Shown: positions 1-49,909 of the stretch, piece by piece
Position numbering within the stretch: position 1 is the first letter of the stretch
Layout: each line of letters starts with the position of its first letter
Assembly: GCA_016839785.1 (NCBI GenBank)
Contig: JAEOTQ010000166.1
Location: 1-49,909, forward strand
Source: Candidatus Hodarchaeota archaeon
Lineage (GTDB): Archaea; Asgardarchaeota; Heimdallarchaeia; Hodarchaeales; Hodarchaeaceae
Reading direction: 5' to 3'
Length of the DNA: 49,909 nucleotides
Notes under the pieces: model-generated
Databases searched by the model: none
Told to the model about the DNA's origin: nothing
Seen by the model: only the letters and a program-made list of their open reading frames with translations
Made by a program: the position numbers and the translations under genes

Positions 1-7
1 GGAAGAT

Positions 8-27
8 TTATATAGGATGAATTTAAA
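8..27 (+). promoter_or_regulatory. Putative TATA box(es) upstream of the histone gene
   Basis: TTTATATA preceded by a purine-rich GGAAGA (BRE-like), and TTTAAA at 22-27; SD-like AAGGTG about 10 nt before ATG93. Confidence 0.45.
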
Positions 28-92
28 CCCTTCTAGTGTGAGAAAAATCAACAACTCACAACTAATTACATTGAGAAAAGGTGTAAAGAAAA

Positions 93-296
93 ATGGCAGG
101 ATTTGCTAGAGCAAGAATTGAAAAAGTAATCAGAGATGCTGGTGCTCACCGTGTATCTGCTGGCGCAATTGATCGATTAAACGAAATTGTTACCAACAAA
201 GGTATGGAAATTGCTAAATACGCAGTTGAGATTGCCCGTCACTCTGGACGAAAGACTGTTAAAGAATCAGACATTAAATTAGCCGCTACCAAATAA
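93..296 (+). CDS. Archaeal histone (HMfA/B family), tail-less
   Basis: 67 aa histone fold with AGAxRVS loop and ARHSGRKTVKESDIKLA C-terminal signature. Confidence 0.96.
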   Translation: MAGFARARIEKVIRDAGAHRVSAGAIDRLNEIVTNKGMEIAKYAVEIARHSGRKTVKESDIKLAATK

Positions 297-315
297 GCAG
301 CTTAATGTCCTACGT

Positions 316-350
316 TCTTTTACTCTCTCGCTCTCTTTCTTTTTTTTTCC
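316..350 (+). terminator. Pyrimidine/oligo-T tract, probable intrinsic terminator of the histone gene
   Basis: TCTTTT...CTCTTTCTTTTTTTTTCC starting about 20 nt after the stop codon. Confidence 0.55.
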
Positions 351-599
351 CCATTTCTTACGAATTTTTCTAATTTGTTGTATCATCCGAAAATAGAATT
401 GTGATTCTTTTCTCTAGCTTTTGAGTCTTCTTCAGGGAGAAAAACATTGCCCCAAAAATAGTCTATTTAATAATGCTGAAGAGAAAATAAATTTGTCTCT
501 ATTCGAAAAATGGTTTTCAAATTATGACTATGTCAATCTGTAGAAATATAAATTGACAAATGGTGACGGTTCTGAAATCTCCATCAATTTCAGGACTGA

Positions 600-2672
600 T
601 TGGCGGTGTTTGCCTCGACTGATGCTAATGAAAAAGAAGAAGCTAGTGATACCAAATCAGAGAGGAGAAATAACTTTAAACAAATTAGGAAGGAGAGAAA
701 AATTCAACCTCTTGAAGCAAATCTGGTAAAAATTACGGATGGGATAATCAAAGGAGATCCTAATGCAAAAGAACAGTTAAAGCACCATATTAAAATGCTA
801 AAAACTGAAATCAATCGGAATAATTCCCCTAGTTCAGTCTCAGTAGATAACAATATGAAGAATATTGAAAAAAGTATTTCGAATCTAGTTCTTAAGACTG
901 AAGGAACAGAAGAACTTATTCTACAGATTGGGAAAATTTTTGAGGGTAATACTTGGATAGCAGAATTAGAAACTAGTATCAAACAAGATCTAGCTCCTAT
1001 TATTGATGAATTATCATCCCAAAAATTTCTACCTGATAAAACTCTTAAAACAGCAAGTTCAAATTTCATCAATCAGCAAAAAACACTTAGCGATCTTAAA
1101 GAAAGATTAACGGTTCAGACTGAGCATTTACAAGCATCTTTAAAAGTAGAACAGTTAAAAACTATAGTTCTTGCTTTAAAAGATGCTGGATCAACTGCAA
1201 TTAAAGAAAAATCATTCGACAAAGCAATTACAATTTTAGATGATACTAATAAAAAGATATTACCCTTAGTCACGAGTAGTAAAGAATTATCGGATAAAGA
1301 ACTCTCTAACCTCTCCAAATCCATCCTTTTCGAGTTGGAAACTGCTCTCGTCGAAAAAGGACAAATCGACGAAGCAATAAAGGTAATTGATTCACAATTT
1401 AAGATTCCCGTCTATAGAAGTGAAGATTACCGAAAAGCACAGTTAAAGAAGAGTCATTTGCTAGTTCAATCAGGGGAATTCAAAAAAGCCGTGAATCTAC
1501 TCAAAAGCTTATTAGATTATTGTTGTGAGGATGAGATCGATTATAATACATCTGCTGAAATAAAACGGGCACTTGGAGTGGCATATCGGGGCCAAGGATC
1601 ATATGACATGGCTTTAAGATACTTCCACGAGTCTCAAAAGGAATTTTTAAGAGTAAAAGCAATGGATCCTGACGATTCTCGATGTATTGATGGATATCAT
1701 AATGCGATATGGAGTAAAGGAATTCTTCACTACCTAAGGGGAGAATGGGAAGAAGCATTAGCGATTTGGAACGAATTAGAGAAGTTCTACCGCAATAGAA
1801 AACCCAAGATTCAATTAAAATTATATTTTGAATATATGAGAACTTTTAAACTCTCAGGAAAATTCCAAAAAGCTGAGGAAATGCTGGATAAAGCTCTTGA
1901 TCTTCTTTCTACCTATGATGAAGCTGAGAAAGGGAAAGCAAAGGCGTTTGTTTATTTAGGCTATGCAGAAATTTACTTTTTACAAAATAACTTTGAAAAT
2001 GCAGTTAGATCTATAGATACTGTACGATCTTTAGTTAAAAATAATGACGACGCATTTAATGAACTGAATATCTTGGAAATAGAAGCAGAAATTCTCTGCA
2101 CTCAAGATAGAACTGAAGAAGCCCGAAGTAAGTTAGAGACTGTGCGTAAAAAGTGTAAATCTAATTGGGATAGAGTGAAGTTCTATCGAATACTCGCTAG
2201 AATTGAGAAATATGAAATGAATTATGGTGCAGCCCAAATTGCATTGAAAACAGCAATAGATATTACTACTGAAATAGGGGCGATAACCTATTCTGATGAT
2301 TTAGCAATTACTGAATTACTTATTGAAATGTCTCGGATTGGTAACCCAAAAGCATTCTTGGAAGCTAAAGAAAGATTAACATTAATTGATCAAGAACTAT
2401 CTGAAAAGAATTTGCCAGTGCTTCAACTCGAAAGCAAACTTCAACATGGATACTTAGCTTGGAGTCATTCGGATTTTGAAAAGGCTTATACAATTTTTAC
2501 TGAAATTGTAAGGGAGGCGGAGAATCACCGATTATTTAGACAAAAGGCAAAAGCTATTGATGCATTGAATACAATTGAAAACCAAGAACGACATCTGAGT
2601 GCAACGACCAAGAATAAAGCCGTCTATCGATATCTGGATGATGCTAGAAGAATCTTGAAAGGATCTTCCTAA
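600..2672 (+). CDS. Tetratricopeptide-repeat protein with N-terminal coiled coil
   Basis: TPR-like repeats (ALGVAYRGQGSYDMALRYF, KGILHYLRGEWEEALAIW, YAEIYFLQNNFENAV); TTG start uncertain. Confidence 0.8.
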   Translation: MAVFASTDANEKEEASDTKSERRNNFKQIRKERKIQPLEANLVKITDGIIKGDPNAKEQLKHHIKMLKTEINRNNSPSSVSVDNNMKNIEKSISNLVLKTEGTEELILQIGKIFEGNTWIAELETSIKQDLAPIIDELSSQKFLPDKTLKTASSNFINQQKTLSDLKERLTVQTEHLQASLKVEQLKTIVLALKDAGSTAIKEKSFDKAITILDDTNKKILPLVTSSKELSDKELSNLSKSILFELETALVEKGQIDEAIKVIDSQFKIPVYRSEDYRKAQLKKSHLLVQSGEFKKAVNLLKSLLDYCCEDEIDYNTSAEIKRALGVAYRGQGSYDMALRYFHESQKEFLRVKAMDPDDSRCIDGYHNAIWSKGILHYLRGEWEEALAIWNELEKFYRNRKPKIQLKLYFEYMRTFKLSGKFQKAEEMLDKALDLLSTYDEAEKGKAKAFVYLGYAEIYFLQNNFENAVRSIDTVRSLVKNNDDAFNELNILEIEAEILCTQDRTEEARSKLETVRKKCKSNWDRVKFYRILARIEKYEMNYGAAQIALKTAIDITTEIGAITYSDDLAITELLIEMSRIGNPKAFLEAKERLTLIDQELSEKNLPVLQLESKLQHGYLAWSHSDFEKAYTIFTEIVREAENHRLFRQKAKAIDALNTIENQERHLSATTKNKAVYRYLDDARRILKGSS

Positions 2673-2689
2673 AATTTCATCTACATCAA

Positions 2690-3439
2690 TTATTGCTTTG
2701 ATTTTCCCTGATTTGCTACTTTTTGCATTGCCTTAGCAACAATATCAGGATCACCCAGATAATAATGCTTAATTGGATCCATTTTTTCATCCAATTCATA
2801 AACAAGCGGAATTCCAGTTGGTATATTTAATTTGAGAATTTTTTCGTTTGGTACATCATCAAGGAACTTCACGAGAGCACGTAAACTATTTCCATGAGCC
2901 GCTATGAGTACTCGCTTTCCGGATTTTATTGTTGGAACTATTTGCTCGTGCCAATAGGGAAGTACACGCGCTACAGTATCTTTTAGGCATTCAGACGTCG
3001 GTAATTCTTCTTGTAAGAGATGTTTATATTTAGGATCTTTCCCAGGGTATCGATCATCAGTTTTTTTCAGCCCTGGAGGACGAATATCATAGCTACGTCG
3101 CCATATCAATACTTGCTCATCACCATGTTTCGCAGCCGTTTCCGCTTTATTTAACCCTTGTAATGCGCCGTAATGGCGCTCGTTCAATTTCCAAGATCGA
3201 TGAACAGGAATCCACATTAAATCCATTTCATCCAAGGCTAGCCATAATGTTCGGATTGATCTTTTCAACACACTAGTGAAAGCCACATCAAAAGAATACC
3301 CTTCATCCCTTAAAACCTGCCCTGAAGTAGTTGCTTCATTAATACCTTTTTCTGACAAATCTACATCGGTCCAACCAGTAAATTTGTTGATTTTGTTCCA
3401 AATTGATTCACCATGACGCAAAAATACTACCTTATACAA
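2690..3439 (-). CDS. gpmA: 2,3-bisphosphoglycerate-dependent phosphoglycerate mutase
   Basis: [41 protein letters not shown] and LNIPTG motifs; TTG start with AAGGTG SD. Confidence 0.96.
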
Positions 3440-3550
3440 AATAATTACACCTTAGCACTTGATACAGATTGTAGTTTGTGGAATTGAAGCGGAAATCATT
3501 TTCCTTGAAAAATGTATAGCAATCGTAGATTCTATAAGATTTGAATCTAT

Positions 3551-4006
3551 TTATTTCGATTTGATGATTAAATAATGAATTTTGTTATTTTTCAGGAGAT
3601 CTTTTTTTATTAATCCTAACTTCGTTAATCTATTTAAATAGACTTTTTCCGTGTTTGTTTTTCGACGAGTGATTCTTGATACTTGACCTGCAGTAACTGG
3701 TCCACTTAACTTTTTTAAAGTAAAGTACGTTTTTCTCAAGAGTCTTGGAACTGTAGAAGTCTCTTCTACCTTTTCCTTGAGTTCTTCATGCACCGTCTGC
3801 GACAGTTTTACATATTTATCTGAGTTTAACATTAAATCAATAGCATCTTTGACCGTAAGTGCCGAAGTGTCTTTCTCCCATCGTTTTTTAATTTCTTTTA
3901 CAAGCATTGCATAAGGAACCTTACTATTCATTAGAACCTCGGCTGCACTAGGAGTAATTTGAATTTTCAGTCTCTCTAGTTCTTTTGACAGATCAGGCTT
4001 TGACAT
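3551..4006 (-). CDS. Two-domain protein with C-terminal winged helix-turn-helix
   Basis: C-terminal TAGQVSRIT...YLNRLTKLGLIKK wHTH pattern; GAGGTGA SD upstream. Confidence 0.65.
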   Translation of the reverse strand: MSKPDLSKELERLKIQITPSAAEVLMNSKVPYAMLVKEIKKRWEKDTSALTVKDAIDLMLNSDKYVKLSQTVHEELKEKVEETSTVPRLLRKTYFTLKKLSGPVTAGQVSRITRRKTNTEKVYLNRLTKLGLIKKDLLKNNKIHYLIIKSK

Positions 4007-4154
4007 GAAGTCACCTCATATTATATTCCTATTCACATTTCTGAAAAATTATCGAAATCCTAAATTAATAAATCAATCCTGTGTGGTGAAAAATTCAGTC
4101 AATTCATTAAGAATTTTTCGATTTTTAACAAAAAAGAAACATATTAACCATCAA

Positions 4155-5155
4155 TTATTTTGAATTGTTTGTTAACCGCTTTTCTCCTTGGATCTCTCGT
4201 ATTCGCGTAGCATCCTGTATTCTTTCAAGAGTTCCAAGATATTTGCCTTTCTTATCTCGTATGGCATGATATTGAAAGTATATGAATCTATTTTGATGGT
4301 TAATCCAAAATTCTTCTTCGTGTCGTTTGTTTGCTTTGAAATCTTCTAATATTTGATTCACATGACTAATACTCTTTGGAGGATGGCAGTGATAGACGTC
4401 ACGACCTAAATTAGCTAGTGTTCTTCGAAAAATTGGAGATTTTGTTGGAGAAAAATAGACTAATTTATCGTTGGCATCAATGAACGATAGTTGAAGGGGA
4501 ACATTTTCCATTATTTTTTCAAACAATCCCTGTGAAATACGCCCAGTAGAGAAATTAATTATCTGAGAGTCTTGATTTTCTTTGTATTTCATATTTGGAA
4601 ATGATGCTTGCGCCTTTTGATCTGGAACAATGATGCAATAACCAAAACCATCGCTTAAAGATGCAATACGGAGCCAATCGTCCTCTGATAATTTTTCAAG
4701 CGCGATGGGAAATATTTCCGTCTCTTCTTTTTTAATTATCCAGGGAATAGTATGTAAAATGGTTTTATTTTATTCTCAATGGTTTGGGGGAAAATTAAAT
4801 GTGCTGAAAGGATGTCTTCAATCTTCTCTAAGCGATCGCGAATATTATCTATATTTTTGCGTAATAGGGTCAGATTTTTATGCATTCCTTTCTCTTGCAA
4901 TAAAGGAAATAGCAATTCTTCTAGTCTTAAGTAATGTTTTCTTATGTCCAGTAAGAGGTTATATTTTATTCTCAATTCAAGTTTTAACGCTTCATCTTGA
5001 TCTTGCTTTATCTGATTCAAAATAAATGTAAATTGTTGAAGTAGAGCTTCAATTGCACGATTTTCTTACATAAATATGGTTACTGGATGACCAGAAGGAA
5101 GTTCGCTTTGTTTAGATGGGGCAAGCATACTAATGGTTCCCTTAACGTCTTTCAA
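4155..5155 (-). pseudogene. Disrupted DUF438-like hemerythrin + PAS_10 protein (one nonsense codon and one frameshift)
   Basis: Reads PSGHPVTIFM*ENRAIE (TAA at 5066-5068), continues in frame through HYLRLEELLFP, shifts frame near 4756-4759 into KKEETEIFPIALEKLSEDDW..GYC, then PAS_10 (FRRT...GRDVYHCHPPKS). Confidence 0.85.
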
Positions 5156-5386
5156 TATTAGTCAATCCTCTTATATCCCCCGATTCAATATTTAACGATT
5201 AAAAAGCAAAATTTCCTTAAGTTTACCCTTCTGAATAACGAATTTTCTCTATCCAGAAGTACTTAAACAGATTTCGATAAGTTAAACCTGAATTTCTTCT
5301 GTCTGTTACAACCGTGAGTTATTTTTATCCCTCATCTTATGTTCCCTATTCAATCTTAAAAGTTCCTTTGGGTTGGAAAGAAGCTA

Positions 5387-5905
5387 ATGATTCCATTTAG
5401 AGAGTATAGAAAAGAATGTTTGTTTAGGAATAACAAACTATGCTCTTATTGGGAACAATCTACAGAGTGTCATTTACTCTCATGTCCTTTTTATTCCACC
5501 AGTATGACTACAAGTGGAAAAAAATTGCTGGAAAAACGTAAACAAGATACGATTACTTTTTCCCCAACCGATTTAGATAATGCTGGAAAATCCGTACATG
5601 ATATCATTGGTATAACAAAAAGAGAGGAGGGAATCGAGCAACAAGAGGATCAGGAGAAACCTCGACAGTCAAGTGTAACTGAAAAAATGGTATCTCGGCT
5701 TACGTGTATAGCGTGTGGTGAACAAATTTTCGACGATAAGTTTACTACAATTCGTGATCCACATGGAGTTATAATTTATCTCCATTCAAAAGGTAAATGC
5801 GATGTTAGGCATGAGCATATTCCAATTGTACGTAAACGTTGGCTAAAGATGCACAATTACGGAAAAAAAATATCCAAAACGGAAAAAACAGAGGAATCAG
5901 GATAG
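5387..5905 (+). CDS. Hypothetical protein with two predicted Zn-binding modules
   Basis: N-terminal C-x7-C-x8-C-x4-C cluster; C-terminal CIAC-x22-H-x4-C. Confidence 0.65.
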   Translation: MIPFREYRKECLFRNNKLCSYWEQSTECHLLSCPFYSTSMTTSGKKLLEKRKQDTITFSPTDLDNAGKSVHDIIGITKREEGIEQQEDQEKPRQSSVTEKMVSRLTCIACGEQIFDDKFTTIRDPHGVIIYLHSKGKCDVRHEHIPIVRKRWLKMHNYGKKISKTEKTEESG

Positions 5906-5938
5906 TTTAATCAAATAATACTGATGTAGGGAAATATA

Positions 5939-6110
5939 ATGGCTAAAATTGTTATGCCAATTGCTGCAGAGGAATGGAAAAAGATATGGAAAAGAAATAG
6001 AATTCGTTCTATATCCGCGTGATGGTCATGAACTTTCTCGCAGTGCAGAACCCCGACATATTGTAGACCGAATCAGAAGAATCATTCAATGGATTGAGAA
6101 ATATTCATAA
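5939..6110 (+). pseudogene. Relic of an S9 (prolyl oligopeptidase/acylaminoacyl peptidase) gene
   Basis: Frame 5982-6110 reads RYGKEIEFVLYPRDGHELSRSAEPRHIVDRIRRIIQWIEKYS*, the catalytic-His C-terminal segment of S9C peptidases; no GxSxG region upstream. Confidence 0.75.
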
Positions 6111-6122
6111 TAAGAAGAAGGA

Positions 6123-7748
6123 ATGGTTAAAATGGCAGTAAAATTTTGGAGACGACCCACAGCAGGTAGATCTGCTGTACATGCAAAAAATGGTTTAGTT
6201 GCTTCTTCTCAACCATTAGCTTCATCTGCAGGAATTCAAATGCTTCAAACTGGCGGAAATGCAAGTGATGCGATAATTGCAATGGCCGCAGTACTAAATG
6301 TAGTTGAACCATTTTCCACAGGTATAGGAGGAGATGCATTCGCACTTCTTTATGTTCCTGGTGAGGACCTACCAATTGGAATTAATGGATCAGGATTCTC
6401 ACCGAATAAATTAACTTATGATTTCTTTGTTACAGAAAAACAATTTTCAGAGATCCCATTAACTGGAATCTTACCTATTACGGTTCCAGGAGCAGTAAGC
6501 ACTTGGGGTTTAATTCACAAGAAGTTTGGATCCTTACCTTGGAGTGAAGTGCTCCAACCTGCAATAAATTATGCTAAAAATGGGTTCCCTATAAGTCCAT
6601 TAATTGCTCAAGTTTGGAATGAATTAGTTCCTAAGCTCAAACTGCATGAAGGAGCTCGACAAACCTATTTGATTAATGAAGAACGAGCTCCACACTCAGG
6701 GGAATTGTTTAAACAAGAGGAATTGGGGAAAACCTTTCAAAATCTCGCAGACCATGGTTATGAAACTTTTTACACCGGTGATCTTGCGAATCAGACAATA
6801 GAGTTTTTACAAAAGGAGGGAAGCGTGATAGATATACTTGATCTAAATAATTTTTCTGCTGAATGGACAAATCCGATTTCTAAGGTAATTTATGACCATC
6901 AATTATGGGAACATGGACCAAATGGACAAGGACTTGTCACATTACAAATTTTGTCAATTGCTGAAGAGTTAGATATTGCACGTTATCCTCTAAACTCAGC
7001 TGAATATTTGCACGTTCTAATTGAAGCAAAAAAACTCGCTTTTTCGGATGCTTTTACCTATTTAGCAGATCCAAGAGCAATGAATGTGGATGTAGATGTC
7101 TTTCTAACTGATAAATATGCACAAACCAGAGCCAGTCAAATAAATCCTAGGAAAGCATTGAAAGAATTACCTTATACTTTAGATATGGGAGAAGATACAG
7201 TATATTTAACTGTAGTTGATAAAAATGGCTTTGCTATATCTTTCATTAATTCTCTATACTATGGATTCGGCTCAGGAGTAGGAGATCCAGTAACGGGAAT
7301 TGCGTTCCAAAATAGAGGAGCTGGATTCACACTCAAAAAAGGGCACCCTAATCAATATGAATCAGGAAAACGACCGTATCACACAATAATCCCAGCTATG
7401 ATAACTTCTCCCTCTACAAATCGTTTATTGCATTCTTTTGGTGTGATGGGAGGACATCATCAGCCAATAGGACAATCTCAAGTATTTCTTAACCTCGTAT
7501 TACACGGTATGGATCCTCAGGATGCCATAAATTCCCCTCGTTTTCATCACGAACAGAATTCCAATCTTGTTGCTTTTGAAGAACCTATTCCATTACAGGT
7601 TAAAACACAATTACGGGGATTGGGGCATAACGTGCGAGATTCAGTTGGGATGAACTTTGGAGGAGGTCAAATCATATCTATTTCTGAGAATGGATCTTAT
7701 ATCGGTGGGTCTGATCCTCGTAAGGATGGTCAAGCTCAAGGATACTAG
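6123..7748 (+). CDS. ggt: Gamma-glutamyltransferase family (Ntn hydrolase)
   Basis: GGNASDA, EPFSTGIGGD, TVPGA, autocleavage site D-TVYLTVVD, FGSG, KRPYHTIIP, DPRKDG. Confidence 0.94.
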   Translation: MVKMAVKFWRRPTAGRSAVHAKNGLVASSQPLASSAGIQMLQTGGNASDAIIAMAAVLNVVEPFSTGIGGDAFALLYVPGEDLPIGINGSGFSPNKLTYDFFVTEKQFSEIPLTGILPITVPGAVSTWGLIHKKFGSLPWSEVLQPAINYAKNGFPISPLIAQVWNELVPKLKLHEGARQTYLINEERAPHSGELFKQEELGKTFQNLADHGYETFYTGDLANQTIEFLQKEGSVIDILDLNNFSAEWTNPISKVIYDHQLWEHGPNGQGLVTLQILSIAEELDIARYPLNSAEYLHVLIEAKKLAFSDAFTYLADPRAMNVDVDVFLTDKYAQTRASQINPRKALKELPYTLDMGEDTVYLTVVDKNGFAISFINSLYYGFGSGVGDPVTGIAFQNRGAGFTLKKGHPNQYESGKRPYHTIIPAMITSPSTNRLLHSFGVMGGHHQPIGQSQVFLNLVLHGMDPQDAINSPRFHHEQNSNLVAFEEPIPLQVKTQLRGLGHNVRDSVGMNFGGGQIISISENGSYIGGSDPRKDGQAQGY

Positions 7749-7910
7749 TCTTCACACACTTAGGTCTCATTTCCCCTATTTCTAACAGAACTAAGAAATA
7801 GCTAAAACTTAAATTGATAAATTCGGTGGATGAAAATACATATCCAAAATTAAAGGATTTAAAATCTTCATTCTTAGATCTTGAATCTCTTCATTGGAGA
7901 TTAGATTCAT

Positions 7911-9125
7911 ATGGATAGTGTTCAGATAAGGGATTTATTGCAAGAAGCAAAGTCTCATATGTACTCATGGACAACCAATGATTTAACTTCCAAATTAGCT
8001 AAAGAAGTTATGAGTATAGGTTTGGCGAAAATAATAAGTTTCTATCAGGAAAGTGGGAATGATCCAAACAATGTTTTAGTCGTTTTTGGACCAGACGGAA
8101 GTATTACGAGAAACAAATCACGATTTAATTCTGGAGTTGGTTATGGTTGTGCTGTAATCACAAAAGATTATCTTTTTCCTAGTCTTCTTCATCCTAATGG
8201 TTGTGGCTTTGGACTGTATCATGTATCCAATATGCCACCTATTGATCAGTTGATGGATAGATTGCACATCTTAAAAAAAGACGGTGTTCCAGTAGGAAGA
8301 CAAACAGGAAAATGGGATGTATGGAAATCAAATCATTTCATTGATCTACTCCGATTGGAGTCTTTAACGAATAGATATTCTCACTATGAAAAATATCTAC
8401 CATCTGGAGACTATGTACTAATCCACTCTTCACAACAAACGGAAAAAGAAAAATTGAGCTACTGGAAGGAGGAGGAATTTGAACGGATTAAAACCCCGTT
8501 TGGTGTAATAGAGGGTTTACCTGAAGATTCAGGCAATGAATATTTAAACTATTTTGAATCAGTAGAGAATTATTCCAAAAACAAGCGTGAATCGATTGCC
8601 GAAGCTCTTTTTGGAGAAGAAAATATTACTTGTATTTCTAATCCTACTCATCAGGGATATTATAAGGAGAACAACTTATTTACAATGAGATTAGGACTGT
8701 ATAATTCTCTCGACACAACTGGTGATACTCCTCTTCCCCTATTTCCAATAGGTTTCAATGCTTATTCATTCATCTACTTATATGAAGGAGAACCCAATAT
8801 TGATACTAAATATTGGACAGGAGTTCAATTACAACAATCTGAAGAGAAGGATCACACTTCAATCCTTAAGGGAGTAAATATTCTACCTCATGGTGGAGGA
8901 TACAAACTTCATTTTCCATTTTATGACGTTAAGACTCTGATACACAATAACGAGTATTATTTCGAGCTATCTCAGGCTCCAATGCAAAGTCGCATGATTA
9001 TTCAGAATGTTGAGTCATTAGAATATGGTTATCGTGGTCCCTCTGAAGTTCTTCCTGTGGTTGAAAGACTGGAATTAGGAAGAAAAGTTGCTCAGTTTGT
9101 CCCTGTTCAAGTAATCAAATACTAA
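7911..9125 (+). CDS. Divergent RtcB-fold protein (RNA ligase/guanylyltransferase paralog)
   Basis: Colinear RtcB motifs: GPD, NGCG, SNHFID, LIHSS, PTHQ, PHGGG, YGYR, and C-terminal GRKVAQFVPVQVIKY. Confidence 0.8.
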   Translation: MDSVQIRDLLQEAKSHMYSWTTNDLTSKLAKEVMSIGLAKIISFYQESGNDPNNVLVVFGPDGSITRNKSRFNSGVGYGCAVITKDYLFPSLLHPNGCGFGLYHVSNMPPIDQLMDRLHILKKDGVPVGRQTGKWDVWKSNHFIDLLRLESLTNRYSHYEKYLPSGDYVLIHSSQQTEKEKLSYWKEEEFERIKTPFGVIEGLPEDSGNEYLNYFESVENYSKNKRESIAEALFGEENITCISNPTHQGYYKENNLFTMRLGLYNSLDTTGDTPLPLFPIGFNAYSFIYLYEGEPNIDTKYWTGVQLQQSEEKDHTSILKGVNILPHGGGYKLHFPFYDVKTLIHNNEYYFELSQAPMQSRMIIQNVESLEYGYRGPSEVLPVVERLELGRKVAQFVPVQVIKY

Positions 9126-9273
9126 AACCTGCCTTTAATCACGACTTCATTGATTCAACTGTTTTCTTTGTCCTAAAGTAATTCGGGATAATTCTTACTG
9201 TAATTCAATTAAGAGTGAAATTTGTTTCTTATGTAGTAAGTTTTTTTAATCTTAACTCATATAGTAATCTGAC

Positions 9274-10185
9274 ATGAAAAATCGTCAACCTAATACAGAT
9301 TTTGAGGATCCAGAAATGGAACAAGTAGATGATTTTTCATTTCCAGGTCGAAAATCGTTATTAGAAAGTTTGAAATTACAGTTAGGGGTGATTGGAGACG
9401 TATGGATTCATCATGCCTACTCTGTGCCGTCCAAAGACCCTTTATTAATCGATGAAAAATATGAAATTGATTATCAAGATAAAATTATTGTTCCTTCAAT
9501 TCTTCATACTCTAATAGATAAAGTTGGTGGGAAACGAACAACAAGTCTCTCTGCTATCTGTGGGATGAAGAGCCCAGAGTTAATTTTCCTTCATGATCCC
9601 GCCACGATGAACCTCTCAGTCGTATTCCAGGAAAAACTATGGGTGACTGAGGTTTTACTAAAACAGGCCAATTTTTTGTATCCTACTCCGTCAACTCGTG
9701 AACATGCATTAACAAATTTAGAAAAGACGAAAGTCGAAGTAATCCATTCTGATATTTCTATAGAGTTAAATGGACATCGAACAGAGAGAGGAATTGAACA
9801 GGATGAAGTTTTAATTCCCCTTGACTCAAATTATCGTCCAGTTCTTGGAGGAAAAGATCCTGCGTCAAAGTTTAAACTTCCATTCCCAAGGTTATTAGAT
9901 GCTGGAGAACTTGTACTTATGATATCTGATGCTATCTCTTCTTCTGCAAAAATGTATCTTGGGACTGTAAATGTTCGCTTGAATGAAGATCAAGTTGCGT
10001 TGGAATACCCTCTCGAGGCACATATCGCTGGACTTAAGCTTTATAAACGCTATATTGACGTTATTGAGGTATACTCTCCTTCTCAATTAGAAAAGACGGA
10101 GTTACAAAAAATTAACTTTCGTATTTACAGAACAGAAATGTCAAGACATCTCCGACTGTTAATTAATTTACTCCACATTCGATGA
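9274..10185 (+). CDS. Hypothetical protein
   Basis: 303 aa ATG-initiated ORF with a globular composition; no family recognised. Confidence 0.75.
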   Translation: MKNRQPNTDFEDPEMEQVDDFSFPGRKSLLESLKLQLGVIGDVWIHHAYSVPSKDPLLIDEKYEIDYQDKIIVPSILHTLIDKVGGKRTTSLSAICGMKSPELIFLHDPATMNLSVVFQEKLWVTEVLLKQANFLYPTPSTREHALTNLEKTKVEVIHSDISIELNGHRTERGIEQDEVLIPLDSNYRPVLGGKDPASKFKLPFPRLLDAGELVLMISDAISSSAKMYLGTVNVRLNEDQVALEYPLEAHIAGLKLYKRYIDVIEVYSPSQLEKTELQKINFRIYRTEMSRHLRLLINLLHIR

Positions 10186-10201
10186 TTCCGTTTAAACAGA
10201 A

Positions 10202-10702
10202 TTAGAGTTCTTTGTCATGGTTTGCAATCATTTCTTTAGCTTCTTCTATCCAAATACGAGTTAGTTGTAATTTAGAGAGGTCTTTCTGTTTCTGTATCAG
10301 ACTTTCATGACGAGACTCATACTCGTTCCTACTGATCCTTTGTAAGATAAAATCCCGTTCAATTTGCTCTATCTCTGCACTAACAATTCCATCCATTGTT
10401 TGAAAGTAAATAATAGCAGCTGATGCGATCGTGCTCAATAAGTCTAAACCTGGTGTAGAAATATAATAGACATAATGAGGAGAGGGAAAAGGTTCGACTC
10501 TTCGTTCAGCAATATATTGGGAGCACATTAGCTTCAAGTGTTTTTCGACAGCTGGGCGGGAAATGTTTAAGAGAGAGGCAAGTTTTTGAGGATTTTTAGG
10601 TTCTTGAGTAATTAAAGTGATTATCTTCTGTCTTGTCGGATCTGAAAGAATTTTCAGAATCTCTGCAGTTCGTTTTTCTAAATTATCAGACAGAAAATTC
10701 AT
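10202..10702 (-). CDS. ArsR-family wHTH regulator with C-terminal SHOCT-like helical motif
   Basis: LKILSDPTRQKII...LASLLNISRPAVEKHLKLM; C-terminal EIEQIERDFILQRISRNEYESRHESL. Confidence 0.85.
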   Translation of the reverse strand: MNFLSDNLEKRTAEILKILSDPTRQKIITLITQEPKNPQKLASLLNISRPAVEKHLKLMCSQYIAERRVEPFPSPHYVYYISTPGLDLLSTIASAAIIYFQTMDGIVSAEIEQIERDFILQRISRNEYESRHESLIQKQKDLSKLQLTRIWIEEAKEMIANHDKEL

Positions 10703-10741
10703 CCTCGCATCGTTTATAACTTTAAATAAGGAAAATTAATA

Positions 10742-10921
10742 TTTACGATTTGTAAACATCTAGTAAGTTCGAATTAATAAAGATTCGGAACATTTAACTT
10801 TTGGGTTTACAGTATATACTGATAAGTTTCGGCTCTAAACTCAATTTATTAGAATATCTTAAAACAATTTCTGCTTTAAGTTATGAAAGAGAGCAGATAC
10901 ACTTGTAGAAATTGCTTTACA
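10742..10921. promoter_or_regulatory. Divergent promoter region with candidate operator palindromes
   Basis: TTTAC-N5-GTAAA (10742-10756), perfect CAGTATATACTG (10810-10821), TGTAGA-N6-TTTACA (10904-10921). Confidence 0.4.
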
Positions 10922-10966
10922 TACTAATTCCATAAAATATCTACTCTAATATTCTAAACGAATAAA

Positions 10967-11821
10967 ATGTTGAGAACTATGTCGAATAAAGAAATAGAAG
11001 ACCTTAAAACATTAATTAAAGCATTAGAAATACGTTTACAAGCTGATGAGATCACAGAGGCTGAGTATAAAGAATTAAAAGAGAAATACAATACAAAACT
11101 TCAAGAGGAAATTGGAGCGCTTAAGGAACACAGTTTTCTAAGGAATTTATCGTATATATCCATATCAGGTTCTGGGAAAGTAACTGACTCTTATGTAACA
11201 ATCTCTGGATCAGGCAGAATTGAAGGGTGGAGAGATGGTACAATCACGATTTCTGGGTCAGGTAAGGTTAGTGATGAAGAAATAAAGATTTCTGGATCAG
11301 GAACTCTCCCAGGAGATCTTAAAACTGATTCATTATCAGTTTCTGGTTCATTAAAGGCTGAAGGTCCAATCGAAGCTGGAAAATTCTTATCATCAGGTTC
11401 ATTCAAAGTTAATGGGGAGTTAACTATTCACGAGCGCTTTGATTCATCGGGTTCAGGTAAAATTGATGGTTCTCTCTTAGCTGAAAGTGCTTCTGTCGTG
11501 TCTAGTGGATCTCTTAAGGTTGAGGGCGATGTTATCTGTGACAAAGCAGAGTTTTCAGGTGCTTATAAAATCTCTGGATCGGTGGAATGTAAGAATGAGT
11601 TTACTTCAGAGATAAACGGGAGATGCAAAATTGAAAATGATTTAATATGTGGTGGAGATATATTTATAGAGCAAGACTCTAGAAAAGGATTTTTGACAGT
11701 TAATCACATAAAATCTGATGGAGAAATTTATCTTGAGGGTGTTGAAGCCAAAACTGTGCGTGGAAAAAAAGTTAAGGTAGGACCAGAGTGTAATATTGGT
11801 TCCATTGAAGAAACGGGTTAG
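10967..11821 (+). CDS. Polymer-forming cytoskeletal (bactofilin-like, YhbE/YhbF type) protein with N-terminal SHOCT-like domain
   Basis: About nine xxxSGSxKV/I beta-helix repeats; C-terminus EIYLEGVEAKTVRGKKVKVGPECNIGSIE as in Firmicutes YhbE/F; N-terminal LEIRLQADEITEAEYKELKEKY. Confidence 0.82.
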   Translation: MLRTMSNKEIEDLKTLIKALEIRLQADEITEAEYKELKEKYNTKLQEEIGALKEHSFLRNLSYISISGSGKVTDSYVTISGSGRIEGWRDGTITISGSGKVSDEEIKISGSGTLPGDLKTDSLSVSGSLKAEGPIEAGKFLSSGSFKVNGELTIHERFDSSGSGKIDGSLLAESASVVSSGSLKVEGDVICDKAEFSGAYKISGSVECKNEFTSEINGRCKIENDLICGGDIFIEQDSRKGFLTVNHIKSDGEIYLEGVEAKTVRGKKVKVGPECNIGSIEETG

Positions 11822-11907
11822 TCTGTAAACTGACAAAAAATGGGAAATACACTCATTCAAAGGAAAACAATAACTTAACATCTTTCGTTACCAAACATAA
11901 CAAAAAT

Positions 11908-12672
11908 CTGATAGTTTGGTGTATAACAGGGGGAGGAGATTTTTTTGAGGATAATTATCATGTACTTTTAGATATGCTTTCAAAAAAAATTCCAATTTTA
12001 GCTGTTTTTTCTGATGCAGGTGCATTTGTCTACAATAGATATGGTTTTTTCTGGAATTTGAGTAGATTAGATTCAGAAATGGATAATTTTAGAGTTTTAT
12101 TTGAGAGCGATTTCGTGCTGAATCATAATATTGAACAACTATTGAGAAAGAAAGAAATCCCGTACTCAACATTGCCTAGAGATCCTTGCTTTGCCAAAAG
12201 TATCTGGTTAGCAAATCAGAACTTAAAATGCATTATCGCAAGTCCATTAACTTCCAATTCTGTTGCGAAACTTACAACGGGGATAAATGATACCTTGGTA
12301 CTCAATCTCTTGTCTGCAGGAAAAAAAGCTGGTCAAATGATTGGAATTTTCCCAACCGATAGAGGGTTCGATTCCATTACCTCCAAGCTACCTGTTCGAA
12401 AAACCAAACCTGTGGATTCAAAAGATTTGGATCCTAAAGTTTGTTCCTATGGAGCTCTAGACTTAGAAAGCTCTTCAAATGCAGAATATCTGTCAGAGTT
12501 TTGTGTAGGGTGTAGAAAATGCGTAGAGAAATATCCAGAGATTTTTTCCGTCGATGAAGAAATTGAGATTCATATAAGATCAATTGATCAAGTAAATACA
12601 CAGAAGTTAAGTGATGAATTCCGTGTTTTTCATTCCCCAGAAGAAATATCAAGTTTTATTTCAGCATTGTAA
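11908..12672 (+). CDS. HFCD/AfpA-like flavoprotein with ferredoxin insert (DmrX-like dihydromethanopterin reductase homolog); true start uncertain
   Basis: In-frame LIVWCITGGG motif upstream of ATG11974; SPLTSNSVAKLTTGINDTLV; CSYGA and CVGCRKC. Confidence 0.75.
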   Translation: MIVWCITGGGDFFEDNYHVLLDMLSKKIPILAVFSDAGAFVYNRYGFFWNLSRLDSEMDNFRVLFESDFVLNHNIEQLLRKKEIPYSTLPRDPCFAKSIWLANQNLKCIIASPLTSNSVAKLTTGINDTLVLNLLSAGKKAGQMIGIFPTDRGFDSITSKLPVRKTKPVDSKDLDPKVCSYGALDLESSSNAEYLSEFCVGCRKCVEKYPEIFSVDEEIEIHIRSIDQVNTQKLSDEFRVFHSPEEISSFISAL

Positions 12673-12676
12673 CTGA

Positions 12677-13228
12677 TTAAGTATTAAGTCGTTTGTATTC
12701 TTCAATATATTCTCCAATGATAAGACCTAATTGTCCAAAAGCTTCTGTTACATTTAATCCTGATTTAGCAGATGTTTTTAAATATTTAATATTGAAGGGA
12801 ATATCGTGAGTCTCTGATTGCGATTTTTTAATGAAATGATCAATTTGTTCTTGATCTATGGCCCCAGGAAGGTCGCTTTTATTGCCTAATATGATGTAAG
12901 GGATTTCTCGACCAACATTTGTAAAGAGTTCCGTTTTCCAATTCTCTAAACTGTAAAGCGAATCTAATCGGGTTTGATCAAAAACTAATATTGCTCCATG
13001 TGAGCCTTTGTAATACAGTGCTCTAACAGCAGAAAATCGTTGTTGTCCTGCTAAGTCCCAGATTTGAAATTTATATTGAATATCTCTGATAGTAAGATTT
13101 TGAACAGCGAAATCAGCTCCTATGGTTAAAATATAGCCACTTTGGAAACCTTTTCCCAAAAAACGTTCGCGTAAAGATGTCTTTCCTACTCCTCCGTCTC
13201 CTAACAGGCATATTTTGTATAATGGCAC
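12677..13228 (-). CDS. Rab-like small GTPase
   Basis: G1 GDGGVGKT, G2 TIGADF, G3 WDLAGQ, G4 NKSD, G5 SAK; no C-terminal Cys. Confidence 0.93.
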   Translation of the reverse strand: MPLYKICLLGDGGVGKTSLRERFLGKGFQSGYILTIGADFAVQNLTIRDIQYKFQIWDLAGQQRFSAVRALYYKGSHGAILVFDQTRLDSLYSLENWKTELFTNVGREIPYIILGNKSDLPGAIDQEQIDHFIKKSQSETHDIPFNIKYLKTSAKSGLNVTEAFGQLGLIIGEYIEEYKRLNT

Positions 13229-13480
13229 ATTTTACCCTCTTTTAGGAATGATTTTTATGTACTCTTTATTTAATCAATGTCTGTGTTAATTAACTAGCTC
13301 ATTCGGGGTTTTAATAAATTCTCCTAGAGAGAATCTTCAAAGTAGATTTTGGTAATATGATTCATATATATTTACGTTAAAATGAGTTAATCTTAAACAC
13401 TAAGTAAACAAATTAATGAATAAAGAACTAGCTTATAAGCGTTTTATAACAAATCTATACGCATTTAAGGGTGAGAACTA

Positions 13481-14680
13481 TTGGACGAAAGTTCATTTTT
13501 TCTAGCAACCGAAGAGGAAATAAAGAAGGCAAAAACGACTGATGTTTACTTCTTACGAACTGAAGAAGTATTGAAGAAGGAATCACTTGATGTTAAAGTC
13601 GCCGTTGAGGTAACCGCATCGTCTATAAAGAATTCGAGTTGGGGAATCTTATCAGGAATTGAAGATGTTCTTGATCTATTGGTTGGACTGGATATTGATG
13701 TTTATACGATGCCAGAGGGATCATTATTTCAGAAAGAAGACGAAAAAGGTGTAAAAGTCCCTACAATTATAATAATAGGTAAATATCTAAACTTTGCTAG
13801 ATTTGAAACACCTCTACTCGGTTTTATATGTTCTAAGAGTGGAATGACTACAAAAACTGCCCGTATTCGTTTAGCAGCCAAGAACAAGTCAGTACTGAGT
13901 TTTGGAGCACGTAGAGCTCATCCTGCAATTACTCCAGTTGTGTCATACTGTGCCTACATCGGAGGTTGTGATGGAATCAGCTGTATCCTAGGAGCTGAAA
14001 AGGTGGGAGTTGCACCTACAGGCACGATTCCCCATTCTCTTATCATTCTTTTTCAAGATCAAATAGCAGCTTGGAAGGCGTTTGATACTCACATCCCGAA
14101 ATCAGTACCTCGCATAGCCCTTGTCGATACATATTATGATGAGAAAATTGAAGCAATATTAGCAGCAGAAGCAATTCCTGATCTTGTAGGAGTTAGGTTA
14201 GATACTCCCTCTTCTCGTAGGGGAAATTTCAAGAGTATCATCCAAGAAGTAAGATGGGAACTTGATCATCGAGGATTTTCAGGTGTAAAAATATACATCT
14301 CTGGAGGATTAGGGGAAGAAGATGTTCTTGAGTATGTAGAACTAGTAGATGGATTTGGTATTGGTAGCGAAATTAGCGCTGCACCACCAATTGATTTTGC
14401 TCTAGACATTGTATCAATAGCCTCAGAAAAAGGTGAGTGGAAACCTGTAGCTAAACGAGGGAAATTTTCTGGGAGAAAAAAGGTTCTACGGTGTGAAAAA
14501 TGCCTAAAGATAGAAGTTATATCTTGGGAAAATGAGGATGGGTTTTGTGGTCACTGTCAGATCCCAATGAAACCATTTTTAGTAAAACAACTTGAGAAAG
14601 GTAAAAGAATCAGTAAGAAACCATCCATTGAAGAGATAAGAACGTACATTTTAAACCAACTTGAGGTAATAAGAAAATAG
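13481..14680 (+). CDS. pncB: Nicotinate phosphoribosyltransferase (archaeal type with C-terminal Zn ribbon)
   Basis: TDVYF, SFGARRAHP, GTIPHS, LVDTY, GVRLDTPSSRRG, SGGL, DGFGIG; CEKC/CGHC. Confidence 0.93.
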   Translation: MDESSFFLATEEEIKKAKTTDVYFLRTEEVLKKESLDVKVAVEVTASSIKNSSWGILSGIEDVLDLLVGLDIDVYTMPEGSLFQKEDEKGVKVPTIIIIGKYLNFARFETPLLGFICSKSGMTTKTARIRLAAKNKSVLSFGARRAHPAITPVVSYCAYIGGCDGISCILGAEKVGVAPTGTIPHSLIILFQDQIAAWKAFDTHIPKSVPRIALVDTYYDEKIEAILAAEAIPDLVGVRLDTPSSRRGNFKSIIQEVRWELDHRGFSGVKIYISGGLGEEDVLEYVELVDGFGIGSEISAAPPIDFALDIVSIASEKGEWKPVAKRGKFSGRKKVLRCEKCLKIEVISWENEDGFCGHCQIPMKPFLVKQLEKGKRISKKPSIEEIRTYILNQLEVIRK

Positions 14681-14726
14681 CATAGAAGTTTTTTTCAAAC
14701 ACAATTTCTAATAGAAACATAAAGAA

Positions 14727-15413
14727 TTGGATACGGGTAAAATGCGTACGAAAAAAATGTTAGATTTTCCAATAAAAATCACTGGTAATGATGCGTTATT
14801 GGTTATTGACATACAAAATGATTTTTTACCTGGAGGGAGTCTAGCTGTTACGGATGGAGATACTATAATTACAGGTATAAATGATCTAAGAACAACGTTT
14901 TCACACAACAATCAAATCATTTTCACACAAGATTGGCATCCCTCTGATCACCAGTCTTTTGCTAGTGTCCATTCTGGGAAAAAACCTTTTGATGAATATT
15001 CCAGTCCAGGATTGGGTCCTGTTCTTTGGCCTGATCATTGTATCCAAGGTTCAAAAGGAGCAGAATTCGCATCGAACCTTGATCAAAATATGGCTAAAAT
15101 GATTCTAAGAAAAGGATATCATAAAGAACTCGATTCGTATTCTGCATTCTTAGAAAACGATAAGAAAACACTAACTGGATTGAATGAGTATCTAAAGGCA
15201 TTTAATGTTTCCAGAGTGTTTGTCTGTGGATTAGCTTTGGATTACTGTATCAAATATACTGCTCTAGACGCGTACAAATTGGGCTTTGAAGTATTTGTCA
15301 TTCTTGATTTAACAAAACCTGTAATTACAGAAAAATCATCCATTAAAGAAATACTAGCTGATTTTGAATCCAATCAGATTAATATAATAATTTCTGATCA
15401 AATTCGAGAATAA
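14727..15413 (+). CDS. pncA: Nicotinamidase/pyrazinamidase
   Basis: IDIQNDFLPGGSLAV, QDWHP, WPDHC, DSYSAF, GLALDYC. Confidence 0.95.
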   Translation: MDTGKMRTKKMLDFPIKITGNDALLVIDIQNDFLPGGSLAVTDGDTIITGINDLRTTFSHNNQIIFTQDWHPSDHQSFASVHSGKKPFDEYSSPGLGPVLWPDHCIQGSKGAEFASNLDQNMAKMILRKGYHKELDSYSAFLENDKKTLTGLNEYLKAFNVSRVFVCGLALDYCIKYTALDAYKLGFEVFVILDLTKPVITEKSSIKEILADFESNQINIIISDQIRE

Positions 15414-15458
15414 AATTGAGAAAGAAAATAGTCAAAAACCTCTGCGATTGAGAAATGT

Positions 15459-15902
15459 TTGGTTTTTATTTTGATTTTATATTGGATAGATAAAGAGAGA
15501 TTTGGTGGAGCAAGTCAACCACAACTATCTGATCTACCATTTCTTAAAAGTATAGATTTAGCAGGAATAATCTGTTTACAAGAAGAAAGTACATCAATGG
15601 AATTAGCACATTTACTTGATATTGCGTACCTACATCGGCCTATTCCAGATTTTGGAGTACCGTCCTCTGAAGATCTTCCAGAGATACTTAATTTCTTGTC
15701 TCATCAACAGAAAATAAAACCAAATTTTCCCATACTAATACATTGCACTGCAGGGAATGGACGAACTGGTACCATTCTTGCTTCTGTGATCAAAATTCTA
15801 GATCAGATGACTGCTAAGGACGCGATTCAGAAAATAAGAACACTAAATCCATTAGCAATTGAAACTGAGGAACAAGAAAAATTCATACATGATCTTGTAT
15901 AA
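15459..15902 (+). CDS. Dual-specificity/protein-tyrosine phosphatase (CX5R)
   Basis: PIPDFGVP acid loop, IHCTAGNGRTG P-loop, AIETEEQ. Confidence 0.9.
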   Translation: MVFILILYWIDKERFGGASQPQLSDLPFLKSIDLAGIICLQEESTSMELAHLLDIAYLHRPIPDFGVPSSEDLPEILNFLSHQQKIKPNFPILIHCTAGNGRTGTILASVIKILDQMTAKDAIQKIRTLNPLAIETEEQEKFIHDLV

Positions 15903-15928
15903 AATTTCAACCTCCACATCAAATTAAA

Positions 15929-17080
15929 TCATTTTTCGCTTTTCTTGGATCTTGGTAAACATATTTCGGTTAGGAAATCCATGAAAGTTTTTTCTGCAGC
16001 ATTTATTTCTTGGATACTAACTCTCTCATCAGATATGTGGATTCTCTTTGGATCTCCTGGGCCATAAAGCACAAAAGGGAGATTAATTGGAGCGTTTGAA
16101 ACTAATACTGCCCCATCTGTTGCGTAATTTAATCCTGAAACAGGTTGATTTCCTGATTTTTCAATGAATTTTCTGACAAAATCATCATCTTCCGACGACT
16201 TTATTACGGGCATTGTTTGATTTATAACTAATTCAAACTTTGCAGGGCTTTCAGCAGCAAATTCTTCAATTTTTTGAGCTAAATTCTCACTAAATTCTTC
16301 TGGTTGAACAGGTGGAACTAGACGATAGTCACATTGGACCTCTGCTCGTTCTGGAACAACATTTGCAATATTTCCACCCTGTATAACCCCAATATTCAGT
16401 GTACTTCTACCTAGAATATCATCTTTGGTTTTAGGTACTGACGAATGTAGGATAGGAAAAATTTTAACTAGCTCCTCAATCGCATTTATCCCTTTTTCAG
16501 GTGCTGATCCATGAGCAGATTTACCAGAAGCAATTATTGATACCCATAAAACACCCTTTTCAGCAATACCAACTTTCAATCCTGTAGGCTCGGGAACGAT
16601 AAGAAATTCAGTTTTATCCAATAAACCTAGCTCTATAGAGGCTTTAACTCCTCCCAGTCCAACCTCTTCATCACTTGTACCTAGAAAAGTGATATTATAT
16701 TGCATATCTGAGTCTTTGAAGTTATCTTTAAACGTTTTTAAGCTGTTGAGGGCAATAGCTACTCCTGATTTCATATCAGCTGAGCCTCTTCCATAGATAT
16801 AATTATTCACCACTGTTCCTCCAAATGGATCATGTTTCCAATTATCTATGTCTCCAATTGGAACAGTATCCAGATGTCCACATATCAAAATCGTTTTATC
16901 GGCTTTACCGATAGTTAATACAATATTTCCTCGATCTTTTTCATACCAATGAGTTTCTACAGGAATATTTTCAGCTTTTGCCCAGTGTTCAATCCACTCA
17001 ATGATTTTCTTAGTTTTTCCTGGCGGATTTTCTGTTTTTATCTGAATTAAATTCTTTAATATTGATATACTATTTGTCAT
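15929..17080 (-). CDS. M20 family metallopeptidase (ArgE/DapE-like)
   Basis: GHLDTVP, YGRGSADMKSG, DEE, EPT, HGS, YGPG..IH..DE; ATG at 17080 abuts the upstream stop codon. Confidence 0.92.
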   Translation of the reverse strand: MTNSISILKNLIQIKTENPPGKTKKIIEWIEHWAKAENIPVETHWYEKDRGNIVLTIGKADKTILICGHLDTVPIGDIDNWKHDPFGGTVVNNYIYGRGSADMKSGVAIALNSLKTFKDNFKDSDMQYNITFLGTSDEEVGLGGVKASIELGLLDKTEFLIVPEPTGLKVGIAEKGVLWVSIIASGKSAHGSAPEKGINAIEELVKIFPILHSSVPKTKDDILGRSTLNIGVIQGGNIANVVPERAEVQCDYRLVPPVQPEEFSENLAQKIEEFAAESPAKFELVINQTMPVIKSSEDDDFVRKFIEKSGNQPVSGLNYATDGAVLVSNAPINLPFVLYGPGDPKRIHISDERVSIQEINAAEKTFMDFLTEICLPRSKKSEK

Positions 17081-17081
17081 T

Positions 17082-17369
17082 TTAGGGATTATCCACATTT
17101 ACAATCTCTTGTCCGATAAACTCTTCCTTTTCGTTAACCAAATTTGCATAATCATCAACTGGGACTTCCGCATAAATAGGTCCTTTATACTCACAGTTAG
17201 AGCAGATATAAGTTGAAGGTGCAATAAACGTCAGAAAAGAAGTTTGTATTGATAACGTACTCTGCAGACAAACTGGACAAACGCGAATAACTTCCTGAGA
17301 AGTGTTCCCTCTTCGCATCATCCTTCTTATTTCTCCAAATTTTCTAAAAAATTGCCTCATCCAAATCAT
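17082..17369 (-). CDS. Small Zn-ribbon protein with basic amphipathic N-terminus
   Basis: CPVC...YICSNCEYKGP; N-terminal WMRQFFRKFGEIRRMMRR. Confidence 0.8.
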   Translation of the reverse strand: MIWMRQFFRKFGEIRRMMRRGNTSQEVIRVCPVCLQSTLSIQTSFLTFIAPSTYICSNCEYKGPIYAEVPVDDYANLVNEKEEFIGQEIVNVDNP

Positions 17370-17553
17370 GTATCAATTTTGTTTTAATGATTTAGAGTTT
17401 TCTGAAACGTTTATCAGCTTTGTTTCTATTTATCTACATCAAAAGGTGACAAAACAAAACGATTCTTGAGACGTTGTGAAAACCTTTTTTTACCTCATTA
17501 TCACAGAATATTTGTAATATAGAATAACCTTCATGCTCCAGATTTGAACCAAT

Positions 17554-18090
17554 ATGTCTCTAAATTTCAATTTTCTCGCCAAGATATTATTGCTTGGTGA
17601 ATTTCGTGTGGGAAAATCGTCGATGGTACTTCGTTACGTGGAAGACCGATTTCCAGGCGATTATATGGCCACTATTGGCGCAAATTTCCTTGTAAAATCT
17701 GTAAATTTAAATTTGGACGGAGAATCCGTTAGGGTTGGATTACAAATTTGGGATCTGGGAGGTCACACAAGGTCCACTCAAGTAGGACGTGTTTTTTTTC
17801 AGGGAGTATCTGGTGCTTTGCTTGTTTATGATCTTACTCGTCCTGACACATTAGATAAAATACCGTTATGGCAAGACCAACTCAGGAAATATTCTCCTAA
17901 TGCAAAATTGTATTTAGTGGGGAATAAGAATGATTTAAGTGATGAACGACAAATTTCTACATCAGAAGGGGAAAAAGCTCAGGAAACGTTCAAAGTTGAG
18001 CATTTTTTTGAGACTTCTGCGAAAACTGGTGATCATATCCAAGAAACATTTGAGCACATGGCATTATCGCTCATTGAACTTAATCGATAA
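17554..18090 (+). CDS. Rab-like small GTPase (atypical G3)
   Basis: GEFRVGKS, TIGANF, WDLGGH, NKND, ETSAK. Confidence 0.92.
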   Translation: MSLNFNFLAKILLLGEFRVGKSSMVLRYVEDRFPGDYMATIGANFLVKSVNLNLDGESVRVGLQIWDLGGHTRSTQVGRVFFQGVSGALLVYDLTRPDTLDKIPLWQDQLRKYSPNAKLYLVGNKNDLSDERQISTSEGEKAQETFKVEHFFETSAKTGDHIQETFEHMALSLIELNR

Positions 18091-18143
18091 AATGAGTTCC
18101 ATTCATATAAGTAACTACAATTCTCTTAGATGAGATTCTCAAC

Positions 18144-18512
18144 CTAGCTAGCCATTAATTCGTCAAAAGAGTTAACATGCTCAAGTGTTTCTTTGAATAG
18201 TTGTACATCTGAAGAGGTTACTTCATCATTAATTTCTAGAAATTCTAATATATCAAAAAAAAGATTTTTTGCGTTTGGAAAATTGGTTGGAGCCTCTGGA
18301 AGAGAGGAAAAAGCAAATGTTAATTTATCTGTTACTGTGGCCTCAGGTACCCGGAGAGCATTCCGAATTGTTTGTACATAAATCTCATCATCACTAATTT
18401 TTGAAGCAATTTCCATACGTTTCTTTGCAACTCGAGACGCATCATGGGATAATTTTGGTGGTGTAAAGATCCTACGGAAAAAGCGCACAAATCGGTTCAT
18501 TTTGTTTGACAC
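18144..18512 (-). CDS. Hypothetical protein with amphipathic N-terminal helix
   Basis: 122 aa ORF; N-terminal MNRFVRFFRRIF. Confidence 0.65.
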   Translation of the reverse strand: MSNKMNRFVRFFRRIFTPPKLSHDASRVAKKRMEIASKISDDEIYVQTIRNALRVPEATVTDKLTFAFSSLPEAPTNFPNAKNLFFDILEFLEINDEVTSSDVQLFKETLEHVNSFDELMAS

Positions 18513-18646
18513 TCATCCAAAATTAAAAAATTAGTATATGAGTTCTTCTAATCCAATTCTTTTTAAGGCCTTTTTGCTTCTTAATGTTTACATTATTCAT
18601 ATAATTGATAAATCTTGTTATTTGAAGAGGAAAATTCTTCCATTGA

Positions 18647-19729
18647 TTGTTAATGTTTTTTAAGGAGGTCAAAGATTTGGCTGAGAAACAGACTACTGGA
18701 TATTCAGAAGGGATTGTCGGAGTACGGGTAAAAAGATTCTTAGGTTTATCAGTAATAAACATCGCTAAGGAGCTTCTAGAGCAAACTGAGAAAACAGAGA
18801 GAGAAAAAGTATTGGAAACGATCATTCTTCCTCTTGTAAGGGAAACTTTTAGTCTATCTGCTGGTGATAACCCAACAGCTCAAGCCAAATTATTTCTTGC
18901 ATCCCTTGGGTTCTCCCCCTGCGAGATCGACTGGAAAGAAGATACACGGATTGGTACCATTCTCCTCGGTAAAGGGAGAATATGGCGTTCTTCCTCTGAA
19001 AAGGAGGAAAAGCTTGTAAGAAGTTTATTACTTATTGTTGTGAAAGGTTTAGGATTTGCGTTTATGGGTACTGCTGTTCAGGCATCATTCATGAATTCAG
19101 AGACATTATCACCTCGTTTCACGTATGAAATACAATTTCGTGCTGCAGAAGACGTATTTGCGGAGGTGATTGGTACAGAAGAAGAGATTCCAGGTGTTTC
19201 ATTGTCAATTACTGTTCTTTTAGACCCTATTCTTGGTACTGGTATTCGAGCACAAGATGCTGCCAGGTTTCTTATTGAAGCAACAAGAATAGTTGTAGGT
19301 GAGAACTTTCCTTCGTTATTAGAACGTAAAGATATTATTGACAAACCTTTGAAAATCCTTGAACTTTTCTACATCAATATTGATGATGCTGACAAATTAA
19401 ACGAATATGCACATCAAATAGGGGAGATAATGGTTAAAAATATCCGTTTAGAATTCCCAAATTTGAAAAATCATCAATTGCTGAAAGGTATTGGACTACT
19501 TCCCATTGATGAAATAGATGAATTATTATTCTATGGTTCCGTGGAAATCTGTGGCATGGGAGAAAGAGGATCAAATTTATCTTTCTGTCACTTTTTAGGA
19601 CAGATGTGGAGTGGTTATGCTTCTGCAGTCCTTAATAAACGATTTCATATGGATGAGGATCCACTCTGTGCAGGAGGAACAGGTACAAAATGTATTTTCA
19701 CCTTATCTGAAGTGATCAATACAAATTAA
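18647..19729 (+). CDS. Protein with C-terminal V4R domain and probable degenerate N-terminal V4R/Bet3-like domain
   Basis: C-terminal FCHFLGQMWSGYASAVL...EDPLCAGGTGTKCIFTL; N-half LASLGF...IVVKGLGFAFMG...YEIQF shows the same topology without Cys. Confidence 0.72.
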   Translation: MLMFFKEVKDLAEKQTTGYSEGIVGVRVKRFLGLSVINIAKELLEQTEKTEREKVLETIILPLVRETFSLSAGDNPTAQAKLFLASLGFSPCEIDWKEDTRIGTILLGKGRIWRSSSEKEEKLVRSLLLIVVKGLGFAFMGTAVQASFMNSETLSPRFTYEIQFRAAEDVFAEVIGTEEEIPGVSLSITVLLDPILGTGIRAQDAARFLIEATRIVVGENFPSLLERKDIIDKPLKILELFYINIDDADKLNEYAHQIGEIMVKNIRLEFPNLKNHQLLKGIGLLPIDEIDELLFYGSVEICGMGERGSNLSFCHFLGQMWSGYASAVLNKRFHMDEDPLCAGGTGTKCIFTLSEVINTN

Positions 19730-19898
19730 TGATACCTTCTTTCAACTGTCCTCTCCTTTTATTATCATCAACTCGTTTCTATAGCTTTAAAAAGGAGAGA
19801 ATGATAATATTTAGAAAATCTCACCTTAAATCAGTCTTCGATGCTTAGAAACCGAATAAAAGGTGGGTACTAGGTATTCTTACGAATGAGTGATTCTC

Positions 19899-20234
19899 AT
19901 GGTAAATTTTTGCGAAAAATGTGGTGCCTTACTACAGCCGACTAGGAATGATGATGGTTCAATTTCTCTGTACTGTAAAGTATGCAAGGAAGAATCCAAA
20001 GAAGAATTCAAGAATCAATCATACCAAATAAAATCGAAAATTGACCATTCAGAGAAAGATAGGCTGACTGTGATTGAAGACGAGTTTGATGTTCGACCAA
20101 CCGCTCGTGTAATCTGCCCAAAGTGTAGTCACAACGAAGCTCGTTATTGGGAGGCTGAAGATAGACGAAAGGAAGAATGGGAAACAACTACCTATTATCA
20201 ATGTTCTAAGTGTAATTGGGTATGGTCTGAGTGA
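19899..20234 (+). CDS. Transcription factor S / RpoM (RPB9/TFIIS-like) paralog
   Basis: Two Zn ribbons FCEKCG..YCKVC and CPKCSHNEA..YQCSKCNWVW; non-canonical acidic hairpin EDRRKEEWE. Confidence 0.88.
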   Translation: MVNFCEKCGALLQPTRNDDGSISLYCKVCKEESKEEFKNQSYQIKSKIDHSEKDRLTVIEDEFDVRPTARVICPKCSHNEARYWEAEDRRKEEWETTTYYQCSKCNWVWSE

Positions 20235-20292
20235 TTTTATTCAGATTTCTTGCGAAATCAATCTGACAAGAGGATTCTCACAATATTTCGTT

Positions 20293-20802
20293 TCATTCAG
20301 GGAGTGAAAATTCCCAGCCGCAGTGAAAATCTCTTTCTAGATCGTCTGGTGGGCAAGCAATAACTTTAGTCTGAATTCGAGGATCTATAGTTTCTGCAAA
20401 ACCAGCATATTCCACTAGGCCAACTTCCTTGCATGGAAAATGGGGTAGTTTCTTTCTTTCGCGAGCAGCTTGGACCCTACAAGTTTGCATTTTGAAAACC
20501 AATTTGATGGGAGAGATTCTATCAATTTCTTGGACATTAATGGTTGCATAAAGACGAAATGAGAGAGCTTTTTCTAATCCCTCTAAACCTGATCCTTCTT
20601 GAATATTAAATACATTCATTATACGTTTTGCTTCCACAGTCGTGAACTTCTTCCATCCTTCTTTGTCAATTTGAATGGCTTCCTCTAAGCCATGTCTCTT
20701 TTCTGCAGCTAAAAACCAACATCCATCGTGTGCTAACCAATTTTTGGCGTACATTCTGATAATTTTTATTAGGTCCTCTTTTGCTAATTTTTCTAATTCC
20801 AT
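20293..20802 (-). CDS. DUF6125-like protein (V4R/ATC-hydrolase-like Cys-containing fold)
   Basis: AKNWLAHDGCWF, CRVQAAR, FPCKEVG, IDPRI, CPPD, CGWEF. Confidence 0.7.
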   Translation of the reverse strand: MELEKLAKEDLIKIIRMYAKNWLAHDGCWFLAAEKRHGLEEAIQIDKEGWKKFTTVEAKRIMNVFNIQEGSGLEGLEKALSFRLYATINVQEIDRISPIKLVFKMQTCRVQAARERKKLPHFPCKEVGLVEYAGFAETIDPRIQTKVIACPPDDLERDFHCGWEFSLPE

Positions 20803-20806
20803 TTCT

Positions 20807-21493
20807 TTATCCCTCGCTGATTGAATTTGGATATTTTTTCTTCAACAGTTCGATGATAATTTCTTCAAGATCACTAATCGAAAACGTTTCATTTCTCAAT
20901 GTGAGGTCAAAAAACTTCTTTTCCCGGAAGGAAATCTCATAAATTCTCTCTAGTCGATCTCCGTCAGTTTGATCGCGGGATTGAATTTTTTTTATTAGTT
21001 CTTCCTCATTCATACGGAATTCTGCCCGGGTAGGATCGTTGCTTATTCGTTTTGCTATTACATGTGCAGCAACTTCCAACCAAATAGTAGTACCATGGGT
21101 TCCAATGGCAAATGGGGCCATTCTTCCTACAAAAATTCCCCCTTCAAGTAGTGCCGTCTTCAATGCGTGTTTTTCAATCCCTAAATCTACCTTTTCTGCA
21201 AATTCATTGTCTTTAGTGCTTTTAATATGCGCCATGAATTCGTCCATGTTCTTTTCATCCCATCCCGATTCAACAGCTATCTTTCTGACGAATTCTCCAG
21301 CGTGAACCAATCTTAGAGAAAGATTATGATGAATTTCGAAATATCTCTGAACAATTAATGCTACAGTATCTTTTCCAGTACCTGAAAACCCCCCAATTGC
21401 AATTATGGGAGTTTTTTTCTTGTTGATTTCTTGTGAAAATTCGGAAAGGAGTGATTTTTCAAATTCCTTCAGGCGAGGTATGAGGGTACCCAT
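20807..21493 (-). CDS. cmk: Cytidylate kinase-like P-loop NMP kinase
   Basis: IAIGGFSGTGKDT, AGEFVR, VD..I, GR, RD..D..R...Y pattern of archaeal Cmk. Confidence 0.72.
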   Translation of the reverse strand: MGTLIPRLKEFEKSLLSEFSQEINKKKTPIIAIGGFSGTGKDTVALIVQRYFEIHHNLSLRLVHAGEFVRKIAVESGWDEKNMDEFMAHIKSTKDNEFAEKVDLGIEKHALKTALLEGGIFVGRMAPFAIGTHGTTIWLEVAAHVIAKRISNDPTRAEFRMNEEELIKKIQSRDQTDGDRLERIYEISFREKKFFDLTLRNETFSISDLEEIIIELLKKKYPNSISEG

Positions 21494-21510
21494 ATTTTAT
21501 GCAGCGTCCA

Positions 21511-22293
21511 CTATTTAAAATTAGGTTTTCTTTTGTTGAGGAATGCATTGACCCCTTCTTTGACATCCTCATGTGCAAAGCATAGGGCAAATAATTCACC
21601 TTCCATCCTTATTGCATCAAGAAGGGAATTTTCAGGACCTCTGTTAATAGCTTCTTTAGCCATATTCAAAGCAAATGATGGCCCCTTTGCTAGACGGGAG
21701 GCTAATTTTAGAGTTTCTTCTTCGAGATTTTCAGCAGGTACTACTCTGTTAACTAGTCCGAATGATTTTGCAGTTTCTGCATCAATATTCTCACCCAAAA
21801 AGATCATTTCTTTGGCTCTACCTGATCCTACTAAGCGTGTTAATCGTTGCGTTCCCCCAGCACCAGGAATCAATCCTAGTTTTATTTCTGGTTGTCCTAC
21901 AATGGCTGTGTTACTGGCTATTCGTATATCACAGGCCATGGCCAATTCAATACCTCCTCCTAAACAATAACCGTTAATCGAAGCAATCACAGGGATAGGT
22001 AAATCTTCAAGCTTATTCAGAGTTTCTTGGAGTCTCAAGATGATGTTCCTAATGGTTATTGGAGATTTTCCTTCAAACATAGTAATGTCTGCACCTGCGA
22101 TGAAGGATTTTTTTCCTACACCTGTAATTACCACAACCTTGGTATCTTCAGATTGAGATAACTGTTCAACACAATCATGCAATTCTTCAATTGTTTTTTC
22201 GTTTAAAGCATTCAGTGCTTTTTCGCGGTTTATTTTTATTGTAGTTATCCGATTCTCTGTAGTAACAATAATATTAGAATAAGTCATAGTCAA
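21511..22293 (-). CDS. crt: Enoyl-CoA hydratase (crotonase family)
   Basis: FIAGADI, GGGIELAMACDIR, QPEIKLGLIPGAGGTQRL; both catalytic Glu residues present. Confidence 0.9.
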   Translation of the reverse strand: MTMTYSNIIVTTENRITTIKINREKALNALNEKTIEELHDCVEQLSQSEDTKVVVITGVGKKSFIAGADITMFEGKSPITIRNIILRLQETLNKLEDLPIPVIASINGYCLGGGIELAMACDIRIASNTAIVGQPEIKLGLIPGAGGTQRLTRLVGSGRAKEMIFLGENIDAETAKSFGLVNRVVPAENLEEETLKLASRLAKGPSFALNMAKEAINRGPENSLLDAIRMEGELFALCFAHEDVKEGVNAFLNKRKPNFK

Positions 22294-22496
22294 TAATCAT
22301 CCTACTAAAATTATAAAAAAGCCTCTTGTTGAAGAATTCAAATATCTATTGGGAAATGAGATATTCTGAATGCAAGGGATGAAAATTAATCGTAATTATC
22401 CCCTCAAATGGATTACTTCAGTTGTTCCCCCACAACAAATTATATAAGATATCTTGAGGATTTTCTATGCCGTTTACTATAAAATGAGGATTTAGA

Positions 22497-23924
22497 GTGA
22501 AACATCTTACTCCGTTTGCAGAATTTTTGCTTGAACGTCTAAAATCTGCTTCGGTGACTGAACAGGAAGCGTTAGCAATTGCAATGGGGTTTGAACCAAA
22601 TATTAATACTAAAATTCGATTTAAATACCTTGAAAGGGCTGTTGAAAGTCAGAATGTAAGTGTTAGAAGGGCAGGAATAATTGGAATAGCCTTTTCATCT
22701 ATCCTAAAAGAAGGGAAAACACCCAAACACCAACAAAAAGTCTTGAAAAAGCATTTCAAAGATCCTCTTTCTTCAATCAGAATAACATCAGCACTAGGAC
22801 AAGGGATTAATGCTTACTTCACACATAACTCCAAGGTCAAGAAAAAAATCACTAAAGAAATCAAAAAGAAGATTAAAAAGCAATCGGCGCAGGTGAAACA
22901 AGGTCTTGTCATCAGCATGGGGCTTCTCGGAGGAAAACATAAATCTACAAAAAAGGATTTCAAATATTTAATGGAATCCTATCCAGCTTTTAAAGTTGAA
23001 AATCCTACACTTTATGTTATAGGTTTTGTTTTAAATGCGATAAATGCGGGGAATCCAGAAAATGCCGCGGATTTCATTTTAGAATCGATTATCCCCCCTT
23101 TAACGAGCAAAGAAAGTAGACGGATAGCAATTATCTGTTATGCATTCCTAATCCCTCTCATAGCAGATCCCTTTTTACGAATGGAAAAGCTAAAAAGGCT
23201 TATTCATGGAGAATTCGAATTTCAATCAAAATTTGGAACGGATCTTGCAATAATTTTCACTTTTTTTTCTTTATATGAGGATGAACCGATGAAACGAAAA
23301 TTTTTGCATTCTCTAGACCAGATAAAAGAACTAGACCCAGATTATGGTCAGATTTTTCAAATCTTATCCACTAATAACCAGATAATGGAAATTTTGATAG
23401 ACCTAATAAGAAGCAATACAATGGATATTAAAGCTGCAGGCATTAATGCAAGCTTCTTTTTGGAAACAACTGAAGAGAAGATAGATCTTGAGCCATTTAT
23501 TCAGGAGGGGTTCACTCAGCGAGATTCAGGCTATTTTGGACGCTTTTTAATCCTATTAAGATCATTTTCTTTTTGTTTACTTGAAAATAAATATTCCTAT
23601 GCAATTTATTTTGAACCATTTATTCATTCCAGTGATCAGCAGGTGAAACGAATTGCTAGCCTTGCATTTTCATGTCTTTATCAGATGAATCCAGAAAATG
23701 AAGAAAACCTGGATCTCATTGAACGTCTACGAAAAGAGCAAGATGAAAATGTTCGTTGGGGGTTGATCATAGGGTCATCATTACCCCAGATTATCGGAAA
23801 ATCAGCTTTGGATGATGAACTCATATTAGGAATGCTATTGTTATGCTTAGGTTTTACAGAGGCGGGTATGTCCTTAGTTTTATCGCAAGCAATGGTTCCT
23901 GCTTTTTATCAAGAAAAAGAATAG
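22497..23924 (+). CDS. Alpha-helical repeat protein (HEAT/PC-repeat-like)
   Basis: Repeats VRRAGIIGIAF, IRITSALGQGI, VKQGLVISMGL, SRRIAIICYAF, IKAAGINASFF, VKRIASLAFSC, VRWGLIIGSSL. Confidence 0.75.
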   Translation: MKHLTPFAEFLLERLKSASVTEQEALAIAMGFEPNINTKIRFKYLERAVESQNVSVRRAGIIGIAFSSILKEGKTPKHQQKVLKKHFKDPLSSIRITSALGQGINAYFTHNSKVKKKITKEIKKKIKKQSAQVKQGLVISMGLLGGKHKSTKKDFKYLMESYPAFKVENPTLYVIGFVLNAINAGNPENAADFILESIIPPLTSKESRRIAIICYAFLIPLIADPFLRMEKLKRLIHGEFEFQSKFGTDLAIIFTFFSLYEDEPMKRKFLHSLDQIKELDPDYGQIFQILSTNNQIMEILIDLIRSNTMDIKAAGINASFFLETTEEKIDLEPFIQEGFTQRDSGYFGRFLILLRSFSFCLLENKYSYAIYFEPFIHSSDQQVKRIASLAFSCLYQMNPENEENLDLIERLRKEQDENVRWGLIIGSSLPQIIGKSALDDELILGMLLLCLGFTEAGMSLVLSQAMVPAFYQEKE

Positions 23925-23926
23925 TT

Positions 23927-25390
23927 CTAAATTCGATTCTTCCAACGGAAATGATTAACCATATAACGGAAAACCTGAACCATTTTTGCTGGACTCGAAA
24001 ATAGGGGATAATTCTGTGATTGTAAATACTTTACTCCAGGAGAATCTGCTGGAACTAGTAACGTAGTAATCAATATTGGCTTCCTAAATCTATCTGAAAG
24101 AGCTAAAATTTCCTTGAATAATTCTACTTCAGCATGGATAATAAAATCCAAATTGGCTTTATCATCTTCTGGAATTAAGGGTGAAGATTTAGCTAAATTT
24201 GCAAGAAATGAAAACCCACCAATTCCAAGTAGGAAAATGGCTTCAACTTGGGGCATTTCTTCAAAAACAATAAGCATGATCTCTCTCAGAGCGTCTAAGT
24301 TTAAAGATGCAACAGTATCAATTGGATTTCCTTTGGACCAAAATGGTGGTAAGAGGTCATTGATTCTCTCAAATGCATTATCTGATAGTGGTTCAAGCCT
24401 GATTCCATGGCGAGAACATTCATCAGCCGCCATAACTCCCCAACCTCCTCCTAAAGTCAATATTACTACTTTTCCTCTAGGGAACTCCCAATCTATCCAA
24501 TTTGAAAACGCTAAAAATAAATCAAACATTTCTTCAAGTGAATTTACAATAATACTTCCAGCATTTTGCATAATATTCTTGAAGACGGCATCATCCCCTG
24601 TAATGGCACCAGTGTGAGAATGTGCAGCACGTCGGCCCGCCGTTGTTCCTCCTGCTTTTAGGATAATTACTGGTTTGATTTTAGATATTTCCTTAACAAG
24701 TGAAACAAACCTTCTTGCATCCTGTATTCCCTCAACATACAGTCCGATGACCTGAGTTTGGTTATCTTGCTTCCCAAAATATTCAAGGTAGTCTGCAATT
24801 GTTAAATCTGCCATATTTCCTGCAGATACATAAGTATTCAAACCAATTCCTCTACGGGATGCCACGGATATACCAATTGTTCCAATATTTCCAGATTGGG
24901 AAATAAATGCGAGGCCACCCTGTTTTAGTTCCTTGACAGGCCACATTACAGCTGTTAGATTTACTCGTGTCGAGACTATCCCCATTCCATTCGGACCTAT
25001 AATGCGTATGTCATTCTCCTTTGCAAATCGACACACTTCTTGTTCAAGTATATCCCCCTCGTGTCCAGATTCTTTGAATCCACCAGATATAATCACAACA
25101 TAGTGGATTTTCCGTATAGCCATTTGTTCAAGGATTGATAAAACTTTGACGGCAGGTATGATTATTATTACTAAATCGATTTTTACATCTTCAGGAACAT
25201 CCAGAATTGTAGGATAGGCTGTATGCCCCAAGATCTTATCACTTTTAGGATTGATAGGATAAAAAGATCCAGTATAGTTATTTTGAATGATGTTATGGGC
25301 CACAATGAATCCCCATGAGGAAATGTTGTTACTCGCCCCAACAAGGGCAATAGATTCAGGGTTAAAGAAGGGATCAAGATCAAGGGCCAT
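23927..25390 (-). CDS. acdA: ADP-forming acyl-CoA synthetase, alpha subunit
   Basis: FFNPESIALVGAS, YPINPK, IGPNGMG, ISQSG, AHSHTGA (phospho-His), NPID. Confidence 0.88.
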   Translation of the reverse strand: MALDLDPFFNPESIALVGASNNISSWGFIVAHNIIQNNYTGSFYPINPKSDKILGHTAYPTILDVPEDVKIDLVIIIIPAVKVLSILEQMAIRKIHYVVIISGGFKESGHEGDILEQEVCRFAKENDIRIIGPNGMGIVSTRVNLTAVMWPVKELKQGGLAFISQSGNIGTIGISVASRRGIGLNTYVSAGNMADLTIADYLEYFGKQDNQTQVIGLYVEGIQDARRFVSLVKEISKIKPVIILKAGGTTAGRRAAHSHTGAITGDDAVFKNIMQNAGSIIVNSLEEMFDLFLAFSNWIDWEFPRGKVVILTLGGGWGVMAADECSRHGIRLEPLSDNAFERINDLLPPFWSKGNPIDTVASLNLDALREIMLIVFEEMPQVEAIFLLGIGGFSFLANLAKSSPLIPEDDKANLDFIIHAEVELFKEILALSDRFRKPILITTLLVPADSPGVKYLQSQNYPLFSSPAKMVQVFRYMVNHFRWKNRI

Positions 25391-25557
25391 TTGTATTCAT
25401 CTTCAGGGATTCAAAATAAAATATCAAGAAGTAATCAAATCTCTACCGACATGTGTTCTGTCCAAAAATTTTTGAAAACAATAATAAAGATTCTGCGGAT
25501 GAGTAATTGAAATGTATCTGTTATCTAGAGCTCTAATCTCTTATTAATCCTAACTCG

Positions 25558-26040
25558 GTGATGAATTTGGAAATAATTCAGAATGAGGAAATTCTCTCTG
25601 TGTGGTCTAATCTGGTACATCCGCCAAAACAATTAAGAAAGAATGCATTAGAACTGACTATAAATACAATTGACACTTTCTACAGTCAGGGACATATCGA
25701 TTTTGGAGGAAGTGAATTTAGATCAGCAATACTGGAAAATGTTGCTCCAATTATTGAAGATGATCCTAAATATGCATGGTGGAGCCTCTCGCCTGGTCAA
25801 TATCTGATTACGTACAATGAAATATTAACCGACGAGAGTTATATTGCATTCGTTTACCCTCATACGCGCTTATTTCAGACTGGTAGTTCACATCCAGCTT
25901 TCTATTGGTCACCTACATCGAAAAATCAGAAAATTACAACAATTTTACATGTTGGTGAACAAGGTATAAGACTGAAAGAAAATTCTCGAATTTCCACAGC
26001 AATAACATATCAGAATCCTCCAAATGATGATTTTCAATAA
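25558..26040 (+). CDS. dUTPase/dCTP deaminase superfamily protein (archaeal short type)
   Basis: ELTI...GHIDFGGSE, WWSLSPGQYLITYNE, GIRLKENSRIS. Confidence 0.72.
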   Translation: MMNLEIIQNEEILSVWSNLVHPPKQLRKNALELTINTIDTFYSQGHIDFGGSEFRSAILENVAPIIEDDPKYAWWSLSPGQYLITYNEILTDESYIAFVYPHTRLFQTGSSHPAFYWSPTSKNQKITTILHVGEQGIRLKENSRISTAITYQNPPNDDFQ

Positions 26041-26216
26041 ACTGGGAAGAAGGGTGAATAATCATTCTTTTAGCTTAATTCTAATTAATTTTTGGTGATT
26101 GAGTCGTGCAAGGCCATAAAATATAAAGCATTCACTATTTCTCTGCAAATCAGATCGTCGTAAAATGTATCTAATTCGAAATTTATCTGCTTTTGTAATT
26201 TAGGGTTGACATAAAT

Positions 26217-28124
26217 TTGGCTAAGCTAAAAGATATATTCCAAGATGTTAAAGAAGTAGGGCAGAAAAATCTTGTTCTACTAGGAAATGAGGCTATCGCA
26301 AGAGGAATTGTTGAACTAGGTGTTGCTGGAGTGTTTACATATCCCGGTACACCATCATCTGAGATTCCTACAACATTATTTCATGCGAAAAATCTCTTAA
26401 AACAAAAAGACTATGATCTGTATCTTGAATGGAGTACAAATGAAGCTGTTGCACTCGAAAGTGCTTATGGATTCTCTTTTAGTGGTTTACGAACAGTATT
26501 CATATGTAAACACGTGGGTTTAAATGTAGCGGCTGATGCATTTTTAACCTTAATTAACACGGGAGTATTAGGTGGATTGGTGATGATCGTCGCCGAAGAT
26601 CCACAAATGCATAGTAGTCAAAATGAACAAGATAACAGATGGTACACAAAACTAGCAAATATTCCTATGTTTGAACCTAGTGATGCTAGAGAAGCCAAAG
26701 ACATGCTTAAATCAGCTTTTGAAATGAGTGAAGAGTTTGAAACTCCCGTCATTTTAAGAACCGTAACAAGGATTGCCCATTCTAGAGCTGATGTTCCCCT
26801 TAATCCTATAACAAATCCGATTATTCCCAATAACATGAAGCTCAAAATCGACCCATCTCGATTTGTATGTGTTCCTGAGAATGCAAGGAAGAATAAATTA
26901 AGAATCTTAGATCGTGTGGAACAAATCTCAAAATCCATTACAGAAAGTACTTGGAATCAAATTGATCAAGGCAGTAATAAGGAATATGCTATTATAACTA
27001 GTGGATCAGCTTATGCTTATACTCGAGAAGCACTCAACTATTTGAAATTAGATTTCCCGTTGTTTAAAATAGGGATTTCTCACCCTTTTCCCAAAGAAAC
27101 AATAGGTGGTTTTCTCAAGGCTAATTCGACGAGTACGATCGTAATCATTGAGGAAGCTGATTTTATATTGGAAACTTTTATTAAGAAACTAGCATTTGAA
27201 GTAAATTTTTCAGGGAAAATAGTTGGTCGCGTTGAAGGAGTCACTCCATCACATGGGGAACTTACTACAAGAAAACTTCTCATTGGTTTGTCAAAAGTAC
27301 TGAAAGGAGAAATATCCATTCCATCCATACCATTACCAACTGATAATTTTCAATTTTCACGTCCCCCAGTTCTTTGTCCTGGATGTCCTCATCGTGCAAC
27401 CTTTTATGCCCTTAATAAGGCAATTCCTAAACGTCATCGAATAGTTAGTACTGATATCGGTTGTTATACGCTAGGAGCTTCCCCCCCCTTACATGCAGGG
27501 CATTTAGTGATATGTATGGGTTCATCTTTAGGTATCGGTTCAGGAATTTCTCAGCTTCCGAATCAAACAGACCCTGTGGTCTCTATAATAGGGGATTCCA
27601 CATTTTGGCATACAGGGCTACCTGGTCTGGTGAATGCTGTTTATAATAACAGTAAATTGCTACTTCTTATTGTGGATAATTCAGCCACCGCAATGACTGG
27701 ATTCCAACCTAATCCTGGAGAAAAATTGTCCATAACAGAAGCAGCAAGGGGAGTAGGCGTGAAATATGTTATAGAAGTTGATGCTTTTAATCCAAAGAGT
27801 TCCTTAGAATTAATTAAAGAAGCTGTAAATAATGATGGAGTATCGGTAATTATCTCAAAAGGCGAATGTCGAATACAGTATGTTAGAAGAGAGGGGCTTC
27901 CTGATACTACATATGTAGTAGAACCTTCTCGTTGTGTTGGGTGTCATACCTGTATAAATAGAATCGCCTGTCCTGCAATTATGTGGTCTGATCAGAAAAA
28001 TTCTAAAGGAAAAGTTATTCCAGTTATTGATCAGTTCCTATGTGCAAGATGCGGTTTATGCTCTCAAGTATGTCCTTATGGTGTTATTGTTTCTAAAGAT
28101 GCAAAAGAGGTAGTTGGTGAATAA
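26217..28124 (+). CDS. iorA: Indolepyruvate:ferredoxin oxidoreductase alpha subunit
   Basis: LLGNEAIARG, YPGTPSSEI, KHVGLNVAAD, SSQNEQDNR, RPPVLCPGCPHR, DIGCY, GDSTF, two C-terminal 4Fe-4S motifs. Confidence 0.95.
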   Translation: MAKLKDIFQDVKEVGQKNLVLLGNEAIARGIVELGVAGVFTYPGTPSSEIPTTLFHAKNLLKQKDYDLYLEWSTNEAVALESAYGFSFSGLRTVFICKHVGLNVAADAFLTLINTGVLGGLVMIVAEDPQMHSSQNEQDNRWYTKLANIPMFEPSDAREAKDMLKSAFEMSEEFETPVILRTVTRIAHSRADVPLNPITNPIIPNNMKLKIDPSRFVCVPENARKNKLRILDRVEQISKSITESTWNQIDQGSNKEYAIITSGSAYAYTREALNYLKLDFPLFKIGISHPFPKETIGGFLKANSTSTIVIIEEADFILETFIKKLAFEVNFSGKIVGRVEGVTPSHGELTTRKLLIGLSKVLKGEISIPSIPLPTDNFQFSRPPVLCPGCPHRATFYALNKAIPKRHRIVSTDIGCYTLGASPPLHAGHLVICMGSSLGIGSGISQLPNQTDPVVSIIGDSTFWHTGLPGLVNAVYNNSKLLLLIVDNSATAMTGFQPNPGEKLSITEAARGVGVKYVIEVDAFNPKSSLELIKEAVNNDGVSVIISKGECRIQYVRREGLPDTTYVVEPSRCVGCHTCINRIACPAIMWSDQKNSKGKVIPVIDQFLCARCGLCSQVCPYGVIVSKDAKEVVGE

Positions 28125-28125
28125 G

Positions 28126-28740
28126 ATGGAGTATCAAATCTTTTTAGCAGGTGTAGGAGGTCAAGGGATTCTTTCTGTTACCGATATTCTCTGTAATGCA
28201 GCAGTTGAAATGGGATTTACGGTACGTGGATCTGAAACTCATGGTATGTCGCAGCGAGGTGGAAGTGTTTTTTCAAACGTGAGATTTGGGAATGTTCATT
28301 CCCCTCTTATAATGGAACGAACTGCAGATATTCTGCTAGGTTTTGAACCAGCAGAAGCTTTACGATACGCTCAATTCATTAAACCAGCAGGATACTGCTT
28401 AGTTAATAAACATTCAATTCCCAGTCCGAGTTTTATCTTATCTAAGGATACGTACCCAGAGATAAATACTATAGTTACAGAACTAAAACTTTATTCCAGA
28501 TATGTGTTTGCGCAAGATGCAACTAAATTAGCTACTGAACTTGGAAAACCAATAATGCAGAATATTATTATGTTAGGATCTTTATCTGCTGTTCCTGACT
28601 TACCTTTAACTGATAATGTATTACAAATGGCACTCAAACAGCAATTCAAGGAACCATTTTACAAGCTTAATTTAGAAGCATACAATCTTGGAAGAGCTAA
28701 GTTTGAGGAATATTTAGCCCAGAATTTAGGAAATCCCTAA
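28126..28740 (+). CDS. iorB: Indolepyruvate:ferredoxin oxidoreductase beta subunit
   Basis: GVGGQG, SETHGMSQRGGSV, FEPAEALR; translationally coupled to iorA. Confidence 0.94.
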   Translation: MEYQIFLAGVGGQGILSVTDILCNAAVEMGFTVRGSETHGMSQRGGSVFSNVRFGNVHSPLIMERTADILLGFEPAEALRYAQFIKPAGYCLVNKHSIPSPSFILSKDTYPEINTIVTELKLYSRYVFAQDATKLATELGKPIMQNIIMLGSLSAVPDLPLTDNVLQMALKQQFKEPFYKLNLEAYNLGRAKFEEYLAQNLGNP

Positions 28741-28750
28741 TTAAATCATT

Positions 28751-29374
28751 TTATTTATCTAAATACAATCTCTGTTCCCACTCATCCACGGTTTCAAGAA
28801 TATCCTCAAGATATTTCACTTTTCCTGTCTGAATTTTACGATTATACGATGCGATATCGTAAAGCAATCTAGAAGATTGACTGGTTTCGGAAAGAACATC
28901 ACGAAACTGCTCGATAAATTCGGGGATTCTCTCAGGTGACTTCTCCCAAAAACGTGCCAAGTTTTCTCGTAAAGATTGAATCAGGATTCTTAGATCCCCT
29001 GCATCCGAAACAGACATGATAGTCAATGTTTTATCCTGAATTCTTTCCTTAATTTGCTCGATAAGACGAGTCGCGGCTTCGTTTCGATTTTTAACTATTC
29101 CTGAATCAATCCACGTCTCAGTTACTACTTCTATAAGCTGAAATAAAGCTAAATCTTCATTTCCCCGAATTTCTGGTAAATAATGAAACAATCCAAGCTT
29201 AGTTATTATTAATCTAAAATTCGCACTGATGTAACGTTTTTCCCGTTGAGAAAACTCAATTCTTTTGAGCAAATCACGAAAATCTTTTACATTCAGACGA
29301 CCCGACTGATATTCGACCGTTAAATTTGGACGGACTTTGTCACAAACTTGATCTACAATTTTCAAAATACCCAC
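28751..29374 (-). CDS. Hypothetical alpha-helical protein
   Basis: 207 aa ORF downstream of albA; no family recognised. Confidence 0.7.
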   Translation of the reverse strand: MGILKIVDQVCDKVRPNLTVEYQSGRLNVKDFRDLLKRIEFSQREKRYISANFRLIITKLGLFHYLPEIRGNEDLALFQLIEVVTETWIDSGIVKNRNEAATRLIEQIKERIQDKTLTIMSVSDAGDLRILIQSLRENLARFWEKSPERIPEFIEQFRDVLSETSQSSRLLYDIASYNRKIQTGKVKYLEDILETVDEWEQRLYLDK

Positions 29375-29656
29375 CTTTTTTGTACCAATATCTCGACTTC
29401 ATTGATTAATTTGTCAAAAAAACGGACAATTATGATAATAAACCTTTCTATATACATTCATAATGAAAGAATCAACTCTAGGGCAAAAAATAGGGTTTTT
29501 ATTTCCATATCAACTATTAGTGCAATCGTATTAAAAGGAGAAACCGTTTATTTTCTTAAAAAAGTTGAAATTGCGAGATTATCCACTGAAGATTTTCTAG
29601 AAGTTATAAAATCTGCACGTAAAAGTGCCTCTCAAGTCAAGAGTGTGAAACAGGTT

Positions 29657-29935
29657 TTAGAGTTTTACGATGGTAATTTCGATTGCACTGACATTAGAAA
29701 GATTACCTTCACGCGTTTCTATCTGTTCGGTATCGATTTTTATATCTGTGACATCAACAAGATCTTTCATAAATCTTCGTCTTAAAACCTCTGCAACATC
29801 TACGGCTCGACTTATCGCTCTACCACGAGCTTTTAATACAATTGAATCTGCATTCCTGTTGAATTGTGTTACACAAGCCATGACATATGCAGTTACAGGT
29901 TTGTTTCCGATGAAAACTGTATTTTCCTCTGACAT
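29657..29935 (-). CDS. albA: DNA/RNA-binding protein Alba
   Basis: [34 protein letters not shown]; ATG at 29935 with AAGGAG SD (the ORF-track start at 30007 is too long). Confidence 0.96.
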
Positions 29936-30119
29936 TTTTGAATTGCTCCTTGTTACTCTATGTAAAGTGTTACGTCTTTGAATCACTGAGATTATGGTTT
30001 CCCACATTTCCCCTCCCTAATGACTTGAAAAATCTTACGAATCTGTCATAACGCCCTAAGATAATTATTTTGTTATCATACACATCTTGCGAATAGAATT
30101 CTCTAACAGACTATGATCT

Positions 30120-30752
30120 TCAAAGAGGATCGTCTTGAATACCAGTAAAATAGCCAAATAAATTGGCAGCGATGTGTGTAAGAAATGTTATTGGGACTAA
30201 AAATGCTAACCAGAGTGGGGGCCAAGGTATGATTGGATAAATGAATAACATACCTAGGATAAGAAATCCAAGCTGATCAAGAAAGATGAACGTCTTTCCA
30301 CGTGGGATTCCACTCCGACGTTTGATAAAAGATCCAACCATATCACCAGTCATCCCACCAAGGGTTGAAATTCCTCCTGTTACCCCTCCCAAGACCAGTG
30401 GATTTGCTAAAACATCAGATATATTCAAAAAGGATGTCAGCGAGTAAACAATACTCGAGGTATAATATTCCTGATATTCTAGTCTTATATCAATAGATGG
30501 ATTTCCAAAAAGCACACCATCTAGAGAAGAAATGATCCAGGCTAGAGAAATTCCTATTAGAATCCCAACTAATACTGCAAGCCAAAAACCTCTGATCGTC
30601 TTACCATCTCCTAAAATACGTTTTCCATCTTTCCAATAACGGCCACCATCTATAGGTGGGCCACCCCCAAGGATAGTTGGCGCAGCATTCCCGAAATATA
30701 GAGGTAGAACGAAAATAAGAATATCGAAGATTGATTGTCCAAGGTCGGTCAT
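30120..30752 (-). CDS. carS: CDP-archaeol synthase
   Basis: LPLYFGNAAP, PIDGG...DGKRILGDGKTIRG, GDMVGSFIKRR, FLDQLGF, H..AN..GY; start taken at ATG 30752. Confidence 0.92.
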   Translation of the reverse strand: MTDLGQSIFDILIFVLPLYFGNAAPTILGGGPPIDGGRYWKDGKRILGDGKTIRGFWLAVLVGILIGISLAWIISSLDGVLFGNPSIDIRLEYQEYYTSSIVYSLTSFLNISDVLANPLVLGGVTGGISTLGGMTGDMVGSFIKRRSGIPRGKTFIFLDQLGFLILGMLFIYPIIPWPPLWLAFLVPITFLTHIAANLFGYFTGIQDDPL

Positions 30753-30956
30753 TAAGTTACATTTCCAGCATATATCTGAATGATCTGACTGACAGTATGA
30801 AGTTTCTGTAAGTTCTGTTAGGATAAGGGCATTTGATGTCAATTGTTAGATATTTATTAATTTAAAGGGGTATAAACTTCTACATTGATGTTATCAATAT
30901 AAGGAATGATGATTGTATAAACACTTTCTTCATAAATTGCAGATAATGGCTTATGG

Positions 30957-31472
30957 TTATTGAATAAAAATCCTTTCATGACCCCCAATAATTTCATTTT
31001 TTGTCAGGAAGAAAGTAATATTCGTCTGTTCACCATTAATACTAAAAAAGGAATTTGATTCCACTTTTTGGATGCTTCCACATGTGTTCCAGCAAGAAAT
31101 TGCCGAATAGGGAATTTTCTCAGGTTTAGCGTATAAGTGAACTTCATTAAGAGCATTAGTATTGAGAAGGAAGGGTGTTGAGGAAACTTGAAAGCTTAGA
31201 ATCGGGAAAAGAGGATCATTATCACGAAAAAATACATCAGTAGATTTTATCACCATTCTAATGAGTTTATTATTGATATGGAGAGTGTCCTCGTCAATGT
31301 ATCGCTGCAGATTGGTTTGAATGGAATCCAGCTCACCCCGAATAGCGCTTGTTTTTATTAAATTGAAGTAAATTTTCGAAATATCATAATAGTAAAAATA
31401 CATATTTTGGGTAATGCTGTTGTTCCCGAGAGAGAAAAATGTTTCTGCAAATATTGGTTTCTCCCGTTTCAT
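30957..31472 (-). CDS. Hypothetical protein
   Basis: 171 aa ORF with GGGA SD-like element; beta-rich; function not recognised. Confidence 0.65.
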   Translation of the reverse strand: MKREKPIFAETFFSLGNNSITQNMYFYYYDISKIYFNLIKTSAIRGELDSIQTNLQRYIDEDTLHINNKLIRMVIKSTDVFFRDNDPLFPILSFQVSSTPFLLNTNALNEVHLYAKPEKIPYSAISCWNTCGSIQKVESNSFFSINGEQTNITFFLTKNEIIGGHERIFIQ

Positions 31473-31545
31473 TTATTAGTCCCTTCGGACACACTGAAAT
31501 CAATCTCGTAATAAATACTTTGCATAACTTAGGAATAGAATTTTT

Positions 31546-32607
31546 ATGAACGAGCTACCAGAAGGAAAAATCCCTTGGGATGTCTTATCAAATCTTGTTA
31601 AGTTGCGAGGATATCAAAATAATAAGGGCGTTATTCAAGAAGCTGCTCCTGGTATTGATGTAGCTACATTAGATCTGCAGGAAATAATTCAACAGATTCA
31701 AGAATATTATAACTCCTCTAATACGCCCTATTTAATATATAAAGCAGATCCCATCACTTTTCCAACACCTAATCCAGCGAAATATCTTGTTACAGTAAAT
31801 ATGAATGATTTAGCTACTTGTGGAGCGATTCCTTATGGGATTACTATCACTATTCTCCTTCCACCACGGACGTTAGGTGAAAAAATCCTAGAATTTCAAA
31901 AAAAGTTATCCGAAATCTGTACAAAAAACGGGATTTCAATTTTAGGAGGTCATAGTGAGGTCACATCTAGTGTTGATTCCCCTATTTATTCTGCGAGTAT
32001 GATTGGTTTTGTTCCCCCAGAATACTATATACCGCGAAATCCAAAATCTGGTGATGTTATTATTTGTTCTGGATGGATAGGTGCTGAAGGAACAGGTATT
32101 CTATTGACCAGTGGTAAGGAGTATCTTTCTACTAAATTATCCGAAGAGGAAATAGAGGAAGGATTTAACATCGGGAAGAATATTTCGATCTCAAAGAAAA
32201 TACTTACGCTTAATCGTGAATACCACGAGGCATTAAGTTTAGTCCATGATGCAACAGAGGGGGGTATTTATGGCGCACTATATGAATGCCTTGCTCCTTT
32301 CAGAATGGGATGTGAGATAAAATCTTTCGATATTCCTATTACACGTGTTACGGAGAAAATAGCCCAGTATTTGAATATAAATCCGTACAAGTTAATTTCA
32401 TCTGGTGCAGTCATTCTAATATGTAATAGGGAAAGAGTACCAGCTGTATTAAAATTTCTAAACGAAAACACATCTGGACCTCACCGTATTATTGGCTCTG
32501 TTACTCACAAAGGATCTCCCATGAATTTCGATGGTCAGAAGATGCATCCTCCGAAAGCGGATGATCTTATAAAAGGTCTGTCTGCACTCAAACAGAAGAG
32601 GAATTAG
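31546..32607 (+). CDS. AIR-synthase-related (PurM/HypE/ThiL superfamily) protein
   Basis: GKIP, PGID, DPIT, VNMNDLATCGA, GGHSEVT, HDATEGG, LISSG. Confidence 0.88.
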   Translation: MNELPEGKIPWDVLSNLVKLRGYQNNKGVIQEAAPGIDVATLDLQEIIQQIQEYYNSSNTPYLIYKADPITFPTPNPAKYLVTVNMNDLATCGAIPYGITITILLPPRTLGEKILEFQKKLSEICTKNGISILGGHSEVTSSVDSPIYSASMIGFVPPEYYIPRNPKSGDVIICSGWIGAEGTGILLTSGKEYLSTKLSEEEIEEGFNIGKNISISKKILTLNREYHEALSLVHDATEGGIYGALYECLAPFRMGCEIKSFDIPITRVTEKIAQYLNINPYKLISSGAVILICNRERVPAVLKFLNENTSGPHRIIGSVTHKGSPMNFDGQKMHPPKADDLIKGLSALKQKRN

Positions 32608-33694
32608 CTGATTCTTTTCTGACTCCCTCTGAAGGTTGTGCGATGTAACTTTGACCAAATTTGGATAATTCTGTATGTAACCTGCTTGCGTCATCATAAG
32701 AATTAGTTAACGCAAACATGCACCCGCCAAATCCAGCACCTGTGATTTTTGCTCCCAATGCTCCAGTTTGTTTAGCAATTTCACACATCCGATCAATTTT
32801 TGGATGTGAAACTCGAATATCATCACGTAAAAACCTATGTTGCTCATCAAGCAATGTCCCTATCAACGATAAATCAATATTTGACGATCTTAGTTCCTTA
32901 AATGCTAGCTTTGCGTTGTCTCTTACTCCAACAATCGCTTGTATTAACTTTGTTTGTTTACTTGTTAATTTTTTGGCTGTTGAAGTATTTATTTGAAAAA
33001 TTGATAGATTAGGACTTTTTAAAATCTCTAGAAGACTGAAAATTTCCTTCTGAACTTGTTTTAAAGGAATATCCGCTCGTCGTGGAACTTCAGAATCTCC
33101 AATCACAAAATAAGAATCCTTTGGCAATTTTAGTGGTGTTTTAATGTAAGGGTCATTTGTAGTCATATGGAAGATTCCACCATATGTTACACTTGTTTGA
33201 TCCATTCTACCACACGAAACTCCAAGAATATCGTGTTCTACTTTGTAAGCAACATCTGCAATATAATCTAGTGTAAAATTACTTCCCAGAATAGTATTCG
33301 CTAATAACAGAACCGTAGAAACTATCAACGCGGCCGATGATGAAAGTCCTGATTTCATTGGAATGTCACTACGAATTTTAAGCTTACTAGGTAACGTTTT
33401 TCCAGATATTGAGCCTTTATAGTATTTGAATACAGCTTTGATGTAGTCATATGGAGATCCAGTAAGTTTGTGAATGTTTTGATATTCTACCTTCTCAATA
33501 AGGGAAAAAGCTTCACTGCATAGTTTTATGTGTGTTTTTTGTGATTCAACCTTATAATGGAGAAATAATCTTCGATTTATTGCCATAGGAATGACTGGAA
33601 GCCCTAAGTAATCTTGATGCTCTCCAAATAGGCAAATTCTTCCTGGACTACTAATTATACCTTCTCTATCAACTGATTCAGTAATATTCGTCAT
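32588..33694 (-). CDS. GHMP kinase, galactokinase-like
   Basis: SPGRICLFGEHQDY, PMKSGLSSSAA, CGRMDQ, GAKITGAGFGGC. Confidence 0.88.
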   Translation of the reverse strand: MTNITESVDREGIISSPGRICLFGEHQDYLGLPVIPMAINRRLFLHYKVESQKTHIKLCSEAFSLIEKVEYQNIHKLTGSPYDYIKAVFKYYKGSISGKTLPSKLKIRSDIPMKSGLSSSAALIVSTVLLLANTILGSNFTLDYIADVAYKVEHDILGVSCGRMDQTSVTYGGIFHMTTNDPYIKTPLKLPKDSYFVIGDSEVPRRADIPLKQVQKEIFSLLEILKSPNLSIFQINTSTAKKLTSKQTKLIQAIVGVRDNAKLAFKELRSSNIDLSLIGTLLDEQHRFLRDDIRVSHPKIDRMCEIAKQTGALGAKITGAGFGGCMFALTNSYDDASRLHTELSKFGQSYIAQPSEGVRKESANSSSV

Positions 33695-33891
33695 TCTTCT
33701 GCCCTTTTTATTCTTTCAAACACGTCACTTAGCCAATTTTTTTGATAGGGAGAATCTCATAATCTATACCAAAGATTTCTATTATTCGGATATACCTTTT
33801 TAGAAATAATCCCAGTTAAACATAATTATACTTTGATTCTTGGGTGATCTAATAGTTTTTAATCTATCCCTAAGAATTTGTTCTTGAGACA

Positions 33892-34236
33892 ATGGCATTA
33901 GCAAAATCTTATCAAAATTCCCCTCCTCCCTTGTTAGAGGATACTGTTATTAAAGTGAATTTAGATTCACTAATACTAGCGATGTTCACGGCCTTTAATG
34001 TCCAAATTTCAGATAAAGATTTAATATTGAATATCGCTAATCTATTTTCTGAATTGAATTTAGTTATTCCTGAAAATCTGAATTCAGAGATTCGATCCAT
34101 GTTGAAAATTCTAACTTTAAACAATTTTCTGATTGCTAAGGAAGGAGAATTTTCGATTTCAGAGTTGGGAAGAGATCATGGACTGAAAGCATTGCTGAAT
34201 TTTCGTGAATCTGCTCCTGAATTCTTCAGAAATTGA
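33892..34236 (+). CDS. Small hypothetical protein, possible winged helix
   Basis: C-terminal LKILTLNNFLI...FSISELG resembles a wHTH wing. Confidence 0.55.
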   Translation: MALAKSYQNSPPPLLEDTVIKVNLDSLILAMFTAFNVQISDKDLILNIANLFSELNLVIPENLNSEIRSMLKILTLNNFLIAKEGEFSISELGRDHGLKALLNFRESAPEFFRN

Positions 34237-34338
34237 ATCATCTTCTTTGTGAGAGAATTAAACAATTTAAGCTAGTCACCACTAAATTCATAAAACCAAA
34301 CTCAGACAATCGATTATAGATCTGATCTTTGATAAGTG

Positions 34339-35199
34339 ATGAAGATGACTCTTGAAATTAAGGTAGATGATTTAGATTTATTTACGAAAGTTCTTAATGC
34401 GACAGCTACAGTATTAGAGGACGAAGGAACGTTTGTTGTAAATCCAAAAGACGGAATGACACTTAGAAATATGGATAAACCAAGATTTGCAATGGTTGAT
34501 CTCAAAATTAAGCCTGAATACTTTCATGGCGATTTCAAATGTGATAAGGAATACAAAATTTCAATCCAAATGCAAGATTTGAAGAAAATATTGCAGAGAG
34601 GCGGAAAAGAAGATAGTTTAACCATTACTCTCAATGAAGAAAAAAATCTTTTGAATTTTACTTATGAAGGGCGAGTTAAACGACAATTCATCTTACCACT
34701 CTCAGAACCCGAGGAAAGTACCCTACCTGATCCTAATGCACTAAAATATGATATTAAAGCAGTTTTATTCAGTGGTTCATTGACAGATTTCATTAAAGAT
34801 GCTTCAATTATCGGTGGAAGTATTAACTTATATGCAGAATCAAATAAAATGGTATTCAGTAGTTCACAGGACAACAGGGAAGTTAAAATTGAGATTGATG
34901 CCCGGTCAGAAAATTCAGCTGCAAAATTGATTGAAGCTGAGGGTACCCACGAAGCGCTATACTCAATTGATTCATTTAAAAATCTTATCTTAGTTGATCA
35001 AGCTTTCTCGGAAGTTCAATTAACTTTCACTTCAGTAAGACCTCTTCATTTGCTATATACTGATGCTCGCGGTATTGAACTTGGATATCTTCTAGCTCCA
35101 ATGCAACCTGATATCGACGATGAGCTTGAAGGTTCAACATCCGAGGATGATTATGACGACGACGAATATGATGATGAATACGATGATGAAGAAGATTAA
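34339..35199 (+). CDS. pcn: DNA sliding clamp PCNA with long acidic C-terminal tail
   Basis: EGTFVV...GM.LR.MD...AMVDL, PLHLLY, YLLAP; upstream of rfcS and rfcL. Confidence 0.92.
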   Translation: MKMTLEIKVDDLDLFTKVLNATATVLEDEGTFVVNPKDGMTLRNMDKPRFAMVDLKIKPEYFHGDFKCDKEYKISIQMQDLKKILQRGGKEDSLTITLNEEKNLLNFTYEGRVKRQFILPLSEPEESTLPDPNALKYDIKAVLFSGSLTDFIKDASIIGGSINLYAESNKMVFSSSQDNREVKIEIDARSENSAAKLIEAEGTHEALYSIDSFKNLILVDQAFSEVQLTFTSVRPLHLLYTDARGIELGYLLAPMQPDIDDELEGSTSEDDYDDDEYDDEYDDEED

Positions 35200-35257
35200 T
35201 CAGACAATTCCTACTTCTTCTCAATTTTTCAATATTTCCTTGTGCTTGTGATCAATA

Positions 35258-36238
35258 TTGGTTCCCACAGAACGAATGTGGACTGAATTTTTCCGTCCCA
35301 GAACTTTAGATGAGGTTGTTGGACAACAAGAAATTGTTGACAGATTAAAACAGCTCGTAACCAGGGCTGATTTTCCTCATATGCTATTCTCTGGTCCTCC
35401 AGGAGTAGGAAAGACTACATCGGCAGAGGCCGTAATACATGAAATTTTTCCTATCGCACAGCGTGCAGCAAATGTAAAACGTCTTAATGCGTCTGATGAT
35501 CGTGGGATTAATGTTGTTCGGGAGGATATAAAGAATTTTGCTCGTGTATTGCCATCAGGAGGAGCTAAATTCAAGCTTATCATTCTTGATGAAGCTGACC
35601 AAATGACCAGTGAAGCTCAACATGCTCTACGGCGTACAATGGAAACCTATAATGAGATATCACGATTTATCCTAATATGTAATTATAGTTCAAAGATTAT
35701 ATCTCCTATCCAATCCAGATGTGCAATATTCCGATTTAAAGGATTACATAAGGATGAAGTAATTTCTAGACTGAAGTTTATTGCTTCAAACAAAAAATTA
35801 AATATTGATAAAAAAGGGCTAGAAGCTCTATTTGAGAGCTCAGAGGGGGATATGAGACAAGCGATAAATGCATTACAGGCTGCGGCATCTTTAACAACGG
35901 ATGTTACAGATAAAGTTGTTTACCAGGTACAAGGTTATGTCAAACCAGCTGAATTATCTGATATAATCTTTAATTGTATCGGCCCCGAGCCTAACTTTAG
36001 TGTTGCGCGGAAAAAGGTGGTTAATCTAATGGAGGGTTGTGGACTTTCAGGACAGGATCTAGTAAAGCAGTTCAACAGCCAACTGAGTACGCTTCCAGAG
36101 AAAGATCTTCCAGGAACTCTTCGGTATGAAGCACTAGCAATGCTATCAGAGGTTGATTATCGTCTAGCTTCTGGTTGTAATCCTTTAGTGCAATTTGATG
36201 CATTCCTTGCTAAATTAATAGCAAAATCTCAAAGCTGA
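35258..36238 (+). CDS. rfcS: Replication factor C small subunit
   Basis: WTEFFRP, GPPGVGKT, LNASDDRGI, ILDEAD, ALRRTME, IQSRC. Confidence 0.96.
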   Translation: MVPTERMWTEFFRPRTLDEVVGQQEIVDRLKQLVTRADFPHMLFSGPPGVGKTTSAEAVIHEIFPIAQRAANVKRLNASDDRGINVVREDIKNFARVLPSGGAKFKLIILDEADQMTSEAQHALRRTMETYNEISRFILICNYSSKIISPIQSRCAIFRFKGLHKDEVISRLKFIASNKKLNIDKKGLEALFESSEGDMRQAINALQAAASLTTDVTDKVVYQVQGYVKPAELSDIIFNCIGPEPNFSVARKKVVNLMEGCGLSGQDLVKQFNSQLSTLPEKDLPGTLRYEALAMLSEVDYRLASGCNPLVQFDAFLAKLIAKSQS

Positions 36239-36248
36239 GGTAATACTA

Positions 36249-37877
36249 TTGGTATCTTGGACGCACAAATATGCGCCCCAAACTAGATCCGAGGTTGTTG
36301 GTAATACCACTAGCGTTAATTCAATTATTGGATATTTAAACCGTTTTAGAAATTTAAAATTAAGAACCAAAAAATCTAAAAATGCGTTGCTACTTTTTGG
36401 TCCCCCAGGAATAGGGAAAACGAGTTCGGTACTTGCTATCGCTCAATCTCTAAATTTTGATGTTGTAATTGTAAATGCCAGTGACAAACGAAACAAAGCT
36501 TCTCTTCAAACGGTGAGAAATGCATCTCTCTTTAGTTCATTAGAAGAAAGCTTAAATGACAAAGTCATTGGGCAAATTCTGTTGATTGATGAAGTGGACG
36601 GCTTAAGCGGAAGCGCTGATCGGGGGGGGATTAGAGAAATTATCGATATAATAAAATCGACAAGAGTACCGATAATACTGACTGCAAATGAAATTTCGAA
36701 TCAAAAATTCAAAACATTACGTACTTATTGCGAATTGAGCAGGTTTGATTCTCCTGAAGACAATGAGATCCTAAGAATTCTTAAAAGAATATCAGCTGCA
36801 GAATCTATCACAGTTTCTGACGAAGTTCTTCTTCTCCTTATTGAAAATAGCAATCATGATATTCGTGGCTCAATAAACTCATTACAAACACTCTCGATTG
36901 GAAGACAAACTATTAATGAAGAGGATCTATCAATTCTATCGTATCGAGACCAATCAGTCGAAATCCGTGAATTTCTCAGAAGCATTTTTATTGAACGAGA
37001 TGGGGAAAAAGCTTATCGACAGACACGTTTGCTTGCAGATGTTGATCATAATAAATTATTACTGATCTTAAGGGATGTTACTGCAAGAATAATAGGACAA
37101 GATGATTTCCAAAAATTATCAGAGGTATATTCACTATTAGCTCAAGCAGATCTAGCATTAACACGTGCTTCCCGTCAAAGAATTTGGTCTCAGTTGTATT
37201 ATTTTTATTTTCATGTAACCAAAGGATTAACGGCTCTCATCCCTTCAGTTGATTATTTACCTCCGTTCCAAGATTGGCAGTTACAAGTACCTCAATTCTG
37301 GATCACATTATCCAGACAAAGAAGAGGGAAAAACATTGCATTAAAAGTAGGTAAATCATGTTTGGTGTCAGCAAATGTAGCAATTCGTGATTTCTTTCCG
37401 TATCTCAGAATTATATTTAATAATGATCCTGAGATGGCTGCTGAGTTGGCGCTCGAATTTAAATTGTTTGATATCGAACCAGGTAAACGAAAAACAAAAA
37501 TTGTTTGGAACAAAGAAATAGATTATTTTGCTAAGGATATTGTAATAAAAAAGAAAATTAAGAGCCTTATTCAAACAAAATTTCCTCTGATTGAAAAAAT
37601 CCAAAAGCAAGATATAGATGAGGCTGTTCTGTTAGAAGCTCAGGAACAGCAAGTAGCATTAAAGAAGGCCTATAAGCTTAAAGTCGCTTCCTCTAGAAAG
37701 AATCAAAAAGAACCTAAGAATATATCGAAATCCTCTAGTAAGCAAAGAAAGAAAACTTCCTCCTCTAAATTGCCAGCTAAGAAAGTAGTGTCCGTAGATA
37801 AGGTGAAAGTTTATAAATCGAAGAAGAAAGAGAAAAAATCTAAAAAGACAACAAAAACGCTTGCGGAGTATTTTTAG
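36249..37877 (+). CDS. rfcL: Replication factor C large subunit
   Basis: WTHKYAP, GPPGIGKTS, NASDKR, IDEVDG, DIRGSINSLQ; Lys-rich tail ending TLAEYF. Confidence 0.94.
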   Translation: MVSWTHKYAPQTRSEVVGNTTSVNSIIGYLNRFRNLKLRTKKSKNALLLFGPPGIGKTSSVLAIAQSLNFDVVIVNASDKRNKASLQTVRNASLFSSLEESLNDKVIGQILLIDEVDGLSGSADRGGIREIIDIIKSTRVPIILTANEISNQKFKTLRTYCELSRFDSPEDNEILRILKRISAAESITVSDEVLLLLIENSNHDIRGSINSLQTLSIGRQTINEEDLSILSYRDQSVEIREFLRSIFIERDGEKAYRQTRLLADVDHNKLLLILRDVTARIIGQDDFQKLSEVYSLLAQADLALTRASRQRIWSQLYYFYFHVTKGLTALIPSVDYLPPFQDWQLQVPQFWITLSRQRRGKNIALKVGKSCLVSANVAIRDFFPYLRIIFNNDPEMAAELALEFKLFDIEPGKRKTKIVWNKEIDYFAKDIVIKKKIKSLIQTKFPLIEKIQKQDIDEAVLLEAQEQQVALKKAYKLKVASSRKNQKEPKNISKSSSKQRKKTSSSKLPAKKVVSVDKVKVYKSKKKEKKSKKTTKTLAEYF

Positions 37878-37898
37878 AGTAATAATTTGAATCATAAA

Positions 37899-39788
37899 TT
37901 AATATTGTTCCAACTGATACTGGGCTTTAGAGTGCATAAAGCTAATTTCTAAATCTTTCGCTTCCTGGGCAATCTGACGGATCATATTTAGTCCATTCAC
38001 TTGGAAACCTTGTTTTATTCTTAGATTCGCTTTTAAAAATTGAGCATCAAGTAATAATCCAAGACTCCCACTTGTCGAAGCTTTCTCATCTGCAAATGAA
38101 AGATGTCGTTCTGCAAGTTTTAAATTCCCTTTTTCAATCTCAAGGTAACCTAAGCTTAAATGTGCAGTAATATAATTTTTTAAGTTAACTAAGTCCGTAC
38201 TAATTACATCTAAGGAATTAAGGAACCATTTGGATGCTTCTGTAAAGTCTTCCATTAATAAATAGGTATTTCCTTTGGTTAAATAGATGAGAGACAATCC
38301 AGTAATGGAATTCCATTGATTTAATTGTTCTTCTGCCTGTTCTAAAAGTTTCAAGGCAGCATCTTCATGAGAATGAAGTGTTAGAAGTTCAGCTAGGAGT
38401 GAAACGTTTTTGGGATTCGTTCTATTCTTTTCTTGAAATAATGGTTGCAGTACATTGATACCATCTTTAAAATTCATTTGGTTTCGATAAAAAATTGCCT
38501 GAGAGCGTAAGAAACGGGTGAACACAGGTGAAGTAGTTTTGAGAGAAACGAGTTTTTCCCTCCCGCTTTCAAAAATTCTCCGTGCAGTCTCAAAATCGCC
38601 TCTCGCCACGGCAATATCACCACGAGTATGGGCAATATCGAGCTGTAAGGGATTTCTTATTTCACTTGATAGATCTAAATGATTAAGAGTTCGCTCTGCA
38701 TAATTTAAGTGTTCTATGGCTTTTGCCCATGAATTTAAGCCTTTTAGTATCTTCGCATAATTTAGGTTTGCCTGTAAAAAATAAGTTATTTTGAGGTCGT
38801 CATCTGTTGATCTCACTGCTGAATTCAAGAAGTGGAGTGCCCATTCCTGAGCCTCAATAAATCGGTGTAAATTATAGAAGAAATTACTAAGTTTTTCTTC
38901 GGTAAACATTATCGATAGTTCATTCTTTTGGATTGTATGTATATATAATTTCATAGAAAGCATATCTAGAGTTTTTTTGTACAACCCGATTCTCCAAAAT
39001 CCCCCAGCCATTTCATCCAGACTATCTCCGATACTAGATTTATCATCTAGGATCTCAATGATTTTTTCCGCACGTTGAAAGAGGTAAAGTCCTTTCGAGA
39101 TAGTAGTGCGGTTCAGAATTTGAAGACAACCAGCTAGGACTGCAAATGATATAGCTGTAGGATTTCCCTCCAATGCTTGTATATTTTTTAATGCTAGTTC
39201 AAATAGAACGTTTGTTTCTTTAAAGCGTCCAGCTTCATACAGTTTAATCGCTTTCTCGACATAACTTGACGATTCGTGATAGATCGAGGAGGGGGATCGA
39301 AGAAGTGTTACAGAGCTTCTAACGATGTTGATTAAATTTCTCTGAACATTAAACCTATCGATCAGCTCCAAATCTATTTCTTCGGTCAAGCGACTATCTC
39401 TGAAGTCCAAAATGCTTTCAGCTGTCGTGAAGAATTTGTTATCTTCTATAGCATTCCACAGAATTTTCGCTGTTTGAACTTCGGCTTCCCATGGTTCACT
39501 CCCTGTTGCACGTGTCTCTTCATACACTTTCTTAAAAATATCCATGAAATCCTGCTGCCATAAGAATTCAATTTGACGAGATTTATTATACAAAGCCATC
39601 TTGTCTGTGACAATCTGTGAAAAGAGTTTTCCACTTAATAGAAAGTACGAGTCTTTATTAGTAATACCTCGAAGACTTTTTATAATTTCTTCTTCCCTTT
39701 GCTTAGTATTTAAATTTTCAATATCTCCAAAAGCAATACTTTGAAGATATTTATTAATAATGGATAGCTGGGACTGGGAGGCGTTCAC
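37899..39788 (-). CDS. Tetratricopeptide-repeat protein
   Basis: TPR-like repeats (KGNTYLLMEDFTEASKWF, LGYLEIEKGNLKLAERHL, RGDIAVARGDFETARRIF). Confidence 0.78.
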   Translation of the reverse strand: MNASQSQLSIINKYLQSIAFGDIENLNTKQREEEIIKSLRGITNKDSYFLLSGKLFSQIVTDKMALYNKSRQIEFLWQQDFMDIFKKVYEETRATGSEPWEAEVQTAKILWNAIEDNKFFTTAESILDFRDSRLTEEIDLELIDRFNVQRNLINIVRSSVTLLRSPSSIYHESSSYVEKAIKLYEAGRFKETNVLFELALKNIQALEGNPTAISFAVLAGCLQILNRTTISKGLYLFQRAEKIIEILDDKSSIGDSLDEMAGGFWRIGLYKKTLDMLSMKLYIHTIQKNELSIMFTEEKLSNFFYNLHRFIEAQEWALHFLNSAVRSTDDDLKITYFLQANLNYAKILKGLNSWAKAIEHLNYAERTLNHLDLSSEIRNPLQLDIAHTRGDIAVARGDFETARRIFESGREKLVSLKTTSPVFTRFLRSQAIFYRNQMNFKDGINVLQPLFQEKNRTNPKNVSLLAELLTLHSHEDAALKLLEQAEEQLNQWNSITGLSLIYLTKGNTYLLMEDFTEASKWFLNSLDVISTDLVNLKNYITAHLSLGYLEIEKGNLKLAERHLSFADEKASTSGSLGLLLDAQFLKANLRIKQGFQVNGLNMIRQIAQEAKDLEISFMHSKAQYQLEQY

Positions 39789-39851
39789 AAAAATATAATA
39801 GAATAATACTAATAAAAGACTGACGAAAAGAGTCTGAGTTTTATTTTAAGA

Positions 39852-40955
39852 ATGAGCTGGTTACATATGAATCAAAAGCTTTTAAGGGTTGAAAAACTGC
39901 AACACGAGATGCGAAGTTCTAATATTGATATAATTATTGTACCTCTCGGTATTAATTTTAAATGGCTGTATAATATTAAAGAGGAACCATCTGAAAGACT
40001 TCTAATCAGTATTATTGGGTCTGAGGATCCGCCAAAATTTCTTGTTCCTGCTTTTGAATCAAATCGTATCAAAAAGGTTACTGGCATTTCAGAAGTGACA
40101 GGATGGGAAGAAACTGAGGATCCTTTCGCAATATTAGCAAAGGATATAATTCCCATGAAAGTAAAAACGATTGGTATTGAGCCCAAATTGTGGTTCTCAG
40201 TTTATCAATCGATCTCCAAATTTTTACCGGAAAAGGAGTTCGTTAATGCGGAAAAAATATTCAATTCACTGAGAATGATTAAAGATGATTTCGAAATTGA
40301 TAGAATGCAGCAAGCTTACAAAAAATCGAGCAATGCAATTATTAAAACTCTCTATGATCTTGAACAGGGATTAACCGAATCAGAAGTCCAAGGTATTCTC
40401 AAAAACCGTTTACTCTGGGGACCTAATGAGTCATGTTTCAATCTAGTGCAATTTGGTGATAATTCTGCTTTGCCTCATTACCATGGGGGTGATAGACGAT
40501 TGAAAAAGAATGATGTAATACTGATTGATGCAGGTGGTACCACCGATAATTATTGGGGAGATATAACAATCACTTCAGTTTTTGGGAAGGCAACTAGTAA
40601 ATTTAAAGAGGTTTTTGAGGTTGTAAATAAGGCCAACGTTCGTGGGAAAGAATTAGCCAGTCAAGGTCAGACCCCACATGATATTGATGTAGGAACGCGT
40701 AATATAATCTCCCAAGAAGGATATGGAGAATTTTTTACACATCGAACTGGTCATGGAATAGGATTAGAAGTTCATGAGCATCCTTATATTCTAGAGGGTA
40801 ATAAAGCTCCTTTAAAAACTGGTAATTGCTTTACTATTGAACCAGGTATATATCTTCCTGGAAAATTTGGTATTAGAATTGAGGATAATGTTATTAAACT
40901 GGATGATGGTATTTCTGCAAGTGAAATACCACGCCTTGAGCTTCTGGAGGTATGA
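39852..40955 (+). CDS. pepQ: Xaa-Pro peptidase (M24B)
   Basis: LPH, IDAG, GDIT, HRTGHGIGLEVHEHP, TIEPGIY, GIRIED. Confidence 0.9.
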   Translation: MSWLHMNQKLLRVEKLQHEMRSSNIDIIIVPLGINFKWLYNIKEEPSERLLISIIGSEDPPKFLVPAFESNRIKKVTGISEVTGWEETEDPFAILAKDIIPMKVKTIGIEPKLWFSVYQSISKFLPEKEFVNAEKIFNSLRMIKDDFEIDRMQQAYKKSSNAIIKTLYDLEQGLTESEVQGILKNRLLWGPNESCFNLVQFGDNSALPHYHGGDRRLKKNDVILIDAGGTTDNYWGDITITSVFGKATSKFKEVFEVVNKANVRGKELASQGQTPHDIDVGTRNIISQEGYGEFFTHRTGHGIGLEVHEHPYILEGNKAPLKTGNCFTIEPGIYLPGKFGIRIEDNVIKLDDGISASEIPRLELLEV

Positions 40956-41050
40956 GTAGACTGAAGTGATGCTTTATTTGTGTACCAAAATATATAAAAC
41001 AAATTACTAAAAGGAAAATATTAGAATCAACTTAGGAGACTCTTTAGAGG

Positions 41051-42064
41051 ATGGAAATTCGTAAAATCCAAGTTACTGGAGCAGGGGACACTAGGATTAT
41101 CTCTTTACCAAAAGATTGGGCAGCTCGTCATCATCTCGATAAGGGATCCAATGTTGTCATTAAAGAAATGTCCTCTGGTGAATTGTTGATTTATCCCACG
41201 GAAATTCCTGTTGAGAAAAGAACTACTAGGATTCAAGAATCAACACATGTTAGTCGTGATGTATTAGCCGCTTATCTGTTGGGAAGCGATGTTATAATAA
41301 TAGAATCAGAAAAAGATACTCCACTTATGAAGAAAAGTGTAATTAGAGATCTTAGTCGACAACTTGTGGGACTAGAAATCCTCGGGGAGACTCAAGAAAG
41401 CATAGAACTGCATTTTCTGATTGATTCAAGTTCACTTCCAAATCCGCGCGAATACGTTCATCGATGCTTTTCGATAGCAAACCAAATGCAAAGTGATGCA
41501 ATCTCAGCATTCATAAATGGTGACATAACCCTTGCAGAAGAAGTTATCGAACGGGATGTTGAAGTTAATCGTTTATACTTTCTTATTGTGAGAATGCTAA
41601 AGATAATGGTTAATGATAAACGAGAAATTTCCAATATAAAACCAACAACCTGTTTAGATTGGCGTATGGTAGCTGCTTATGGTGAGAATTTAGGAGATGC
41701 TTCAGTTGACTTCGCTACAACTGTAAAAAAGAATCAAGACATGAAAGGGACACTTACTAAGTCAACATTAAATAAGATCCAGCATCTAAGCAACTTGATA
41801 ACCACGGCGTTGACAGAAAGTTTGGATTCATTCTTTGCGGGCGATGTCCTATCTGCAGAAGAATTAAAGTCTAGAATCGATAATCAGTTAAAAAACATTC
41901 ACAAAGAAATTCAGGAAGACATCTCTAAGCATGATAAAGAAGTTGTGTCGAAATTAACATCACTTATTAGTTTTTTGGCTCAATTACGTGAAGTGGCTAT
42001 AGATATTGGCGATTTAGTAATCGCAAATGACTCATCGTTGAATGGGCATTATCTTAGAGATTAA
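41051..42064 (+). CDS. phoU: AbrB-PhoU archaeal phosphate uptake regulator
   Basis: RKIQVTG...ISLPKDWA N-terminal AbrB domain; ERDVEVNRLYFL..R, ENLGD and DIGD PhoU repeats. Confidence 0.85.
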   Translation: MEIRKIQVTGAGDTRIISLPKDWAARHHLDKGSNVVIKEMSSGELLIYPTEIPVEKRTTRIQESTHVSRDVLAAYLLGSDVIIIESEKDTPLMKKSVIRDLSRQLVGLEILGETQESIELHFLIDSSSLPNPREYVHRCFSIANQMQSDAISAFINGDITLAEEVIERDVEVNRLYFLIVRMLKIMVNDKREISNIKPTTCLDWRMVAAYGENLGDASVDFATTVKKNQDMKGTLTKSTLNKIQHLSNLITTALTESLDSFFAGDVLSAEELKSRIDNQLKNIHKEIQEDISKHDKEVVSKLTSLISFLAQLREVAIDIGDLVIANDSSLNGHYLRD

Positions 42065-42131
42065 CGGATTCAGTAACGAAATGCTAATATAAAAAACTAC
42101 AGGACTATCCCTCAGTAAGGAAAGATAATCT

Positions 42132-42362
42132 ATGTCCATTAAAGATCAAATCGTAAGTAATTTGGAACAGATAAGACCAGCTCTGCAACGAGATGGTGGC
42201 GATGTCGAATATGTTGATTATGACGTTGATAGCGGTATTCTTAAAGTGAGATTAATGGGTACCTGCCGAGGTTGTCCCTATTCACAAATGACACTTTCAA
42301 ATGGAATCAAAACGAGACTTCAACAGAATTTTCCTGACCTTAAAGACGTTGTTTCCGTCTAG
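42132..42362 (+). CDS. NifU/NfuA C-terminal domain Fe-S carrier
   Basis: IRPALQRDGGDVE...LMGTCRGCPYSQMTL..GI. Confidence 0.92.
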   Translation: MSIKDQIVSNLEQIRPALQRDGGDVEYVDYDVDSGILKVRLMGTCRGCPYSQMTLSNGIKTRLQQNFPDLKDVVSV

Positions 42363-42573
42363 TAATTTTAGAATGGTTAATCACAAAGGGTAGGGAGTTT
42401 ATTTTTCTTTTGGCCTATTGTCAATCCCGATTGGGTTGGATGTTATACCACACCTCTAAAATTTGGAGATATGAATTTCCCACTAAATTCTTACGTTTCG
42501 GTGGTTGTCAATACTCTCTGAAATGAATCCTTTAAATACAACTTTAGTTTTATTTCTAGAAACGAGTGACTAG

Positions 42574-43914
42574 TTGAGTTGTTTGAAGACAGAAGTTAAA
42601 CTGATAGAAGAGAAATCATTTATGGAATTTAGCAGGGCTAAGGTAATTAGAGATCTGTCACGAAAATTACCCAACCTTCATTCTCCTAACACCATTTTAA
42701 AATTTCTGCTCACTCTGCTAAAAGATCACTATTCTTTCGAATTTATCTTCTTAAGTGACCCGAATAAAAGACCTGGATTGCTAATTCAGCCAAAAAAACT
42801 AGTTTTTTCTTCTAAAGATATTTCTGAGTTTCATAATGGCCTAAAATCGCAAAAAATTGATGAAGATATTTCGTACCATCGATTCGGTGAGCAAGACAAT
42901 TCTGATTTTACATTGGGAGGTATCTCTATTCGAGAGATGCTCATTTCTCGGATTGAAACAAAGTATATACCTCACCGATTCTTTGGAATGATCAGCTTTG
43001 ATGAAACATTAGCATTAAAGAAAGCAGATTTGGATTTTTTTCAGACGATTTCTAGCATGTTATCGCTCAAGTTTGCCAATATTGAACTTGAGAAGTCAGT
43101 TAAACGTGCTGAAACACAGATAGTGGATGACTCACAACGATTACATAGAGAAAACGAGCAACGATCTGAACTACTAAAAAAAATCAAGTTACAGACACAA
43201 GAACTTCGTTTAAAATCACAAGAAGTGGAAGAATTTGTGTACAGTGCTAGTCATGATTTGAAGACTCCTGTTATTTCGATTTTAGGGTTTATTGAGACAC
43301 TAAAGACTGACTCAAAGACTATTCTTACTCCAGAAAGTTCTTTCTATCTTGAACGAATGGAAAGTAACACACTCCATGTAATAGCCATGATTGACGAAAT
43401 CTTGGAGTATTCTCGTATTGGTAGATTTACACAAGAAAAAACCATCGTAAATCTATCCACAATAATTAATGAATCCCTCCTAAGATTTTCACAAGAGATT
43501 AAGAAGAAACAAATTAGGGTAGAGCTAGATCCTGAATTTCCTGACGTAGAAGTTGAATTGAATCGCATGGTTCAGCTTTTTGACAATTTACTTGGAAATT
43601 GCATTAAATTTATGGGTAATCAATCTTCTCCTTCAATTAAAGTAGGAATAAGTGATCGAGACTCTGAATATGTGAAGATTTATGTGGAAGATAATGGAAT
43701 CGGTATACCTGAAGGCTCATTAGGAAAAGTATTCAATTTGTTCTCTCGAGCGTCAAATGTGGATGAAAACATTGAGGGGACGGGAATCGGTTTAGCCCAA
43801 GTGAAGAAAATTGTCGAAATACATAATGGAAAAATCTGGCTTGAGAGTACAGAAGGGGAAGGAACAACTATTTCATTTACCCTTCCTTTAATACGCCAAA
43901 AAGGTACGACCTAA
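42574..43914 (+). CDS. Cytoplasmic sensor histidine kinase (GAF-like + coiled coil + HisKA + HATPase)
   Basis: H box ASHDLKTP, N box NLLGNCIKF, DNGIGI, F box VFNLF, GTGIGL, GEGTT. Confidence 0.92.
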   Translation: MSCLKTEVKLIEEKSFMEFSRAKVIRDLSRKLPNLHSPNTILKFLLTLLKDHYSFEFIFLSDPNKRPGLLIQPKKLVFSSKDISEFHNGLKSQKIDEDISYHRFGEQDNSDFTLGGISIREMLISRIETKYIPHRFFGMISFDETLALKKADLDFFQTISSMLSLKFANIELEKSVKRAETQIVDDSQRLHRENEQRSELLKKIKLQTQELRLKSQEVEEFVYSASHDLKTPVISILGFIETLKTDSKTILTPESSFYLERMESNTLHVIAMIDEILEYSRIGRFTQEKTIVNLSTIINESLLRFSQEIKKKQIRVELDPEFPDVEVELNRMVQLFDNLLGNCIKFMGNQSSPSIKVGISDRDSEYVKIYVEDNGIGIPEGSLGKVFNLFSRASNVDENIEGTGIGLAQVKKIVEIHNGKIWLESTEGEGTTISFTLPLIRQKGTT

Positions 43915-44684
43915 GTATTTACGAATTCGATTATTCGGTTGAATAGTTCTGGAGCATCTGGATCAGTAGTAAAGTTATGTCCAGAGTTTGGAAACTTTTC
44001 AATTATTATTTCTACCTTTGAACTGAATTTCTTCCTAATAACCTGGTCAATTTCCGTTGTCGCGATAGTGTCATCTAGACTTCCATAGGCAATCAGTGTC
44101 GGAATTTCTATTTGGATTGATCTGGTGTGAAAATATCTCCGAAGCTTCAGATATTGAGCTATTGCCTTTGTAGGATAATAATAATAGGCGTAGAGATCAT
44201 GATCTATATAATATTGAAGTACGGAATCTCCTTTGTACACATACTTAACAAAATGAGATAAAATGGGAGCTAGTTTCGCCAATTTCGATTTAAGTCCAAA
44301 TGCAGGAGCTAAAAGTACAATTTTCTTGAAATTCGTGTTTTTTTTGTCGTGAATCAGAAGTATCGACAGAAGAGCTCCCATGGATATACCAATTGGAATA
44401 ATTGCATCACATTTCTTTGCAAGAAGGTTTAGTCCTTCGGTACAGGAGTTTATCCAATCAAGATAAGAATAATTTGGGAGATCTTGATATTTTGTACCAT
44501 GTCCCGCAAGACATACTCCATGAACACTGAAACCTTTTTCATGCAAAGATTTGCCAAGAGATAACATTTCTGTAGGGGAGGCAGTAAGTCCGTGAGTTAA
44601 AAGTACACCTGTACTTGATCCTTCAAAATAGAATGGTTGTGCATATTTTTTCAAGTGTTCTAGTTTATCCTGTTGTTTATCCAT
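43911..44684 (-). CDS. Alpha/beta hydrolase (carboxylesterase/monoacylglycerol lipase-like)
   Basis: HGLTASP, GHGT, GISMG nucleophile, D and SGH triad residues. Confidence 0.9.
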   Translation of the reverse strand: MDKQQDKLEHLKKYAQPFYFEGSSTGVLLTHGLTASPTEMLSLGKSLHEKGFSVHGVCLAGHGTKYQDLPNYSYLDWINSCTEGLNLLAKKCDAIIPIGISMGALLSILLIHDKKNTNFKKIVLLAPAFGLKSKLAKLAPILSHFVKYVYKGDSVLQYYIDHDLYAYYYYPTKAIAQYLKLRRYFHTRSIQIEIPTLIAYGSLDDTIATTEIDQVIRKKFSSKVEIIIEKFPNSGHNFTTDPDAPELFNRIIEFVNT

Positions 44685-44832
44685 ATTTTCACGACATTAC
44701 TAACCAATAATTACTTCTGAAGATTCATAGATGAGTTGATTGCTATAGAAAACTATGTTCAATAATACTCAAGAATCGTTTAATGAATGATATTTAATTA
44801 GTTGCGAGTAAGTTCATTCGAGAGGCAAACAT

Positions 44833-46215
44833 ATGAAATCTTCAACCATTCCTTCTTATAAGCACTTATATGTTGGAGTGTTACTTCTAGGTCTTTTTTC
44901 AATCAATGTTTTGTCTGTGATGGTAGTCGCTCAATCTGACGCAAATTTTGTCATAAATGAAAAATCAGAGGTAATAAGATTAGTACAAACTCGACTCGAT
45001 CATTTTAATGGTGTGAATGCTATAATGGCTCAAACATCAACAAGTTCATTAGGAGTATTATTCGGTACTGCTAATAACGCCTTTCCTTTGTCATTTTTCA
45101 CAGATTTTACCCAAAAACTCGCTGAAATTGAATTTCAAAATCGTCAAGGTACAATAACTAATAGGACCCAATTGATGACTCGAAATATCTTCCTTGTTAA
45201 GCTGGTTAGAATCATAGAATATGATAATGAGGGCACTGATAATAAATTCAATAGTACACTTATTTCCCCAAGTATTAAAAAGTTTATTGATTTGTCTACA
45301 GTAAAATTTGAGTACTCCAATGCGAGCCAATCCTCATCTAATGAGTCCGCTACCCAACTGAACTATCACTTAGATTTTTTTGCTGTTGATGTGCCGTACA
45401 GATTTGTTTCTCCAACAAATAAACTTGACTCTTTGGTGTTTTCTATTGATTTCGTGGTTGAAAAATCACAAGTTTCTGTACCCACAATTCCTAAGATTAA
45501 AATTCGTTCAGATGGAAACAGATTTTCAGTAAATCGAACTACTGATTCTCAAACGATTGATGCAATTCGTTTTGCTCCTCAACTGAAATTTTCTTGCAAC
45601 ATTAGTGGATGGGATTTTTCTACATCCACTTCCCAACTTGTATTAGAAGTCGCTTTTTTTGCGCATGAAGAAATTTTGGGATTAGCTTCTAGAATTGGAG
45701 ACTTAGCGCTCTCTCGAGAGGTCTTAAAGAATTCTGATCTTCTTGGCCAGTTTAAATTTTCCACATTACTCAATGGTCAATCACAAAGCCATATTTTAGA
45801 CCAATCTAATGCTCAAAAGGTAAATTATACAGCTAATTCTTTTGCTAACAATCGTTTTTCTCTTGGAAATTCACTTAGAGATTTTTTGAAATTTTCCTGG
45901 GCTCAAAATGTAAACGTGGATGGATCTAACCGTTCTGTCATTTTTCAACCTTTCTCATCAGACGGATTACCGATGTCATGGAGTCCATCAATTAGTCCCT
46001 TTGCAAAAACAATATTTCTCAATGGAGGATTTATCCTTCCCCAGGGAGATGAAATATTTTATGACCCTGAATTACAAGTCGAAGAATTAAACCCAATATT
46101 TACAATACTTCCTGCACCGAATAGAGTGATTATGGAAAGTTCTAGCCAAATAGTCATAATTAGCGGTTTTTTTGTTGGGATATTAATCATTATTCGTCAA
46201 CGATTCTCCAAATGA
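44833..46215 (+). CDS. Secreted, C-terminally membrane-anchored surface glycoprotein
   Basis: N-terminal signal peptide, multiple NxS/T sequons, C-terminal hydrophobic helix followed by RQR. Confidence 0.8.
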   Translation: MKSSTIPSYKHLYVGVLLLGLFSINVLSVMVVAQSDANFVINEKSEVIRLVQTRLDHFNGVNAIMAQTSTSSLGVLFGTANNAFPLSFFTDFTQKLAEIEFQNRQGTITNRTQLMTRNIFLVKLVRIIEYDNEGTDNKFNSTLISPSIKKFIDLSTVKFEYSNASQSSSNESATQLNYHLDFFAVDVPYRFVSPTNKLDSLVFSIDFVVEKSQVSVPTIPKIKIRSDGNRFSVNRTTDSQTIDAIRFAPQLKFSCNISGWDFSTSTSQLVLEVAFFAHEEILGLASRIGDLALSREVLKNSDLLGQFKFSTLLNGQSQSHILDQSNAQKVNYTANSFANNRFSLGNSLRDFLKFSWAQNVNVDGSNRSVIFQPFSSDGLPMSWSPSISPFAKTIFLNGGFILPQGDEIFYDPELQVEELNPIFTILPAPNRVIMESSSQIVIISGFFVGILIIIRQRFSK

Positions 46216-46231
46216 CCATAGATTAGTATAA

Positions 46232-47146
46232 TTGCAGGAAGATAGAGGTATAAATTTGACTGAGAGAAATTCTCCTACTATTGAGAATACTAAAGTTCTT
46301 CAGGACATTTATGCAGCTCTAGGTCATGCTATACGTTTTGATATCGTTCAATATTTGGGGACTTTTCATCGACCAGTTCAGTATACCGAATTAGTGGAAT
46401 GGTTACAAATTAAACCAGGTTCCTTTTATTTCCATGTAAAAAAACTAAAAGCCCTAGTTAAACAAGATTCCGAGAAACGGTTCTTATTGACTCCTTTAGG
46501 GATAATTGCATTAGATATAATGAAATCTGGGGAGATTGTGCACTTAAAGTATCAATCTGAAGATGTATTTGATGAAACGGATGAAATTTTGCCAGATCGA
46601 TTCTCAATCAAACTCTTTGGAGAATTTGTCAGAAGAAAATCTTTTGATAGGAATTTCCAATTATTAGTTGGTATTGTGGTACTACTTCAAATTTTCATCC
46701 TTGATCTTGCAAACCTGGGAATGATTCCTTTCTTTTTTGATGGTGGTCTCTATATTGGTATTCTCGGTTGTATCCTTGAAATTATTAGTTCTACTCTTAT
46801 TATTTGGATTTTATTAGAATTTTTAATGAGGTATTATAGTCCAATCAAAGGATTTTCGTATGAATTGTTGACAGGGATTCCTATTGCTCTGGGTCCTCTT
46901 TTCGTGTATCCAACATTGGTATTCGTGTCAGAACATATTTTATCTGTACCGTTTCTTCCCGATATTCTAGCAAATACCCAAATATCGATCATCCTATTAT
47001 TTATACTTCAGGTATTTTCTGCAATATTCCTAGTACAACTTCTTCAAGTGATTAAATCCGTTAACTTTGAGCGTGCGCTGATTCCAGTTTTTATCGTTCT
47101 CTATGGATTTAGTATCCTCAGTTTCTTTGTTTCCAGCCTCTTCTAG
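46232..47146 (+). CDS. Membrane-tethered wHTH (ArsR-like) regulator with multi-pass C-terminal domain
   Basis: ALGHAIRFDIVQYL...YTEL...PGSFYFHVKKL...LTPLG followed by about five hydrophobic helices. Confidence 0.8.
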   Translation: MQEDRGINLTERNSPTIENTKVLQDIYAALGHAIRFDIVQYLGTFHRPVQYTELVEWLQIKPGSFYFHVKKLKALVKQDSEKRFLLTPLGIIALDIMKSGEIVHLKYQSEDVFDETDEILPDRFSIKLFGEFVRRKSFDRNFQLLVGIVVLLQIFILDLANLGMIPFFFDGGLYIGILGCILEIISSTLIIWILLEFLMRYYSPIKGFSYELLTGIPIALGPLFVYPTLVFVSEHILSVPFLPDILANTQISIILLFILQVFSAIFLVQLLQVIKSVNFERALIPVFIVLYGFSILSFFVSSLF

Positions 47147-47352
47147 TTTATAATATCTGGATTCAACTATTCATGAGAATTCCAATCCTAACATTGAAAT
47201 TTAAATAAATGCGGCAATCGATTTTGATTTTCAGATAACCGTAAGAAAAGCTTTGAATTGAGCTTATAGATGTTAATTGGCCTAAAAACGTTGATATTCT
47301 ACGAATTTTTTAATTAATTGCCTAAATAAGTTATCTCTGGCGTCTTCAACGA

Positions 47353-49293
47353 ATGTATAACGAGAATACTATAAGGGCCATTAGTCAAGATACAATTAGA
47401 ATAATCAAAATAACAATGGTGATAACTCACTTGAAAATACACAAATCAAAAAAAAGTTTGATAGCAGTGACTTCTGCTATTTTAATGCTTGGAATCGTAC
47501 TCATTCCAAGTACTGCGGTATCAAGCCAGTTAGCCAATACTCCTATTCCTGTATCTCGTCCAGATGGAACTTTGCAAGGATTATTGCATAGAAATATCCT
47601 TGGATTAATGCGAGGTATGGAAAGTGCTAACTTTACACCTGATAATGTATATTATGGGGTGTACAATAGTGAAGGTGGATATACATATACAAAGAAAGAT
47701 TCTGTTGAAAGAAATATTTCTCTAAATCTCGGTGCGATAAAATTCTTGCTAAATAATTCCATCCAGCGAATGCAATCTGACGTGTCCATTGATCCAACAT
47801 CTTTGGCATTCATGCAAATGCTTCTGAATCAGCTCAATAATCATACAGAGATTCAAATTTATAATAAAGTGACCTCAGATGCAGTGATAAATAGTTACCA
47901 CGATCGAAAAGCTGTTACAATCTTTTATGATAAAGATCGAAGTGTTTTAGATACTTTTGAGACCATCAGAGAAAATAGTACCGTAACCTCTCAACCTTTC
48001 ACTGGGGATGAAATCCTAACAAATGTGTTTATGTCACTTGTCCAGGATAAGGTTACTGGCTCCTACCAAATTATGAACCAATGGCAGTATGAAGATGGCT
48101 CTTCTGGAGAACTTCTCAGAAAATTCATAGAACAATTATCTTCCCGCAATTGGTTGAGCAAAGAGCTTCAATTTCTATTCAGGGTCCCCAATATTAACAT
48201 AATGAGTGCCCTTTCAGCTCCTTCACAATCACTTTCAGCAACACCAACTGAACCCAAGATCCTAGAAAGAGGTACGTTCGAGATCTCTCAGTTGAAAATT
48301 GATAAACTTGACCTTGCCCGTGTAGGTACTAATCTCATGGTTAAAGAGTATGATTATACCTACTTAGAGCATCATTTACTGGGTACATTAGTATATAATG
48401 ATACAAATGACAATGGTTACATGGATCTCGGAGTAAACACGATAGGTCCCGCAGACAATAGTATTGCCTATCCTACAATTGGAGATGAAGCTCTTTATAG
48501 ATTTGATATGAAAGATATTACCGACCGTTCATACAGTCGACCCACCACCACTGAAAATGTGTTAGAGTTTGGATCGAACTTCACTGATGTTTCAGGCTAC
48601 CTTCAACCCTTAGAGAGAGATCAAGATATTTCCTTGTTCAATGTTTCTACTGAAGAACTTCATACCATTGATGAAGTCTCGACACTATTTCATTTTGAGG
48701 TTGACAATGATTTAGGCAGAGTAGATCTCAAATTCGATTATATCATTGGTGAATGGAGTAATTCAGCTGATTTAAGCGGATTAAGTCTTAATCAACTCAT
48801 GGGAACCACAGTTTTTGATGCTCAAAAGCAGAAAACAATTCAGTGGAGAGATGAGAATAATGCAGATGTTGCTCCTAATAATGAGAATTCTACAAAAATT
48901 TCTCGTTTTAGATTCTCAGATACTACTGCAGAATTTGCTGAAATTCGATTAGACGATATTCAATATCTATGGAATCAAACGGAATGGGTTACCGCAGTAG
49001 GACAATTAATTCCCTTGAACCTGATTGATGTGGCATATGGTTCCATATCAAGTGAAGCTGATATGATTCGTAGTATGCGAGCGGATGCCTCACGGAAAAC
49101 CTATATCTATTCTATCTCCTACCCCAAATGGGAGGGTAAAGAAATTTTACACGACCCTGCTTACGCAGTCCTTGCGGGTACTGGAAGTGAAGATACTGAT
49201 GAGCCAACAGGTAGTATCCCAGGGTTTGAATTTCTAGCACTTTTTGTAGCAATACCCATTTTAGTTGTTGCATCACGTCGTCGTCGTTCTTAG
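47353..49293 (+). CDS. Surface glycoprotein with PGF-CTERM-type sorting signal (true start probably TTG 47431)
   Basis: Signal peptide, many sequons, DxNxNG-type Ca-binding loop (NDTNDNGYMD), C-terminal IPGFE-TM-RRRR. Confidence 0.85.
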   Translation: MYNENTIRAISQDTIRIIKITMVITHLKIHKSKKSLIAVTSAILMLGIVLIPSTAVSSQLANTPIPVSRPDGTLQGLLHRNILGLMRGMESANFTPDNVYYGVYNSEGGYTYTKKDSVERNISLNLGAIKFLLNNSIQRMQSDVSIDPTSLAFMQMLLNQLNNHTEIQIYNKVTSDAVINSYHDRKAVTIFYDKDRSVLDTFETIRENSTVTSQPFTGDEILTNVFMSLVQDKVTGSYQIMNQWQYEDGSSGELLRKFIEQLSSRNWLSKELQFLFRVPNINIMSALSAPSQSLSATPTEPKILERGTFEISQLKIDKLDLARVGTNLMVKEYDYTYLEHHLLGTLVYNDTNDNGYMDLGVNTIGPADNSIAYPTIGDEALYRFDMKDITDRSYSRPTTTENVLEFGSNFTDVSGYLQPLERDQDISLFNVSTEELHTIDEVSTLFHFEVDNDLGRVDLKFDYIIGEWSNSADLSGLSLNQLMGTTVFDAQKQKTIQWRDENNADVAPNNENSTKISRFRFSDTTAEFAEIRLDDIQYLWNQTEWVTAVGQLIPLNLIDVAYGSISSEADMIRSMRADASRKTYIYSISYPKWEGKEILHDPAYAVLAGTGSEDTDEPTGSIPGFEFLALFVAIPILVVASRRRRS

Positions 49294-49337
49294 ACCCATC
49301 TGGGTCTCCCTCTTCTTTTTTTTCAATTGAAATTATT

Positions 49338-49909
49338 TTACCCCTTGATATTTCCAATAGGAATTAATTGAGCGATTTTTCTAGATAAATCTGCACCATG
49401 GATAGAGTCAACTACATCATTGATATTTTTATACGCGAACCCCGCTTCTTCTGCTAGCCCAGCCATAGATGCTGCACGAACATAAATCCCTTTTGCTTCC
49501 ATTTGACTACGTAAGACGTTTCCTCTAATCTTTTTCTTCGCTTTAGATCGAGACATAGTTCTTCCAGAACCATGAGCAGTAGATCCGAAAGATTTTTTCA
49601 TAGCAGCTTCAGTTCCAGCAAGAAGATAAGAGCCAGTTTCCATACTTCCTCCTAAGATCACGGGTTGGCCAACAGATTGGTAAATACCAGGAATGTCCTT
49701 TGAATTAGGTCCAAACGATCTAGTAGCACCTTTTCGATGTACAATGACTTCTCGGGTTTTACCTTCAATCGTGTATTCCTCTTGTTTTGCAATATTGTGT
49801 GCAACATCATAGACAAGATTCATTTCCATCTCTTCGGCAGTTCTACCAAAGACTCTTTCAAACCCCTTTCTTACATGTGACATAATCACTTGGCGATTTG
49901 CAAATCCGA
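49338..49909 (-). CDS. rtcB: Canonical RNA-splicing ligase RtcB, 3' portion (truncated by the window edge)
   Basis: ANRQ, YDVAHNIAK, HRKGATR, GGSMETGS, STAHGSGR, EEAGFAYK, PIGNIKG. Confidence 0.96.
   Translation of the reverse strand, partial: GFANRQVIMSHVRKGFERVFGRTAEEMEMNLVYDVAHNIAKQEEYTIEGKTREVIVHRKGATRSFGPNSKDIPGIYQSVGQPVILGGSMETGSYLLAGTEAAMKKSFGSTAHGSGRTMSRSKAKKKIRGNVLRSQMEAKGIYVRAASMAGLAEEAGFAYKNINDVVDSIHGADLSRKIAQLIPIGNIKG

Follow-up and report, generated by a model that had tools for sequence, protein, structure and literature searches.

RtcB, the canonical RNA ligase, is the closest described relative of the protein analyzed here, and its active site provides the reference for our comparison. 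With GTP and Mn, it seals RNA ends that bear a 3'-phosphate or a 2',3'-cyclic phosphate to 5'-OH ends, and archaeal RtcB typically has archease as its partner. In PhoRtcB numbering, the Mn1 ligands are Cys98, His234 and His329 (PMC8051266) and the Mn2 ligands are Asp95, Cys98 and His203, the residue roles being those given in PMC8051266 and PMC8668186. The same papers present Arg238, Arg190 and Gln194 as contacts of the 5'-OH strand (PMC8051266) and a C-terminal lysine, Lys504 in the human enzyme, as the residue contacting the guanine base (PMC8668186). RtcB2, which is coupled to PrfH, is a ribosomal-RNA ligase according to PMC9223846 and PMC13166195. A literature search by titles and the openings of abstracts returned no paper on a second family of this kind; that search did not cover Burroughs and Aravind 2016 (NAR 44:8525). 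As far as the libraries searched show, RtcB has been regarded as one family, unique in both fold and chemistry; the PDB, NCBIfam release 20, the 2025 copy of Pfam and the Pfam labels (release 38.1) of the ESM Atlas yielded no second RtcB-fold family.

The window, that is, the whole stretch of DNA analyzed, comprises 49,909 nucleotides from a member of the Hodarchaeales, which rank among the archaea known to be nearest to eukaryotes. A preliminary description, made from the letters of the window, had proposed that one of its genes encodes a highly divergent second RtcB-fold enzyme, possibly of an undescribed RtcB subfamily. The genes of the window that bear on this proposal are the following.

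6123 to 7748, plus strand: gamma-glutamyltranspeptidase gene (PF01019, E 4.6e-142), an upstream neighbor conserved within the genus
7911 to 9125, plus strand: gene for a divergent RtcB-fold enzyme of 404 aa, a member of an unnamed RtcB sister family (open reading frame, AlphaFold2, Foldseek and hhalign)
9274 to 10185, plus strand: 303-aa orphan protein, always beside the RtcB-like gene in the window clade
10202 to 10702, minus strand: convergent ArsR/HTH_20-type regulator, a neighbor conserved within the genus
49338 to 49907, minus strand: C-terminal fragment of canonical RtcB, 189 aa, cut by the contig end

Fold and family of the RtcB-like protein

The 404-aa open reading frame is present and its product is homologous to RtcB; we regard this homology and the RtcB fold as practically certain. 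The fold had been set beforehand as one of the tests of the proposal, and the structure search returned RtcB only. The AlphaFold2 model of the window protein (pLDDT 93.5, pTM 0.92) gave 16 Foldseek matches in the PDB at E <= 1e-3, solely RtcB (12 rows were displayed, the other four being further chains). The best match had E 1.5e-10 and probability 1.00, the RtcB chains ranged from E 1.5e-10 to 2.5e-8, and the next match after the RtcB chains stood at E 0.03 and probability 0.03. The TM-scores of the model to RtcB in the Foldseek search are moderate (0.45-0.53). A profile built from 51 relatives found RtcB chains only when searched against the PDB (5/5 at E <= 10, best E 0.0047). Profile-profile comparison by hhalign of 63 diverse relatives (alignment A3) with 13 canonical RtcBs gave a probability of 93.8%, an E-value of 1.7e-7 and 357 colinear columns from end to end; the closer alignment A1 gave a probability of just 16%, and the broader A3 was needed. 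The likeness to RtcB exceeds chance, because the Foldseek matches are restricted to RtcB, the hhalign E-value is low and the aligned catalytic residues are invariant in the 63 diverse relatives.

The protein has no match to Pfam at E <= 1, the genome-wide search with PF01139 also passed it over, and phmmer found nothing for it among PDB sequences. Among the 63 relatives, PF01139 reached E <= 1 in only four (best E 0.0071), and the scores seen, 16.1 and 13.3 bits, are under the Pfam gathering cut-off of 27 bits. The sole curated NCBIfam model that touches the window protein is NF007153/PRK09588, an RtcB family model (E 8.4e-4, residues 77-233). The PF01139 results place the protein outside the characterized RtcB clades, as had been supposed, and the libraries searched yielded no model, name or characterized member for its family. 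The term subfamily has to be given up, since the proteins form a separate, widespread sister family of RtcB.

Members of this family are about 400 aa long and share a signature that consists of PD..TRN..R, GYG, PNxCG, NHF, HxSxxE.K, R226, THQG, PHGGGY, YRG and a C-terminal K/R. The window protein carries all of these motifs in the same sequence and departs from them locally at two places, having T177 instead of Glu in HxSxxE and Y78-G79-C80 at GYG. Phmmer with the window protein detects family members at E-values from 1e-173 down to 1e-20, and the 63 relatives share only 20-33% identity, apart from one row at 62%. A search with A1 across archaeal and bacterial reference genomes yielded 331 relatives from many phyla (78 of the 331 loci are listed), and the spread of the family across archaea and bacteria is patchy. 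The Hodarchaeales have two to three paralogues; this genome has two (contigs C135 and C162) besides canonical RtcB. In the related genomes, canonical RtcB is found in 29/31 and the RtcB-like family in 25/31.

The colinear alignment on which the proposal was built used the canonical RtcB of the window as its partner. That gene is indeed there, but only as the 189-aa C-terminal fragment; the remainder lies on contig C169, with archease upstream. Because the N-terminal part is outside the window, the comparison of N-terminal motifs in the preliminary description can only have drawn on general knowledge of RtcB. Pairwise BLASTP against the fragment supports the pairing over the last 37 residues only (30% identity, E 2e-4); the other pairings are too weak for a pairwise search but are recovered by profile-profile alignment. 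The pairs VAHN/PTHQ, HRKGATR/MRLGLYN and STAHGSGR/ILPHGGGY and the C-terminal block recur in both hhalign runs; GGSMETGSYLLAG/FNAYSFIYLYEG is paired in the A3 run but falls in another register in the A1 run.

Active-site residues and the predicted reaction

The residues that correspond to the RtcB active site are the following.

8091 to 8096, plus strand: P61-D62, paired with the RtcB 'PD' (PhoRtcB Asp65) in one profile alignment, with N68 in this place in the other
8193 to 8207, plus strand: P95-N96-G97-C98-G99, in which C98 corresponds to the metal-bridging Cys98 (both hhalign runs)
8331 to 8339, plus strand: N141-H142-F143, counterpart of Asn202-His203-Phe204, which include a phosphate contact and an Mn2 ligand (both hhalign runs)
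8424 to 8426, plus strand: H172, counterpart of the Mn1 ligand His234 (both hhalign runs)
8649 to 8654, plus strand: H247-Q248, counterpart of the Mn1 ligand His329 and of Asn330 (both hhalign runs)
8886 to 8903, plus strand: P326-H327-G-G-G-Y331, in which H327 corresponds to the guanylylated His404 in H-G-x-G (both hhalign runs)
9030 to 9035, plus strand: Y374-R375, in register with the 'YK' close to the RtcB C-terminus (BLASTP and both hhalign runs)
9117 to 9119, plus strand: K403, counterpart of the guanine-contacting C-terminal lysine (BLASTP and both hhalign runs)

The motifs PD, PNGCG, NHF, H172, HQ and PHGGGY all lie where the preliminary description had put them, and its claim that the Cys and His metal ligands and the guanylylated histidine are retained extends to the 63 relatives, with H142, H172, H247 and H327 present in 63/63 and C98 in 59/63. 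N141 is also kept in 63/63 and F143 in 62/63, while D62 is D in 57/63 and N68 is N in 52/63. Its list of replacements was equally accurate: DxxC has become PNGC, HN has become HQ, the Lys of HRKGA is absent, and the Arg of HGxGR has given way to Y331 (tyrosine in 49/63). The place of RtcB Asp95, at -3 from C98, is taken by Pro, and the conserved Asn96 (55/63) stands at -2. Four residues after H172, in the place of Arg238, the protein has Gln176 in a variable column where S, P and D are commonest, and the alignment places of Arg190 and Gln194 are without a conserved Arg or Gln in the A3 profile of the 63 relatives. The D145 place holds N, D and E 13, 12 and 12 times. Near the C-terminus, the Y374 place is aromatic in 60/63, R375 is a family-specific conserved arginine (R in 61/63), and the K403 place is K or R in 49/63. 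Since the counterparts of the guanine contacts are variable across the wider family, the nucleotide may not be GTP. The window protein has a pI of 5.6 and a net charge of -11. Over the family the median pI is 6.2-6.5, as against 9.05 for the basic canonical RtcBs of the same lineage and class.

The absence of Asp95 and of several RtcB arginines, together with the failure of Pfam to recognize the protein, could be taken to mean that it is a catalytically dead relic of RtcB with a structural or regulatory role. We consider this extremely improbable, given that four histidines and one asparagine at RtcB active-site places are invariant in relatives as distant as the 63 examined, a pattern that would be unexpected for a dead enzyme. 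The window protein is very probably catalytically competent, a judgment for which, as for the use of GTP and of Mn, residue conservation is the basis. If it works as RtcB does, H327 would attack a nucleotide, GTP or another NTP, that two Mn2+-type ions hold in place, the first ion bound by C98, H172 and H247 and the second by C98, H142 and perhaps N96, and the product would be a covalent His-NMP enzyme. The nucleotide would then move to the substrate, onto a phosphate (or hydroxyl) group, and a second hydroxyl would displace NMP to form a phosphodiester.

Genomic neighborhood and candidate substrates

The genome has a single archease match, which adjoins canonical RtcB on C169 and not the window gene. 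With canonical RtcB and archease elsewhere in the genome, the canonical job is already filled, and the function of the window protein is probably not that of the canonical RNA ligase. The preliminary description had listed another nucleic-acid end, a protein or a small molecule as possible substrates, and had proposed a survey of the neighborhoods of homologs. That survey finds a phosphoesterase often downstream of the family gene in other clades, but not in the clade of the window.

In the window clade, the upstream gamma-glutamyltranspeptidase gene is separated from the RtcB-like gene by a 162-bp gap with a TATA-like box and is therefore probably a separate transcript. A second TATA-like box lies in the 148-bp gap between the RtcB-like gene and the orphan. 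The orphan adjoins the family gene in 16 related loci and has 52 homologs, all of this lineage. It has no match in Pfam or NCBIfam, and its AlphaFold2 model (pLDDT 77.8) resembles no PDB fold at E <= 1e-3, the top rows (sliding clamps and hot-dog folds) having probabilities <= 0.12. Prediction of a complex between the RtcB-like protein and the orphan scored 0.00 in a run without controls and carries no weight either way. Since the conserved neighbors in this clade are not phosphoesterases, the argument from phosphoesterase context is borrowed from relatives that are about 30% identical.

Outside the window clade, 42 of the 71 family genes have a same-strand gene <= 200 bp downstream, and these 42 include ten HD phosphohydrolases, nine AP_endonuc_2 TIM barrels, four GDPD proteins and one SerB-type HAD. 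The SerB in question scores above its equivalog cut-off and may be a housekeeping gene that lies there by chance. In the Heimdallarchaeial sister clade, the family gene has a calcineurin-like phosphoesterase on one side and a GDPD on the other. The scores of the AP_endonuc_2 partners against sugar epimerases, deoxyribonuclease IV and CbiR are similar and all far under the cut-off, and the HD partners match the uridylyl-removing HD region of GlnD weakly (E 1e-7). Upstream neighbors are heterogeneous, with no recurrent family except calcineurin-like phosphoesterases (2/24). Archease stands beside the family gene in 2/71 loci, both of one Bathyarchaeota lineage. We rejected a GCD14 methyltransferase, TBP and PolB as functional links, as they reflect lineage synteny in Altiarchaeota and are divergent or distant from the gene. 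One family protein, P0146 (743 aa), has an N-terminal APH/choline-kinase-type phosphotransferase domain (E 3.2e-20) fused to a family domain with its motifs intact, and its cluster has a second member of 748 aa from another source. The fusion was seen in a single cluster of the 150 representatives listed; a search with A3 for longer or fused forms returned none at E <= 1e-5, which is weak evidence.

Several of these observations would suit an enzyme of nucleic-acid ends, a specialized ligase or capper of RNA or DNA 3'-phosphates that works with an end-healing phosphoesterase in a repair or conflict module. Capping is a property of E. coli RtcB, which acts on DNA 3'-phosphates, and of M. xanthus RtcB3, which acts on 5'-phosphate ends. 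The entire RtcB catalytic core is retained, the folds of the partners (HD, endonuclease-IV-like TIM barrel, calcineurin-like and HAD) are ones known to heal nucleic-acid ends, the two Bathyarchaeota loci have archease next to the family gene, and the patchy spread fits an accessory repair or defense gene. PMC10630183 also records paralogues of RtcB whose capping of DNA or RNA is altered. Against this, the counterparts of Arg238, Arg190 and Gln194, which hold the 5'-OH strand, and of the HGxGR Arg are lost, the protein is acidic, unlike the basic canonical RtcB of its lineage, the GDPD partners and the APH-type kinase fusion point to small molecules, and the neighbors scanned include no RtcA, PrfH, Ro or other RNA-repair partner. 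On balance we think this alternative unlikely, with perhaps one chance in four.

The loss of residues tied to strand joining, alongside the retained nucleophilic histidine and metal site, could also indicate a nucleotidyl 'writer', which would place the nucleotide of His-NMP on a protein or metabolite hydroxyl and stop there, no joining step following, with a neighboring phosphodiesterase as the 'eraser'. The four recurrent partner folds (HD, GDPD, AP_endonuc_2/CbiR-like and calcineurin-like) are all capable of phosphodiesterase activity, and the weak resemblance of the HD partners to GlnD would fit such a role. The acceptor of NMP in known RtcB-type enzymes is a phosphate and not a hydroxyl, however; the kinase fusion suits a phosphate acceptor better, and no candidate target protein is conserved among the neighbors scanned. 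This makes the writer a rather improbable reading.

The explanation we prefer, to which we assign a probability of roughly 0.55, is that the protein is a functioning enzyme of an RtcB sister family that carries out RtcB-type phosphate joining on a substrate other than broken RNA. Its substrate would not be a pair of tRNA exons or broken RNA ends and would most likely be a phosphorylated small molecule or another non-polynucleotide phosphoester, with a phosphoesterase partner acting in the same pathway in most lineages. Among the substrates listed in the preliminary description, context and charge favour a non-polynucleotide; taken by itself, the claim that the substrate is a small molecule or other non-polynucleotide has, in our estimate, slightly less than an even chance. 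Because the HD, endonuclease-IV-like TIM barrel, calcineurin-like and HAD folds also heal nucleic-acid ends, an RNA or DNA substrate stays compatible with the neighborhoods. Points against the preferred explanation include the missing Mn2 ligand Asp95, the moderate TM-scores and the archease beside two Bathyarchaeota members.

A more specific version, which we put forward tentatively, is that the family represents a second branch of the RtcB fold in which two-metal, His-NMP activation is applied to small-molecule phosphomonoesters, which the same enzyme then joins to an alcohol. These might be phosphomonoesters of lipid head groups, cofactor tails or phosphorylated solutes; the fused kinase would be the source of the phosphomonoester, and trimming or recycling of the product would fall to the linked phosphodiesterases. 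If this branch exists, RtcB is not a lone family. A small-molecule substrate would extend GTP-driven phosphodiester ligation from nucleic-acid repair into metabolism and could fill orphan steps in the synthesis of cofactors, lipids and solutes in uncultured anaerobes, including the Asgard archaea. The sister family keeps its catalytic center intact and is a direct and cheap target for enzymology.

Comparison with known systems

The nearest parallels to the small-molecule chemistry are the two-enzyme pathways that proceed through GMP activation, CofC/CofD in F420 synthesis and CobY/CobU with CobS in the assembly of the cobamide nucleotide loop. Their net chemistry is that of RtcB, in that a phosphomonoester and GTP give R-pp-G and a hydroxyl then displaces GMP to form a phosphodiester. 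Their folds are unrelated to RtcB and the work is divided between two proteins, not one; if one-enzyme joining is true, a single enzyme would do what cells otherwise need two unrelated ones for, a nucleotidyltransferase and a transferase. The only connection of the RtcB-like family to F420 or cobamides is the weak, sub-threshold CbiR-like score of some TIM-barrel partners.

Among described RtcB forms, the short bacterial RtcB-family proteins (NF007153/PRK09588, 379 aa) are similarly compact, and the window protein scores 18.4 bits against that model, whose cut-off is 407. The PrfH-coupled RtcB2 differs in its context, as prfH was not found near any family member scanned.

Compared with canonical RtcB (PF01139; PH1602 1uc2/4dwq/4dwr, T. 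thermophilus 2epg, human RTCB 7p3b/8odo), the window protein shows 11-14% identity and is about 80 residues shorter, the segment ahead of the NHF motif being largely deleted. It falls under the Pfam threshold, is acidic and not basic, has other gene partners and no adjoining archease, and its family is without Asp95, Arg238, Arg190/Gln194 and the HGxGR Arg. The two have in common the fold and the counterparts of Cys98, His203, His234, His329, His404, Asn202 and Phe204, as well as the C-terminal aromatic residue and lysine.

A divergent protein of the RtcB fold

The features of the window that bear on the RtcB-like gene and its surroundings are listed below.

Features of the window
7911-9125, forward strand: RtcB-like gene, 404 codons plus a stop by ORF check
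9274-10185, forward strand: 303-aa orphan, always adjoining the RtcB-like gene
10967-11821, forward strand: bactofilin-like repeat protein with an SGSG-rich repeat region (PF04519, E 1.2e-8)
11974-12672, forward strand: flavoprotein (PF02441) in its N-terminal part, with a weak single 4Fe-4S ferredoxin-like motif at the C-terminus
12677-13228, reverse strand: Ras/Roc-family small GTPase of a type typical of Asgard archaea (PF00071, E 1.6e-40)
49338-49907, reverse strand: C-terminal 189 residues of the canonical RtcB, cut by the contig end

The G+C content of the window is about 35%. Where its proteins have named homologs, these belong to Hodarchaeales/Heimdallarchaeota MAGs, which marks the organism as an Asgard archaeon. 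All the motifs named in the preliminary description are found at their positions in the 7911-9125 reading frame. The canonical RtcB that it placed in the same window is indeed present, but only as the last 189 residues, the rest being truncated by the contig end. The assembly has split this gene over two contig ends; the part matching the first 284 profile positions is found at the end of contig C169 (C169:2515-3975), where the single archease gene of the genome is directly upstream. In two related genomes the canonical RtcB ORFs are 993 and 1015 aa long (L025, G025:C1:1558351-1561179; L026, G021:C38:129362-132214), and their Pfam match falls in two pieces, profile positions 1-50 and 44/49-426, which looks like an intein inserted near the N-terminus.

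The kinship of the window protein to RtcB is barely visible to ordinary tools. Pfam gave no match at E<=1, a search of the whole genome with PF01139 did not include the RtcB-like gene among its matches, and phmmer found no match among PDB sequences. BLASTP against the RtcB fragment of the window aligned no more than the C-terminal 37 residues (30% identity, E 2e-4), and the single weak NCBIfam match was to the RtcB family NF007153 (E 8.4e-4; score 18 bits, cut-off 407). Deeper methods relate the two proteins unambiguously. At E<=10, a profile of 51 close relatives matched five different PDB sequences, all of them RtcB and each in two colinear stretches. The AlphaFold2 model computed on the same alignment is confident (pLDDT 93.5, pTM 0.92), and Foldseek returned 16 PDB matches to it at E<=1e-3; the 12 listed are RtcBs of archaea, bacteria, fish and human (E 1.5e-10 to 2.5e-8, probability 1.00, TM 0.45-0.53, identity 11-14%), the remainder being, according to the tool, further chains of the same entries, and the next match drops to E 0.03 and probability 0.03. 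For profile-profile comparison we used 13 canonical RtcBs taken from related genomes; the close alignment reached a probability of only 16% in hhalign, and a broad alignment of 63 family representatives reached 93.8% (E 1.7e-7), with 357 colinear columns spanning both proteins. In the ESM Atlas the nearest neighbours are unnamed clusters, 24 of the 30 matches listed belong to the PF01139-labelled set, and 13% of the members of the cluster shown carry PF01139.

Neither a model nor a name nor a solved structure for this family turned up in Pfam (2025), NCBIfam release 20, the ESM Atlas labels (Pfam 38.1) or the PDB, and the literature searches listed no publication on it, as judged by titles and abstract openings. 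We regard it as a separate family within the RtcB fold.

Retained and lost active-site residues

PMC8051266 assigns, in P. horikoshii RtcB, Cys98, His234 and His329 to Mn1, Asp95, Cys98 and His203 to Mn2, GMP to His404, and contacts with the 5'-OH strand to Asn202, Arg238, Arg190 and Gln194; for human RtcB, PMC8668186 has guanine read by Glu230, Ser409 and Lys504 and phosphate by Asn226 and His428. Both hhalign runs pair C98 of the window protein with Cys98, N141-H142-F143 with Asn202-His203-Phe204, H172 with His234, H247 with His329, H327 with His404, and Y374 and K403 with the C-terminal Tyr and Lys of RtcB. Conservation was counted over the 63 representatives, which are 20-33% identical to the window protein except for one row at 62%. 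N141, H142, H172, H247 and H327 are each kept in 63/63, F143 in 62, C98 in 59 and D62 in 57; the position of Y374 is aromatic in 60/63, and K403 is K or R in 49/63. The match to RtcB Asp65 differs between the two alignments (D62 or N68).

Other RtcB residues are replaced. Asp95 is not kept, a proline standing at -3 from the cysteine and a conserved Asn96 (55/63) at -2; Arg238 gives way to Gln176 in a column that varies across the family, and the HGxGR arginine to Tyr331 (49/63). Arg190 and Gln194 have no counterpart in the alignment with canonical RtcB, and the segment of about 70 residues preceding the NHF motif is mostly deleted (broad hhalign alignment). The guanine-reading Glu corresponds to Asp145, which is Asp in 47 of the 51 close relatives but variable in the wider family. 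In our alignments, loss of the GTP-holding parts is not seen for the phosphate, stacking and C-terminal lysine contacts. R71, K179, R226 and R375 are family-specific conserved basic residues without an RtcB counterpart. With a pI of 5.6 and a net charge of -11, the window protein is acidic, and the median pI of the family is 6.2-6.5 versus 9.05 for canonical RtcBs of the same class.

Distribution and gene neighborhoods of the family

A word-indexed search gave 79 relatives, none with a precomputed Pfam domain and every one that was named called "hypothetical protein"; an exhaustive search of 1.84 billion representatives gave 158 clusters at E<=1e-3, and scanning prokaryotic genomes, one for each species, gave 331 stretches encoding family members. 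Orthologs with 55-84% identity are found in Heimdallarchaeota/Hodarchaeota MAGs. Archaeal homologs at about 30% identity occur in Bathyarchaeota, Altiarchaeota, Hadarchaeota, Hydrothermarchaeales, Methanocellales, Methanofastidiosia and Methanohalarchaeum, and bacterial ones in Anaerolineae and other Chloroflexota, Armatimonadota, Actinomycetota, Pirellulales, Atribacterota and Halanaerobiales. Among 31 related genomes, 29 carry the canonical RtcB and 25 the family. The 18 other genomes of the window's genus that were searched all have the family, mostly with two to three copies, and it was absent from the five genomes of one sister genus. A quick, unrooted maximum-likelihood tree of 76 members (LG+G4) shows the window's clade as a separate long-stemmed lineage, the second copy of the same genome (contig C162) with Bathyarchaeota and bacterial members, and a third Heimdallarchaeial clade apart; because long branches meet, as the tool warns, we draw no deeper conclusion from it. 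The C162 copy is convergent with, and 3 bp from, a gene for a 618-aa membrane protein with a weak PMT_2 (dolichyl-phosphate-mannose transferase-like) match (L140, 4474-6330 forward and 6333-7574 reverse). Two more genomes of the genus (L151, L152) have BLAST-cluster relatives of this membrane protein close to the same paralogue.

Gene context in the window's own clade is uninformative on function. Genomes of the genus share a run of gamma-glutamyltranspeptidase, the RtcB-like gene, the 303-aa orphan and an ArsR-type regulator, in this order, which is synteny among close kin; TATA-like boxes in both of the intergenic gaps of 162 and 148 bp suggest separate promoters, from our reading of the sequence. 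The orphan has 52 homologs, all within the window's lineage, and many invariant residues (including W44, H46, H47, D82, K83, D184 and D219); its predicted fold, of moderate confidence, had no match among solved structures, and no family match was found.

More can be learned from the neighborhoods of distant relatives, and outside this clade we surveyed 71 family genes in 71 listed loci. A same-strand gene follows within 200 bp in 42, many at 0-30 bp, and Pfam identified 10 of these 42 as HD phosphohydrolases, nine as AP_endonuc_2 TIM barrels, four as GDPD, three as sugar-transfer ATP-grasp and one as SerB-type HAD; no recurrent family was seen upstream. The HD partners come from six phyla. The BLAST cluster to which these ATP-grasp proteins belong is directly downstream in six loci, and AstE/AspA-type deacylase genes come after the ATP-grasp genes. 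The TIM-barrel partners are not assignable, since their scores against sugar epimerases, deoxyribonuclease IV and the cobamide phosphodiesterase CbiR are similar and fall far short of the cut-offs. The family gene of the third Heimdallarchaeial clade stands beside GDPD, overlapping it by 4 bp in two loci. A calcineurin-like phosphoesterase of 514-534 aa is also beside it, as an immediate neighbor in two of the four loci. A further 150 genes within two positions add four more calcineurin-like phosphoesterases, six AstE and two archeases, and these two archeases belong to a single Bathyarchaeota lineage.

Archeases in convergent orientation with the RtcB-like gene (closely related Bathyarchaeota MAGs, two in number)
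L127, 7292-7762, reverse strand
L132, 4186-4629, reverse strand

A single same-strand run in an Actinobacteria MAG (L088, 5477-9457) comprises FolB dihydroneopterin aldolase, the RtcB-like gene, ATP-grasp and an AstE-like deacylase; a homolog of this ATP-grasp has weak alpha-L-glutamate-ligase-like matches, and the run suggests pterin or cofactor-tail chemistry.

Some observations favor a rival reading, to us less likely, in which the family would act on nucleic-acid ends as a specialised enzyme. The healing of such ends is also done by HD, endonuclease-IV-like, calcineurin-like and HAD enzymes, archease adjoins the family gene in one lineage, and RtcB paralogues with capping activities are known (PMC10630183).

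Proposed chemistry and substrate

The conserved core argues, by homology, that the family would perform RtcB-type chemistry. A two-metal site and a histidine that becomes nucleotidylated would pass the nucleotide from the histidine to a phosphate of the substrate, and a hydroxyl would then displace it to give a phosphodiester. We argue that the protein does not act on the RNA-end pair joined by canonical RtcB, because it lacks the arginines that contact the polynucleotide in RtcB, much of a surface segment is deleted, its charge is acidic, the same genome has a normal RtcB with archease, and small-molecule-type partners (GDPD, HD, an APH-type kinase fusion) recur. The substrate class of the family is probably different from that of RtcB.

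The kinase fusion is the family representative P0146 (743 aa), which carries an N-terminal APH/choline-kinase-type phosphotransferase domain (E 3.2e-20) and a family domain with PD, PNGCG, NHF, IHS, SHQ and PHGSGY intact; its cluster has a second member of 748 aa from a different source, and a search for other long forms of the family found none. Such a fusion fits a scheme of phosphorylation, NMP activation and joining, in which the kinase would phosphorylate a hydroxyl compound, and the phosphate would be activated with NMP and then joined to a second alcohol; trimming, reversal or recycling of the product would fall to the phosphoesterase partners. In F420 and cobamide synthesis, two unrelated enzymes carry out the same net chemistry.
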